Shown here: positions 1 to 64,000 of the stretch, one piece after another | Layout of the letters: each line of letters opens with the position of its first letter | Position numbering within the stretch: position 1 is the stretch's first letter | NCBI GenBank assembly: GCA_951406725.2 | Contig: OX597815.1 | Location: forward strand, 163,060,001-163,124,000 | DNA from: Octopus vulgaris | Lineage: Eukaryota | Reading direction: 5' to 3' | DNA: 64,000 nucleotides | Program-made: the position numbers and the translations under genes | Notes under the pieces: model-generated | What the model was told of the DNA's origin: nothing | Database searches by the model: none | Seen by the model: the letters and a program-made list of their open reading frames with translations, nothing else

Positions 1-87
1 TGTGATCCTCTCCGGATATTTGTCTTTAAAGACGGTCTCACACGGTTTGCCACCTGCAGATATTGTGAACCTAATACCAGTAACATT
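1..87 (+). CDS. TTLL6: Tubulin polyglutamylase (TTLL6/TTLL13-like) coding exon A, 5'-partial (starts before window)
   Basis: Frame 1 reads CDPLRIFVFKDGLTRFATCRYCEPNTSNI, matching the TTL-domain segment CDPLRIFVYxEGLARFAT. Ends at donor ATT|gtaagt (88), phase 0, joining in frame to the exon at 7164. Not in the ORF track. TTLL6 vs TTLL13 cannot be separated by eye. Confidence 0.92.
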
Positions 88-641
88 GTAAGTTCTATTG
101 TACTTCATTCTTTTTACTTCATCATATTTTTATTCCAATGTAGAATAAATGAAATCTTTTTTATCAAGCAGGATTGAATAATTTGCTATGTCCACCTATT
201 TTTAAGACAGTTTGGTAAAAGTTTGTGGAAGTCAACAGTGTACTGGAGCAGTTGTCATGTTTGGTTGAAGCTTAACTTGCATTCTTCTAGTATGACCACT
301 AAGCGAATTTGCAAACATAGGATGGTCATAGCTTGGCTGCTTTGATCTTAAGTTTGTTTGGTCAGAGCTGACTTGGTAATTCTTTTAATTTTGGTCATTC
401 CTTTAGATCTACTAGAACTAATCAAAATTTCTCAATGGTTTCTGCTACAACTTTGGAATCAATCTCTGTATTTGATAACAGTAATCATTATTCCTGCTTT
501 GACCAGAGTCTAGTTCTTTTTTAATTTATTATCCATACTAGAACCTTGATTCCAACAAATCCTTACACTGTAGTTCAGTTTCTACACTGACTATTGTTGG
601 TATTAACTATAGTTGGTCATGCAAATGACATTATACATATA

Positions 642-1187
642 CAGGGTTATTCAAAAAGAATGAACCAATTTCATTATGCAATATTTTAATAAGGAAAAGC
701 AATAGAAAACTCCAGCTAAGTCTCAAGTATTTACTCACAATCAACTTTCGTTTCCTGTCTTACTAGTGTTTAATGTGGCCACCACCAGCAGCAGCACAGT
801 CAACATCAATGCAATAAGAGAATTCCTCCCAGACATGTATCAGCATATCACGATCCACTGAGTACTTCTTTGGTGGTCTGGTTGAATGCTTTATCGAAGT
901 TTTTCCATTTCCCTTCTATGTCAATATCTTCTGGAATTGCCTCTAGCAAAATCAAATTTATTTCTTAGTTCCATAATGAACTTGCTTTTGATATGCTGAT
1001 ACGCGTCTTGGAGGAATTCTCTTATCACATTGATGTTGCCCACACTGCAGGTGATGGCCACATTGAATACTTGTAAGTCAGGAAATAAAAGTTGATTGTG
1101 ACTTGTGACTTAGCTGGAGTTTTCTATTGCTTTTCTTTATTAAAATATTGCGTAATGAAATCAGTTCATTCATATTGAATAACCCTG
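642..1187. mobile_element. Foldback/MITE with ~200-bp inverted arms, Tc1/mariner-derived
   Basis: Termini CAGGGTTATTCAA...TTGAATAACCCTG flanked by TA; arms ~642-848 and ~991-1187 are imperfect reverse complements. Confidence 0.85.
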
Positions 1188-1730
1188 TATATATATTAAA
1201 GATAAATTTCCAGATTTTGGTAGGCAGGGATACAGAATCCAAGTGGGTACCATAGTTGCTTTTACCAGTTATTAATGCTGGCTAACCTCAGTGAGTGTAT
1301 AAAAAACTCCAGTTAGTTTCATTTACTAACAAACATACTTAAGGAAACCTGATACTAAGCTTTAATACTACCACTCACCATTTAAGCATGGTCTACGTCT
1401 GCAGACTGCTAAAATTCATTGGACAACTAGTTATTTTATTTTTAACCAGCAGAGTTGAAATGGTCAGGATCTAGGTTATTTTGGGAACAATGACAACACC
1501 ACATGTATGATAGATTTCGGCTGGACTTGTATTTAATTTAGATTCTATTTGAACAATGCAGTTGACTCCACCCTAAAGAAGCAACAATTAACAATGAATA
1601 CACATAAAAGTGCAAATTTTGTTTTGTGCGTTAATTGCTACAGAAACATATACAAGTGTAGAAATAAAAAGAAGTAATTAACTGCTGAATAAAACTTGAT
1701 ATAAATCTCTGTTCTTCTTAATTATATTTT

Positions 1731-1774
<44 letters not shown>

Positions 1775-1777
<3 letters not shown>

Positions 1778-2790
1778 AGGTGCTAACAAAAATTTCTGGA
1801 CTAGTTATGTTTAATAAAAAATAACTTATTTATCTAAGTTTTAGCATTATCATCTTTGAAATAGTCACCTTGAGCAGCAATACGCTGGTCCCAGCATTCC
1901 TGCCACTTTTGGAATATGGTTGGGAAGTCATTTTCCATAAGCAAGTCAAAGATCTTCAGTGATTTGCTCTTGATCTCGACAACGGTGTTAAAACGGTGAC
2001 CTTTGAGCTGCATATGCATCTTGGTGCTAAATATGGCGAATATGCAGGAAGTGATACCATATTGTTTTTTGACGAGAAACTCTCGAGTGAGGAGAGCCGG
2101 TGACAGGGTGCATTGTTGTCATGAAGAATCCAATTCTTTGCACTCCACAGATCCAGACACTTTCCCTGAATGTCCTCCCTCAAATGCTTTAAAATGTCGT
2201 TGATTGCCCTCCAGCAATTTTCATGCATAAACTGATGAATCTTCTCCTCATTTTCGGTAGGGTGATGCTCATGGCAAGTCTTCCAGATCTCTCATCGTCT
2301 TCCAATTCTGAAGTGCCTGTGCCACTCAGAACATTGTATACGACCCTGATGTAATCTCCAGGGATACAGGCATCCAGCAACAGGACCTCCGTAATGCTAT
2401 GATAGACCGTGAAGTCTGGTGTAGCATGGTAAATTCCATTGTCTTGACCACGGTCGAACAATAATAAATAATAATAATAATAGTATACGACCCATTACCT
2501 TGTTGCCATAAGCATGCCAGAGTATGCTGAATGTCTCTGTAGCAGACCTCCCAAGTTTAAAATTTCATGTTGGCGCTTTGATCCAGCTTCCTGTCCATGA
2601 TAAAAATCGTAGACTACAGCATATATATAACAAAAACACAAATTTCACAACTTGCAAAATAAACACAGCAATGTCACTTGGTCTACTGCCTCATGAAGGT
2701 TGCTGCTAGCTTTCATTGTGCACTCAACCATGTGCTGCCATCAGTTGGCATGTTGCAGAACTAGTCTGGAACATTTTGATACCACCTCAT
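1775..2790 (-). mobile_element. Degenerate mariner transposon
   Basis: Minus-strand broken frames give WILHDNNAPCH, AYSPYLAP and FQKWQECWDQRIAAQGDYF; imperfect ~30-bp TIRs at ~1775-1806 and ~2759-2790; frameshifts and deletions. Confidence 0.85.
2347..2482 (+). mobile_element. 5'-truncated non-LTR retrotransposon 3' end (RTE-like) inserted in the mariner relic
   Basis: Reads DVISRDTGIQQQDLRNAMIDREVWCSMVNSIVLTTVEQ* followed by an (AAT)n tail; 11-bp TSD GTATACGACCC at 2336-2346 and 2483-2493. Confidence 0.8.
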
Positions 2791-2792
2791 TA

Positions 2793-2899
2793 GAAGCAGC
2801 TCAAGGGATATAAACAATATCAAACACACATACACAATGCATGTGTTACATATTTTGTGTATGTGTGTTTGATATCGTGTATATTTCATGGGCTGCTTC
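2793..2899. repeat. Imperfect hairpin, ~45-bp arms
   Basis: GAAGCAGCTC...ATATCAAACACACATACACAA (2793-2837) is mirrored by TTGTGTATGTGTGTTTGATAT...GGGCTGCTTC (2855-2899). Confidence 0.75.
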
Positions 2900-2973
2900 A
2901 TATTTGAATTTTTTGTCCATGGCATGAAACATTGAGACATACTAGCTGATGGTTCTTACACCATTTTACATAT

Positions 2974-3391
2974 AGGCAGAGGAGTGGCTGTGTGGTAAGT
3001 AGCTTGCTTATGAACCATAATGTTCTGGGTTCAATCCCACTGCTTGGCACCTTGGGCAAGTGTCTTTTACTATAGCCTCGGGTCTACCAAATCCTTGTGA
3101 GTGGATTTGGTAGACGGAAACTGAAAGGAGCCCATTGTATATGTATGTGTGTGTGTGCGTGCGTGTGTGTGTGTGTGTGTATTTGTGTGTCTATGTTTGT
3201 CCCCCCAACATTGCTTGACAACCGATGCCGGTATGTTTACTTTCCTGTAACTTAGCAGTTCGGCAAAACAGACCGACAGAATAAGTACTAGGCTTACAAA
3301 GAATAAGTTCTGGGGTCGATTTACTCGACTAAAGGCAGTGCTCCAGTATGGCCACAGTCAAATGACTGAAACAAGTAAAAGAGTAAAAGAG
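2974..3391 (+). mobile_element. SINE family A (tRNA head, CORE-like body, internal (TG/TA)n, (GTAAAAGA)n tail)
   Basis: A-box TGGCTGTGTGG, B-box GGTTCAATCCC, CORE-like CACCTTGGGCAAGTGTCTT. About 20 full or partial copies in the window; partials at ~10440-10757(-), 11470-11650(+), 12385-12790(-), 20830-21300(+), 21770-22110(+), 25190-25345(-), 27583-27730(-), 43990-44150(-), 46545-46790(+), 53275-53415(+), 54453-54610(-). Confidence 0.9.
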
Positions 3392-3676
3392 TTATAGCCT
3401 TAGAGGGCAATTTAGCTTACATCAGGCCTCATTTCAAACACGCAGTATTGACAATTCACAAAAATGACAAAACATCGATGTCTATTGTTCCTGAATGGGA
3501 CCAGATGCAATTATCTTGCTTGCTTATGGCTTTTAGGTGTTTTAACACCAGGCAAATTGATGAGAATATATTCCCTTATGCCTATAAGTGCAGCCTACAC
3601 ACAAACTAGCAGAACACATTGAATAAAACACTTGAATAAAATAAATAATGATGAGCAAAATGGGTAGTAGTAGTAA

Positions 3677-3707
<31 letters not shown>

Positions 3708-4016
3708 TTAAACAAAATGTAAAAGTATGTCGGTGCATAACTTTTGGCCAACTCTGTATACAGCGAGAAGGAGTGGGGGAGGGTAAAGCCATAAAGAATG
3801 AGGGTGCTTTTTCAACAATATCATAGAAAATAAATATCGTTGAAAATGTTTCTTCCCTCTTTATGACATTTTGTGTATCAATCTGTGATTAATATACCAA
3901 ATTTACTACTTGGTGATTAACTCTGCATTTATAATCTGTGCCTGTCACAAGAGAAAATAACAACCTGTGTGTATTACTGCAATCTTTACAGTGAGTACTT
4001 TAAAAGATGTTTACCT

Positions 4017-4245
4017 ATTTCTTTACTACCCACAAGGGGCTAAACACAGAGAGGACAAACAAGGACAGACAAATGGATTAAGTCGATTATATGGACCCCA
4101 GTGCGTAACTGGTACTTATTTAATTGACTCCGAAAGGATGAAAGGCAAAGTCGACCTCGGCGGAATTTGAACTCAGAACGTAGCGGCAGACGGAATACCG
4201 CTAAACATTTCGCCCGGTGTGCTAACGATTCTGCCAGCTCGCTGC
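4017..4245 (-). mobile_element. SINE family B1 (~230 bp, tRNA-derived)
   Basis: Minus strand GAGCTGGCAGAATCGTTAGC...GAGTTCAAATTCCGCCGAGGTCGAC...CCCCTTGTGGGTAGTAAAGAAAT; imperfect 19-bp TSD at 3998-4016 and 4246-4264 (17/19). Confidence 0.9.
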
Positions 4246-4731
4246 CTTTAAGAGATGTATACCTTGCTTTACTTAATAATCTCATATTTTCCTTCATTTT
4301 GGCTCTGTTGAAGATGTCATTGTGTGGGTTGCTTCCTATCTATTCACTTGATCAATTGATCAATTGGTAAAATTGAACCATGAAAGCACCCAAATGCATA
4401 GCAGAAACAACTGTAAGCCTATAAATAAATAAATGTATACAACCCATTATTTCTATGATGGTTTCTCTCACTAAAGATTATGTATGTGTTCAGCTTTGCC
4501 GAACAACCTGCACAAATGGTTTGTGTATAGTATATTATCTTGTAGCTTTGAAATTTCAAAGATGTGATTGTTTATTTTTATGACACTGCAGGGTAGGTGT
4601 AAGAGGCTGGATCTGGCCAGTTTGAACAAAAAACAGGTAAAAATATTTGAGCCGGATATAGCCTGTGCAAATGTTAAAGGGTGAAATTGATATAGTTTTG
4701 TTTGCTGAGATTATAAACAAAGCCATGGTCT

Positions 4732-4787
4732 GGGTGTTTCTAGCTGATGAGACACAACAAGTTGAAACACCAGTGTCCCAGAATCCC
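4732..4787 (+). ncRNA. Type I hammerhead ribozyme motif (intron 1, sense)
   Basis: CUGAUGA 4744-4750; stem II GAC/GUU with loop ACAACAA; GAAA 4764-4767; stem III ACAC/GUGU; GUC triplet with cleavage after 4777; stem I UUCUAG/CCAGAA (one A.C mismatch) extended by GGG/CCC. Confidence 0.78.
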
Positions 4788-5120
4788 TTTCACCAATACT
4801 GTGAATGTGTTAAGAACATGGTGGGATTGTAAAAGGGAGAAGTTGTTATCCTGTGACATATACAACAGCAACTAGCACATTTTCATTTGAATCTACTTAT
4901 GCAAGTCATAGCTTTAATTGAAAAACCTTTAATCAATATTTCATGTAAGTTTATATTCCAAACACTAGCTTAATAAGAAGAAAGCTGTTTTACTAATCTT
5001 TTATTATTTTGAAAATGAACGAAACAATGGCTGTGTATTTCCGCAGAAATACGGTCGGAAAAGGGTTAAGGAACAGGTTGCCATGAAATTTCTGCTATGT
5101 ATTTACTCTGTAATTATCTC

Positions 5121-5163
<43 letters not shown>

Positions 5164-5475
5164 CACTACTACTGCTGCTGCTGTTGTTGTTGTTGTTAAG
5201 CAACAAGATGGGTAAGGGTGATAGGTGATGGTCTAGGGCTTAGAGACAGGAGATCCCAGACCTTGGAAAAAAAAACTTTGGTCGTCTTGTTGCAGTCGAA
5301 GACTCTTCGTTGATGCCCAACACGACTGGGAGGTGGCCCTCGAAGTCGCTGGAAATGGAGATCTCCAGGTCCAAATTCTTGAACGGCTGCTTCTGCTGCT
5401 GCTACTACTACTACTACTACTACTACTACTGCTAACACCACTGCTGCCACCACCACCACCACCACCACCACCATT
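5121..5475. repeat. Compound trinucleotide tracts (CTA/CTG/TTG and CTA/CCA) flanking a ~190-bp unique segment
   Basis: Direct reading. Confidence 0.9.
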
Positions 5476-6744
5476 TTGGCTAAGTTTGTTGTTTAGTCCA
5501 CAAGTCACCTCTTAGCTGAATGAACAGTTCAATAATCAGAGATAATCCTCTCATGATTATCACATCTTATTTTCAAGCATTGTGTCAAGAACTACTTTAT
5601 TCAATCTGCTTTTTTTTTCCTTCTTTTTTTTTTCCTAAGATGAGAAGGTGTAATATGAAGAAGTTTTGGCGAAAAAATACTTTTCAGATATTTAGTTATG
5701 TTCTGTCTGCACCCAGATTTCTTAAAGAAAAGAGAGAATACATTAGGTTATGTAATATTTCATAACCATAAAAAAAGGCAGGATGATAATGGCTGGAATT
5801 CTTTTGATCATTGTTCTGCTCAATCAGGGTTGACCCGGGGCTAAAAAACAAGAACAGCAATGAACAGGAATTTTGAAGTAATCACATTCTAAATGTACGT
5901 TGTGTTAGTAGTTCCATATGAAGTATCTAAAATTATATAAAATAAAAACAAATTGATTGCAATTGAACTATTTGTACAAGAGTATGTTCAGCCTTTAGTA
6001 GAGAAATAAGGGCTTTCCAACACAGCTAAGTAATTTTACGTCTCTCATAAATTTAATGAGATTTAATGAGAAATTTGCCGTGGATTTCTTATGGAACATC
6101 TTTGTTCTTCTAGAAAGATAAAAACCAATATGGTATAGGTTAAATTAGTCTTTATTCTAGCATACCTTTCAAAGACTATTTGGAAATTTGGATTTAGCTT
6201 AGAATGAGGTTGGTACTTGCAGATTGTTTGAAGAAAGAAACTGAGGAAGAAGGAGAAAAAAAAATGTGCAGCCTTTGATATATAGAGAAGAGATAAATCT
6301 GTGTAACTAAGAATACAGACAGGGCCTGTAATAATAATCCTTTAGATAAATTAGAGAGGTTTGAAGGTAGAGAGAAAACCTTAAATTGGCATAATGGTGT
6401 TTGATGAGGATTTTGCTAATGGATGCAACTACATTTCAGTAGTTTTGTAAGAAGTCAATTTACCAGTTCAAAAGGTTTGCATTTATTCTCTTTGAGGAGA
6501 GTCTTGCGAGGAATTTTGGTACCATAATTTCTCAAAATGTGAATCTTACACACACATATATTTACAAGCTTTGATTCCATCTTCAATCCACTTTATACTT
6601 TAAGTATGAAATAAAAATGTCTAATTGGAATCATAACTAAAATTGCCGTATTTCTTATTTCTTATTTGTAACCGTTGTTCCATTTATACTTTATTACATA
6701 ATACGAACTTACATCCTCCACCATTTCATCTTGCTCTCCTTCTG

Positions 6745-6750
6745 TATCTG

Positions 6751-6801
<51 letters not shown>

Positions 6802-6842
6802 ATCTATCTACCTATCTATCTATCTATCTATCTATCTACTAC

Positions 6843-6911
<69 letters not shown>

Positions 6912-6930
6912 CATCCATCCATCCATCCAT
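6745..6930. repeat. (ATCT)n/(ATCC)n microsatellite
   Basis: Direct reading; ~230 nt upstream of exon B. Confidence 0.95.
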
Positions 6931-7163
6931 CTGTCTATCTCTCTTTCTCCTTCTCCTTCTCATTTATTTCTCCTGTTTACTTTTATTTTTCCCTGCCTGT
7001 CTCTCTTTCCTTCGTTGGTTTATTTTTGCCTCTTATCTGTTGTTTTACATAATTATATCCTGTCCAAACTTTACCTCATGGCTATTTCTCTCATTATCCT
7101 TTTCTCCTCCATGTTCCCAAACAATCCGCTTACACTCTCTCTCTTAACGTCTTCCATTTCCAG

Positions 7164-7249
7164 GATAATGTCTACATGCATCTCACTAACTACTCAATCA
7201 ATAAACACAGTGAAGATTTTGTCCGAGATGACAATGCTGGCAGCAAAAG
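7164..7249 (+). CDS. TTLL6: TTLL6/13-like coding exon B
   Basis: Acceptor ccatttccag|, 86 nt reading DNVYMHLTNYSINKHSEDFVRDDNAGSK(R) with the TTL hallmark HLTNYSINK; donor AAG|gtaagt; phase 0 to 2. Not in the ORF track. Confidence 0.95.
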
Positions 7250-8242
7250 GTAAGTAGAAAAATCATTACTGCTCAATTATATGATAACAGGAATTTTCTC
7301 CTAATTATATCCTTAGATGTATTTTGTGTGCATGCGCATGTGCATATGTGTCTGTGTGTGAGTGCATGTGCCTGCGTGAATTATCTTTGGAATTTTCTTC
7401 ATGGAACCAACCACTACCATATATTGTTTACTCTTCCCTTCATTAAATCGTTATGATTGCAATACATTAAAAAAAAAAATAGGAAGCTTTTATTTTCTTT
7501 ACAAATGTTCATTTTTGATAACATGCAAGACAATTTTGGTAATAGTGTTTTTCATCTTTTAGTTATATTTAGCTGCCTTCATCTTTACATGTGCATATAT
7601 ATGAGAAAGTATCGGTTATACTGATGAGGATAAGTAATAAGTAAGGAGAATGGGTGTTGCTTACTTGGTGGCATCCTTGGGGTTGTATACGGTGGCCAGG
7701 GTAGATGATATCAGTCAACATTGTCATTAGTTAATTAGACAAGATGCAAGAAAGCTGAAAGGTATTATATTTAAAACCAATTTGAAAGCAGTAAACATAT
7801 AAAACAGCCTGTTGTGCTGACACTCGCAAATTATACGAATGTGACAAAATCTCTTTACATTCAATCAATTAGATGGCAAACTGGCAGAATTGTTAATGCA
7901 TCAGAAAAAATTGCTTTCTTCTGGTTTTTAACATTCTAAGTTCAAATCCCACCAGGATCAACTTTGCATTTCATCCTCATGGGGCTGGTTGGGATGGGGG
8001 GGGAGTGCAGTTCAATGAAATAAATTCTCAGTCAAGCACTGGGATCTATATATAATCAACTGACTGCCCTCCACCTGAAATTGCTGGCCTTGTGCCAAAC
8101 TGTGAAACAGTTACTATCATTCATTCAATAACTGGCACTCCGTCGGTTACGGCGACAAGGGTTCCAGTTGATCCGATCAATGGCACCGCCTGCTTGTAAA
8201 ATTAACGTGCAAGTGGCTGAGCACTCCACAAACATGTGTACC

Positions 8243-8457
8243 TTTTTTTTTACTACCCACAAGGGGCTAAACACAGAGAGGACAAAGAAGGACAGACAAA
8301 CGGATTAAGTCAATTATATCGACCCCAGTGCATAACCGGTACTTATTTAATCAACCCCGAAAGGATGAAAGGCAAAGTCGGCCTCGGCAGAATTTGAACT
8401 CAGAACATAGCACTAGACGAAATACTGCTAAGCATTTCGCCCGGCATGCTAACATTT
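8243..8457 (-). mobile_element. SINE B1 nested in a family C SINE
   Basis: Perfect 16-bp TSD CACAAACATGTGTACC at 8227-8242 and 8458-8473. Confidence 0.92.
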
Positions 8458-8804
8458 CACAAACATGTGTACCCTTAACGTAGTTCTCAGGGAGATTCAG
8501 CAGGATACAGAATGTGACAAGGCTGGCCCTTTGAAATACAGGTACTACTCATTTTTGCCAGCTGAGTGGACTAAAAAGCAGTAAGTAACAGAATTGCTGC
8601 TGCAGCAATTGAAATGCCTTCTCAGTATTCAGTTATACTCCTTTACATCTGTTTGGTTTTCATTCTCCCTGGATTGATGAAGTAGACTGTCTATCAAGTA
8701 CTGGACTGAGAATACATCATCTATATCTCTTCCTTTCTGTAGGCTTTTCTTTCCACAGATAAACCTTATCTGCTTTCCTCTTTACACTTTACATCATGAC
8801 ATTT

Positions 8805-8968
8805 CTGTGATACACGATCCCTATTGATCGTTTTTTTTCTTTCCTTTTTACGATCCCTTTTGATCGAAAACCTACCCCACTTTTTTTCTTTTTCCTCCCC
8901 AAAAAGAAAAGCTCTACTTTGTAATTTGTCCCGTCTGTGTTCAGCCCTGTGTGGCTAATAAAGAAACA
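8805..8968 (+). mobile_element. LINE-like 3' UTR fragment sharing its terminus with SINE B1
   Basis: Ends TTTGTCCCGTCTGTGTTCAGCCCTGTGTGGCTAATAAAGAAAC vs B1 TTTGTCCTCTCTGTGTTTAGCCCCTTGTGGGTAGTAAAGAAAT; the upstream part is unrelated to B1. Confidence 0.6.
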
Positions 8969-9239
8969 TATTTTTGACCTTGTCACTTATTTAGAAATTA
9001 TTATTAATGTGTCAAGTGTGATGTATTGACAGAATTCCTAGGGGAACAAAGAAAATGTTTTTCAGTATTAAGTTATATCCTCTTATATTTTGAATTTAAA
9101 TTACATTGAGGAAAACTCTGCTTTTCCTTCTTCAGAGTTTGCTAAATCAGACTTCCAGTTTGATATAACTAACCACTGTCATCACTATTGAAACCTTATG
9201 TTGAGTTGGGATATTATCATTGTTGCTATTATTATCATT

Positions 9240-9715
<476 letters not shown>

Positions 9716-9754
9716 TATTATTATTACACTTAGCAACATTTCATATGTCTTTAT

Positions 9755-10132
9755 ATTCTAAGTTGAAATTCTGCTGGGATCAACTTTGCCTCTCAACCCT
9801 TCAGGGTTGATAAATTAAGCATCAGTGAAACACTAGGGCTGATGTAATCAACTAGTTTCCTCTCCCACATTTTCAGGCCTTGTGCCTATAGTAAGAAGGA
9901 ATATTATTATTTGTAAGGCAGCAAGCTGGCTGAATCATTAGCACACCAGGTAAAATGCTTCGCAGCATTTCATCCGTCTTTTCATTCTAAGTTCAAATTA
10001 CGCTGAGGTCAACTTTGTCTTTCATCCTTTTGGGGTTGATAAATTAAGTACCAGTGAAATACTGGAGTCAATGTAATCAACTAGTCCCCTCCCACCAAAT
10101 TTCAGGCCTTCTACCTTTAGTTCAAAGGATTA

Positions 10133-10200
<68 letters not shown>

Positions 10201-10415
10201 TGTCCTTTAAGGCAACATGCTAGCAGAATCGTTAGGACATTGGGCAAAATGCCTAGTGGCATTTCATCCATCTGCACATTCTGAGTTCAAACTCTACTGA
10301 GGTCGACTTTGCCTTTTATTCTTTTGGGGTTGATAATATAAGTTATGCACTGGGTCAATGTAATCAACTTACCACCACCCCAAAATTGCTGGTCTTGTGC
10401 TAAAATTTGAAGACA
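9755..10415 (+). mobile_element. Three head-to-tail SINE B2 copies separated by (ATT)n
   Basis: B-family head with the alternative tail ...CCCCAAATTTCAGGCCTTGTGCCTATAGTAGAAAGGATTATT. Other B2 copies at ~7873-8112(+), 14342-14555(-), 36950-37160(+), 47440-47665(-), 52030-52240(-), 56228-56445(+), 57375-57600(+). Confidence 0.85.
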
Positions 10416-10522
10416 ATTGTCCTAAGGTGGTGGGTGAACTGGTGGACATTAAAGCATCGGTTGTCAAGCAATGTTGTGGGGACAAACACAGACACACAAA
10501 CATACACACACACACACACACT

Positions 10523-10554
<32 letters not shown>

Positions 10555-11349
10555 GACATATATATATATACACATATATATATATACATATATACGGCGG
10601 GCTTCTTTCAGTTTCTGTCTACCAAATCCATTCACAAGGCTTTGGTCGGCCCGAGGCTATAGTAGAAGACACTTGCCCAGGGTGCCATGCAGTTGGACTG
10701 AACCCGGAACCATGTGGTTAGTAAGCAAGCTACTTACCACAAAACCAGTCCTACGCCTTGAATAACATTATTCAATGTGTCTTCCATCTTTTTTTAAAAA
10801 TCAGCCGAATGTGATTTGAAAATTTCATTGCTATTTCTAGTCGGTCAAACGACCACACAGAGGTTCACTTCTTTGCTTCAATAGTGAGTGAGTGTTTGCT
10901 AGATTGGTTTAATCCAGAATATTAGCTCAAATGATAAAACCTGTGACCTGGCAATGTGAGCTACCACTCCTCTCTACATGGAACTAACTGCAGAAATTTT
11001 TGGGAATGAAAGAAGACTACCTACAGAGTGTGTTGTGTTAATGTACTGAATGCATTGACTAAAATAACACACACTAAGTGTTATTTTTGTCATTGAATTA
11101 TTGACAGAATACATTGTTATTGATTCAATTAAAGTAAGAATTTTTTTTTTTGATGATGATGCAGCAAATTACATTTCAGTGTATGTGTGTAACAATAGCA
11201 GGTTAATAATGAAACAATAGCCAAGTTAGTTGAATGCATTTAATGCAAGGTGCATTAAAAAGCTTGCTAATACAAGTGTAGGAATGGCTGTGTGGATAAA
11301 ATGTTCGCTAGGTGATTGGAATTTGGTAGTCAGACTGAGTTCATATATA

Positions 11350-11429
<80 letters not shown>

Positions 11430-11924
11430 TGTGTGTATGTGTGTGTGTGTTTATATATATATATATTTTACACATACACACACATATGTTTACGTCCCTG
11501 TAACTTAGTGGTTCAGCAAAGGAGACCAATAGAATAAGTACTAGGCTTGCAAAGAATAATTCCTGGAGTTGATTTCTTTGACTAAAGGTGGTGCTCCATA
11601 ATGACTGCAGTCAAATGATTGAAATGAGTAAAAGAAAAGAATAAAAGAATTTATATATATATATATATATATATATAGGGAGAGAGAGAGAGAGAGAACA
11701 ATAAGAAAATTGAGGAGATCAATAGGTGGTATTCATCAACTTTTAGATATTATATTATGTCAATTTATTTATTTACTAAAAGGACAATTATAACAATATA
11801 CATACATGTATAACATATGCTTTACATATATAATATATAAAATACAAAAATATCAGTAATTATTAAAATATATAACATAGAGCAATAGAAATTGGATAAC
11901 TATTTTCCCTGTTAACCTTCCTCT

Positions 11925-12382
11925 GATATTGCTGCATCTCTTATATGTCTATACCTTACACTGGGTACAGCTTATGGAGTTACTACCCATGCCTTTTCTA
12001 CAGATTGAGCAGAGCCATCTACCTGAAGGGATTTGTGATTTATCTGCTCTCCTACTTACTAAGACTTTGATTTTTGCTACATTAACTCTAAGGCCCTTTT
12101 GATTCTAGACCTTGCTTCCAAGCCTGAACTTTCTTCTCTAGTTCTGGTAGTTATTTGGCTATAAGAACAAGGTCATGAGCATAGATGAGCTCCCAGGGGC
12201 AGCCTGTCTTAAATTCCTCTGTTATTGCCTAAAGGGCTATGATGAAGAAGACAGGGCTGAGGACTGATCCTTGGTGAACACCTGCTTGTACCCTGAATTC
12301 ATCACTACTTTTGTTGCTAACCTTCACCTTACTGATGGCATCCCTGTATATGGCTTGTGCAACTCACCAACCACTCATCTAT
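11925..12382 (-). mobile_element. Degenerate RTE RT fragment
   Basis: Diverged copy of 43450-43921 (GVHQGSVLSP, GCPWELIYAHDL). Confidence 0.85.
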
Positions 12383-12594
12383 CAGACTGTGGTCATGCTG
12401 GGCTAGTGCCTTGAAGGGCTTAGTCTCATAAACCTATCCCAGTACTCATTTTAAAGCCTGGTTCTTATTCTATCAGTCTCTTTTTTGCCAAACTCTAAGT
12501 TACAGTGACATGAACAAACTAACACTGATTGTCAAGTGGTGTGTGGGATGACAAACATAAAGACACACGCATACACATATATGCATGCATATAT

Positions 12595-12630
<36 letters not shown>

Positions 12631-13037
12631 GACAAGCTTCCACACAGTTTCCATTTACCAAATTTACTCAGAAGGCATTGGTCAGTCCAGGGTTATACTT
12701 GAAGACATTTGCTCAAGGTGGCACTCAGTGGGACTGTACCTGCAACCACATGGTTGCAAAGCAAGCTTCTTAATCACACAGTTGTATCTGTGCCTATATG
12801 CACAACAATACCTGCATGGAAACAACTCTAGGGTTATATATTCTATATGCCAACCAACTTAAAATCTTATATATTATTTAGTCATTCTCCCATGATTAAT
12901 TACATCATCACCTACAGTAGAATCTATTGTTTGCTGATGAGTTTACAATAAGACTGAAAGAAGATTGTAGTTATCTCCAATATTTACCAAATTAATTAAA
13001 ATATGAGTGAGTAGCTAATATATTTTCCTCACTGAAT

Positions 13038-13259
13038 ACTCTCTTTACTCTCTCTTTTACTTGTTTCAGTCATTTGACTGTGGCCATGCTGGAGCACCAC
13101 CTTTTGTCGAGCAAATTAAACCCAGGATGCCTAGTACTTATTCTATCGGTCTCTTTTGCTCAACCGCTAAGTTACGGGGACAGAAACACACCAACATCAG
13201 TTGTCAAGAGATGTTGGGGGGACAAACACAGACACACAAACATATATAATATATATATG

Positions 13260-13323
<64 letters not shown>

Positions 13324-13728
13324 TAAAATAACTAAGTCTCTCTAAAAGAGAACAGCGGCAGCGTTCCCGGAAAATAATAGCTATCGCCATACTAATATGG
13401 CATTCTTATAAAAATAAGAAAAAAGCTGTCCGCTTATTAGCTCCATGAGGCCATCGCCTTAAGTTAGCTATTTGATACACAAACTGTATCCATATAACCT
13501 TCGATGCATATATATATACGACGGGCCTCTTTCAGTTTCCCTCTACCAAGTTCACTCACAAGGCTTTCTTTGGTTGGCCCGAGGCTATAGTAGAAGCCAC
13601 ATGCCCAAGGTGCCACGCAGTGGGACTGAACCCAGAACCATGTGGTTCGTAAGCAAGCTACTTACCACACAGTCACTCCTACGCCTATAAGCCACTCCTT
13701 CGCCTATAGCCACTCCTATGCCTATAAT
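13038..13728 (-). mobile_element. SINE family A, with a ~190-bp foreign insert in its internal (TA)n and a reiterated head
   Basis: Reverse complement of family A; unrelated sequence at 13316-13506 within the microsatellite. Confidence 0.85.
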
Positions 13729-14629
13729 AAACAATATCAGAGGAATAATAATTTCTAGTTAGCATTTTAATGCTATGAGCATCAAATATGTTTATACTAA
13801 CTTGGCTTTTTTTATATGTTGATGGCATCCTTGAATTAAAATAAAAGGTAAAGTTACATTCTCAAGTCATACCGACTCACAAGGGCCAGTTTCCTGGCTT
13901 CATCATGTACATATATTCTCCACTTGGACAGAACACTGGTTCATCACAGAATTACTTATTTTTGCCAGGTAAGTGGACTGGATCAACATGAAAGGAAGTG
14001 TTTTGCCCAAGAACACAACATGTCACCCAGTCCAGGAACTGAAACCATAAACTTACGGTCATGAGTCCAGCACCCTAACCACTAAGCCATGCATCTCCAC
14101 TCTTGAATCAGTTTAAAAGTTTTCTTTAGGAAGTCTTTCAACTTCTGCATTGAATACAAAAGAAAAGCAAATACATTTATTTCAGTCTCATAAAATTGGT
14201 TACAATCTCAACAGTTTTCCAATAATGATAACATTATATCATTATAATGCAACTTTGATTTATGTCTGATCTGATCACTATTACACTGTCGTTAGAGATA
14301 GCAAGGCTTCGAAATTTTATTTTGTAGTGAGTATGTGATAAAATAATTCCTTCTACTATAAGTACAAGGCTTGAATTTTGTTGGGAATGGGGCTAGTTGA
14401 ATATATTTGACCCCAGTGTTTATTTTATCAACCTCAAAATGATGAATGGTAAAGTTGACCTTGGTGAAAGTTGAATTCAGAACGTAAAGATAAATGAAAT
14501 GCCACTAAGCATTTATTAGTCTGGCGTACTAATATTCCTGCCAGCTCACTGCCTTAAACCCTTTCTGATATCGGTACAAGGTCTGAAATCTTGGAGTAGG
14601 AGGTTAGTCAATTACATCAATTGCAGTAC

Positions 14630-15157
14630 GGAATTCTACTTTATGCACTTTCTACTGTTTGGTATTTTCAGAAAATTTTCGTGAATTTGTATTCTGCACA
14701 TGGGAATTCATATGATTATGCAAAACCAAAATAAAAAAGAATTTTGCTGCATGATTTAAGGGCTATTTAGCTGTTATTTTTAGCACATCTCATGACCATC
14801 TTATACCTTCCTCATTTCTTTTGTCAGTCTGACGTATTGATGCTTTTCAATATCTTTCTCCCCATAAACACATTTAATGGACTATTTGCTGGGATTTAAG
14901 CCAAAAATTTGCACTGTCCATATTTTAAACTGGGATTTAAAAAAAAAATTTTTTTAATTTCAAAAAATTTTAAAAAATTTATTTTCATAGTCTTGTGAAT
15001 TCCTTTGTGGAGAATACAAGTTCACAAAATTTTTCTGAAAATTCCAAAATGTGAAAAAAAGTTACGAGGGGTTATATGCTGTGTAGAAAATTCCAAAATG
15101 GGGAAAAAAAGTTATGAGGGGTTATATGCTGTGTAGAAAGCAGAATCCTGCCAGTTC
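14630..15157. mobile_element. Foldback element with a ~49-bp tandem duplication in its right arm
   Basis: 14655-14710 is the imperfect reverse complement of 14995-15050; GAAAATTCCAAAATG...TATATGCTGTGTA is duplicated at ~15037-15135; interrupts a B2 SINE. Confidence 0.65.
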
Positions 15158-15453
15158 CAGTACCACCCCTAAAAGGATGAAAAGCAAAAGTTGATCTTGA
15201 TCAGATTTGCAAATGTGTGATGTAATACTGTAGGTCATTTCTTATAGTTATTAGTGATCTTTTGTTCAGATACTGTTTATTGATGTTATTTAACCCTGTG
15301 TCAGCTTTGATCCTGTTAACCACTGATGGAAGCCATTCCAGGCTTTAACACTTGGTCTTTTTAAGAATATCTAGGACTACATTATTTAAATTATCCTTCC
15401 TGTTTATACAACATGGTAGCATTTAAGTGAAGAGAGACATGTCTGCTAGTTCT

Positions 15454-15686
15454 TATTTCTTTACTGCCCACAAGGGGCTACACACAGAAGGGACAAACAA
15501 GGACAGACAAACGGATTAAGTTGATTATATCGACCCCAGTGCGTAACTGGTACTTATTTAATTGACCCTAAAAGGATGAAAGGCAAAGTTGACCTCGGCG
15601 GAATTTGAACTCAGAATGTAGTGGCAGACAAAATACCACTAAGCATTTCGCCTGGCGTGCTAACGTTTCTGCCAGCTCGCCTCCCT
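15454..15686 (-). mobile_element. SINE B1
   Basis: 12-bp TSD TCTGCTAGTTCT at 15442-15453 and 15687-15698. Confidence 0.92.
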
Positions 15687-16812
15687 TCTGCTAGTTCTAA
15701 CTGTTGAATGAATTAAGGCCCTCATGTCTCCCTTGAATGATGTGTTCAAGGTCTTTAGTCATGGAGGATGTGCATGCATATTTAAAGATTTTTAGAGTGT
15801 ATATGGATGAATTCTTGTGGTGTATGTTTATATATTTCAAAGAACAACTCTGGCAGCAGCATTTGAAAAATGTCCATGTAATATGAACAAAAGAAATTGC
15901 TGATTTATTGTCATAAAGTTTCAATTTTAATGGGGATGATAACGAGGTTATTTCATGCTAATGTCTTATTCTACCTAATTTCTATATTTTTCAACATTTG
16001 TTGACTGCAGTAAATTGAAATATTGAGCCAAACATTATGTATAAATGACCCTTTTTTTTTTGCGAAAATTTGTGTAAACTTTACAATGATTCTATTTGAA
16101 ATGGAATATATTTCATTTTGCTAGAATAAAGTGCAACAATTACTAGAAAATTGGTGAGTTCTTGTTACCAATTTTCTCAGACCTAAATGAGTTTTATTTG
16201 TCTTTCTCTTCATTCCATTGCTGAATTTGAATGTCTTCCTATAGGAAAATGTTACATTATTAGTATGCCATTGTTACACATTTACCAAAATATAATTTGC
16301 TGCATCATTGAAATTCTTCCTTTAATTGAATCAATAACACTAAGTTTAATTTTTTTTTTCTCTTTTTGTTAGTCAATATATTCAATGCATTAACAAAATA
16401 TGCTGTGTTGTGTGGGCTCGGTTCACCTGAAGTCATAAAATGATTTCAGTTAACAAGGTAGTCTGATTCGACTGAGTTGGTTTAAGTGCCAAAATATACT
16501 TAAAATTCAATGCAGTTCAGTTTTATCATTACTGTGTACCATTGCATAGACATACATACAACAAATGTAAATTGCATTCCGAACTAGAGTAAAACAAAAA
16601 AAAAAAAAAAAAACTAAGACAGAAAAAAAAGACAAAATCAAATCAATCAAAAGAGAAATGATAAATCAATATCAATAATAACTGAATATGAGTTAATGAA
16701 AACAATAAACAGTAGCCAATTAAACAGATACAATCAGAATAAAAATGTGTTATATTAATATATATCCCTCATGCATACACACACACACACTCACATACAC
16801 ACACACATGCAT

Positions 16813-16848
<36 letters not shown>

Positions 16849-17036
16849 GCAGATTTGCAGCAAAAAAAATTGTTCCATCTCTACAAATGTTCTGAGGCTA
16901 GAAGAAGTGCATTCATTTTCTAAACCTACTTTTGTGACCCAAATTTATTTGCAAAGCCTCTTCAGTTGCTGCAAGCTAAACAACTTGTAAGTTAGGGATG
17001 GTAGTTCCACATATTGCTCTTATGTTCTGTCATTGG

Positions 17037-17451
17037 CTCTCTTTTACTCTTTTACTTGTTTCAGTCATTTGACTGTGACCATGCCGGAGCACCGCCTTAC
17101 GTCGAGCAAATCGACCCCAGGACTTACTATTTGGAAGCCTAGTACTTATTCTATCGGTCTCTTTTGCCGAACCGCTTAGTTATGGGGACGTAAACACACC
17201 CCCATCGGTTGTCAAGTGATGTTGGGGGAACAAACACGGACACACAAACACATACACACACATACATATATATATATATATACATATATATGACTGGCTT
17301 CTTTCAGTTTCCATCTACCAAATCCACTCACAAGGCTTTGGTTGGTCGAGGCTATAGTAGAAGACACTTGCCCAAGGTGCCATGCAGTGGGAATGAACCT
17401 GGAACCATGTGGTTTGTAAGCAAGCTACTTACCACACATCCACTCCTACGC
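17037..17451 (-). mobile_element. SINE family A full copy
   Basis: Reverse complement of the copy at 2974-3391. Confidence 0.9.
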
Positions 17452-17722
17452 ATATTAAATATATTCTGTTAAATATTTTCTATTAGTGTTATTGAAATGC
17501 CAATAATGGTTTGTGCGTCTTTCCCTGCCTATTCTTTTATCGTTTCCTAGTTCCAGTCACTGGATTGCAGCCATGCTGGGGCACCAACCACTTTGGTGGG
17601 TTTTAGTTAAACAGATTGACTCCAGTACTTATCTCTAAGTCTGCTACTTATTGTGTTGGTCTCTTTCAGCAAACCACTAAGTTTCAGGGATATAAACAAA
17701 CCAGCACCAGTTGTCAAGCTAC

Positions 17723-17919
17723 TAGGGGGTTCTGAAAAGTTCCTGGCTGTAAGAGTATTGCAAACGGCATGGTTGGAGGCCCAACATTCTGAGTTCTTTT
17801 ACAGGGCTCAGAAAAGTATATGAATCTGAGAGGGCAATATGTTGCATAAAATCATAATTAATTGATCCTCCTGTATTTTCTTTTACCCAAAGCCAGGAGC
17901 TTTTCAGCATTCCATTGTA
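17723..17919. mobile_element. ~210-bp mariner-derived MITE
   Basis: TIR GGGGTGCTGAAAAGTTCCTGGCTTT type; one of four copies. Confidence 0.8.
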
Positions 17920-17981
17920 CTGGGTGTGAGATACAAATGTAGGCATCAAGACACATGCACACACACACACACACACACACA

Positions 17982-18018
<37 letters not shown>

Positions 18019-18327
18019 TGTAATGTCACTGATAGAGACTGGCGAGCTGTTGGAATGAAATACACATTTCCTTCATTTAAAACACGCATTGGGTGCAGAC
18101 ATAGCTGTGTGGTTAAGAAGCTTGCATTGAAAGTCTGTGGTTTCAGGTTCAGTCTTACAGCTCAGCTTTTGGCCAAGTTTCTTCTGCTATAACCTCAGGC
18201 CCACCAATGTCTTGTGAGTAGTAAATATGATGAAGTGGAGCTTATATATGTGTGTGTGTGTGTTTGTATTTGTATATATGTATGTATGTATATATATATA
18301 TATATGTATGTATGTGTATATATATAT

Positions 18328-18632
18328 CACGTAATCACATGACCAACCAGACCATCAGATGTTGCTACACATCGCTGGTCACAATGCGCTTTGCATTGTT
18401 TTAGCCTTCGAATGATGCCACCCCGCTGGCTAAGTGAGCAGGCCAACAGAAGAAAGAGTGGAGAAAGAGTGGTGAAAGAGTACAGCAGGGATCACCACCC
18501 CCTGCCGGAGCCTCGTGGAGCTTTTAGGTGTTTCGCTCAATAAACACTCACAACACCCAGTCTGGGAATCGAAACCGCGATCCTACGACCACGAGTCCGC
18601 TGCCCTAACCACTGGGCCATTGCGCCTCCACT
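18328..18632 (-). mobile_element. SINE family H (tRNA-Arg-like head)
   Basis: Minus strand GGAGGCGCAATGGCCCAGTGGTTAGGGCAGCGGACTCGTGGTCGTAGGATCGCGGTTTCGATTCCC: A box, B box and a TCG anticodon-like loop; short CACGTGAT-like tail repeats. Confidence 0.8.
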
Positions 18633-18660
18633 CATGTGTATATATATATATATATATATA

Positions 18661-18701
<41 letters not shown>

Positions 18702-18715
18702 ATATATATATATAA

Positions 18716-18765
<50 letters not shown>

Positions 18766-18767
<2 letters not shown>

Positions 18768-18980
18768 GAGGTGCTGAAAAGTTCCTGGCTTTGGCTAAAA
18801 AGCAATACAGGAGAATCATCTAATTATGATTCTATTGAGAATATTCCCTTCACAGATTCACACACTTAATGCAGCAATCCTTCCATTGTTCTAAACCCTG
18901 TAAAAGAACTCAGAAGGTTAGGTCCCTAACCAGGCCATTTGTGATACCCTTAATGCCAGGAGCTTTTCAGAACCCTCTTG
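18766..18980. mobile_element. ~210-bp mariner-derived MITE
   Basis: Same TIRs; opposite orientation to the copy at 17723. Confidence 0.8.
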
Positions 18981-19103
18981 GGTATATATGTTATATATAT
19001 ATAAAACTATTTGGTCTTTGGCTATATGCCTATTAGTAGGTTGATTAAAGCACATTCATCATTTGGGCTATCTGATGTCATCCACAGTAACAATATAATT
19101 TAC

Positions 19104-19470
19104 ACTGGGTTCTCTGTCAGGAAATCCACAGTGTTTGTTGAGTGGGGACGCTGGCAACGGGTAGTGTCAGAGCTATGCCGTTGGGAACTTCGATTCTTGG
19201 TAGGGTTACCCAAGGCGGATTGGTCTGACACCGAGTGGTATTAGGGCCACAACCCGGTAGACGGGGCTCTGGTGAAAATCCTCGGAGTGTCTGTTTCAGC
19301 AACCATCGGCTCCTCGGTCGTTCTGTCCCTGCGTCTGCGGCAAACAGGATGTCTCTACATGCGGGATTGTTGGGGGCCGCTTGTGAAATCCACATATTCC
19401 CACGAAACTTCTTCCAAGGAAGAAGCCGACTCAACCCGCCCAGGGTGAATGTCGCCACAAGTACAAGTAA
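19104..19470 (+). mobile_element. GC-rich fragment resembling an RTE retrotransposon 5' UTR
   Basis: GAGCTATGCCG...GTAGGGTTACCCAAGGCGGA resembles the GAGCYATG...GTAGGGYCACCCA motif recalled from RTE (BovB/Expander) 5' UTRs; ends at the MITE at 19480. Confidence 0.55.
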
Positions 19471-19479
19471 GCTATAGTT

Positions 19480-19816
19480 TATAGTTGATAACAGGAAATG
19501 AAAGATGGATTTGTACAAATTTTTATTCAGAATGACAATTGTTTTGACCCATCCTGCAACAGTGCCATAGGGTATAATATTAGGCATCTTATTGCATTGC
19601 ATCAATCGGTGCAGGCTGTGTCATTTCAGGTACTTAGTGTAGAAAAATATCCCACTGGATATACTGATATCTCAGTGACACACCCTGCACTGATTGATGC
19701 TACACAACCAGATGCACAATATCTTACCACTATGAGACAGATGTAGGATGGCTCAATCATTGTGCTGAATAAAGATTTGTACTAAATCCATCTTCCATTT
19801 CCTGTTATCAACTATA
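19480..19816. mobile_element. MITE with ~75-bp TIRs
   Basis: TATAGTTGATAACAGGAAATGAAAGATGGATTT... (19480-19558) is mirrored by ...AAATCCATCTTCCATTTCCTGTTATCAACTATA (19743-19816). Confidence 0.85.
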
Positions 19817-19827
19817 TATATAAATAG

Positions 19828-20248
19828 ATGCAGGAGTGGCTGGGTAGTAAGTAGCGTGCTTACCAGCCACATGGTTCCTGGTTCTTTCCCACTGTGTGGC
19901 ACCTTGGGCAAGTGTCTTCTACTAAACCCTCAGGCCGACCAAACCCTTGTGGGTAGATTTGGTAGAGAGAAACCGAAAGAAGCCTGTCATATATATGTAT
20001 TCATATATATATGTATATATATATATGTGTGTGTATATATTTGTGTGTCTGTGTTTGTCCCACCAACATCGCATGAAAACTGATGGTGGTGTGTTTGCAT
20101 CCTTGTAACTTAGCAGTTTGGCAAAAGAGACCAATAGAGTAAGTACTAGGCTTACAAAGAGTAAGTCCTGGGGTCAATTTGCTTGACTAAAGGTAGTGCT
20201 CCAGCATGGCCGCAGCCAAATGACTGAAACAAGTAAAAGATAAAAGAG
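19828..20248 (+). mobile_element. SINE family A full copy
   Basis: Same head, body and tail as 2974-3391. Confidence 0.9.
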
Positions 20249-20369
20249 AAATATATGCCAAATCAAGATTGGAGCCTGGTGCAGCCATCTGGTTCGCCAG
20301 CCCTCAGTCAAAATCATCCAACCCATGCTAGCTTGGAAAGTGGACGTTAAACGATGATGATGGTGATGA

Positions 20370-20413
<44 letters not shown>

Positions 20414-20817
20414 CAGGGATGTGCAGCCTAGGTAGGCAAGGTAGGCAGTGCCTACTCTGAATAAAATAGATCAATAGCAACATTTTCCTTTTATGGCAAA
20501 AACTGTACCTAATTCAATAAAATTATGAAGGGTATCCTGATTACTATGCATAAAAAGCAAAGTATTCTATTTTTTGTAGATTAGGTAGGCATAATTTGCC
20601 CCTGCCTTTCAATCTCAGCATTAAAGCTACGCATAGTACTGCTGTAGTATATGTGCTGCGTACATTCCTGCAACATTTTCTTTACATACTATAAAGGCAG
20701 AAGTAAATCAGCCTCCAGCTCAGTCACGCACCTCTGTTTCGCTTATTTTTTTGTGTGTTTTGCTACATAAATGTTACCAACTACCTACCCTGAGTAATTA
20801 TTGACGGCACATGCCTG
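20414..20817. mobile_element. hAT-like non-autonomous element
   Basis: 11-bp TIRs CAGGGATGTGC / GCACATGCCTG (1 mismatch), subterminal TAGGTAGGC repeats, inserted in a (TA/TG)n tract. Confidence 0.6.
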
Positions 20818-20893
20818 ATATATACATATGTGTGTGTGTGTGTGTGTCTTTGCATTTGTGTTTGTCCCTCACTACCACTTGACAACTAGTGTT

Positions 20894-21117
20894 ATTTCTT
20901 TACTACCCACAAGGGGCTACACACAGAGGGGACAAACAAGGACGGATTAAGTTGATTATATCAACCCCAATGCGTAACTGGTACTTATTTAATCGACCCC
21001 GAAAGGATGAAAGGCAAAGTCGTCCTTAGCGGAATTTAAACTCAGAACATAGCGGCAGACGAAATACCGCTAAGCATTTCGCCCGGGGTGCTAACATTTC
21101 TGCTAGCTTGCCATCTT
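20894..21117 (-). mobile_element. SINE B1 nested in a family A 3' half
   Basis: 17-bp TSD ACTTGACAACTAGTGTT at 20877-20893 and 21118-21134. Confidence 0.92.
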
Positions 21118-24100
21118 ACTTGACAACTAGTGTTGGTTTGTTTATGTTCCCATAACCTAGTAGTTTTGCAAAAATGGCTGATAGAATAAGTACCAATTTT
21201 TTTTTTTCTTAAAAAGTACCCTAGGGTTAATTTGTTTAACTAAATCCTCCAAGTTGGTGCCTCAGTGACTAAGACAAGTAGGAGAGCAATGATAAAAGAT
21301 ATGGTGATAGCCTAACATTTGTTTGTTACTGTGACAGTATTGTATACTGCATAGTATCACAAGATTTTGTCGTTCATCCACCACTTGGAGACTGACACTA
21401 CTTCACTGTATTGTCATGATCTAACGAAATAAATCAAAATACTAACAATAGAAGAAGAGTCAACATAATGATTAAACAACAAATTTAGAGCTAAATTCAG
21501 GACATAGAAAATACAAACCATAATTGGCTATATTTATTACTCACATTTAGAAATACTTGTTCTAAGTGATGAATTGATTCCAATAGCAATTTGAATTTTA
21601 AATTTAGATGTTTGAATGTCTCTGATGCTTTTATCAAGTGATTTTCTTAGACTGGTGTATGGAATTGATGCTTACATTCAATAGATATTTGGCATCTTCA
21701 GATCTCTTGTCTGTCTTCATCAAAAGAAGATGACAAATTACAACATTTTATGAAGTATTGGTGTAAGTAAACATGGCTGTGAGGTTAAGAAGCTTATTTT
21801 GCTACTATGTGGTTTTGGGTTCAATCCCACTGCACCTGAAAGACTAATGCCTTGTGAATGAATTTTATTGACCGAAACTGTGTGGAAGCCTTGTGAATGA
21901 ATTTTATTGACCGAAACTGTATGTGTGTGTATGTGAGTCTCTTTGTTTGTGCTTGACTTCAAGTGTTGGTTTGTTTACACCCCCATGACTTAGCAGCTCG
22001 TCAAAAATGCCTGATGGAATATATGTCAGACTTTGAAAAGATAAGTTCTGGTGTCAATTTGTTCGACTAAACCCTTCAAGCATGGCTGCAGTCCAATGAA
22101 TGAAACCAGTAAAAGGTATAGTGGTACATCTTAGTTACTCCTGCAAAACAGAAAGTGCTGGTGAGAGTGGATAAGTTATCACAAAATGGTGTGAAGCAAA
22201 ATGAGAGGAATAAGTTATCACCAGATGGTATTGAGCAAAACAAGTAGATAATTCATCACAGGATAATTAAAGGATAAGTGTAAAGGTTAAAGACCTCCTC
22301 TGATCATGAATGACCATGATGACCATGGGATTGCACCTAGAAAGTTACTCTCCGAGGCACAAGTCCAGGCAAGGTTGTTTGTGGAAGACCAGCATTCACC
22401 CATGCATACCAGACTCTCCTCTCCATGCCACTGATGTTATCCAAGGGAAAGGTAAAAGCTGATACAGTTTGGCACCTGTGACATCACAACTCATTTCTAC
22501 AGCTGAGTGAACTGGAGTAGCATGAAAATAAAGTGTTTTGCTCATGAACACAACACACGCCTGGTCCAGGAATCGAACTCACTACCTCCTCATTGTGTGC
22601 CTGATGCTCTTGTCACTGAGCTATATGCCTTTGCAAGATAAGTATTGCAGGTTAAATATCACAAGAGAGATTAAAATATTATAAGCAACATTTTTGATGA
22701 TGTAAATGATGCTGAAATTGTTCCTAGAAATTTTGACCCATCACATGAATTTTTTTTTTCTATTTTACTTCATAGTTTGTTATCAAACATTGAATCAAGT
22801 TGTTTCTATAAGATTTCTGCCATTTAACCAACTGATTGTTTTTAATTAGCTTCCTTCTCCATCTCACTCAGTATCAGGATTTCTTTAGCATTCCAGCATA
22901 AAAAAGCATATAAAGCAGTCACAGGCAAACTGAGGCCTGCAGGATTTTTTGAATGGCACACCCAATGAAAATATTACCGTGAATTGTTTTTTTAGTAATG
23001 TAGCCTGCTTGATAATGAGTCAATTCTTATGTGACTTGCTTCTTGGAAAAGTTACCTAAGCCTGATGTAACTAATTAAAAGTGAGTTACAGAAGTTGGCA
23101 GGGTATATAGTTGATGCAGTGTCTCCTTTTCTGAGTATGCCATTGGTGCCACATTAAATCAGAACTAAAGATGTACAAGGCAGCAGCACCAGTGAGGTCA
23201 CCAAGTAACATGCAAGACAAACCTCTCCATCTGAGGGTGGGAGCAAGATTGATGGAAGTGACTTTGTGCCATGTGATGAGAAGTTAAAATATGATAGAGG
23301 GACAGAAATAGGTGTCTTGCTGTAGAATAGATACATGACTACCCAAGTTGCAAAAGAGAGAAAATGATTTAGAAATTTCTTCTACAAGCTTTCATTTACA
23401 TTTGAATATTGTGAGACACTTAAGAAAAATTGTTTACTAGAGCTTTCTATGATATGTGCTACTGCCTAGGCTCACTTTGGTAAACACATATTAAAATCAT
23501 GCAAGTATTATAATTATGTAAGATTTCAATTCAGAATTACATGTTGGTTGAATAAACATCACTTTTTGCCTAATAGAAAATGTTTCAAGTAATTTGGAGA
23601 TGACACACAGACAATGAGAAAGCAAAAATGATTTTTAAAAGAATTTTTTTTTTTTTACCTTGCAATCTACAAAAGATCCAGAATTAAATTCTACTGAAAA
23701 ATAAACTCAATGCAATCATAGTAGACTTCTGATACTGTACACATTATTTGACACTACCTCATTTTCTTTGGGGGCCTGACTAACTGCAACTTTAAGACTG
23801 ACCACAAATTAGTTCCTTATATATTTAGAAACTTGGTAACAGCCTGCCTTTTCAAGTGCAGTCAGTCAAAAACTCCACATACCAAATGCCAGAATGTTTT
23901 AGTGGGGTCATCAAGAGAGAATACACACTATTTCGGGACCTTCCTTTCAACTGCTTTACAGCACACAGGCCTCTCTCACAAATTTGAGGTCCCACCCACT
24001 GTTTTGATCTACTAGTATTCAGCCACAAGTCTATTTCAGGATCATCACAAGTAACCTTGGGATTGCACAAGATTTGTGGGCTTGCACTTGTGGAAGCCAG

Positions 24101-24961
24101 TGTTGTAGTAATAGTAGGAAAAGCAGAGAGTAGAAACATCACATCCATGAGTCAGAAAGTGTGTGTTGCTGAGTAATTTCATGCCTATTGGTTGGCTGGC
24201 ATCTCTATGGATGTCGTCTACTACTGCAACACAGTCCCGCATGTGGAATTATTAACTATCAACTACAAGGGAAAATTACAAGTATATGGTGTGTCATCAT
24301 CATTGTCATCAGCAGCAGCATTTTCCCCCTCTACCATTTAAACCAGCCATATCTGGCCAAAATATCCTGCCATGTTTTACATTCAAACTGGCTAGATCTG
24401 GCTTCACACATCAACCCTACAATCATCATCATCATCGTTTAACGTCCGTTTTCCATGCTAGCATGGGTTGGACAGTTCGGCTGGGGTCTGGGAAACCAGG
24501 AGGCTGCACCAGGCTCCAGTCTAGTCTGGCAGAGTTTCTACAGCTGGATGCCCTTCCTAGTGCCAACCACTCCGTGAGTGTAGTGGGTGCTATTTACGTG
24601 CCACCGGCACAGGGGCCAGACTAGGCTGGCAAATGGCCACGATCGGTTGGTGCTTTTTACGTGTCACCGACACGGATGCCAGTCAGACGGCACTGATCAT
24701 TCTTCAAAAGTTCCCTCATCAAAATCTCATAGCTACAATACAATGCCTGATTAATTGAAAACAATGTGAATAAAAAAAATGCATTATTATAATGTGACTC
24801 CTAAAGGGCTAAATGCACACTGTTCTATGCTTTATTGGAAATTAATGACATTCATTTATGACAGTCACTGATGTCAAAATAAAGGCACAAAAATAAACAT
24901 ACTCACACATACATACCTATGTACATGCCAACATACACGTGATGAGCTTCCTTCAGTTTCT

Positions 24962-25187
24962 TATTTCTTTACTGCCCACAAGAGGCTACACACAGAGAGG
25001 ACAAACAAGGACAGACAAAGAGATTAAGTCGATTACATCGACCCCAGTGCATAACTGGTACTTAATTTATTGACCCTGAAAGAATGAAAGGCAAAGTCGA
25101 TCTCGGCGGAATTTGAACTCAGAACGTAACGGCAGACGAAATACTGCTAAGCATTTTGCCCGGCGTGCTAACGTTTCTGCCAGCTCA
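24962..25187 (-). mobile_element. SINE B1 nested in a family A head
   Basis: 15-bp TSD CTTC(C/T)TTCAGTTTCT at 24947-24961 and 25188-25202. Confidence 0.9.
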
Positions 25188-25906
25188 CTTCTTTCAGTTT
25201 CTATCTACCAAACCTATTCACAAGGTTTTGGTTGGCCCTGGGCTTTATTGGAAAACACTTGCCCAAGGTGCTATATAATGGGACTGAAGCCAAAAACCAT
25301 GTGACTGGGAAGCAAACTTCTTAACCACACAGCCATAGCTGTGCCTGGTATATATACAGAACAATTAATAAACCAGGGAATGAACCTCTGTTGTAAATTT
25401 GATCTGTCAAGAGCTTCCCAGCACTATATAGCTGCAGTTGAGCATTGGGTGATTCTCGGATCAGGTTATGTGTTGTGTTCTTGAGCAAGACACTTTATTT
25501 CACATTGCTCCAGTCCACTCAGCTATTGAAATGAGTTGCAATGCCACTGATGCTGAGTTGTATCAGCCTTTGCCTTTCCTTTGGATTCCAGTGGTGGTGC
25601 AGAGAGAGGAAGCTGGTATGCATGGGCAACTGCTGGTCTTCTATAAACAACCTTGTCCGGACTTGTGCCTCGGGGGGAACTTTCTAGGTACAATCCCATG
25701 GTCATTCATGACCAAAAGGGGGTCTTCCCCCTTTATCCTATACATACTGAAATCCATTTCTCATTTGTCTCATAGTCTTTCATTTTGTCTTATTTGCCAT
25801 TTTCCCCTCAAATTTAATAAAACAGAAAATTAACTTAAAAACGAATTTAATTTAAAAGATTTTTTTCTTGCTAAATTCTTTTTCTATTTTTACATATTCC
25901 TAACAG

Positions 25907-26132
25907 ACGTATCAGCACAGTGAATAAATACATGAGGGACCATGGCTATGATGTTGACAAACTCTGGCGAGACATCGACGATGTTATCGTTAAAACAATT
26001 ATATCAGCACACGCTGTACTACGGCATAACTATCGGACATGCTTTCAGAATCACACCAAGACGAGTGCCTGCTTTGAAATACTTGGAATCGATGTCATGC
26101 TTGACAAAAAACTCAAGCCATTGATAATCGAG
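25907..26132 (+). CDS. TTLL6: TTLL6/13-like coding exon C (catalytic FEILGxD...E)
   Basis: Acceptor ttcctaacag|, 226 nt completing R then RISTVNKYMRDHGYDVDKLWRDIDDVIVKTIISAHAVLRHNYRTCFQNHTKTSACFEILGIDVMLDKKLKPLIIE; donor GAG|gtacac; phase 2 to 0. Confidence 0.95.
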
Positions 26133-26611
26133 GTACACCGCAAAATGTTTTTATTTATTTTTCTGAAATATTAGTTGAAAGTAAAACATTTGTTTTGATA
26201 CTTTATTTGCAGTGTCTTTGGACCTATAATACACTTGATAAAAGCAGATTGATAGACAGATAAATGGATGGATGGATGGATGGATGGACAGATAGACGGA
26301 CAGAGGGGTGGATTGATGGATGGAAAAAGAGAGAGAGAAAGCCGCAATGATTCATATACTCTATGTTTAATTTCAGAAGTGTCCAGTTGTGTTGGGTTGG
26401 TTTGTCTTTTATCTTTTATTTGTTTCAGTCATTGGACTGTGGCCAGGCTGGAGCACCTCCTTGAAGGGTTTTCATTGAAAAAATTGACCCCAATACTTAT
26501 TTTTAACTTTGGCATGTATTTTAATGGATCTCTTTTTTTTTTTTTTTTTGGTGAACTCTCAAGTTATGGGGATGTAAACAAACTGTCTAGTAATAATGTA
26601 GAACAACTATT

Positions 26612-27015
26612 CTTTTCTACTCTAGGCACAAGGTCCTAAATGTTTGGGGAGGTGTGCCAGTCAATTAGATTGACCCCAGTATGCAATTGATACTTAATTT
26701 ATTGACCCCGAAAGGATGAAAGGCAAAGTCGACCTCAGCAGAATTTGAACTTAGAATGTAAAGACAGATGAAATACCTATTTCTATTTCTTTACTACCCA
26801 CAAGGGGCTAAACACAGAGAGGACAAACAAGGACAGACAAACGGATTAAGTCAATTATATCAACCCCAGTGCGTAACTGGTACTTATTTAATCGACCCCA
26901 AAAGGATGAAAGGCAAAGTCGACCTTGGCGGAATTTGAACTCAGAACGTAGCGGCAGATGGAATACCACTAAGCATTTCACCCAGCATGCTAACATTTCT
27001 ACCAGCTTGCCACCT
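26612..27015 (-). mobile_element. Dimeric SINE (full B1 + head-truncated B2)
   Basis: Both monomers lie inside one 18-bp TSD (26594-26611 / 27016-27033, 16/18). Confidence 0.8.
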
Positions 27016-27380
27016 TAATGCAGAACAAATATTAACACAATGGAGCTTGGTGCAGTTCTCTGTTGCTACTGGATTTGTTGAGTATATAAACAGATTGGAT
27101 ACTTGTTTCTCTGAGATTTAGTAAAAAGCATCCAGTCCACACTGTGAAGTAGTTGGCATTTAGAAGAGCATCCAGCAGTAAAAACCATGTCAAAAACTGA
27201 CCTCGCCTGTGCTAGTGCTGCATAAAAAAGCACTCACTTCACTCTGTGGGGCGGTTTGTGTTGGAAAGGGCATTCAGCCATGAAAGCCAGGCCAAAACAG
27301 CCACAGAAGTTTGGTGTAGCCTTCTGCTTGGCTAGCTCCTGTCAAACTATCTAACCCATGCCAGCATGGAAAGCAGATGT

Positions 27381-27426
<46 letters not shown>

Positions 27427-27753
27427 GGTGGTGATGGTGATGGTGATGATGATGATGATGACCCAATAAGGTTCAAAAATCAATGAAGTCTATTCATCAT
27501 TTTTTTAAATTTCAATCTACAGAGAAATACTTAAACTTTTCCTGTTTATAAATCTGCTATATAGGTTACATATACACAGTGAGCTTCTTTCAGTTTCCAT
27601 CTACAAAATCCAATGGTAAGGCTTTGGTTAGCCCAGAGCTATTGTAGATGACACTCGCCCATAATGCCACACCATGGGACTGAACCAAAAACAAAGTGGT
27701 TGGGAAGCAAGCTTCTTACCTCACAGTTATGTTTGTATACCTATATATATTAA

Positions 27754-28078
27754 ACTGGCATCTTGTCAGTTATGATAACAAGGGTTCCAGTTGATCCGAT
27801 CAACAGATCAGCCAGCTCATGAAATTAACATCCAAGTGACAGAGCACTCCACAGACACAGACACACCCTTAATGTAGTTCTCAGGGAGATTCAGTGTGAC
27901 ACAAAGCGTGACAAGGCTGGCCCTTTGCAATACAGGTATGACTCACTTTTGCCAGCTGAGTGGACTGGAGCAACGTGAAATAAAGTGTCTTGCTGAAGGA
28001 CTCAATCTGTCACCAGGAATTGAACTCCTGACCTTGTGATTGTGAGCTGAATACTTTAACCACTAAACTATGTGGCTT
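27754..28078 (-). mobile_element. SINE family C (tRNA head + GTGTCCTTGAGCAAGACACTT-type body)
   Basis: Minus strand TAGTGGTTAAAGTATTCAGC...GAGTTCAATTCC...CAAGACACTTTATTTCACGTTGCTCCAGTCCACTCAGCTGGCAAAA. Same tail at 8131-8572(-); same head with other tails at ~13870-14100(-), 22290-22630(-), 25440-25735(+), 51607-51745(+). Confidence 0.8.
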
Positions 28079-28084
28079 AAAGCA

Positions 28085-28615
28085 GAACCAAATTGAGGTC
28101 GATCAACATCAGTGGGAATTGCAGCTGTGGTTAAGCGAACCATCCAATCGTGGTCGTTGCCGGCGCCGCCCCGTCTAGCCTCCGTGTCGGTGGCACGTAA
28201 AAGCACCATCCGTTCGTGTCCATTGCCAGCCTCGCCTGGCCCCCGTGCCGGTGACACGTAAAAGCACCATCCGTTTCGTGGCCGTTTGCCAGCTCTGTCT
28301 GGCCCCCGTGTTGGTGGCACGTAAAAGCACCATCCGTTTGTGTCCATTACCAGCCTCGCCTGGCCCCCGTGCCGGTGACACGTAAAAGCACCATCCGTTC
28401 GTGGCCGTTTGCCAGCTCTGTCTGGCAGCTGTGCGGGTGGCACGTAAAAAGCACCCACTACACTCACGGAGTGGTTGGCGTTAGGAAGGGCATCCAGCCG
28501 TAGAAACACTGCCAGATCTGACTGGGCCTGATGAAGCCTTCCAGCTTCACAGACCCCAGTTGAACCGTCCAACCCATGCTAGCATGGAAAACGGACGCTA
28601 AATGATAATGATGAT
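28085..28615 (+). mobile_element. Solo RTE 3' UTR with an internal ~60-bp tandem array
   Basis: Five GG(C/T)(G)ACACGTAAAAGCACC-type units, then the same tail as 42402-42600. Other solo tails at ~24421-24700(-), 27100-27400(+), 32460-32840(+), 47090-47360(+), 47935-48195(+), 48471-48850(-), 49300-49770(-), 55265-55692(-), 59490-59820(+), 61500-61950(-). Confidence 0.85.
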
Positions 28616-29142
28616 ATATATATGCACATGTATGGATGTATTATCTATTCACATCTTTTTCTCTTCCTCTCTCTCTCTCCCTCTCTTCTCTCTGGTTAGG
28701 TAACCATGTACCTCTTCTACAGTAAGGTGTCTATTTCTATCTCTGTCACACTCTAACTTTTTGTCATCTGACACAAGTTCACCTCCTCCAATGCCCCCTC
28801 TCCTCTCAAAGATTCCTTGTCTTGCAAAGTTACTTGATGACACTGCTAGTGCCGGTGCCACTTAAAAGCACCCAGTCCACAATATATAGTGGTGAGTAGC
28901 AGGAAAGATTCCTCTTTTTAAAGCTGATTGTGGGCTCCAGTGAACAAACCTAATTTGCCCATGCTAGGCTGGACTGTCATGTGATGGGATTGAATAGCCT
29001 GCATAAAGCCAGAAAGACTCAGCTATCACATGACCAGGTCATGTAACCATTTGTAGAAAACATGCATATGAGCTGATATTTGGGATTTAAGCTTAACTGA
29101 CTGAATGATTATCATACTTCTGTAATATCTTCTTGCATAGAA

Positions 29143-29513
29143 GTAGGAGTGGCTGTGTGGTAAGTAGCTTGCTTATCAACCACATCATTCTGAGTTCAGT
29201 CCCACTGCATGGCACCTTGGGCAAGTGTCTTCTACTATAGCCTCGGGCCAACCGAAGCCTTGTGAGTAGATTTGGTAGATGGAAACTGAAAGAAGCCTGT
29301 CATATATATATGTGTGTGTGTGTATATATATATATATATGTATGTGGGTGTGTTTGTGTGTCTGTGTTTGTCCCCCCAACATCGCTTGACAACCGATGCG
29401 GGGGTGTTTAATTCCCCGTAACTTAGTGGTTTGGCAAAAGAGACCGATAGAATAAGTACTAGGCTTACAAAGAATAAATCCTGGGGTCGATTTGCTCGAC
29501 TAAAGGTGGTGCT
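29143..29513 (+). mobile_element. SINE family A, 3'-clipped
   Basis: Same sequence; joins an RTE-tail fragment at ~29515. Confidence 0.88.
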
Positions 29514-29805
29514 CATCTCAACTTTGGCATGGTTTTTCTGACCAGATGCCCTTCTTAACACCAACAACTTTACGGTGAATTCTGTTTTTGTTTTTTTTTT
29601 GTTTTTGTGTGCCAAATATTTAGTCAGAAGAGAAGAAGCAACTCCATGATTTTTACAGGTCCTTAAAGTTGGTGTTCAGTTTGAACTTCTGTAAGTTAGC
29701 ACCTGTCACAAGAATGTGACCAGAGAAATAAGGAGGTAGTTTTAGAAGCCAAACCAGCAGCAGTTGAGCTTTGTAGAGAGAGAGCTTTTAGGATTCACAA
29801 AAGTA

Positions 29806-30195
29806 GGTGTAGGAGTGGCTGTGTGATAAGTAGCTTGCTTACCAACCACATGGTTCCGGGTTCAGTCCCACCATGTGGCACCTTGGGCAAGTGTCTTCTA
29901 CTATAGCCTCAAGCCGACCAAAGCTTTGTGAGTGGATTTGGTAGACGGAAACTGAAAGAAGCCCGTTGTATATATGTATATATATATATGTATGTGTGTG
30001 TGTATATGTTTGTGTGTCTGTGTTCGTTCCCCACCAACATCGCTTGACAACCGATGCTGGTGTGTTTACGTCCTCGTATCTTAGCGGTTCGGCTTACAAA
30101 GAATAAGTCCCGGGGTCGATTTGCTCGACCCAAAGGTGGTGCTCCAGCATGGCCACAGCCACATGACTGAAACAAGTAAAAGAGTAAAAAAAGAG
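29806..30195 (+). mobile_element. SINE family A copy
   Basis: Same sequence with a ~30-bp internal deletion. Confidence 0.9.
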
Positions 30196-31182
30196 TAGCC
30201 AAGTACTCCATTTCTGTAATCTTTTAAACTTTCACTGGAACGGGAAGGGTTATTGATAAATTGTTTCACTTCATCAATATCCCTTCAAAATTGGCTTTGA
30301 AAGGCAATACTACAAAATGAATAAACAGCCATTATCTTGGATATATCTTCCATTGCAAATATTGACAAGACAATGAGAAAACAAACAAATTAGGATCGAC
30401 TTTTTCTATGATTTTGATTTTATTTCCATTTTTCATCAAGATTCTTCTTTTTTTTTTTTTGTATTCTCCTGTATACTATTTTCCTTTCTTTTTGTTATCT
30501 TTATTTCATCTCACCTCCCCGCTCTCGCTCCTGCCCCCCCCTCGACAGCTTAAATTTTTCCCTCCCTCACTTCATCTTTCTATTCTATTCCCACCCCCTC
30601 GTCTCTGTCTGCTTCTCTCTCTCTCTCTTTTTTACTACCACTTTACTACAGCTTTTTGTCTCATTCACCTACTCTTTCTTATCCTTGGTGCTTTCTCTCT
30701 TTCTCATTTCCATGCCATCAATTCTTCTGTTTACTGGTTTCTGTCTCCTGTCAATATTTGTCTGTTATATCCATTCTCATACCTTACTCCCACCCCACCC
30801 CACCCCACTTTTACTTTGTCTCTCTTTTATTCTCTCCATTCACTATCTCTCCATCATTCTATTTGTTTATATTCTGCTCTTCTTTTCCTCCACCTCTCAC
30901 TCAAATTCTTCCACCCTTTTCTTTCTTTCTTTCTTTCTTTTTTTCTGATCTATTTTAATGGCTTGATTTGAAGAAAGGGATTGTTCCCATGATATTCATG
31001 GGCCCTTCAAGATCTGTGAGATTAACGCGCCTAATGTTTCTTTTAAATAGCTATAACTTTATGCTTACAAGCAAAAGATAGACAGGGTGGCAATTTCAGA
31101 AGGTTGGCATTCTGGGGAAGAAGGACAGAAAAAGAAAGTGGAGGATTAATGCAGGAGATTAGATGGAGCACAATATAATTAA

Positions 31183-31386
31183 CTCTTTTGATACCAACCT
31201 ACTTGATACCACCTTTGATTTTATGGTACAAACTTTCTGTTTTAAGGTTTTCTAAATTAAAATTTTCCATTAAAATTTCATGTAGATTTATGTCCCAAAT
31301 TTTAGTTACTTTACTGTGTTTTCATAATTTTTTAATTAATTGAAATACAGGAGATGAATTTCAATAGAAATATGGTAACAAAAGGG
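31183..31386. mobile_element. TTAA-flanked MITE family F
   Basis: TTAA-CTCTTTTGATACCA...TGGTAACAAAAGGG-TTGA; split copy at 39619-41325, partial copy at ~4915-5069. Confidence 0.7.
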
Positions 31387-32021
31387 TTGAGAGGAATGTA
31401 GTGATTGCAGTGAGTTACGTAAGAGGATTTGCCCTTCTTGGGAATGGAGTATATGTACACAAAGGTGAGTCTGATGGAAGAGAGTAGGATAGGTTTTGAG
31501 GAGTTTACCATGTCCAGCTTCCCACTTTGAAATGAATTCAAAGTGGGAAGCATTTCCAGGGCAGTACTGTTTACAGAGTCATGTTGGTTGAGCAGTGGGG
31601 AAGAAGGATTCTGAAAATTTGCTTGAGGTTTTTTTTTTTTTGGCAAGGGATCAAACAGGCCAACTGCAATTTAGGAGGGAGCTTGTAGGGTACAGGAAAT
31701 TTTCTCCAAGCATTGTCTGTCTTCTTTCTTGAATTGCTGTAGGAGCTTTTGGAATTTTGAATTTTGGTTGTTGCATCTCTCCCATCTCCACATCTGCTAT
31801 TCTGTCACACCCTCCTGCAACCCCCTCATTTGCCCACCCAACACATCTCTACTTACCTCATAACTTGCCTGCTCCTCCCTCTTTCCTTCCTTCCATACTT
31901 TAAACCCTCATTCTCCTTGCATAGAAACCATGCCTAAGTGAACATTGGAACACAATGCAGTCCTTGGGCCCATCTGATCCTATCAAACCATTTAACCCAT
32001 GCCATTGAATATGGACATTAA

Positions 32022-32245
32022 CTCTTTAGCATTGAAGCCAGCCATATCTGGCCCAAATATTCTACCTGTTCTATGGTGAAACTGGTTACAGCCAGCCTCT
32101 CACACCTACTCTTCAAACCTACTCTTTAACTGTAAAAGTAATCACACCACTGAAGTCTCAAAGCTATGAGGTAATGCACGGCTAATTCAAAACAATGTGA
32201 ATCAATAAGCATTGTATTTGACAGAGTAATCTAAATGCCAAAGGG
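32022..32245. mobile_element. TTAA-flanked (piggyBac-like) MITE family E
   Basis: TTAA-CTCTTTAGCATT...AATGCCAAAGGG-TTAA; other copies at ~24325-24812 (interrupted by an RTE tail) and ~4540-4682 (partial, reverse). Confidence 0.75.
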
Positions 32246-32907
32246 TTAAATGATGATGATGTGGGATGTGGAAGAGCCTGTCTATGGCGATGGCTATAGT
32301 CACCTGCTTAGTTGTCTCAGTATGTCAGAAGTGAAACTCATACACTGCCAAGGTTACTTGACATAGTACCTGAGAACTTCTGATATGTTAGCCGTTGAAA
32401 TGCTATTGGGTCTTAGGGTCATGGAAATTATTGAGTAGCATACAGAAGTCTTAAAACCAATCCTGCTGGTGGTATAAAGCATGCATGGCTGTGTCACACA
32501 AAAGCACCTGTGTAGTACCACATAAAAGAAGCTTGTGCAGCGTCACGTAAAAGCACCCATGCAGTGCCACATAAAAGCACCTGCATGGCATTATGTAAAA
32601 TGCATCCATGCAGTGCTATGTAAAAGTGCCTGTGCGGCGCCATGTAACAGCAACCATGCGGTGCCATGTAAAAGCACCCAGCACACTCCATAAGGTGGTT
32701 GGCATTAAGAAAGAGCATCCAACCACAGAAACCATGCCAAATCAGACAGGAGTCTGATGCAGTTCCTCAGCTTGCCAGCTCTGGTCAAAGTGTCCAGCTC
32801 ATGCCACCATGGACAATGGACTTAAATGGTGATGATGACAGTGGCTGGCTGACTCAATTAGTGAAGAGATGGCAATGGTTTAGTTGTACACATTGGATTT
32901 TGAGTTA

Positions 32908-33125
32908 TAAAGGGATGCTGAAAAGTTCCTGGCTTTGGGTAAAAGAAAATACAGGAGGATCAGTTGATTATGATTTTATTCTAAATATTTCCCTCTTGAG
33001 TTCACACACTTATTGCAGTGGTCCTTCAGTTTTTCTATGCTTTGTAAAAGAATTAAGAAGTTTGGTCCTCCAACCAGGCCTTTTGCAATACCCTTAAAGT
33101 CATGAACTTTTTGACACCCCCTCAT
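32908..33125. mobile_element. ~210-bp mariner-derived MITE
   Basis: Same TIRs; the minus strand keeps the mariner C-terminus IEKLKDHCNKCVNSRGKYLE*. Confidence 0.85.
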
Positions 33126-33399
33126 AAAAAAGTGATATTTGTAGATAGTGTTTGTGTATTGTTCAGAGATGCTTTTAGAGGATGTGGATTGCAAAAGTTT
33201 CAGCTTCTGTACCAGACGGCATTGGTGTGATAGAAGTGCAAGAGCTAAAGAAAAGCTGTGAATGCTGAAGTCATTGAGAATGATGGCTTCAGAGAGGTGT
33301 AAAGTGAAGTAGATGCCTTTGTTGAGGAAACAGATATGTTCAAAGAATCGTTGCTGCTGCTGTTGTTGTTGTTGTTGTTTTTAGTGGTGGCAATTACTT

Positions 33400-34545
33400 T
33401 GATCTCATACTGCTCTTTCTGATCCTTCCAATATTTCTTTTCCTTTCACCTTTCAATTAGTGACATCTTTCTCATTTCTTACCTCTTTATCTCTCACCTT
33501 TTTTGCACAAATCTCCCTTCCACCGTCTCTGTGTTTCTCTCCCTCTTTCCTTCCTCTGTCTCTGTGTTTCTCTCCCTTTGTCCTTCCTCTCTCTCTCTCT
33601 CTCTCTCTCTCTGCCAAATCCTTCTCATATCAACAGCTTTATCCCTTTCTCTCCCCTTGTTTCATAACAACATCTTTCTCTCTCACATGTTCATATAAAC
33701 ATCTGTTTGATGTTGTCATACTAACATCTCTTTCCTTTTCACCTAATCACACTAACAATTCTCACTATTTTCCCATCACTTTCTTTCTCTGTCTCTCCCT
33801 CTCCTTCTCCCCCTCTCTCTCTCTCTGTCTATTTTTCTTTCTTAGACTAACCTCTCTCACCTATTTTTATGCCAACTTCTCTTCCCATTTCATCTTTGTG
33901 TGCCACTGTATCATCCTTTCATCACTCTCCCTCTCTCCCCTCTCCCTCATTCCCTCTCTTTCTTTCTCACTCCCTCTTTCTACCCCTTTTACTCTCTCTC
34001 TCCCTCATTCCTTCTTGCTCCCCCTTTCTTTCTCTCTCCTTCATTCCCTCTCTCTCCCCCTTTCCCTCTCTCTCCCTCTTTCTCTCTATTGCTCTCTTTC
34101 TGTCCCTTCCCTCTCTCTCCCTCTTTCTCTCCCACTTCCTGTCCCATTCACTCTCTCTCTATTTTCCCCTCTCTCTCCCTCTTCCCCTCCCTCTCCATCT
34201 TTTTCCCCCTTTCCCCTATCTCTCCCTCTTTCCCCTCTCTCTCCTTCTTCCCCCTCTCCATCTTTCTTACCCTTTCCCCCATCTCTCCCTCTTTCTCTCT
34301 CTTTTCTCTCTTTCCTCTCTTTCCCTCATTCCCTCTCCTTTTCCTCTCTCTTTCTGCCTCTTACCCACTCTCCTCGCTCTCTCTCCACTCTCTTCTTCCT
34401 CACTGTCTCTCATCTTCCTCTTCCTCTCTCCTTCCTCTCCTTCATCCACTCCCCCTCTGCGCCCACTTCCCCCCTCTCCTCTCTCTCTTTAATCTATCCT
34501 TCCCACTTCTCATCCATACACTCTCAGCTTCCTTTTCGTTTCCCT
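33400..34545 (+). repeat. ~1.1-kb cryptic polypyrimidine (CT-rich) tract
   Basis: Almost exclusively C/T from ~33780 to 34545; a smaller tract at ~30410-30950. Confidence 0.9.
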
Positions 34546-34644
34546 TATTTAATGCCACTAATTGAATAATGAAATAGCCTGGAATTAAAGTTTATTTTAC
34601 CATTGCACATCATCTGTAGTTGTTAAGTCTCTGTGAAAATAATG

Positions 34645-34701
<57 letters not shown>

Positions 34702-35425
34702 CTAATGATAAAGGCAATAATGAAAGCTGTGTGTGTGTGTTTGTGTCTGAGTGTGAGGAAGAAGAGAGAGATAGAGAAAGTACGTGTGAAAAAAAAATGC
34801 ACCATGCTAAAACAACAAGGCTTCCAGCTTAGAAACCTCTCAGTTCTGGGCTTTCTGTTGGCTTATTTATATGTTTCTGTATTTATTTATTCAATTATTT
34901 GGTAAAGAGATGAAAATAAACTTTGGAATTAAACAACAATTAAACAACAACAACAACAACAACAATAATAATAACAACAACTAGAAATAAAAAAAGAAAA
35001 AGAAAATAGAAAAGTAGAATTTTTTTTTTAAATTGTGATTTGTTTTTATTTTTTAATTGAGGAAAAAAATAATACTAATGATAATACAAGAAAAAAAAAG
35101 CAGTAATTAAAAAAATATTAAAAAGAAGAAAAAAACACATAAAAGTTGAGATAAAAAATAGCAGCAAAAAGCAGAAAAAAACCCAAGAAAATTTCAAAAT
35201 GAAATAAAAAAGACAAACTGGAAAGAAAATATATAAAATGGAAATTGAGCTGAAAAACAACAGCAAAAACAATGATAAACACATATGTACACACATGCAT
35301 ACATACATACATACAAACATATGTACATACATACACACATACATACGTATATGAATGTGTGCATGTATACAGACAGACATACACATACAACACACACCAC
35401 ACACACACACACATACACACATAGT

Positions 35426-35475
<50 letters not shown>

Positions 35476-35988
35476 TACACACATAGTTGCATATATATAT
35501 ATACACACACACGCACACACACACACGTACACATACAAGACAAAACAGGTAATCTTTACATCCTAATACGGATCTATGTCACAGCATCCTCTGTAAAGGC
35601 AAATGATAAGAGAGCATCGAATGTGGTGGGGGAGAGATGGGTGGGAGGGAACAAGGATAAACAAATCTTTATTTTTTTTTTTAGTGTAATGATATTTGGG
35701 GAAAATTAATCAAAACCATTCACAGCAGTTGTCATTGTTGAATGGGCGTGGCATTGCTGTAATTATCGCATTCGTTGTTGTGGTTGTCATTTTGCTATTC
35801 TTGATGTTGTTGTTATTGTTGTTGTTGTAGTTATCATTGTGACTGTTGACATTCTAGTTCTAGTTTTTGTTGTTGTTGTTCTTGTTGCTGTAGTTTTATG
35901 ATAAGGATGATGATGGGTGTGAGTTTTCAAAATGTGCATATCCGGAGAGCTAGCTACTTCTATGTATGTATTTAATTAACTTTTCTTC

Positions 35989-36019
<31 letters not shown>

Positions 36020-36238
36020 TGTTGTTTGTTCTTTGTTTGTTTGTGTTTTTTTTTTCCTTTTCAGTTTAATCTTTTGTTTTACTTTCTGTTTTTTTTTGTT
36101 TTTTTTGTTTTTTGTTTTCTAAGGAATCCAACTTAGATTAATAGAAAATAGAATATAATTACAGCAAAGATAATTTCATATAAGCTGAGATAAAAGATAT
36201 TAGACACCTTATTTAGAATTCTGTAGGGTAAATGCAAG

Positions 36239-36281
<43 letters not shown>

Positions 36282-37185
36282 GATATGCACATACACCTAT
36301 ATGCACACATATACACATACACACATACACACAAACATACACATACATGCACATATACAAATACATATACATGCATGAACAGTGGTATTCATAAACCAAT
36401 ACGTGTGTGTGTGTGTGTGTGTGTGTGTGCATGTGTGTGTGTTGATGTATTAAAGAGCATAATATATTAAGTAACCATCCATTACTGTAGAGTTTTCCAA
36501 GAGTGGATTATTCAAATGTGTGTATGTGTGTGTGTGTGTGCATGTGTGTGTACATGTGTGTGTGTGTGCATGTGTGTTTGTGTGCATGTGTGTTTGTGTG
36601 CATGTGTGTGTACATGTGTGTGTGTGCATGTGTGTGTGAGTACATGTGTGTGTACATGCGTGTGTGTGTGCGCATGTGTGTGTGTGTGTGTGTGTGTGTG
36701 ATAGAGAGAGAAAGATTTAGCTTATTTCTTTTCGAGTGTGTGATACCTTAGCCTTTACTTCCTCCACTCACCCAGGTGAGCATGCTGGAGTGATTAGGGG
36801 TATGTAGTTTTAAAAGTGATTTTCTAAGTGAGAAGTTGATGTTTAGCACACTCCAATCTTACAAGCCATCTCTACAGTTACCAAACTCGACATCACACTT
36901 CAATGTACAGATGCAAACCAATGTTCTCCATATAATATTACTCATATTAAAGATGGTGAGCTGGTAGAATCCTTGGCACAATGGGCATAACACTTAGCAG
37001 CATTTTGTCCATCTTTATGCTTTGAGTTCAAATTCCACCAAGGTCGACTTTGTTTTTCATCTTTTCAGGGTCAATAAAATAAGTACCAATTGAGCACTGG
37101 GGTCAATCTAATTGACCTATTCCTACCCCAAAATTGCTGGTCCTGTGCCAAAACTCGAAAGCAGTGTTCCTTGTATCAGTTCATG

Positions 37186-37415
37186 CTTCACTTCACTTAA
37201 TGCTTTTGCTTGATGAGTCTGGGGTCATCCCAAGTTAGTGGACCAAGAGACATCATCATGCATAGAGCTGACCAAATCCACTGGTGCTCTCCATTGCTGG
37301 TAGTCCACCCCTCTACCAATATGGCAGGCCCGTCATCCAACTATTCTGTGGAGGACCAACAGCTCACCAGGAAGAGTCCTCAACCTGTTATTGATACCAA
37401 CCAGTAGAAACATGA
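37186..37415 (-). mobile_element. Short retroposed 3' fragment with (TGAAG)n tail
   Basis: Perfect 15-bp TSD TTGTATCAGTTCATG at 37171-37185 and 37416-37430. Confidence 0.75.
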
Positions 37416-37459
37416 TTGTATCAGTTCATGTCAAATTAAATCAGGCCAAGTGAAATGAT

Positions 37460-37760
37460 TGTGGAGGTACATGGCCTAGTGGTTAGAGCAGCGGACTTGC
37501 AGTCGAGGGATCGCAGGTTTGAATCTCAGACCGAACGATGTGTGTGTTTATGAGTGAAACACCTAAGCTCCATGCGGCTCCGGCAGAAGGTAAGGGCGAA
37601 CTTCTGCTGACTCTTTCGTCACAACTTTCTCTCCCGCTTTCCTCCTGAATCTTGCAGCTTACCTGCGACGGACTGGCGTCCCGTCCAGGTGGGGAACCTA
37701 TACGTCAAGGAAACTGGCCCTTATGAGCCAGGCATGGCTCGAGAAGGAACAAACAACAAG
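37460..37760 (+). mobile_element. SINE family H variant with a different 3' module
   Basis: Same head and body as 18328-18632, then CCTGCGACGGACTGGCGTCCCGTCCAGG and an (AAC)n tail; 10-bp TSD GTGAAATGAT at 37450-37459 and 37761-37770. Confidence 0.85.
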
Positions 37761-37821
37761 GTGAAATGATGCTTGCACCTGAAAACAAGACGTAGTCATT
37801 CACTTTAATCTGTTTGAAATG

Positions 37822-39032
37822 TTAGTTAGTTAGTTAGTTAGTTAATTTGGCTCAAAAGCAAATAGCAAGGCCATGTAGGGAGACATGGAGTTAAGTACAG
37901 GGTGGTGTTCATGTAAAGAGTTCAGGCCACTTGAGGTCCAGGGAGGCTTTGAACAAAGCGGTCGTTGGCATCTTCACCATCTCATCTGGCAGCTTGTTCC
38001 ACGGATCCGCAACCTGGACGGAGAAAGCTCCTCTCCTTTGATTGAGATGAAATCGTCGCAGGTAGAGCTTTTCGGAATGACCCCGCAGCCGACGCTCTGG
38101 AGCAGGAGTGAAGAACAGCTCTTTCGAGAGGTTACGCTTCCCGCTTATGATGTTGTGGGCGAGAATGAGATCACCACGGCGGCGGCGTTTTTCAAGAGAA
38201 TAAAGGTCGAGCGTCCTCAGCCTTTCTTCGTAGGACAAATTTTTGAGACCATGAACCAGGCGGGTAGCCAGCCTCTGGACTCTTTCGAGGTGCTGTATGT
38301 CATTGAGGAGATAAGGAGAAGAGGCTTGAATCCCATACTCCAATATGGGTCTCACCAGCGTGACATAGAGTGGCAGGAATATGGCTGCTGTGAGCACTCC
38401 GAATGACCGTCGAATCAAAAACAGAATTCCGCGCGCTTTGTTGGCAGCATGGACGCACTGGGCCGAAGGCGAAAAGGAGGAATCCACCAAGATACCCAGG
38501 TCCTTTACCTGATCGGTCCTCTCCAGCAGCAGACGACCCGGCTCGAAATCAAGTTGAGTTGCAGGAGTAGAGCCGACAGGCAGATGACAGCACTTTGACA
38601 CGTTCAGACACAGGTCCCAATCGTTAGACCACTTCCAAATTTGGTGGAGGCATCGACGAAGATCCTCTATACTACCGTGAGGAGCGACCAGTTTGATATC
38701 GTCGGCAAATAGAAGGGTGTGTTGCGTGAGGTCATCGGGCAAGTCATTTATGAAGACTAAGAACAACAAGGGCCCAAGCACTGAACCTTGAGGCATGCCA
38801 CTGCTCGCACTGGAGACGTCGGACCGCGAACCATTAACTTGAACTTGGAAGGAGCGATCTGAGAGGAAGGCACCAACCCATCGTACAATATCCGGATGGA
38901 AACTATATGCTTGAAGCTTGACAAGTAGTAGGCGGTGGTTTACCGAGTCAAAAGCTTTGGCAAAGTCCAATAAAACGATGTCAACAGCATCACTATCATC
39001 GAGGATGCGCGTCACCAATTCTTCCATAAATA
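37822..39032 (-). mobile_element. 5'-truncated CR1-group LINE with uninterrupted RT/C-terminal ORF (37909-39027, 372 aa)
   Basis: LDFAKAFDSVNH, GMPQGSVLGPLLFLVFINDL, LLFADDIKL, RLRGHS...WNKLP; ~65-nt 3' UTR and (TAAC)n tail at 37822-37845. Confidence 0.93.
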
Positions 39033-39721
39033 AAAGCTAAATGCTACTCAAATCACACCACCTAAATATTTTTAAAAAAGAACACAAAGACAGAGTGAAT
39101 AAAGTGATACTAAATATAATCTGCTTGAAAAAAAATGGTTAGTTACAGTTGGGACATCTTTGACTTAGACGAAGCATCAGCAAAATGCTGGCTGCACCAC
39201 TAAAACAAATTCAAGGTAATTTTTCATTCAGGTGTTTTATACAGAAACACTTGAGAGTTGCAGTGTACCAGTGACTGACTGGACTACTAACAGATAGCAA
39301 AACCACACATTTTACACTACAGTAGAAAACATACTACCAATTATAAACTTACATTATGGTCAGTACATTATTATGATGCCAGATGCAAGCATAGCATAGT
39401 GGTTAAACAGTTAGCTTCACAATAATGAAATTTGGGTTCAATCCCATGGCAAGGTATCAGGTAAGAGTCTTTTATCATAAGTTTTAATCAGCCCAAGCCT
39501 TGCTTGTAAAGTTGAATTGAGAGAAAGTTTAAAAGACTGTCAGGTTTACTATACCTGTAATTCAAAGGGGTTGATTTGCCATACTTGACATGTTGATTTT
39601 GTATCAGGATTATGTTAACACTTTTGATGCCAATCCACCTGTGACCACCTCTGCTTCTCTGATATAAACTTCCTATTTAAAGCGATTTAAATCAAAACCT
39701 TTTATCAAAATTTCAAGTTAA

Positions 39722-41215
39722 ATGGTTTCAAATTTTAGCACAAGGCCAGCAATTTTAGGGGAAGGGGTAAGTCAGTGTCATTGACCCCAGTACTTGACAG
39801 GTACTTATTTTATCAACCCTGAAAGAATAAAAGGCAAAGTCAACTTTAGCAGCATTTGAAATTATGGAGGAGGAGTCTGGTCAATTACATTGACCCCAGT
39901 ACTTGACTGATACTCATTCTACTGACCCCAAAATGATTAAAAGACAAAATTGACCTCGGTGGAATTTGAACTCAGAATGTAAAGATAGATGAAATGCTGC
40001 TAAGCATTTTGTCTGTCATGCTAATGATTTTGCCAGCTCACAGCCTTACACTAAGCCTAATAATGAGTTCAAATTTTGGCACAAGGCCAGCAATTTTAGT
40101 GCTTGATTGGTATTTATTTTATTGACTCCGAAAGGATTAAAGGCAATGTCAACTCTGGTAGCATTTAAACTTGGACCATAAAGATGAGCAAAATGCTGCT
40201 TAACATTTTGTCTGGTGTAGTAATAATTCTGCAAGCTTGCCTCATATACCAACTTAATAACCCTTTGATCTATAGGCACAAAGAACTCAGAATATAAAGA
40301 TGGATGCCAAACAGTTTGTCTGTCATGCTAATGGTTCTGCCAGCTCAACACCTTAAGGAGAAACATAATATTGGTCCCGAATTTTGGCACAAAGTCAGAA
40401 ATTTCAGGGGAGGTATCTAGTCAATTATATCCCCCACCCACCCAAGTACATCACTGCCACTTATTTTATCAACCTCAGAACAATAAAAGACAAAATCAAC
40501 TTCGGTGGACTTTGAACTCAGAATGTAAAGATGGATGAAGAGCCGTTAAGCATGTTGTCTGTCATGCTAACGATTCTCCTGGCTCACAGCCTTACACCTG
40601 CTTAATAATGATTTCAAATTTTGGCACAAGGCCAGCAATTTTGGAGGAGGAGATAAGTCGATTACATCAACTCCAGTGTTCAACTGGTACTTATTTCATC
40701 GATCCCAAAATGATGAAAGGCAGAGTCAACCTTGGCAGAATTTGAACTCAAAACATAATGGCAGTTGAAATGTCACTAAAGATTTTGTCTGGCATGTTAA
40801 TGATTCATATTTCTTTATTGCCCACAAGGGCCTTAACATAGAAGGAACAAACTAGGACAGACAAAGGGATTAAGTCGATTACATTGACCCCAGTGTGTTA
40901 CTGGTACTTAATTTATCGACCTCGAAAGGATGAAAGACAAAAATCGACCTCGGCAGAATTTGAACTCAGAACGTAATGGCAGACAAAATACCGCTAAGCA
41001 TTTTGCCCGGCATGCTAACGATTCTGCCAGCTTGCTAACGATTCTGCCATGTTAATGATTCTGCCAGTCCACTTCCTTATACTAACTTAATAATCCTTTC
41101 TACTGTAGTCACAAGGCCTGGAAATTTGGGGGAGGGGATAGTCAATTACTTCGACCCCAGTGCATAACTGGTTCTTATCCCGAAAGGATGAAAGGCAAAG
41201 TCGACCTCGGCAGAA
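39722..41215 (-). mobile_element. Cluster of ~8 same-orientation B-family SINEs
   Basis: Repeated GCACAAGGCC...GAATTTGAACTCAGAA...GCCAGCTC units; includes a B1 copy at 40807-41047 with 14-bp TSD CATGTTAATGATTC (40793-40806 / 41048-41061). Confidence 0.88.
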
Positions 41216-41939
41216 TACACTAACTTAATAATAACAGTTATTTTGCTATATCCTTTATGTATTTTGGTAAATTGACTTAATTTTAAAAAATGACAGTGTA
41301 TTTTAAGAGAATTATAACAAAAGGGTTAAATGTGTTTATGGAATAATCAGTCAGTTACACTCTAATTCATTGAGGAAAGAGTTCAGTTAATCAAACACAT
41401 GGGACATTTAGTTTTGAAACTCGGCTTGATTAACTCCCTTTATTGTCATGCTACTGCAGGTATGTGTTTTACCTGCCCTGAAGAATGGAAAGCTAATTTG
41501 ATTTCTTTTACTTGTTTCAGTCATTACACTGCTGCCATGCTGGAGCACCACCTTGAAAGGGTTGGGTCAAACAAGTCGCCCAAGGTTTTTTTCTTTTTCT
41601 AAACCTGGTTTTTACTCTATCAATCTCTTTTGCTGAACTGCTAAGTTATAGGGATGTAAACAAACCAACTCCGATTGTCAGGTGGTGGTAGTATTGAGGG
41701 CAGTGGAGGACAAACACAAACACAAAGAGACACACACATGCATTCACACACACACATGCACATATATATCATCATTATCATCATCATCATCATTTAACAT
41801 TCGTTTTTCATGTTGGCATGGGTTGGACAGTTTGGCAGGAGCTGGCAAGGCCAAGAGCTGTACCAGACTCCATTGTCTGTTGTCACATGGTTTCTACAGC
41901 TGGATGCCTTTCCTAACACCTATATATACATATATACAT

Positions 41940-42158
41940 ATTCTTTTACTCTTTTATTTGTTTCAGTCATACTGGAGCACTGCCTTTAGTCGAACAAATT
42001 GACCCCAGAACATATTCTTTGTAAGCCTAGCACTTATTGTATCAGTCTGTCTTGCTGAACCACTAAGTTATGGGGACATAAACACACCAGCATTGGTTGT
42101 CAAGTGTTCGTGGGAAGGCAAACACACACACACATATATACATATATACATACATACA

Positions 42159-42194
<36 letters not shown>

Positions 42195-42375
42195 TATATG
42201 ACAGGCTTCTTTCAGTTTCTATCTACCAAATCCACTCATAAGGCTTTGGTCATCCCACAGCTATAGTAGAAGACACTTGCCCAAGGTGACACACAGTGGG
42301 ATTGAACCCGGAACCATGTGGTTGTTAAGCAAGCTACTTACCACACAGCCATTCCTGTGCCTACAGCCACTCCTA
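41940..42375 (-). mobile_element. SINE family A copy
   Basis: Reverse complement of family A. Confidence 0.88.
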
Positions 42376-42401
42376 TATGCACATATATATATATATATAT
42401 A

Positions 42402-43921
42402 TCATCATCATCATCATCATCGTTTAGCATCCACTTTCCATGCTAGCATGGGTTGGACGGTTCAATGGGGGTCTGGGAAGCCAGAAGGCTGCACCAGGCC
42501 CAGTCTGATCTGGCAATGTTTCTACGGCTGGATGCCCTTCCTAACGCCAACCACTCCATGAGTGTAGTGGGTGCTTTTTACGTGCCACCGGCACAGGTAC
42601 CAGACGAGTCTGGCAAACGGCCACGATCGGATGGTGCTTTATTATGTGCCACCGGCATGGCGGCTAGGTGAGGCTGGCAATGGCCACAAACAGATGGTGC
42701 TTTTTACGTGCCACCGGCACGAGGCCAGTCGGGGCAGCGCTGGCAATGGCCACGTTCAGATGGTTCTCTTACGTGCCACAGGCTCTATTATCTCAGCTGC
42801 AATTTCCATTGATCTATTTCGATTCTGAATCTCACTTGCCTCAACAGGTCTTCACAAGTGGAGTTTTGTGTCCCAAGAAGGGAAGGTATGCATAAGTGGA
42901 CTGACTACATCCCGTGTAGAAGGCCACGGGTTATGGTCTCACTTGTCCTGCCGGGTCTTCTCACGCACAGCATACTTCCAGAGGTCTCGGTCTGTAGTCA
43001 TTTCCTCAGTGAGACCTAAAGTTCATAGGTCGTGCTTCACTACCTCGTCCCAGGTTTTCCTGGGTCTGCCTCTTCTACAGGTTCCCTCAACCGCTAGGGT
43101 GTGGCACTTTTTCACACAACCATCTTCATCCATTCTCGCCACATGACCATACCAGCGCAAACGTCTCTCTTGCACACCACATCTGCATCATACAGTCTGC
43201 CTTTTACTCTGAGCGAGAGGCCTTTGGTCACCAGCAGAGGTAAGAGCTCTCTGAACTTTGCCGAAGCTATTCTTACTCTAGCAGTTACACTTTCAGCACA
43301 CCCGTCCCCGCTACTGACTTGGTCACCTAGGTAACAGAAGCTATCAACTATTTCTAGTTTTTCTCCTTGGAAAGTGGCAGAAGTTGGTCTCAGAGCATTT
43401 TCAGTGTTTATTGTTCCTGAGCATCTGCCACATACAAAAACTATCTTCCTAGTTAGCCTTCCTTTGACATTGCTGCACCTCTTATGTGTCCATAGCTTAC
43501 ACTTGGTGCATCTTATAGAGTTTCTACCTACACCTTTTCTACAGATCGAGCAGGGCCATCTACCTGAAGGTGTTTATGATTTGTCTACCTTCCTACTTAT
43601 TAGGACTTTGGTTTTAGCTAGATTGACTCTAAGGCCCTTCGATTCTAATCCTTGCTTCCACACCTGAAACTTCTCCTCCAGTTCTGATAGTGACTCAGCA
43701 ATTAGAGCAAGGTCATCAGCATATAGGAGCTCCCAGGGGCATCCTGTCTTGAATTCCTCCGTTATTGCCTGGAGGACTATGATAAATAGGAGGGGGCTGA
43801 GGACTGAGCCTTGGTGGACCCCTACCTCTACGCGGAATTCTTCACTGTACTCGTTTCCAACCCTCACCTTACTAGCAGCGTCTCTGTACATGGCTCGCAC
43901 AGCTCTCACTAACCATTCATC
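42402..43921 (-). mobile_element. 5'-truncated RTE-clade LINE (RT fragment + 3' UTR + (GAT)n tail)
   Basis: VGVHQGSVLSPLLFIIVL...LLYADDLALIA...LRVNLAKTKVL at 43574-43909; internal deletion near 43185; C-terminal RGRPRKTWDEVVKHDL; 3' UTR with GGCGTTAGGAAGGGCATCCAGCCGTAGAAA. Confidence 0.92.
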
Positions 43922-44874
43922 TATCCTTTCATCTATATATATTCATCTATATATATACACACACACACACACATACAAACACATGTATACGATGGGCTTT
44001 TTTCAGTTTCCATCTACCAAATCGACTCACAAGTCTTTGGTTGGTCCAGGGATATAGTGGAAGACACATGCCCAAAGTGGCATGCTATGGGACTGAGCCT
44101 GGCACCATGTGGTTAGGAAGTAAACCTCTTACCACACAGCCATATCTGTGCCTTAAACAGGATTTTCATTAAGAATTATAAGCTACAAACCACTTTCTCA
44201 ATTATTCCTTCTAAGCTGTTATTCTACCACTGGGCTTTAAATGGAACCAAGTTTTGTCTTGGAATTATCTTTCTGTCTGTGATTTCGTTATCTAAGGTGT
44301 CCATGGTGACCTAGGAGTTTAGGAAGGAGACATTAGGTGCCTGTGTCTAATATGATTGACGAAAGATTCAGTTGTTGTAATGGTAGATTGAACAACTTAC
44401 CTTGCCTCATACTCTCATGTTGCCTTCTAGCTATCTCATTATTGTGTTGACATTGCAAGTAATATAGCAAATAGTTACATTGTAAACTGGAAGAGATGTG
44501 TTGTTACTGTGGATATAACAACCAATTATAGAACAGAATACCACAAAAATGGCACTGAATTGTATTCCTGATGTCATTATCTATGTTAAAGCTGAAATTC
44601 CTTGATATTGAACATATCCTTTCCAAATAGGTATGACTGGATGTTTTATTGGAAGATAATTTTACACTGGAGAGTGAGCAGTGATATTGTGTGATATTGT
44701 GTGTAAACTCAATAGAAAGTTGCTGTTGTATCCATTCTTTACTGAAATAACCAGATGAGATAACTATACAGGTACATAATACTCTTACAGAAAATATACA
44801 TTACAATACCACTCACACACACATGCTTGCCCAAGCACCTCTTCATATAAATGTCTGGATACATGTGTGTCTTT

Positions 44875-44936
44875 ATTATGTGTGTATGTATATATATATA
44901 TATGTGTGTGTGCGTGTGTATATATATATATATACA

Positions 44937-44995
<59 letters not shown>

Positions 44996-45089
44996 ATATC
45001 TATATATATATATATATATAATTAATTAATAAGGGTGAGAGAATTAGATACTAATTTAATAGTTGAGCCACATAGTGACCACTCTCTTA

Positions 45090-45148
<59 letters not shown>

Positions 45149-45149
45149 G

Positions 45150-45196
<47 letters not shown>

Positions 45197-45227
45197 GTAT
45201 GTATATATATATATGTATGTATGTATA

Positions 45228-45302
<75 letters not shown>
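44875..45302. repeat. (TA)n/(TATG)n/(GA)n compound microsatellite with a ~75-bp insert
   Basis: Direct reading; many similar (TA)n, (CA)n and (ATT)n tracts occur throughout the window. Confidence 0.9.
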
Positions 45303-45306
<4 letters not shown>

Positions 45307-45617
45307 ATAGATACGTATGCATATATGAATTTATGTATGTATGTGTATGTGCTTTAAAGAAAATCTTTAGGATTTATTCATGTTTCTTCTTTTTCTCTTT
45401 TCGGGGTATTGAAGCTGGCCACTAACCAAGTGGTAATGCTCTTTTTTTTTTCAGTTAAGACAGGTATTGGGTGTTCGTGGTCATCTGCATCAGTTGATGT
45501 ATGTATATATGGATGTTTTGTGTTCATGGATAACTTGTATATGTGCGGTGGATATGCGTTTCATTTTAGTATACATGTATCCGTGCTTCACACTTTTTAC
45601 TCTTTATTTAGAATGAA

Positions 45618-45836
45618 TGAGGGAGTGCTACAAAGTTCCTGGCTTTAAGGGTGTCATGAAAGGCCTGTTTAGAGGTCCAACCTTCCAAGTTCTTTTACAA
45701 GACTTAGAAAAACTGAAGGACTGCTGCAATAAGTTTGTGAATCTGGGAGAGGATATACTGCATAAAATCATAATTAACCAATCCTCTTGGATTTTCTTTT
45801 ACCCAAAGCCAGGAACTTTTCAGCACCCCCTTCATA
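45618..45836. mobile_element. ~210-bp mariner-derived MITE
   Basis: Same TIRs; internal LEKLKDCCNKFVNL. Confidence 0.85.
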
Positions 45837-46117
45837 TGTATCTATGTATTTATTTATGTATGTATGTGTGTGTGTATATGTATGTTTGTGTATGCATGTG
45901 TGTGTATGTATGCATATATCATACATATTTACATCCATACACATGTATAAGAGAACAAAGGTCTTACTTTGTGTAAATGCAATTTAATAAACTTGAAAAG
46001 TTCAGATAACTCTACAACTATGAAAAGCAGATTGTTTTAATAGACTATAACAATATAAGTTCATTTTAATAGATTTTAGATTGGGCTATGGACTAAATGA
46101 GGTTGTCTTTCTTTTAG

Positions 46118-46299
46118 GTGAACCACTCTCCAAGCTTCAATGTTGATTCTGCTCTAGATAAGGAGATAAAGAGTACTCTTGTTGGTGATACTTTGGCTCT
46201 CTTAAACTTTGGTGCTTCAAATCGGCGGAAGTGTACGGAAGAAGAAAGGAAGCGAGTCAAAGATCGACTACTAGGCCGCAATGTTAAAAAGGAAACCAA
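46118..46299 (+). CDS. TTLL6: TTLL6/13-like coding exon D
   Basis: Acceptor ctttcttttag|, 182 nt VNHSPSFNVDSALDKEIKSTLVGDTLALLNFGASNRRKCTEEERKRVKDRLLGRNVKKET(K), completing EVNHSPSF across the intron; donor CAA|gtatat; phase 0 to 2. Confidence 0.93.
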
Positions 46300-46719
46300 G
46301 TATATAATTTTTTTTCTTTTCTTTTAGGTTTCTTGCCAAATTATCTCTGATAAATAAATTTGTTCCATGTGTAACAGCTTGATATAGATTTAGAAATTTC
46401 TCCTTTTTCTTGCGAGAAAATGAAAAGAAATTTTTAAGAAGACATTGATATGACATCCAGGATGTTGTGTAAGATATGATCTGTCAGGAATAATACATTG
46501 AAACAAAGAAAGTAAAAAATTAAATTAAATTAAACAATAACCACAGGCATGGTTGTGTGGTAAGAAGCCTGTTTCATAACCACATGATACCTGATTCAGT
46601 CCCACAATGTGGCACCTTGGGCAAGTGTCTTCTACTATAGCCTTGGGCTGACCAAAGCCTTTTGAGTGGATTTGTAAGATGGAAACTGAAAGACGCCCAT
46701 CATGTATATATGTGTGTGT

Positions 46720-46776
<57 letters not shown>

Positions 46777-46976
46777 CTCTGTGTTAGTGCATGCCAAAAA
46801 TTTCAAGACAGTAAATAAATCACACATTTTCTGTACCCTTATATTTTTAGAGTAAAGTACTAAGCCTTGTGTATGATTATATATCAGTGAACTAATAATA
46901 AAGAAATATGAAATATCATTTTAAAAAGAATATAGAGGTGGAGTATTATTGAGTTTTAATAGCAAATGCTACACTT

Positions 46977-47018
<42 letters not shown>

Positions 47019-47788
47019 CATGCACACACACACACATACACACATACACAAAAAAATTCCTGTCCCTTGATACTACAACTCCCCATTGATGTGTCTTGTT
47101 CTGCTGTTTACTTGGTGATCTCACTGCTGCTGGTGCCACATAAAATGCACCTAGTACACTTTGTATAGTGGTTGGTGTTAAGGAGGGCAATTAGCATTAA
47201 GAAAGGCACCCTGCCATAGAAACCACGCCAAAACAGATAGCAGAGCTTGGTGCAGTCTTCTGACTTGCCAATTCCTGTTAAACTGTTCTATCCTTGCCAG
47301 CACAGAAAATTGATGTTAAATGGGTGGGGGTGAGGATGATGATGATGATGATGATGATGATAAGGTGGTGGGTCTCTATCATTTGATGACAAGGATTCAG
47401 TTGTTTGACCAACTGAATTACCTGGCTCCTAAATTACTAAACTGGTTTCAAATTTTAGCACAAGGCCAGCAATTTCAGGGAGTGGATAAGTCAATTACAT
47501 CAGCCCCACTGCTCAACAGGTACATATTTTATTGACCCCCAAAAGAATTCTGAAAGGCAAAGTTGACTCTGGTGGCATTTGAACTCAGAATGTAAAGTTG
47601 GAAGAAATGCCGCTAAACATTTTCTCCAGCTTGGTAATGATTCTGCTAGCTCACCACATTGCCTTAATTACTAAATTAACATATAGATAGCTAAGTATTC
47701 CACGGTCACCTGTACCATTAACATATTCATTTCATTCAAATCTGAGTATATAAACTCCGCAATATGCTTTCAGTCATAAATATATATG

Positions 47789-47857
<69 letters not shown>

Positions 47858-49050
47858 ATATATATATATATATATTAATAATTAAGGGTGCTACAAGTGA
47901 CACCAACATGCTAAAATATATATATATATGTGGTGGTGCTGTGTGAAAGCACCTGTTAAGTGCCACGTAAAAGGGCCTAAAAGTGCCTGTGCTGTGCCTC
48001 ATAAAAGTACCCATGCAGTGCCATGGCAAAGCATCCAGCACACTCTGTAAAGTGGTTGGTGTTAGGAAGGGCATCTAGACATAGAAACAATACCAAATCA
48101 GACTGGAGTCTGGTGCAGCTCCCCAGCTTGCCAGCCCTTGTCAAACCATACAGCCCATGCCAGCATGGACAACAAATGTTAAATGATGATGATGAAATAT
48201 ATATATATATATACACAAAAACACATACACAACAATCATATACGTATATACACATGCATATATGCACACACACACACACACATACACATTATATCATAAC
48301 CTGTCATTGCCAAGCAATTTTTACAATAGAATTGATTTCAATTTTATCTATTCCATATCATACCAGGTCTTCCCGGAGGATTAAGTCTCTTGGAACATGG
48401 CAGATTTCTGCATTATTTGTGGCAATTTATAATGTCTTGATAACAAAGTTTTCTATTTTTCTATTTGGTACATCATCATCATCGTTTAACGTCTATTTTC
48501 CATGCTAGCATGGGTTGGATGGTTCGACCGGGGTGTGGGAAACCAGGAGGCTGCAACAGGCGCCAGTCTGATTTGGCAGTGTTTCTACAGCTGGACACCC
48601 TTCCTAATGCCAACCACTCCGTGAGTGTAGTGGGTGCTTTTTATGTGCCACCGGCACGGAAGCCAGCCAAGGCGGCGCTGGCATTGGCCACATTCAGATG
48701 GTGCTTTTTATGTGCCACTGGCATGTAAGCCAGTCAAGACAGCACTGGCATTGGCCACATTCAGATGGTGCTTTTTACATGCCACCGGCACAGGTATTAT
48801 GACTACAATTCCATTTGATTTTTATTTTGATGTTTATGTACTTGACTCCATAGATCATCCACAATCTAATGCCAGTCTTAAAAAGTAAAAAGCACAAAAT
48901 AATTTCTTCTAATTGACCCATGCTGAAATTCTCCCTTGAGAATTTCAGAGAGAATGCTCCCAAACTATGACAGGTGACAACTGTCGACTTACCACACATG
49001 GGTACATAATCCTTGCCTATTTTACACACACACACACATGCACATGCGCG

Positions 49051-49082
<32 letters not shown>

Positions 49083-49256
49083 TATTTTGATATATCTAGG
49101 GAGGATCATTATGCCAGTAATAACACACACTGGTTCAATTTCCCTTCTCTTGTAAGTGACCACATCTCTACACTTGCACACCTCTACTCCCCTACATGTA
49201 CATAGATATAGGACTGCTTCTCAACCAAATGAGAAAAAATGACATACATACATACA

Positions 49257-49289
<33 letters not shown>

Positions 49290-49923
49290 TTATATTTATA
49301 TCATCATCATTTTCATATAACATCTGTTTTCCTTGCTGGCATGGGTTAGATGGTTTGACAGGGACTGACCAGCTGGAGAGCTTCCTGGGCGTTGATTGTC
49401 TGTTTCAACGTGGTTTCTACTGCTAGATGCCTTTTCTGACACTATTCCCTTTTCAGAGTGTAACAGGTGCATATGTGTGGCATGGGCGCTCTTATGTAGC
49501 ACCAGCATGAGTGCTTTTGTGTGGTACAGTATGAATGTTTTTGTGTGGCACTAGCAGGGGTGCTTTTATGTAGCACTGGCATGTGTGCTTTTACACCTGT
49601 GAGGTCAGAAGGCAAGGACATCTTGGCTGAGAGACAAGTGGGGAGGACATGGCTGTAAAGGACATACCATAGTTTTACTTAGCTTGACATGTCTTCTGAA
49701 GCACAGCAAACAGCCAGAGGTCTCAGTGCTTCAGTCTCCTCTATGAGGCCCAATGCTAGAAGATCCTTTCTCACCATATATATATATATTTATATATATA
49801 TGTCATGATTTTCTTTCACACACTCTTGCAATCCAAAATACTTCAAGCATCTGGTCCTCACACTGCAAAACATTGACAAACTTCTTCCTTTCTGCTTCTC
49901 CCTTGGCTAAATATACCTATCAT

Positions 49924-50322
49924 AGGTGCAGGAGTGACTGTGTGGTAAGTAGCTTGCTTACCAACCACATGGTTCCGGATTCATTCCCACTGCATGGCAC
50001 CTTGGGCAAGTGTCTTCTACTATAGCCTCTGGCTGACTAAAGCCTTATGAGTGGATTTGGTGGACAGAAACTGAAAGAAGCCCATCATATATATGTATTT
50101 ATATGTATGTGTGTGTGTCTGTGTTTGTCCCCACCAACATCGCTTGACAACCGATGGTGGTGTGTTTACGTCTCCGTAACTTAGCGGTTCAGCAAAAGAG
50201 ACCAATACAATAAGTACTAGGCTTCCAGAGAATAAGTCTTGGGGTCGATTTGCTCGACTAAAGGTGGTGCTCCAGCATGGCCACAGTCAAATGACTGAAA
50301 CAAGTTAAAGTGAGTAAAAAGT
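49924..50322 (+). mobile_element. SINE family A full copy
   Basis: Same head, body and tail. Confidence 0.9.
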
Positions 50323-50389
50323 GAATCTCCTAGCCTCCTTTCTGATATAGTTCCCTGCTACCACCAATCTTCCAGTCCTTCCTGGTCCA

Positions 50390-50955
50390 TTTCTTCACTC
50401 TAATGTCCCTGTCTACTACACTGTTCCACCACCATGTTACCTTAGTTCTGGAAGGGACTTTGCACCAACCACAAATTTGGTCAGTGATCTTCATTAAGTC
50501 CCTTAGGAACCTCCAGTTATCCTCTATGTTATATGTTCCTATATCTCTCTTTTACCTATTAAATGCTTCAGGTAAAACGTCTCTAAATCTCTGACTATTT
50601 AGAGGACCCTTAAGCCTCCAGATCTTCTTAGTTACTGCCTATCCCTGAGTTTGAAGTCACTGATGTTAAGGGGCGTACTCTTCACTTGGGAAAGACTTTG
50701 CATTTATGAGCAACCATCTTTCCTGCTTTCTGATGAGAATGTAGTCAATCTGGCTTGTGTATCCATCAGATTGATCAGTGAACAAGTGATTGACTGGTTT
50801 CTTGACATTAGTACTGCAAATCATAAGACCATTTTCATCAAAGAACTCCAGCTGTGTGGTTCACTCCTCATTGTGGGAACTGGCTCTATAGCCTCTATGC
50901 ACTCCATACAAGCCAACCAGATGCTACCCAATATGTCCATTGAAGTCACCTGTCC
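50390..50955 (-). mobile_element. Degenerate RTE APE-endonuclease fragment
   Basis: Minus strand GDFNGHIG*...LEFFDENGLMICST...SQIDYILIRKQERWLLINAKSFPSEE, with stops. Confidence 0.8.
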
Positions 50956-51125
50956 ATATATATGTATACATCATCATCATCATCATCATCATCATCAATG
51001 TTTAATATCCACCTTCCATGCCAGCATGGGTATATTAGCCCTTAATAAAACAGAAATAAACTGATGAAACAATGGGAGTTTAAAAATTTAATGTCTTATG
51101 ATTTTGTAATTCGTTGTAATTTCAG

Positions 51126-51311
51126 AGAAGAGCAAGAACAAGCTCATGAAAAATATTTGGAAAGTCTTGACAATTACGAAACCACCCACCTTGGAAACTT
51201 TCGGAGAATTTATCCAAGTGAAGTATCAAAAAAATACGATCAGTTCTTCCAAAGTAGCTCTAGTCTCTTTCAGGAGACAATAGCCTTCAAGGCTAGAAGC
51301 GAATTGGTCAG
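51126..51311 (+). CDS. TTLL6: TTLL6/13-like coding exon E
   Basis: Acceptor atttcag|, 186 nt EEQEQAHEKYLESLDNYETTHLGNFRRIYPSEVSKKYDQFFQSSSSLFQETIAFKARSELV(R) with the TTLL motif (H)LGxFRRIYP; donor CAG|gtaaga; phase 2 to 2. Confidence 0.93.
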
Positions 51312-51346
<35 letters not shown>

Positions 51347-51744
51347 TCTAGACATTTAAAAGTGTTTTGGCACCAGTCTCTGAAAATCATGTTGCTGTTT
51401 TTGTTGTTGTAGTTGTGGTTGTTGTAGTTGTTGCATATCCCCAGGTAAGTTATGATTGAACAAACCTATTATCAAAAGCCTTTCCAGCTATAAGCTTCCT
51501 GTTTTTTTTTTCTTCTTGAGTATTATACACTGAAGACAACATACTTCAATGTATCAAACCATTCTAAGGCCGTTGGATATAATTTGAGATGAATTAAGCT
51601 GCTCTTTTAAGATTGTGGTCTCGATTCCTGGGCCAGGTGACATGTGTTTGTGAGAGCAAAATACTTCATTTCATATTCCTCCAGTCCACTCAGCTGGCAA
51701 AAATGAGTAACCCAGCAATGAGCTGATATCCCATCCAGGAACCC

Positions 51745-51779
<35 letters not shown>

Positions 51780-52959
51780 TCATCATCATCGTTTAACGTC
51801 CGTTCTCCATGCTAGCATGGGTTGGACGGCTATATATATATATAGAGAGAGAAACCAGGAAAATGACACTTATAAGTCTCTAGGACTCAAGAAGGATGTT
51901 TTATCCTTTATCCTTTTCAAGCAACCTGAACAATAATATAGAAATTCCATCATTAGATTATATAATTCTTGTAGGTTTTCATAATTATGGTATTAAATAT
52001 AATTTTATTTACTTTCTAATCAACTTGTAATTAATCTTTTCTACTAAAGACACAAAGCCTGAAATTTTTTCTTTTTGGTGGTGGGAGACCAGTTGATTAC
52101 TGGTACTTAATTTATTGACCCCAAAAGGATGAAAGACAATATTGACCTCAGCGGAATTTGAACCCAGAACGTAAAGCTAGACTAAAAGGCACAAAGCATT
52201 TTGCCCAGCAGGCTAACAATTCTGCTAGCTCACTGCCTTTAATTAACTTGTAATTAATATCCTACTTGAACTAATCTAAAATGCAAACTTTTAAAGATTA
52301 GAAAGGGTTCTATTTTGCTTTGTGTACCATATTTGTCAGCATATAAAATGCATTCTGACATAAGACACATCCTTACTTTATAAGTACATTGTGTGGAAAA
52401 AAACAAGTTCAGTGTTTCATCATACAGTTTTTTATTCGGTATTTCATCTGTAATATGGCCACACTGCATATTTAAGAATTAAAAGAAGTGTGGTTAATGT
52501 GGTATTTTATTTTTAGTTGTGAGGGTAGCTGGTAGTTTCATTTTAGATTTCAGTGCTGAAAGCCTATCATTTAGAGATTGCAAAGAACAAAAGTTGCAAC
52601 GGATCATACATAAAAATTTCATCATGACCATTGATAAAACATTCTTCTTTCTTTTACTCCTCCTTTTCTCTCCACAGACTGTTCTTTCAGTGATGGTATT
52701 CAATATCATTTTACCATTTCTAATCTTGCTCTTAGCTTCTTTTTAAAGTCGTTTATCAAAATTTACAAAATCAATTCTATTATTTTGTTTGTTTTCACTC
52801 TATTTCAGCAGGAACACTATTCTGATCCCCCCCCCCCCCATGTCTTTTTCTACTTTTTTCTTTTTTTTTTTGTGCTATGTAAACACAATATCTTTGTAAA
52901 AAAAATTTTATTCTGAATGTTGTTTTAGAACTTAGCAAACCTTAAATCAATAATCAAAG

Positions 52960-53175
52960 CTATGTTCTATAAAAGCAGAAGAAGTCTCTCAGAGTTAGAG
53001 AAACCATTTAAATATTTGATGCAGTATTGGTCATTTGAAATATGACCAATACTGTATCTCACCCGATTTCTTGACTTACACTCATGCAAATGAAATTGAA
53101 AAGAAATCTTTTTGAGTTTCTCGGTCAAATTATTCACTAACTCTGAGAGATTTCTTCTGCTTTTATAGAACATAG
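52960..53175. mobile_element. MITE with 39-bp near-perfect TIRs
   Basis: CTATGTTCTATAAAAGCAGAAGAAGTCTCTCAGAGTTAG (52960-52998) vs 53137-53175, one mismatch. Confidence 0.85.
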
Positions 53176-53426
53176 TCTCTTATATACAACGAATATTATA
53201 TCATTATCAAACTGAAAAATTTTCCAGGTTATATGGGTCTATCAAACTTTGGAAATTATAAAATAACTAATGTAGGTGCAGGCGTGACTGTGTGGTAAGA
53301 AGCTTGATTCCCAACTACATGGTTCCAGGTTCAGTTCCACTATATGGCACATTGAGCAAGTGTTTTCTACTACAGCCTCAGGCCAACCAAAGTCTTATGA
53401 GTAGATTTGGTAGACACACACACATG

Positions 53427-53486
<60 letters not shown>

Positions 53487-53514
53487 TTTCTCTATCCTTG
53501 TTTTTCCTGCGTAC

Positions 53515-53550
53515 CTTTCTGTAGAAGAGCGTAGGGTCGAAACGTAAAAG
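53515..53550 (+). ncRNA. Degenerate minimal type I hammerhead motif (Penelope-type)
   Basis: CUUU-CUGUAGA-A-GAGC(GUAG)GGUC-GAAA-C-GUA-AAAG: stem I CUUU/AAAG, palindromic ACGU stem III; A6 to U change and a G.G mismatch in stem II. Confidence 0.5.
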
Positions 53551-53667
53551 ACTTTTTTCTATTCCTGAGCATTATACTAATACATCTGTTTGTTTTTACA
53601 CCACCTGTCTTCGTCTTTTGTTTGTTTTTCGTAAACTTTCCCTATATATATATGTATATATATATAT

Positions 53668-53677
53668 AACTACAATA

Positions 53678-53732
<55 letters not shown>

Positions 53733-53747
53733 GAGAGTATTGTAGTT
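53668..53747. repeat. 80-bp near-perfect palindrome (16-bp unique arms around (AT)n)
   Basis: AACTACAATACTCTCA-(TA)n-TGAGAGTATTGTAGTT. Confidence 0.9.
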
Positions 53748-53979
53748 CGCTTGGAAGCATTTATGTATTGTTTGTGAAATATAACATATCTTGAATGGCA
53801 CAACAATGCAGGGTGGGCTATAATAACTGTTATAATTTAATTATTCATAGTGATATAATATTGTGGAATATAAAAATTCCTTCTTCAGATATTGCTAGGA
53901 ATTGATCGAGTCACTGCTATAATCAATTTTCCACACACACACACATGTAAAAAAAAAAATATATATATATATATATTAT

Positions 53980-54190
53980 ATTAGCACACCGGGCAAAGTG
54001 CGTGGACATATTTCGTCTGTCGTTACGTTCTGAGTTCAAATTCCGCTGAGGTCAACTTTGCCTTTCATCCTTTCGGGATCGATAAATAAAGTAGCAGTTT
54101 CGCACTGGGATCGATGTAATTGACTTAATCCGTTTGTCTGTCCTTGTTTGTCCTCTCTATGTTTAGCCCTTTGTGGGCAGTAAAGAAATA
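53980..54190 (+). mobile_element. SINE B1, the only sense-oriented B1 copy
   Basis: TTAGCACACCGGGC...CCTTTGTGGGCAGTAAAGAAAT, between (TA)n tracts. Confidence 0.9.
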
Positions 54191-54419
54191 TATATATATA
54201 TATATAAATATTAGCAAATGAATAATAACAGATAAATGCCTGTGCATTACAGCTGTTTCCTATGCCTACTCGTAGGGGTGGTTTTCTCTGTGCATAACCT
54301 GAATATTCAACTGGATATTTAATTGACCATAGGTGGTGACCACAGGTTAATCCATCCCTGCCTGGTGCTTACCATTTAAGTACCCAATTTTTTCAAGAGT
54401 CCTTATTATATATATATAA

Positions 54420-54452
<33 letters not shown>

Positions 54453-54791
54453 TGCTTCTTTCAGTTTCCATCAACCAAATCCACTCACAAGGCTTTGGTC
54501 AGCCTGAAGCTATAGTAGAAGACACTTGCCCAAGGTGCTTCACGGTGGGACTGAACCTGGAACCATGCAGTTGGGAAGCAAACTTTTTACCACACAGCCA
54601 TGCCTGCACCTGATTCTATAAATGAATTTCAAAATATTATGGATATGCTTTATATTTTCGTTTTCTGTGCTACTATAGTCAAAAGGATTCAATTTTGACC
54701 TAGTGAATGAATTAATTGAGAAAGGTTCAAAAGAGAATTAAAAGCTTGTAAATATAAAAAAAATGTTTCTTTTTCAGAACCGGGGACCTCA

Positions 54792-54921
54792 AAGCACATA
54801 AAACTATAAATAATAGCTTGTAAATATTGGATTAAAAAGCCCTTTTGCTCAGAGAAAGTTGAAGGCTGAAGGGTTTTTCAACCCAGTGTTTGCATGCTAT
54901 TATTTATAGCTTTATGTGCTT
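54792..54921. repeat. Degenerate hairpin, ~53-bp arms
   Basis: AAGCACATAAAACTATAAATAATAGC... is mirrored by ...GCTATTATTTATAGCTTTATGTGCTT. Confidence 0.75.
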
Positions 54922-56618
54922 CAAGATTCATTGTTTCATAAAAGAATTATTTCATATCCTCTCGAAAGTTTATAAAATCCTTATGACATCAAAAGTAAAT
55001 GTGTTTGAGAGGCCATTACAAGCATTTTGTGCTTTGAAGAGGACAATGTTTTTGAATAATTAATCAAAAACGAAATAACGTGTAAGGCTGAGTAGAGGGT
55101 GAAGAAAAACTGAACACTTTATTTTTATATCCCCTTATTCATCATGCTATCAAGGGTAGGATAGTTCTTCCAAAAGTTTGATATTTATATGCATTGATTA
55201 GACATGTGGTATGCTCCAATAACTTCGGTCAAAATCTCTTCATCTGTGAAATTTTTATTTTATTATCATCATCATCATCATCTTCATCTTCAAAGTCATC
55301 GATTAACATCCATTTTCCATGCGGGCATGGATTGGTTTGTTTGACAGGAGTTGGCAAGGCAAGGAGCCACCCCAAGTTCCATTATCTGTATTGGCATGGT
55401 TTCTACAGCAAATTGCCCTTCCTAATTCCAAACACTTCACAGAGTGTACTGGGTGCTTTTTATATGGAACCAGCACCAGTGCTTTTTACCTGGCATCATC
55501 ACTAGTGTTCTTTTACATGGCATCAGCACCAGTACCTTTTATATGGCACACCCCCACCCCCATCAGTGCATTTTATATGGTACTATTGCCAGTGCCTTTT
55601 ATGTGTTACTAACCCCAGTGCCTTTTTTATGTGACACTATCACCAGTGCTTTTTAAATAGCACAAACACCAGTGCTTTTTATGTGGCACCAAGTTATTCT
55701 CTCACAATTCAAAGCAAAACCAATTATCCTTATTATCTTACTGTTTCTTTCCTGGAATTTCAAATCAAATGATTAGCTTCCCACCCAACATCTAGATATA
55801 GTACCTTGTTAAAATTTTCATTCATTCAAAGAAAAATTTTCAATCAGATTTAAAGTCAAGGCTAAAATAATTAGTAGTGTCTCATCACTTCTCTAATTTT
55901 ACATCTTAAATGATTAATATGATATCTCATCAAGCTACTTCTATGTCAGTTAATTATATTTCTTGCCTATTATTGAGTTATTTGACAATTATTATTTTTC
56001 TATACTTGAACTATAGCTACTTTTTATTGACTACCTTCTATGTAGTTTCTGCTCAAGTGATTAGCATTGTAAATGATTATTAGATGTAATATTTTAAAGA
56101 GATTTTTTTTTATATATATAAAGTTCCGAATGTGCATACCTAAACAGTACAATGTAACAAGAAGAAGCAAATAAAGCTGAAACATTACAAAAAAATATTC
56201 AAATATATTTTATTTAGTTATAATTATGAAGGCATTGAGCTGGCAGAATCCTTAGCATGTTGGTCAAAATGCTTAGTGGCATTTTCTCCGTCTTTATATT
56301 CTGAGTTCAAGTTCTACCAAGGTCGACATTACCTTTCATTCTTTCAGGGTCAATAAGATATGTACCAGTTGAACACTAGGGCTGGTATCATCAACTTATA
56401 CCACCCCCAAAATTGCAAGTCTTGTGCCAAAATTTGAAACCATTATTATTATGGAGTAAAGATTGTTTGCCAACATAACTTGGCAGTCCTGGTTTAGGAT
56501 GAATGTTGCTGTAATTTAGCTCCCAGAGACATCGTCTCTAGCTGGCTATACGACAAGATATGTGTCCTTATATTTTTGAACAAGAGAATCTAGCAACCCC
56601 ACTCAGCTCAAAACAGTA

Positions 56619-56663
56619 TCTGTGTATTGTGATTTCTGGGTTATTTCTCTTCATCAGCACAGA
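56619..56663 (-). ncRNA. Type I hammerhead motif, degenerate tandem copy
   Basis: UCUGUG-CUGAUGA-A-GAG(AAAUAA)CCC-A-GAAA-UCACA-AUA-CACAGA; stem I perfect, stems II and III each carry a mismatch. Confidence 0.6.
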
Positions 56664-56971
56664 ATAATCGTTCAGCTAGAGGTGACGCTGCCAAATTCCC
56701 ATTTGAAATATATAGTTTTCAAAGTGGCAACTAGTCACTTATCTATAAATTAGAAAATTTCTTTTTTTAAATCTCACAACGAGAGATATTCAGCAACAAT
56801 ACTTTGGAGTAAAGATTGTTTGCCAACATGACATGGCAGTCCTGGTTTAGGACGAATGTTGCTGTAATTTAGCCCCAGGAGACATTATCTCTAGCTGGCT
56901 ATACTACACAATCTGTGTCCTTATATTTTCAAACAAGGGAATCTAGCACCCCAACTCAGTTCAAAACAATA

Positions 56972-57016
56972 TCTGTGTATCGAGATTTCCGGGTTATTTC
57001 CCTTCATCAGCACAGA
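56972..57016 (-). ncRNA. Type I minimal hammerhead motif
   Basis: UCUGUG-CUGAUGA-A-GGG(AAAUAA)CCC-G-GAAA-UCUCG-AUA-CACAGA: 6-bp stem I, 3-bp stem II, short stem III AUC/GAU, AUA triplet; predicted cut between 56978 and 56977. Confidence 0.75.
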
Positions 57017-57339
57017 ATAATTGTTCCGCTAGATATTGTTTTGAGCTGAGTGGAGGTGCTAGATTGCTTTGTTTGAAAATATAAGGACACAGATTGTGTC
57101 ATATAGCCAGCTAAAGACAATGTCTACTGGGGCTAAATTACAGCAACATTCGTCCTAAACCAGAACTGCCATGTTATGTTGCCAAACAATCTTTACTCCA
57201 AAGTACTGTTGCTGAATATCTCTCGTTGTGAGATTTAAAAATAGTAATTTTCTAACATTATTATCATCATCATTATTTTGTCTCACCCATGATAGCATGA
57301 AAGAAGGATGGTAAATGATGATGATGATGATGATGATTA

Positions 57340-57374
<35 letters not shown>

Positions 57375-58013
57375 TGGGTGGCAAGCTGGCAGAGTTGTTA
57401 GCACACCGGGCAAAATGCATAGTGGCATTTTGTCCATCTTTACAATTGGAGTTCAAATTCTGCCACGGTTGACTCTACCTTTCATCCTTTTGGGGTCAAT
57501 GAAATAAGTACCAGTTATGCACTAGGGTTAATGTAATTGACTAACACCCTACCCCCAAATTTCAGGCCTTGTGCTTATTGCAGAAACGATTATTATCATT
57601 ATTATTATTATTATTATAAATATACATCACAACCTTATGTGTGTGACATGGAGATTTCATATCAAGATAAACAGCACATAACCTTGTAGGTTGGGCTCTG
57701 TTAGAAGTTTCTTCAGGTTTAGTAGCTCCTCCTGCTCAAAATGTCCCTGATTAAGGGTGGTTTAAGGATGATGAATGGAACACCCATATTTCCAGAGGGA
57801 AATTATTCAAACCCCAAAAGAATTCCTCTCAACACATGGCTATGATGCTTCCCTACTACTCCTGTTCATTATCAGAAATGCACATATCATCAGCCACCAA
57901 GGAGCATGCTCAACTGGTTATGGTCAGGCAACTGACGAGCATCTGTGTGGTATTGAGCAGAATATTTGCTGTAGCCCGTCTTTTTATTATTATTATTATT
58001 AGTAGTAGTAGTA

Positions 58014-59290
58014 TTAGGTTGATCTGAAAATAATGGTCATTCTAAGTGTTGTATTTGGAAATACAATTTAATCATAGTATTTTAATTATATTTTCGATGA
58101 ATTTCAACATACTTAATAATTGATGTATGCTCTTTAATAATTTTCTACTTATTTCAAACAGAAAACATTCTTGAAGCACAGGTGCCCTTAATTATGAACA
58201 TGACAAAAAATGGATCTTCACTTACTTTTCTTGCATGAGTTCAAGTTTGGGCACAATGCCTCCCATACTGTTGCCAATGTCAACAGAGCATGGGGAGAGG
58301 GATCCACAAGTGATCGCACACTGTGAAGGTGGTTTCAGAAATTCTGTAGTTGTCATGAGAGCCTTGAAGATGAAGAAAGTAGAGGACGGTTATGCAGTCT
58401 TGACAATGAACAATTGAAAGCAATTGTTGAACGAAATCTACTTCAGAGTGTCAGAGAAATGTCTCAGGCACTTGGTGTTGGTATTTCAATGGTCTCACAC
58501 AATCTGCAGAAGATTGGTATGGTGAAAAAGCTCGATAAATGGGTTCCGCATGAGCCCAATGAAAATCAAAAAGTTCGGTATTTTGAAGTGTGCTTAATGC
58601 TCTTTCTGCGAAACACCAATGATCCTTTTCTTGACCAAATAGTCACTTGTGACGAAAAGTGGATCCTCTATGATAAGCGTAGACCAATGGCTTGATCGTG
58701 ATGAGTCCCCCCAAATATTTCCAAAAGCCAAAGTTGCATTAGCAAAATATTATGGTAACTGTCTGGCGGTCTGCAATTGGTGTTGTCCATTACAATTTTC
58801 TGGAAGCCAATCACAGTATTACAGCAGATGTTTACTGCAATCAACACGCTGAAATGCATGCTCACTTGCAAAAGGTGAAACCTGCATTGGTGAATCAGCA
58901 TGGCCCAATTCTGCTCCATGATAATGCAAAGCCACATGTTACAAGAATGACACTGCAGAAACTCACAGGCTTGGCATACAAGACTTTACTGCATCCTCCA
59001 TATTCTCCTGATCTTTCACCTTCTGACTACCATTTTTTAAGCATTTAAACACGTTTTTAAGTGATAAAACTTTCAGGTCCAAACCAGAGGTGGAATCAGC
59101 TTTCAAAGATTTCTTAGCATCAAAGCCAATAAGTTTTTATCAACGAGGCATAAATAACCTCGTTGATCGATGGCAGAGATGTATAGATGTTCACGGCTCA
59201 TACTTTGACTGATCAAAACATTTCTATTGTTAATTTTTCCAGAATAAAATTATGTTTCTGAAATCAGCCATTATTTTTTGAACAACCTGA
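58014..59290 (+). mobile_element. Full-length (~1.28 kb) frameshifted mariner (DD34D) transposon
   Basis: TA-TTAGGTTG...CAACCTGA-TA termini; motifs WVPHE, TCDEKWILYD, LLHDNAKPH, HPPYSPDLSPSDYHF, RWQRCIDVHGSYFD* spread over several frames. Confidence 0.93.
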
Positions 59291-59432
59291 TAGTAGTTGT
59301 ATTCCTTAATTTGAACAGTGATGATCTTGTTAATGCTGGATCGTTTTATTGACTCCCTATCAAGTTATGTAATCTTAAATATTATTATTATTATCATTAT
59401 TATTATTATCATTATCATTATCATCATCATCA

Positions 59433-59470
<38 letters not shown>

Positions 59471-62400
59471 TATTATTACATTTCGAGTGTGATCATTATC
59501 TGTGTCGCCTTACTAGCACTTGTGCTGGGGGCACATGAAAAAAACATTCGAGCGAGGTTGTTGCCAGTGCCACTGGACTGGCTCCTGTGCAGGTGGCACA
59601 TAAAAAGCACCATTTGAATGTGGTCGTTGCTAGTACCACCTAACTGGCCCTCATGCCATTAGCACATAAAAGCACCCACAACACTCTCAGAGTGTTTGGT
59701 GTTAGGAAGGGCATCCAGCTGTAGAAACTCTGCCAGATCAGATTGGAGTCTGGTTCGCCAGACCTCAGTCAAATCGTCCAACCCATGCTAGCATGGAAAG
59801 TGGACCTTATTCGATGATTATTATCATTATTATTATTATTATTATTACTGAGTGAGAGAGTAGCATATGCCATCAAAGTGACACTGGGGTACAGATATAC
59901 AGAGCCCAATATACCCATCATGACTACCTGCCTGATAAGGGTACGCCAGGCACATGCATTATTATTTGTGTTTAAATGAAAAGTAATGTGATGTTCCATC
60001 AGTTGTAAGTATATAGTGCTTATTTTGTGAAAGTATATGATGCATATTTTGTATTTTTCAAAGTTGATCAATAATGAGGTATATGCTAAACATTTATTGC
60101 ATACTACAGTTATCTCCCATTTTTGTAACTCTTAAATGAAAGAAATTGTTTTTATGAATTTTACGTACTTGATTTGTGTGTGTGTGTTAATTTTTTTGGT
60201 GGGGTTTTGTTTCTTTTCTTTTAATTTCCTCTGAATTCTCTTTGATGTTTTCAATGGCTAACATTTTTCTATTAACTCTTAGTTATAAAATTATTTTTGA
60301 TGAGTACACAAAAGAGATTAATGCTAGATCTTTTAATGTACATGAATAGTTGATATTCAGTGTGCTCGAGAGATAATTTAATATTACATGCAAGGTGAGG
60401 CTATAAATTATCATTTAGAGAATCCTGTGCCAGCAAAAATTTTTTTATTGCTTTGAAGTCACATTTAAAGTTTTGTTAATATTTCATTGCTATCTTATTG
60501 CACAATGTCAAACTTCTTATGTCCAAATAACAGTTAGCTACCTCAAATTTTCCAGTAAGCTGACAAAATGAGTTGGTGTCTTCCTTTTCCTTGCACTATA
60601 AAATCTAGCATTTAAAAACTCACTTTTAAATGTGTTTTTTTTTTCCAGATGTCATGTTGCCCTTCATTTAACAGGGAGAAATTATAGCGGAGTTTATTGC
60701 AAATTAGCTTTTGTGTTGCGAGATGATAATGAAAGCTAACTGAATAGAAAAATAACAAACAAAAACGCTAAAAGGAGAATCATAGAACAAATTAATGATA
60801 GATACAATAGTTGATGGAGTAAATTCCTGGAGCACTAAAGTCTGAAACATTGTTTCCTTTTTCCTCTGTACTCAGTTCACTTCAGTTCCATTTTTAAAGC
60901 AACTGAGAGAGAGAGACATAAATGTTGCGCAATCTAATTTCTTTTCATCTATAGATCTTATGGCCCATAACCATATAAGAATTCCTCAGTGTGACAAATT
61001 TATAAAAGCTTGGTCCATGACAGATAATTCATAGAAGTGAACAATAAAAGGGAAATTGGTATTTAATTTGATATGTCGTTAGTCATAAAACAAGGCATTC
61101 CATTTCTTTTTTTTTTTTTTTTAATCTTGGCAATCTGTTACAGGTAATAAATTATTGGACATTGCCTGGATAAGGAAAACCAGTGAGGTATATGCAATTT
61201 TAGTGACTGAATTAACTCTTGCAATTTATAGTACTGTATATATAAAGAAAAAATACTAGATTAGCGTAATTTAGAGTTAATTGTTCTACCTTTGTTGTGT
61301 GAAAAGCCTCAATATAATCATTTGATCTAGTAAGAATGATAGCCAGATTTCCTAAAATTACATTGTACTGTCTTTGAGAAAGAAATGGGTTAGGATGGTC
61401 ATAGCTGGATTGACTTGGATCATTGGTCTGCAACAACAACAATTAAGATACAAATTTATTGAAATGGGTTTCAGTCAAATAGAATTAAGGTTTTATAGAC
61501 ATCATCATCATCATTGCTTAACGTCCATTTTCCATGCTAGCATGGGTTGGACGGTTTGACCAGGGTTTGGGAAGCCAGGAGGCTGCAGCAGGCTCCAGTC
61601 CGATCTGGTTGTGTTTCTACAGCTGGATGCCCTTCCTAACGCCAACCTTTCTGTGAGTGTAGTGGGTGCTTTTTACATGCCACCGGCACAGGTGCCCGGG
61701 GAGGCTGGCAGTGGCCACAATCGGTTGGTGCTTTTTACGTGCCACCAACACAGAAGCCAGTCAAGGTGGTGCTGGCATCAGCCATGTTTGGATGGTGCTT
61801 TTTACGTGCCACCGGCACAGGTATCACAACTGCAATTTCCATTTGATATTTATTTTGATGTCGATATACTTGACTCAATAGGTCTCCTCAAGCACAGCAG
61901 GTCACATACCACCAGCACAGAAGCCAGTCAAGGCGACGCTGGCATGGGCAGCACTGGCCTTCATTTAAAATGTATTGGTCAGATCTGAATTCAAAAGCGA
62001 AAATATTCTTCTGTGTGGGGGAAGGGCTTGTGTGGGGGAGTGAGAATACTCAGAGAACTCATGTGACATATTGTTGTATTGAAAGGACTGACATGGTTTG
62101 GAATTAACAGTAGAAATGTGTGATGCTTTTTTTAAGTAAATTACAACATTGTGGAATATTGTGAAAGCTTCCCAAAAACAAAGGTACTGAGGGTTAAGAT
62201 AAATTTGTGTTTCTAGTATTTCTTTCCTCTGTCACTGAGTTACCATTTCCTAATGGAGTCTTAGGGGGTTCTATTATGGCATGATGTCTTCAGTAACTAA
62301 ACATGGTGGGAGCTCATCCTACTCCAGGTCTGAGTAGAACCAATTTCTTACAGAGAGAGAGAAGAGAAAAAGAATGATCAACTCCAAATTCTGGCTCCTA

Positions 62401-63099
62401 TCTTAATTGGGCAAATGTTATGGTCTCTAGATAGAGCTATGCTGTTCTATCACCAATTGGTCTACCAAGTTTCAGCTACCAATGATCATTGTCCTTCTGA
62501 AAGCATGTAAGTCAAAGTTGACCTCAAAAGGACTTGACCTCGAGATGCAGTGAACCAGATTATCTAACAGATCTGATATTTGTTAGTATCCTATGATAGT
62601 CTATCCAGCATTCAGCTTTCCTCACTGCTAAAGGGATTAGAATAGCTTTGAGCTCTACTCACTTGACCATGATGAAGTCAATAAGATGTTAGTCTTTGGA
62701 CCTGGTGTTGGAAATGGTGTAGTTGTTGGTTAAGTTATGTTTCACACATAGAGAAAGAAGTATGATGCTGTTACTGTTACTATGGTTTCTGATTACTCAT
62801 TTTCAGTTATTGTTGCATTAAGATACCCTGTTAGAATGACTTTGTTTTTTTGTTTGAGTATTTTACTTAGTGTCATATCTAATGTCTGATAGAATAGGTC
62901 AGAGTGGCAGAGATCATAGCAGCTCTCTTTCAAGAGCAGTACCTAGTAACATTAGCTACTCCCTAATGCCAACTAGTGTTTCAGTCAGTTTAGTTTGCTA
63001 TCTTTTATTTGTTTCAGGCATTTGACTCAGGCCATGCTGGGGCAACAGTACTTGCTTTTTGTTAATCCTGGTACTAATTCTATCAATCTCTTTTGCCAA

Positions 63100-63183
63100 A
63101 CTAGGCTAGCACTAGACAGATATACATGGCATCACAATCAGGTCCTCAGTGTCATAAACGTAGCACTCAAGGAGAAGATCGAG
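63100..63183 (+). mobile_element. Short remnant of a restriction-like-endonuclease class non-LTR element
   Basis: LALDRYTWHHNQVLSVINVAL resembles the RYTWRHNxVL motif that follows the CCHC knuckle in R2/R4/NeSL/Hero-type ORFs. Confidence 0.45.
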
Positions 63184-63185
63184 GG

Positions 63186-63830
63186 ATATAATGTTTTGGC
63201 TGATATACCCTCCAGCCTTCATCAGGTGTCTTGGGGAAATTTTGAACCTGGGTTCTCATTCCTTGTTGTTTATTGTTGTTGTTATTATTATTATTATTCA
63301 GGTCACTGCCTAGAATCGAACTTGGAATCTTGATGTTAGTAGCCGGCGCTCTTAACCACTATGCCTTATGCCCGTGGGCAATTATGGAGTGAATTTTAGG
63401 GCTTATAAATTTAATATTCTCCTATCCTACCTTAATACCAGTTCCCATATGCTGTTCATATCTGCACTCGGTCTGCTTAGGAGTTTGTTGTGTTCTTTTA
63501 GTTTTTGTATTTTCCAGTGGTGTTCTCTGTCTATTATTTTAACTTCATCCCACAAGAGGAAGTGGTCTCCATTTTCCCATACATGATCCTATACCCGATT
63601 TGTCAATATCTCCCCATGTCACAGCTTTGCGATGTTCCTCTACCCTTATTTTGAGGAGGCGGCATGTTTCACCTTTGTATAACCTATCACAGCTGCATGG
63701 GATGGAGTACACATAGTTCTTAGTCATATTCTTTTCTATTGGTGGTTTTACTTGAAGGAGATATTTGCGAAGTGTTGTATTACTTTTGAATGCTGTCCTG
63801 ATGTCATATGGATATAATAGAGTACCCAAA
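63186..63830 (-). mobile_element. Penelope-like element 3' remnant (GIY-YIG endonuclease, tRNA-like cassette, decayed hammerhead)
   Basis: Minus-strand VYSIPCSCDRLYKGETCRLLKIRVEEHRKA (PLE-type GIY-YIG), then after a frameshift LWDEVKIIDREHHWKIQKLKE, stop near 63427; tRNA-like A/B boxes at 63301-63372; CUGAUGA-A-GGCUG..CAGCC at 63198-63225. Confidence 0.8.
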
Positions 63831-64000
63831 AGTAGAAAAGCACGGAAGGATATACTTCTAGAAGGAGGGAAAAAGACATAAGGCCAGGCCTTCAAAAGAA
63901 ATATACAAGATATATTAAAGATAGAAGGAATACTAGGAGGTGGCTGCATGGCTGGAAAGACTGTTAATATTTCCACTCATAAAAACAACAAAAAGACCGA

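Follow-up and report, generated by a model that had tools for sequence, protein, structure and literature searches.

Metazoan non-LTR retrozymes are described as units of ~170-400 nt with a GC content under 45%, and Penelope-like elements are named only as strong candidates for their mobilisation (PMC7229834). A 2026 preprint derives retrozymes from Penelope terminal repeats, supports mobilisation by Penelope through co-occurrence and phylogeny, finds many copies to be solo, and gives the share of frog retrozyme copies that overlap introns as 42-44% (10.64898/2026.07.22.740005). Penelope-like insertions can themselves carry an inverted, 5'-truncated copy and a tail of 30-40 bp at one end only (10.1101/2021.04.23.441226). 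For metazoan type I hammerheads, a dimer mechanism has been described, together with a highly conserved G10.1-C11.1 pair and a U3-A8 core variant in a Schistosoma Penelope-like element (PMC4209133). Among cephalopods, 235 Hammerhead_1 matches have been counted in the giant squid genome (PMC6962438). Our literature search found no paper describing octopus retrozymes; the supplement of PMC7229834, which lay outside that search, may include cephalopods.

Here we followed up a hammerhead motif at positions 4732-4787 of a 64,000-nt stretch of Octopus vulgaris DNA (the window). The motif is real, and it is probably the type I hammerhead of an old 329-nt non-LTR retrozyme, of which the window holds a decayed solo copy that is truncated at the 5' end and predicted to be inactive.

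The motif and its host intron

Pfam TTL matches lie on the forward strand at C2:163031658, 163045126 and 163059941 (the last reaching into window positions 1-87) and at window position 25917, and a motif search placed an exon at 7164-7249. All four of the host exons tested match PF03133, the nearest solved structure for the gene product is TTLL6, and one exon is 100% identical to an Octopus sinensis protein named TTLL6-like. The intron carrying the hammerhead follows codon 314 of an 893-aa TTLL6-like protein. Since three coding exons map 5' of it and residues 1-169 lie further upstream, it is intron 4 or a later one; a further 20 kb upstream contained no match to the exons for these residues at the identity filter applied. 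The original prediction had put the motif on the sense strand of TTLL intron 1, of which the strand and the gene hold and the intron number does not. Several retroelement traces were seen elsewhere in this gene region: a GIY-YIG remnant (L076) in the preceding intron, a weak one at window 63563-63757, and an RVT_1 match (E 4e-23) in a 374-aa frame on the reverse strand at window 37909-39036, which marks a retroelement in a later intron.

The features discussed below are as follows.

88..7163, forward strand: GT..AG host intron in the TTLL6-like gene, flanked by exons 1-87 and 7164-7249
2848-2981: 5' part of the family B copy, with an inverted piece at 2789-2847
3393..3619, forward strand: family B retrozyme copy (351-nt unit), with a U3-A8 hammerhead at ~3434-3496 that has lost G12
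4690..4910 (about), forward strand: 5'-truncated solo copy of family A, from unit position ~97 to position 18 of the next unit
4732..4737, forward strand: distal 5' arm of stem I (GGG) and 5' strand of loop I (UGU; UAC in the family majority)
4738..4743, forward strand: 5' arm of stem I, with G>A at 4742 giving an A.C mismatch at the second pair
4744..4750, forward strand: core C3-A9 (CUGAUGA), intact
4751..4763, forward strand: stem-loop II, 3 bp long and with a G.U pair at 10.1-11.1 (the majority has 4 bp and a G-C pair), with T>A at 4760 and C>T at 4763
4764..4777, forward strand: G12-A14, stem III (its palindrome interrupted through G>A at 4772) and C17; the ancestral cleavage is predicted to fall after 4777
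4778..4787, forward strand: 3' arm of stem I, loop I U and distal CCC

The core elements CUGAUGA (4744-4750), GAAA (4764-4767) and GUC (C17 at 4777) supply C3-A9, G12-A14, A15.1-U16.1 and H17 in order. Three helices can form around them, with helix I open-ended, and 11 of the 13 core-proximal pairs are formable in the window copy compared with 13 of 13 in the family majority. Rfam cmscan matched RF00163 Hammerhead_1 at 4738-4783 over its full length (model 1-45), with every core base present; the search covered 801 nt and scored 27.4 bits (E 2e-4), short of the gathering score of 34. At gathering level the whole window gave no match. Much of what had been read from the letters alone was borne out, namely the ordered core with three formable stems, the UGU/U loop in stem I closed by GGG/CCC, and a stem III one change from a palindrome. 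The covariance match suggested as a check exists, albeit under the threshold, and the stems are less complete than described: a non-standard A4742.C4779 pair adjoining the cleavage site in stem I, flagged by cmscan, had been overlooked.

The core pattern in a loose form matches 17 times in the window, and 10 of 100 shuffles reach as many, so there is no excess over chance. The predicted minimum-energy fold of the 56-mer is a competing helix (4733-4740 with 4764-4771) and not the hammerhead, and its stability does not exceed that of shuffles (z -1.15). It is the paralogues, and not the core pattern, that exclude a chance match.

An old repeat family and its predicted ancestral ribozyme

The surroundings at ~4700-4870 had been described as matching no other repeat in the window. 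They are single-copy there, but genome-wide they form a repeat that had been overlooked. A genome search with 4600-4950 gave at least 40 other places among the 41 matches listed, at 69-86% identity (40 scored of 1322 candidates); at five of these 40 the match is confined to an adjacent, different repeat. Window 4514-4688, bordering the retrozyme copy on its 5' side, is occupied by a very high-copy repeat of another kind. A 17-mer taken unchanged from the window had 27 exact matches in the genome compared with 0 for the reversed control. Paralogues of the motif thus exist, and two of them keep a perfect palindromic stem III. DNA and pattern searches put the copy number of this family A roughly at 350-1000, depending on the divergence assumed.

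An alignment of 60 copies yielded a unit of 329 nt with a GC content of 0.40 and one hammerhead. Nine of 75 loci read through the whole interval from hammerhead to hammerhead, and profile mapping found more than three units at one locus (L015), an array that Tandem Repeats Finder did not detect. Duplicate loci (11, then 4) were left out; alignment A3 leaves out 8 of 38 copies as broken or duplicate and adds L030. The window copy has a ~20-nt deletion directly 5' of the hammerhead and a 3' end of the short class described below, and a search with the family model for a partner across the window and 50 kb upstream (114 kb of gene region) found none. With a second copy as query, the best relatives were only 70-84% identical; family A therefore appears to be old and extinct, with no young copy among those seen. 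A common 3-nt deletion in loop II (15 of 69 copies) and 18 non-CpG sites with a frequent second allele point to more than one source element.

The family majority would have been a well-formed ribozyme, with all 13 core-proximal pairs, a 6-bp stem I, a 4-bp stem II and a 10-nt palindromic stem III. CpG decay had been proposed for two sites, and the copies agree: among 63 copies, the C11.1-G12 step reads TG in 22, CA in 15 and CG in 15, and the CG step of loop III reads TG in 22, CA in 20 and CG in 7. Two genomic copies, as against 0 in the control, keep the intact form at both steps, and these score 32.6 and 30 bits in Rfam. Likewise, the proposed kinship with dimer-forming hammerheads was supported by modelling. 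Two linked majority copies are predicted to fold as a double hammerhead, which is the minimum-energy fold and lies 0.75 kcal/mol from the ensemble. This folding fits the dimer mechanism of metazoan type I motifs.

Covariation within family A, put forward earlier as a check on the stems, did not rise above shuffles: 81% of cells were paired compared with 80.3% after shuffling, and 159 of 500 shuffles reached the observed number of two-sided changes. After correction for composition, changes fell below expectation both in the core (49 observed compared with 67 expected; 15 compared with 27.5) and in the stems (206 compared with 232; 43 compared with 65), a test that weakened the alternative of equal divergence in core and flanks. 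Selection among source elements together with sampling bias can explain this deficit, as may selection on some inserted copies; it is a signal of the whole family and nothing specific to the window locus.

The original prediction had overlooked a second hammerhead fossil, at 3434-3496. It lies in a dead copy of another family, B, in the same intron 1.3 kb upstream of the family A hammerhead, and this copy is split by another repeat. Families A and B share their layout and the UAC/U loop in stem I (UGU/U in the window copy of family A) and differ in their stems, including the palindromic stem III. All 23 other aligned family B copies carry U3 and A8 in place of C3 and G8. The genome holds 506 first-look candidates for this family, which, if the reading is true, would be a further hammerhead family of canonical build, with full helices and with U3-A8 fixed.

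Other hammerheads were encountered in this genome. L032, L033, L036 (~1501-1608) and L082 (oriented 2810, 3057) represent further families that have a long stem II and occur in inverted pairs; of these, L082 has the position that a Penelope terminal repeat should have, downstream of a GIY-YIG frame. The best genomic match to Rfam Hammerhead_1, at 45.5 bits, is L031 1501-1547 (C5:6546758-6546804), which is without significant similarity to the 35 other loci compared and is a better candidate than the window copy for an active or conserved ribozyme.

Proposed mobilisation of the family and probable fate of the window copy

The ends of family A copies suggest how they were inserted. In 71 matched pieces the 5' ends vary, while the 3' ends cluster at 140-169 nt (36 pieces) and 190-199 nt (18 pieces) past the cleavage site, that is, in two classes ~40 nt apart. 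Both strands are represented at 15 of 75 distinct loci, in every case head-to-head. Where both arms of an inverted pair fell into a defined class, all ten pairs combined one short arm (141-157 nt) with one long arm (190-197 nt). Loci with one strand numbered 37 short, 17 long and 6 other; from these frequencies, the probability that ten pairs would all be discordant is ~0.43^10 = 2e-4. Family A loci thus show the 5' truncation, the inverted 5' copy and the one-sided tail of 30-40 bp known from Penelope-like insertions, and the two 3' end classes, one of each per scorable inverted pair, point to mobilisation of the Penelope type.

Elements encoding reverse transcriptase (RT) followed by GIY-YIG exist in this genome, and a young family with RT plus a GIY-YIG domain at the C terminus has open frames of 781 aa (L080, L085 and many more). 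An autonomous partner was looked for next to 75 loci of family A and 20 of family B, and none was found. With 25 RT/GIY-YIG frames of this genome as tblastn queries, a search of short flanks with young elements only, none of the 75 family A loci had a match within ~1.5 kb, and the family A profile had no significant match to, and no DNA in common with, 30 GIY-YIG loci. We infer that family A was non-autonomous and owed its copying, in trans, to a Penelope-like element of older date. On balance we favour the view that octopus retrozymes bear a Penelope-like integration footprint with two fixed 3' ends and no coding body. If true, this would document directly, from the genome, that non-LTR retrozymes are mobilised in trans by the RT and GIY-YIG endonuclease of Penelope, and the start of copying on the retrozyme RNA would be mapped to points ~155 and ~192 nt beyond the cleavage site. 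The pairing of short with long 3' ends would form a footprint independent of co-occurrence and phylogeny and offer exact ends for a priming test.

The same anatomy, in which 5' ends vary, 3' ends are fixed and head-to-head pairs bear a one-sided tail, could also be that of a pseudo-LTR from an old Penelope-like element that was autonomous; the locus would then be a short 3' fragment of it and still a dead insertion. Hammerheads are typical of such repeats (PMC4209133), and retrozymes and Penelope repeats are related in frogs (10.64898/2026.07.22.740005). This origin is nonetheless unlikely for family A, given that flanking RT and GIY-YIG frames were absent from the ~1.5 kb searched at all 75 loci, that 5' extensions enter the family A unit again, that L015 has more than three equal units, and that helix I of the hammerhead has the canonical 6 bp, helix II has 4 bp and helix III is full, unlike in the minimal form.

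On the preferred reading of a non-LTR retrozyme, two hammerheads of an ancestral tandem transcript would have folded jointly, held to each other by the 10-nt palindrome in stem III, and would have cut the transcript into unit-length RNA, which was likely circularised. A Penelope-like RT and GIY-YIG endonuclease would then probably have copied the unit RNA into new sites, leaving 5' ends that vary, 3' ends that are fixed, and inverted pairs in which one arm has a ~40-nt tail. One copy would have entered the TTLL6-like intron on the sense strand and without a partner, decayed since, mostly by CpG and G/C loss, and would now be passively transcribed with the pre-mRNA and spliced out uncut.

Within 4733-4787, six changes from the family majority (at 4736, 4737, 4742, 4760, 4763 and 4772) have altered loop I, introduced the stem I mismatch, shortened stem II with an initial G.U and broken the palindrome; outside the hammerhead, 20 of 141 non-CpG positions differ. 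The predicted duplex energy of the palindrome is -6.8 kcal/mol in the window copy compared with -16.9 in the majority. The predicted gap to the active fold is 14 kcal/mol as a monomer and 21 as a dimer, compared with 5 and 0.75 for the majority; the model behind these energies treats secondary structure and leaves aside tertiary contacts and Mg2+, its dimers were joined by a poly-A linker, and the figures are for comparative use only. Contigs of related sequencing runs cover the site at 96-98% identity, the positions of the differences not being placeable from them. One contig of 169 nt spans 4667-4835 unbroken and with no differences; it comes from run X1, which is RNA only by guess, at a depth of 2.3, and contigs cannot show ends. 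Against the original suggestion that the motif could cut the pre-mRNA, this solo copy with six damaging changes is predicted to be unable to do so, and the locus is likely dead. By itself it is of little consequence.

It is improbable that the hammerhead has been co-opted to cut the TTLL6-like pre-mRNA slowly and under regulation, with the 8-bp helix serving to switch it off. The core is intact, the orientation is sense, 11 of 13 core-proximal pairs are formable, the family shows a deficit of core changes, and domesticated intronic hammerheads exist in amniotes (PMC6155905). Yet an intact core is unremarkable here, since it is kept in 11 of 61 other copies and, by a second count, in 4 of 23 (~18%); the first count, like the CpG comparison, leaves out the window copy and L034, L072 and L073, which were picked on the core, and the second leaves out 3 of 26 loci with short alignments. 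The A.C pair in stem I, the G.U at 10.1-11.1, the short stem II, the altered loop I and the broken palindrome likewise speak against a functional ribozyme, as does the lack of a partner in 114 kb. The competing helix had been proposed to hold the ribozyme inactive, and it is indeed the predicted minimum-energy fold. It arises from the two loop I changes in the window copy, cannot form in the family majority and is complete in only 4 of 65 copies, so that, judged from the aligned copies, it is an accident of decay, and a designed switch is not supported. A working intronic switch is a separate reading and much less likely than a Penelope-like footprint.

A chance match in A+T-rich intron DNA, for which the score below the Rfam gathering level, the commonness of loose core patterns and the unexceptional fold stability might speak, is refuted by the two intact-form copies (0 in the control), by the complete pairing and perfect palindrome of the family majority, and by the recurrence of the layout with other stems in family B.

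Comparison with known systems

Compared with RF00163, the window copy (27.4 bits) and even the two best-kept copies stay under the gathering score. The domesticated intronic hammerheads of amniotes (RECK and others; PMC6155905) resemble the window copy in being intronic, type I, on the sense strand and of retroelement origin. As described there, they are few and conserved across species, whereas the window copy is one of hundreds that are decaying and its stems and loops are damaged.

The pseudo-LTR hammerheads of Penelope-like elements are also of type I, with a palindromic helix III region and a predicted dimer, and occur as opposite-strand pairs and mostly as solo copies (PMC4209133). Family A differs from them in that no flanking RT/GIY-YIG frame was found, and in having helices of canonical and not minimal size, with no extra base before helix II.

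The closest likeness is to the metazoan non-LTR retrozymes. Like these, family A has a short, low-GC unit with one canonical type I hammerhead, no coding frame, and both tandem and solo copies, and it co-exists with Penelope-like elements (PMC7229834). Head-to-tail repeats are a property of the family, and the window locus is a solo derivative. The dependence of helix III on a dimer is shared with axolotl retrozyme families (PMC7229834). Differences are that family A is apparently extinct and mostly solo, that its palindrome measures 10 nt, and that its RNA circle is one we infer. Its frequent head-to-head pairs with a one-sided tail also set it apart, such pairs going unmentioned in the main text of PMC7229834, in which the word 'inverted' has 0 occurrences. 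Taken together, the sequence features of family A fit those of non-LTR retrozymes, and the modest gain from this family is carried by the pattern of its ends and by the U3-A8 family beside it, and not by the window copy.
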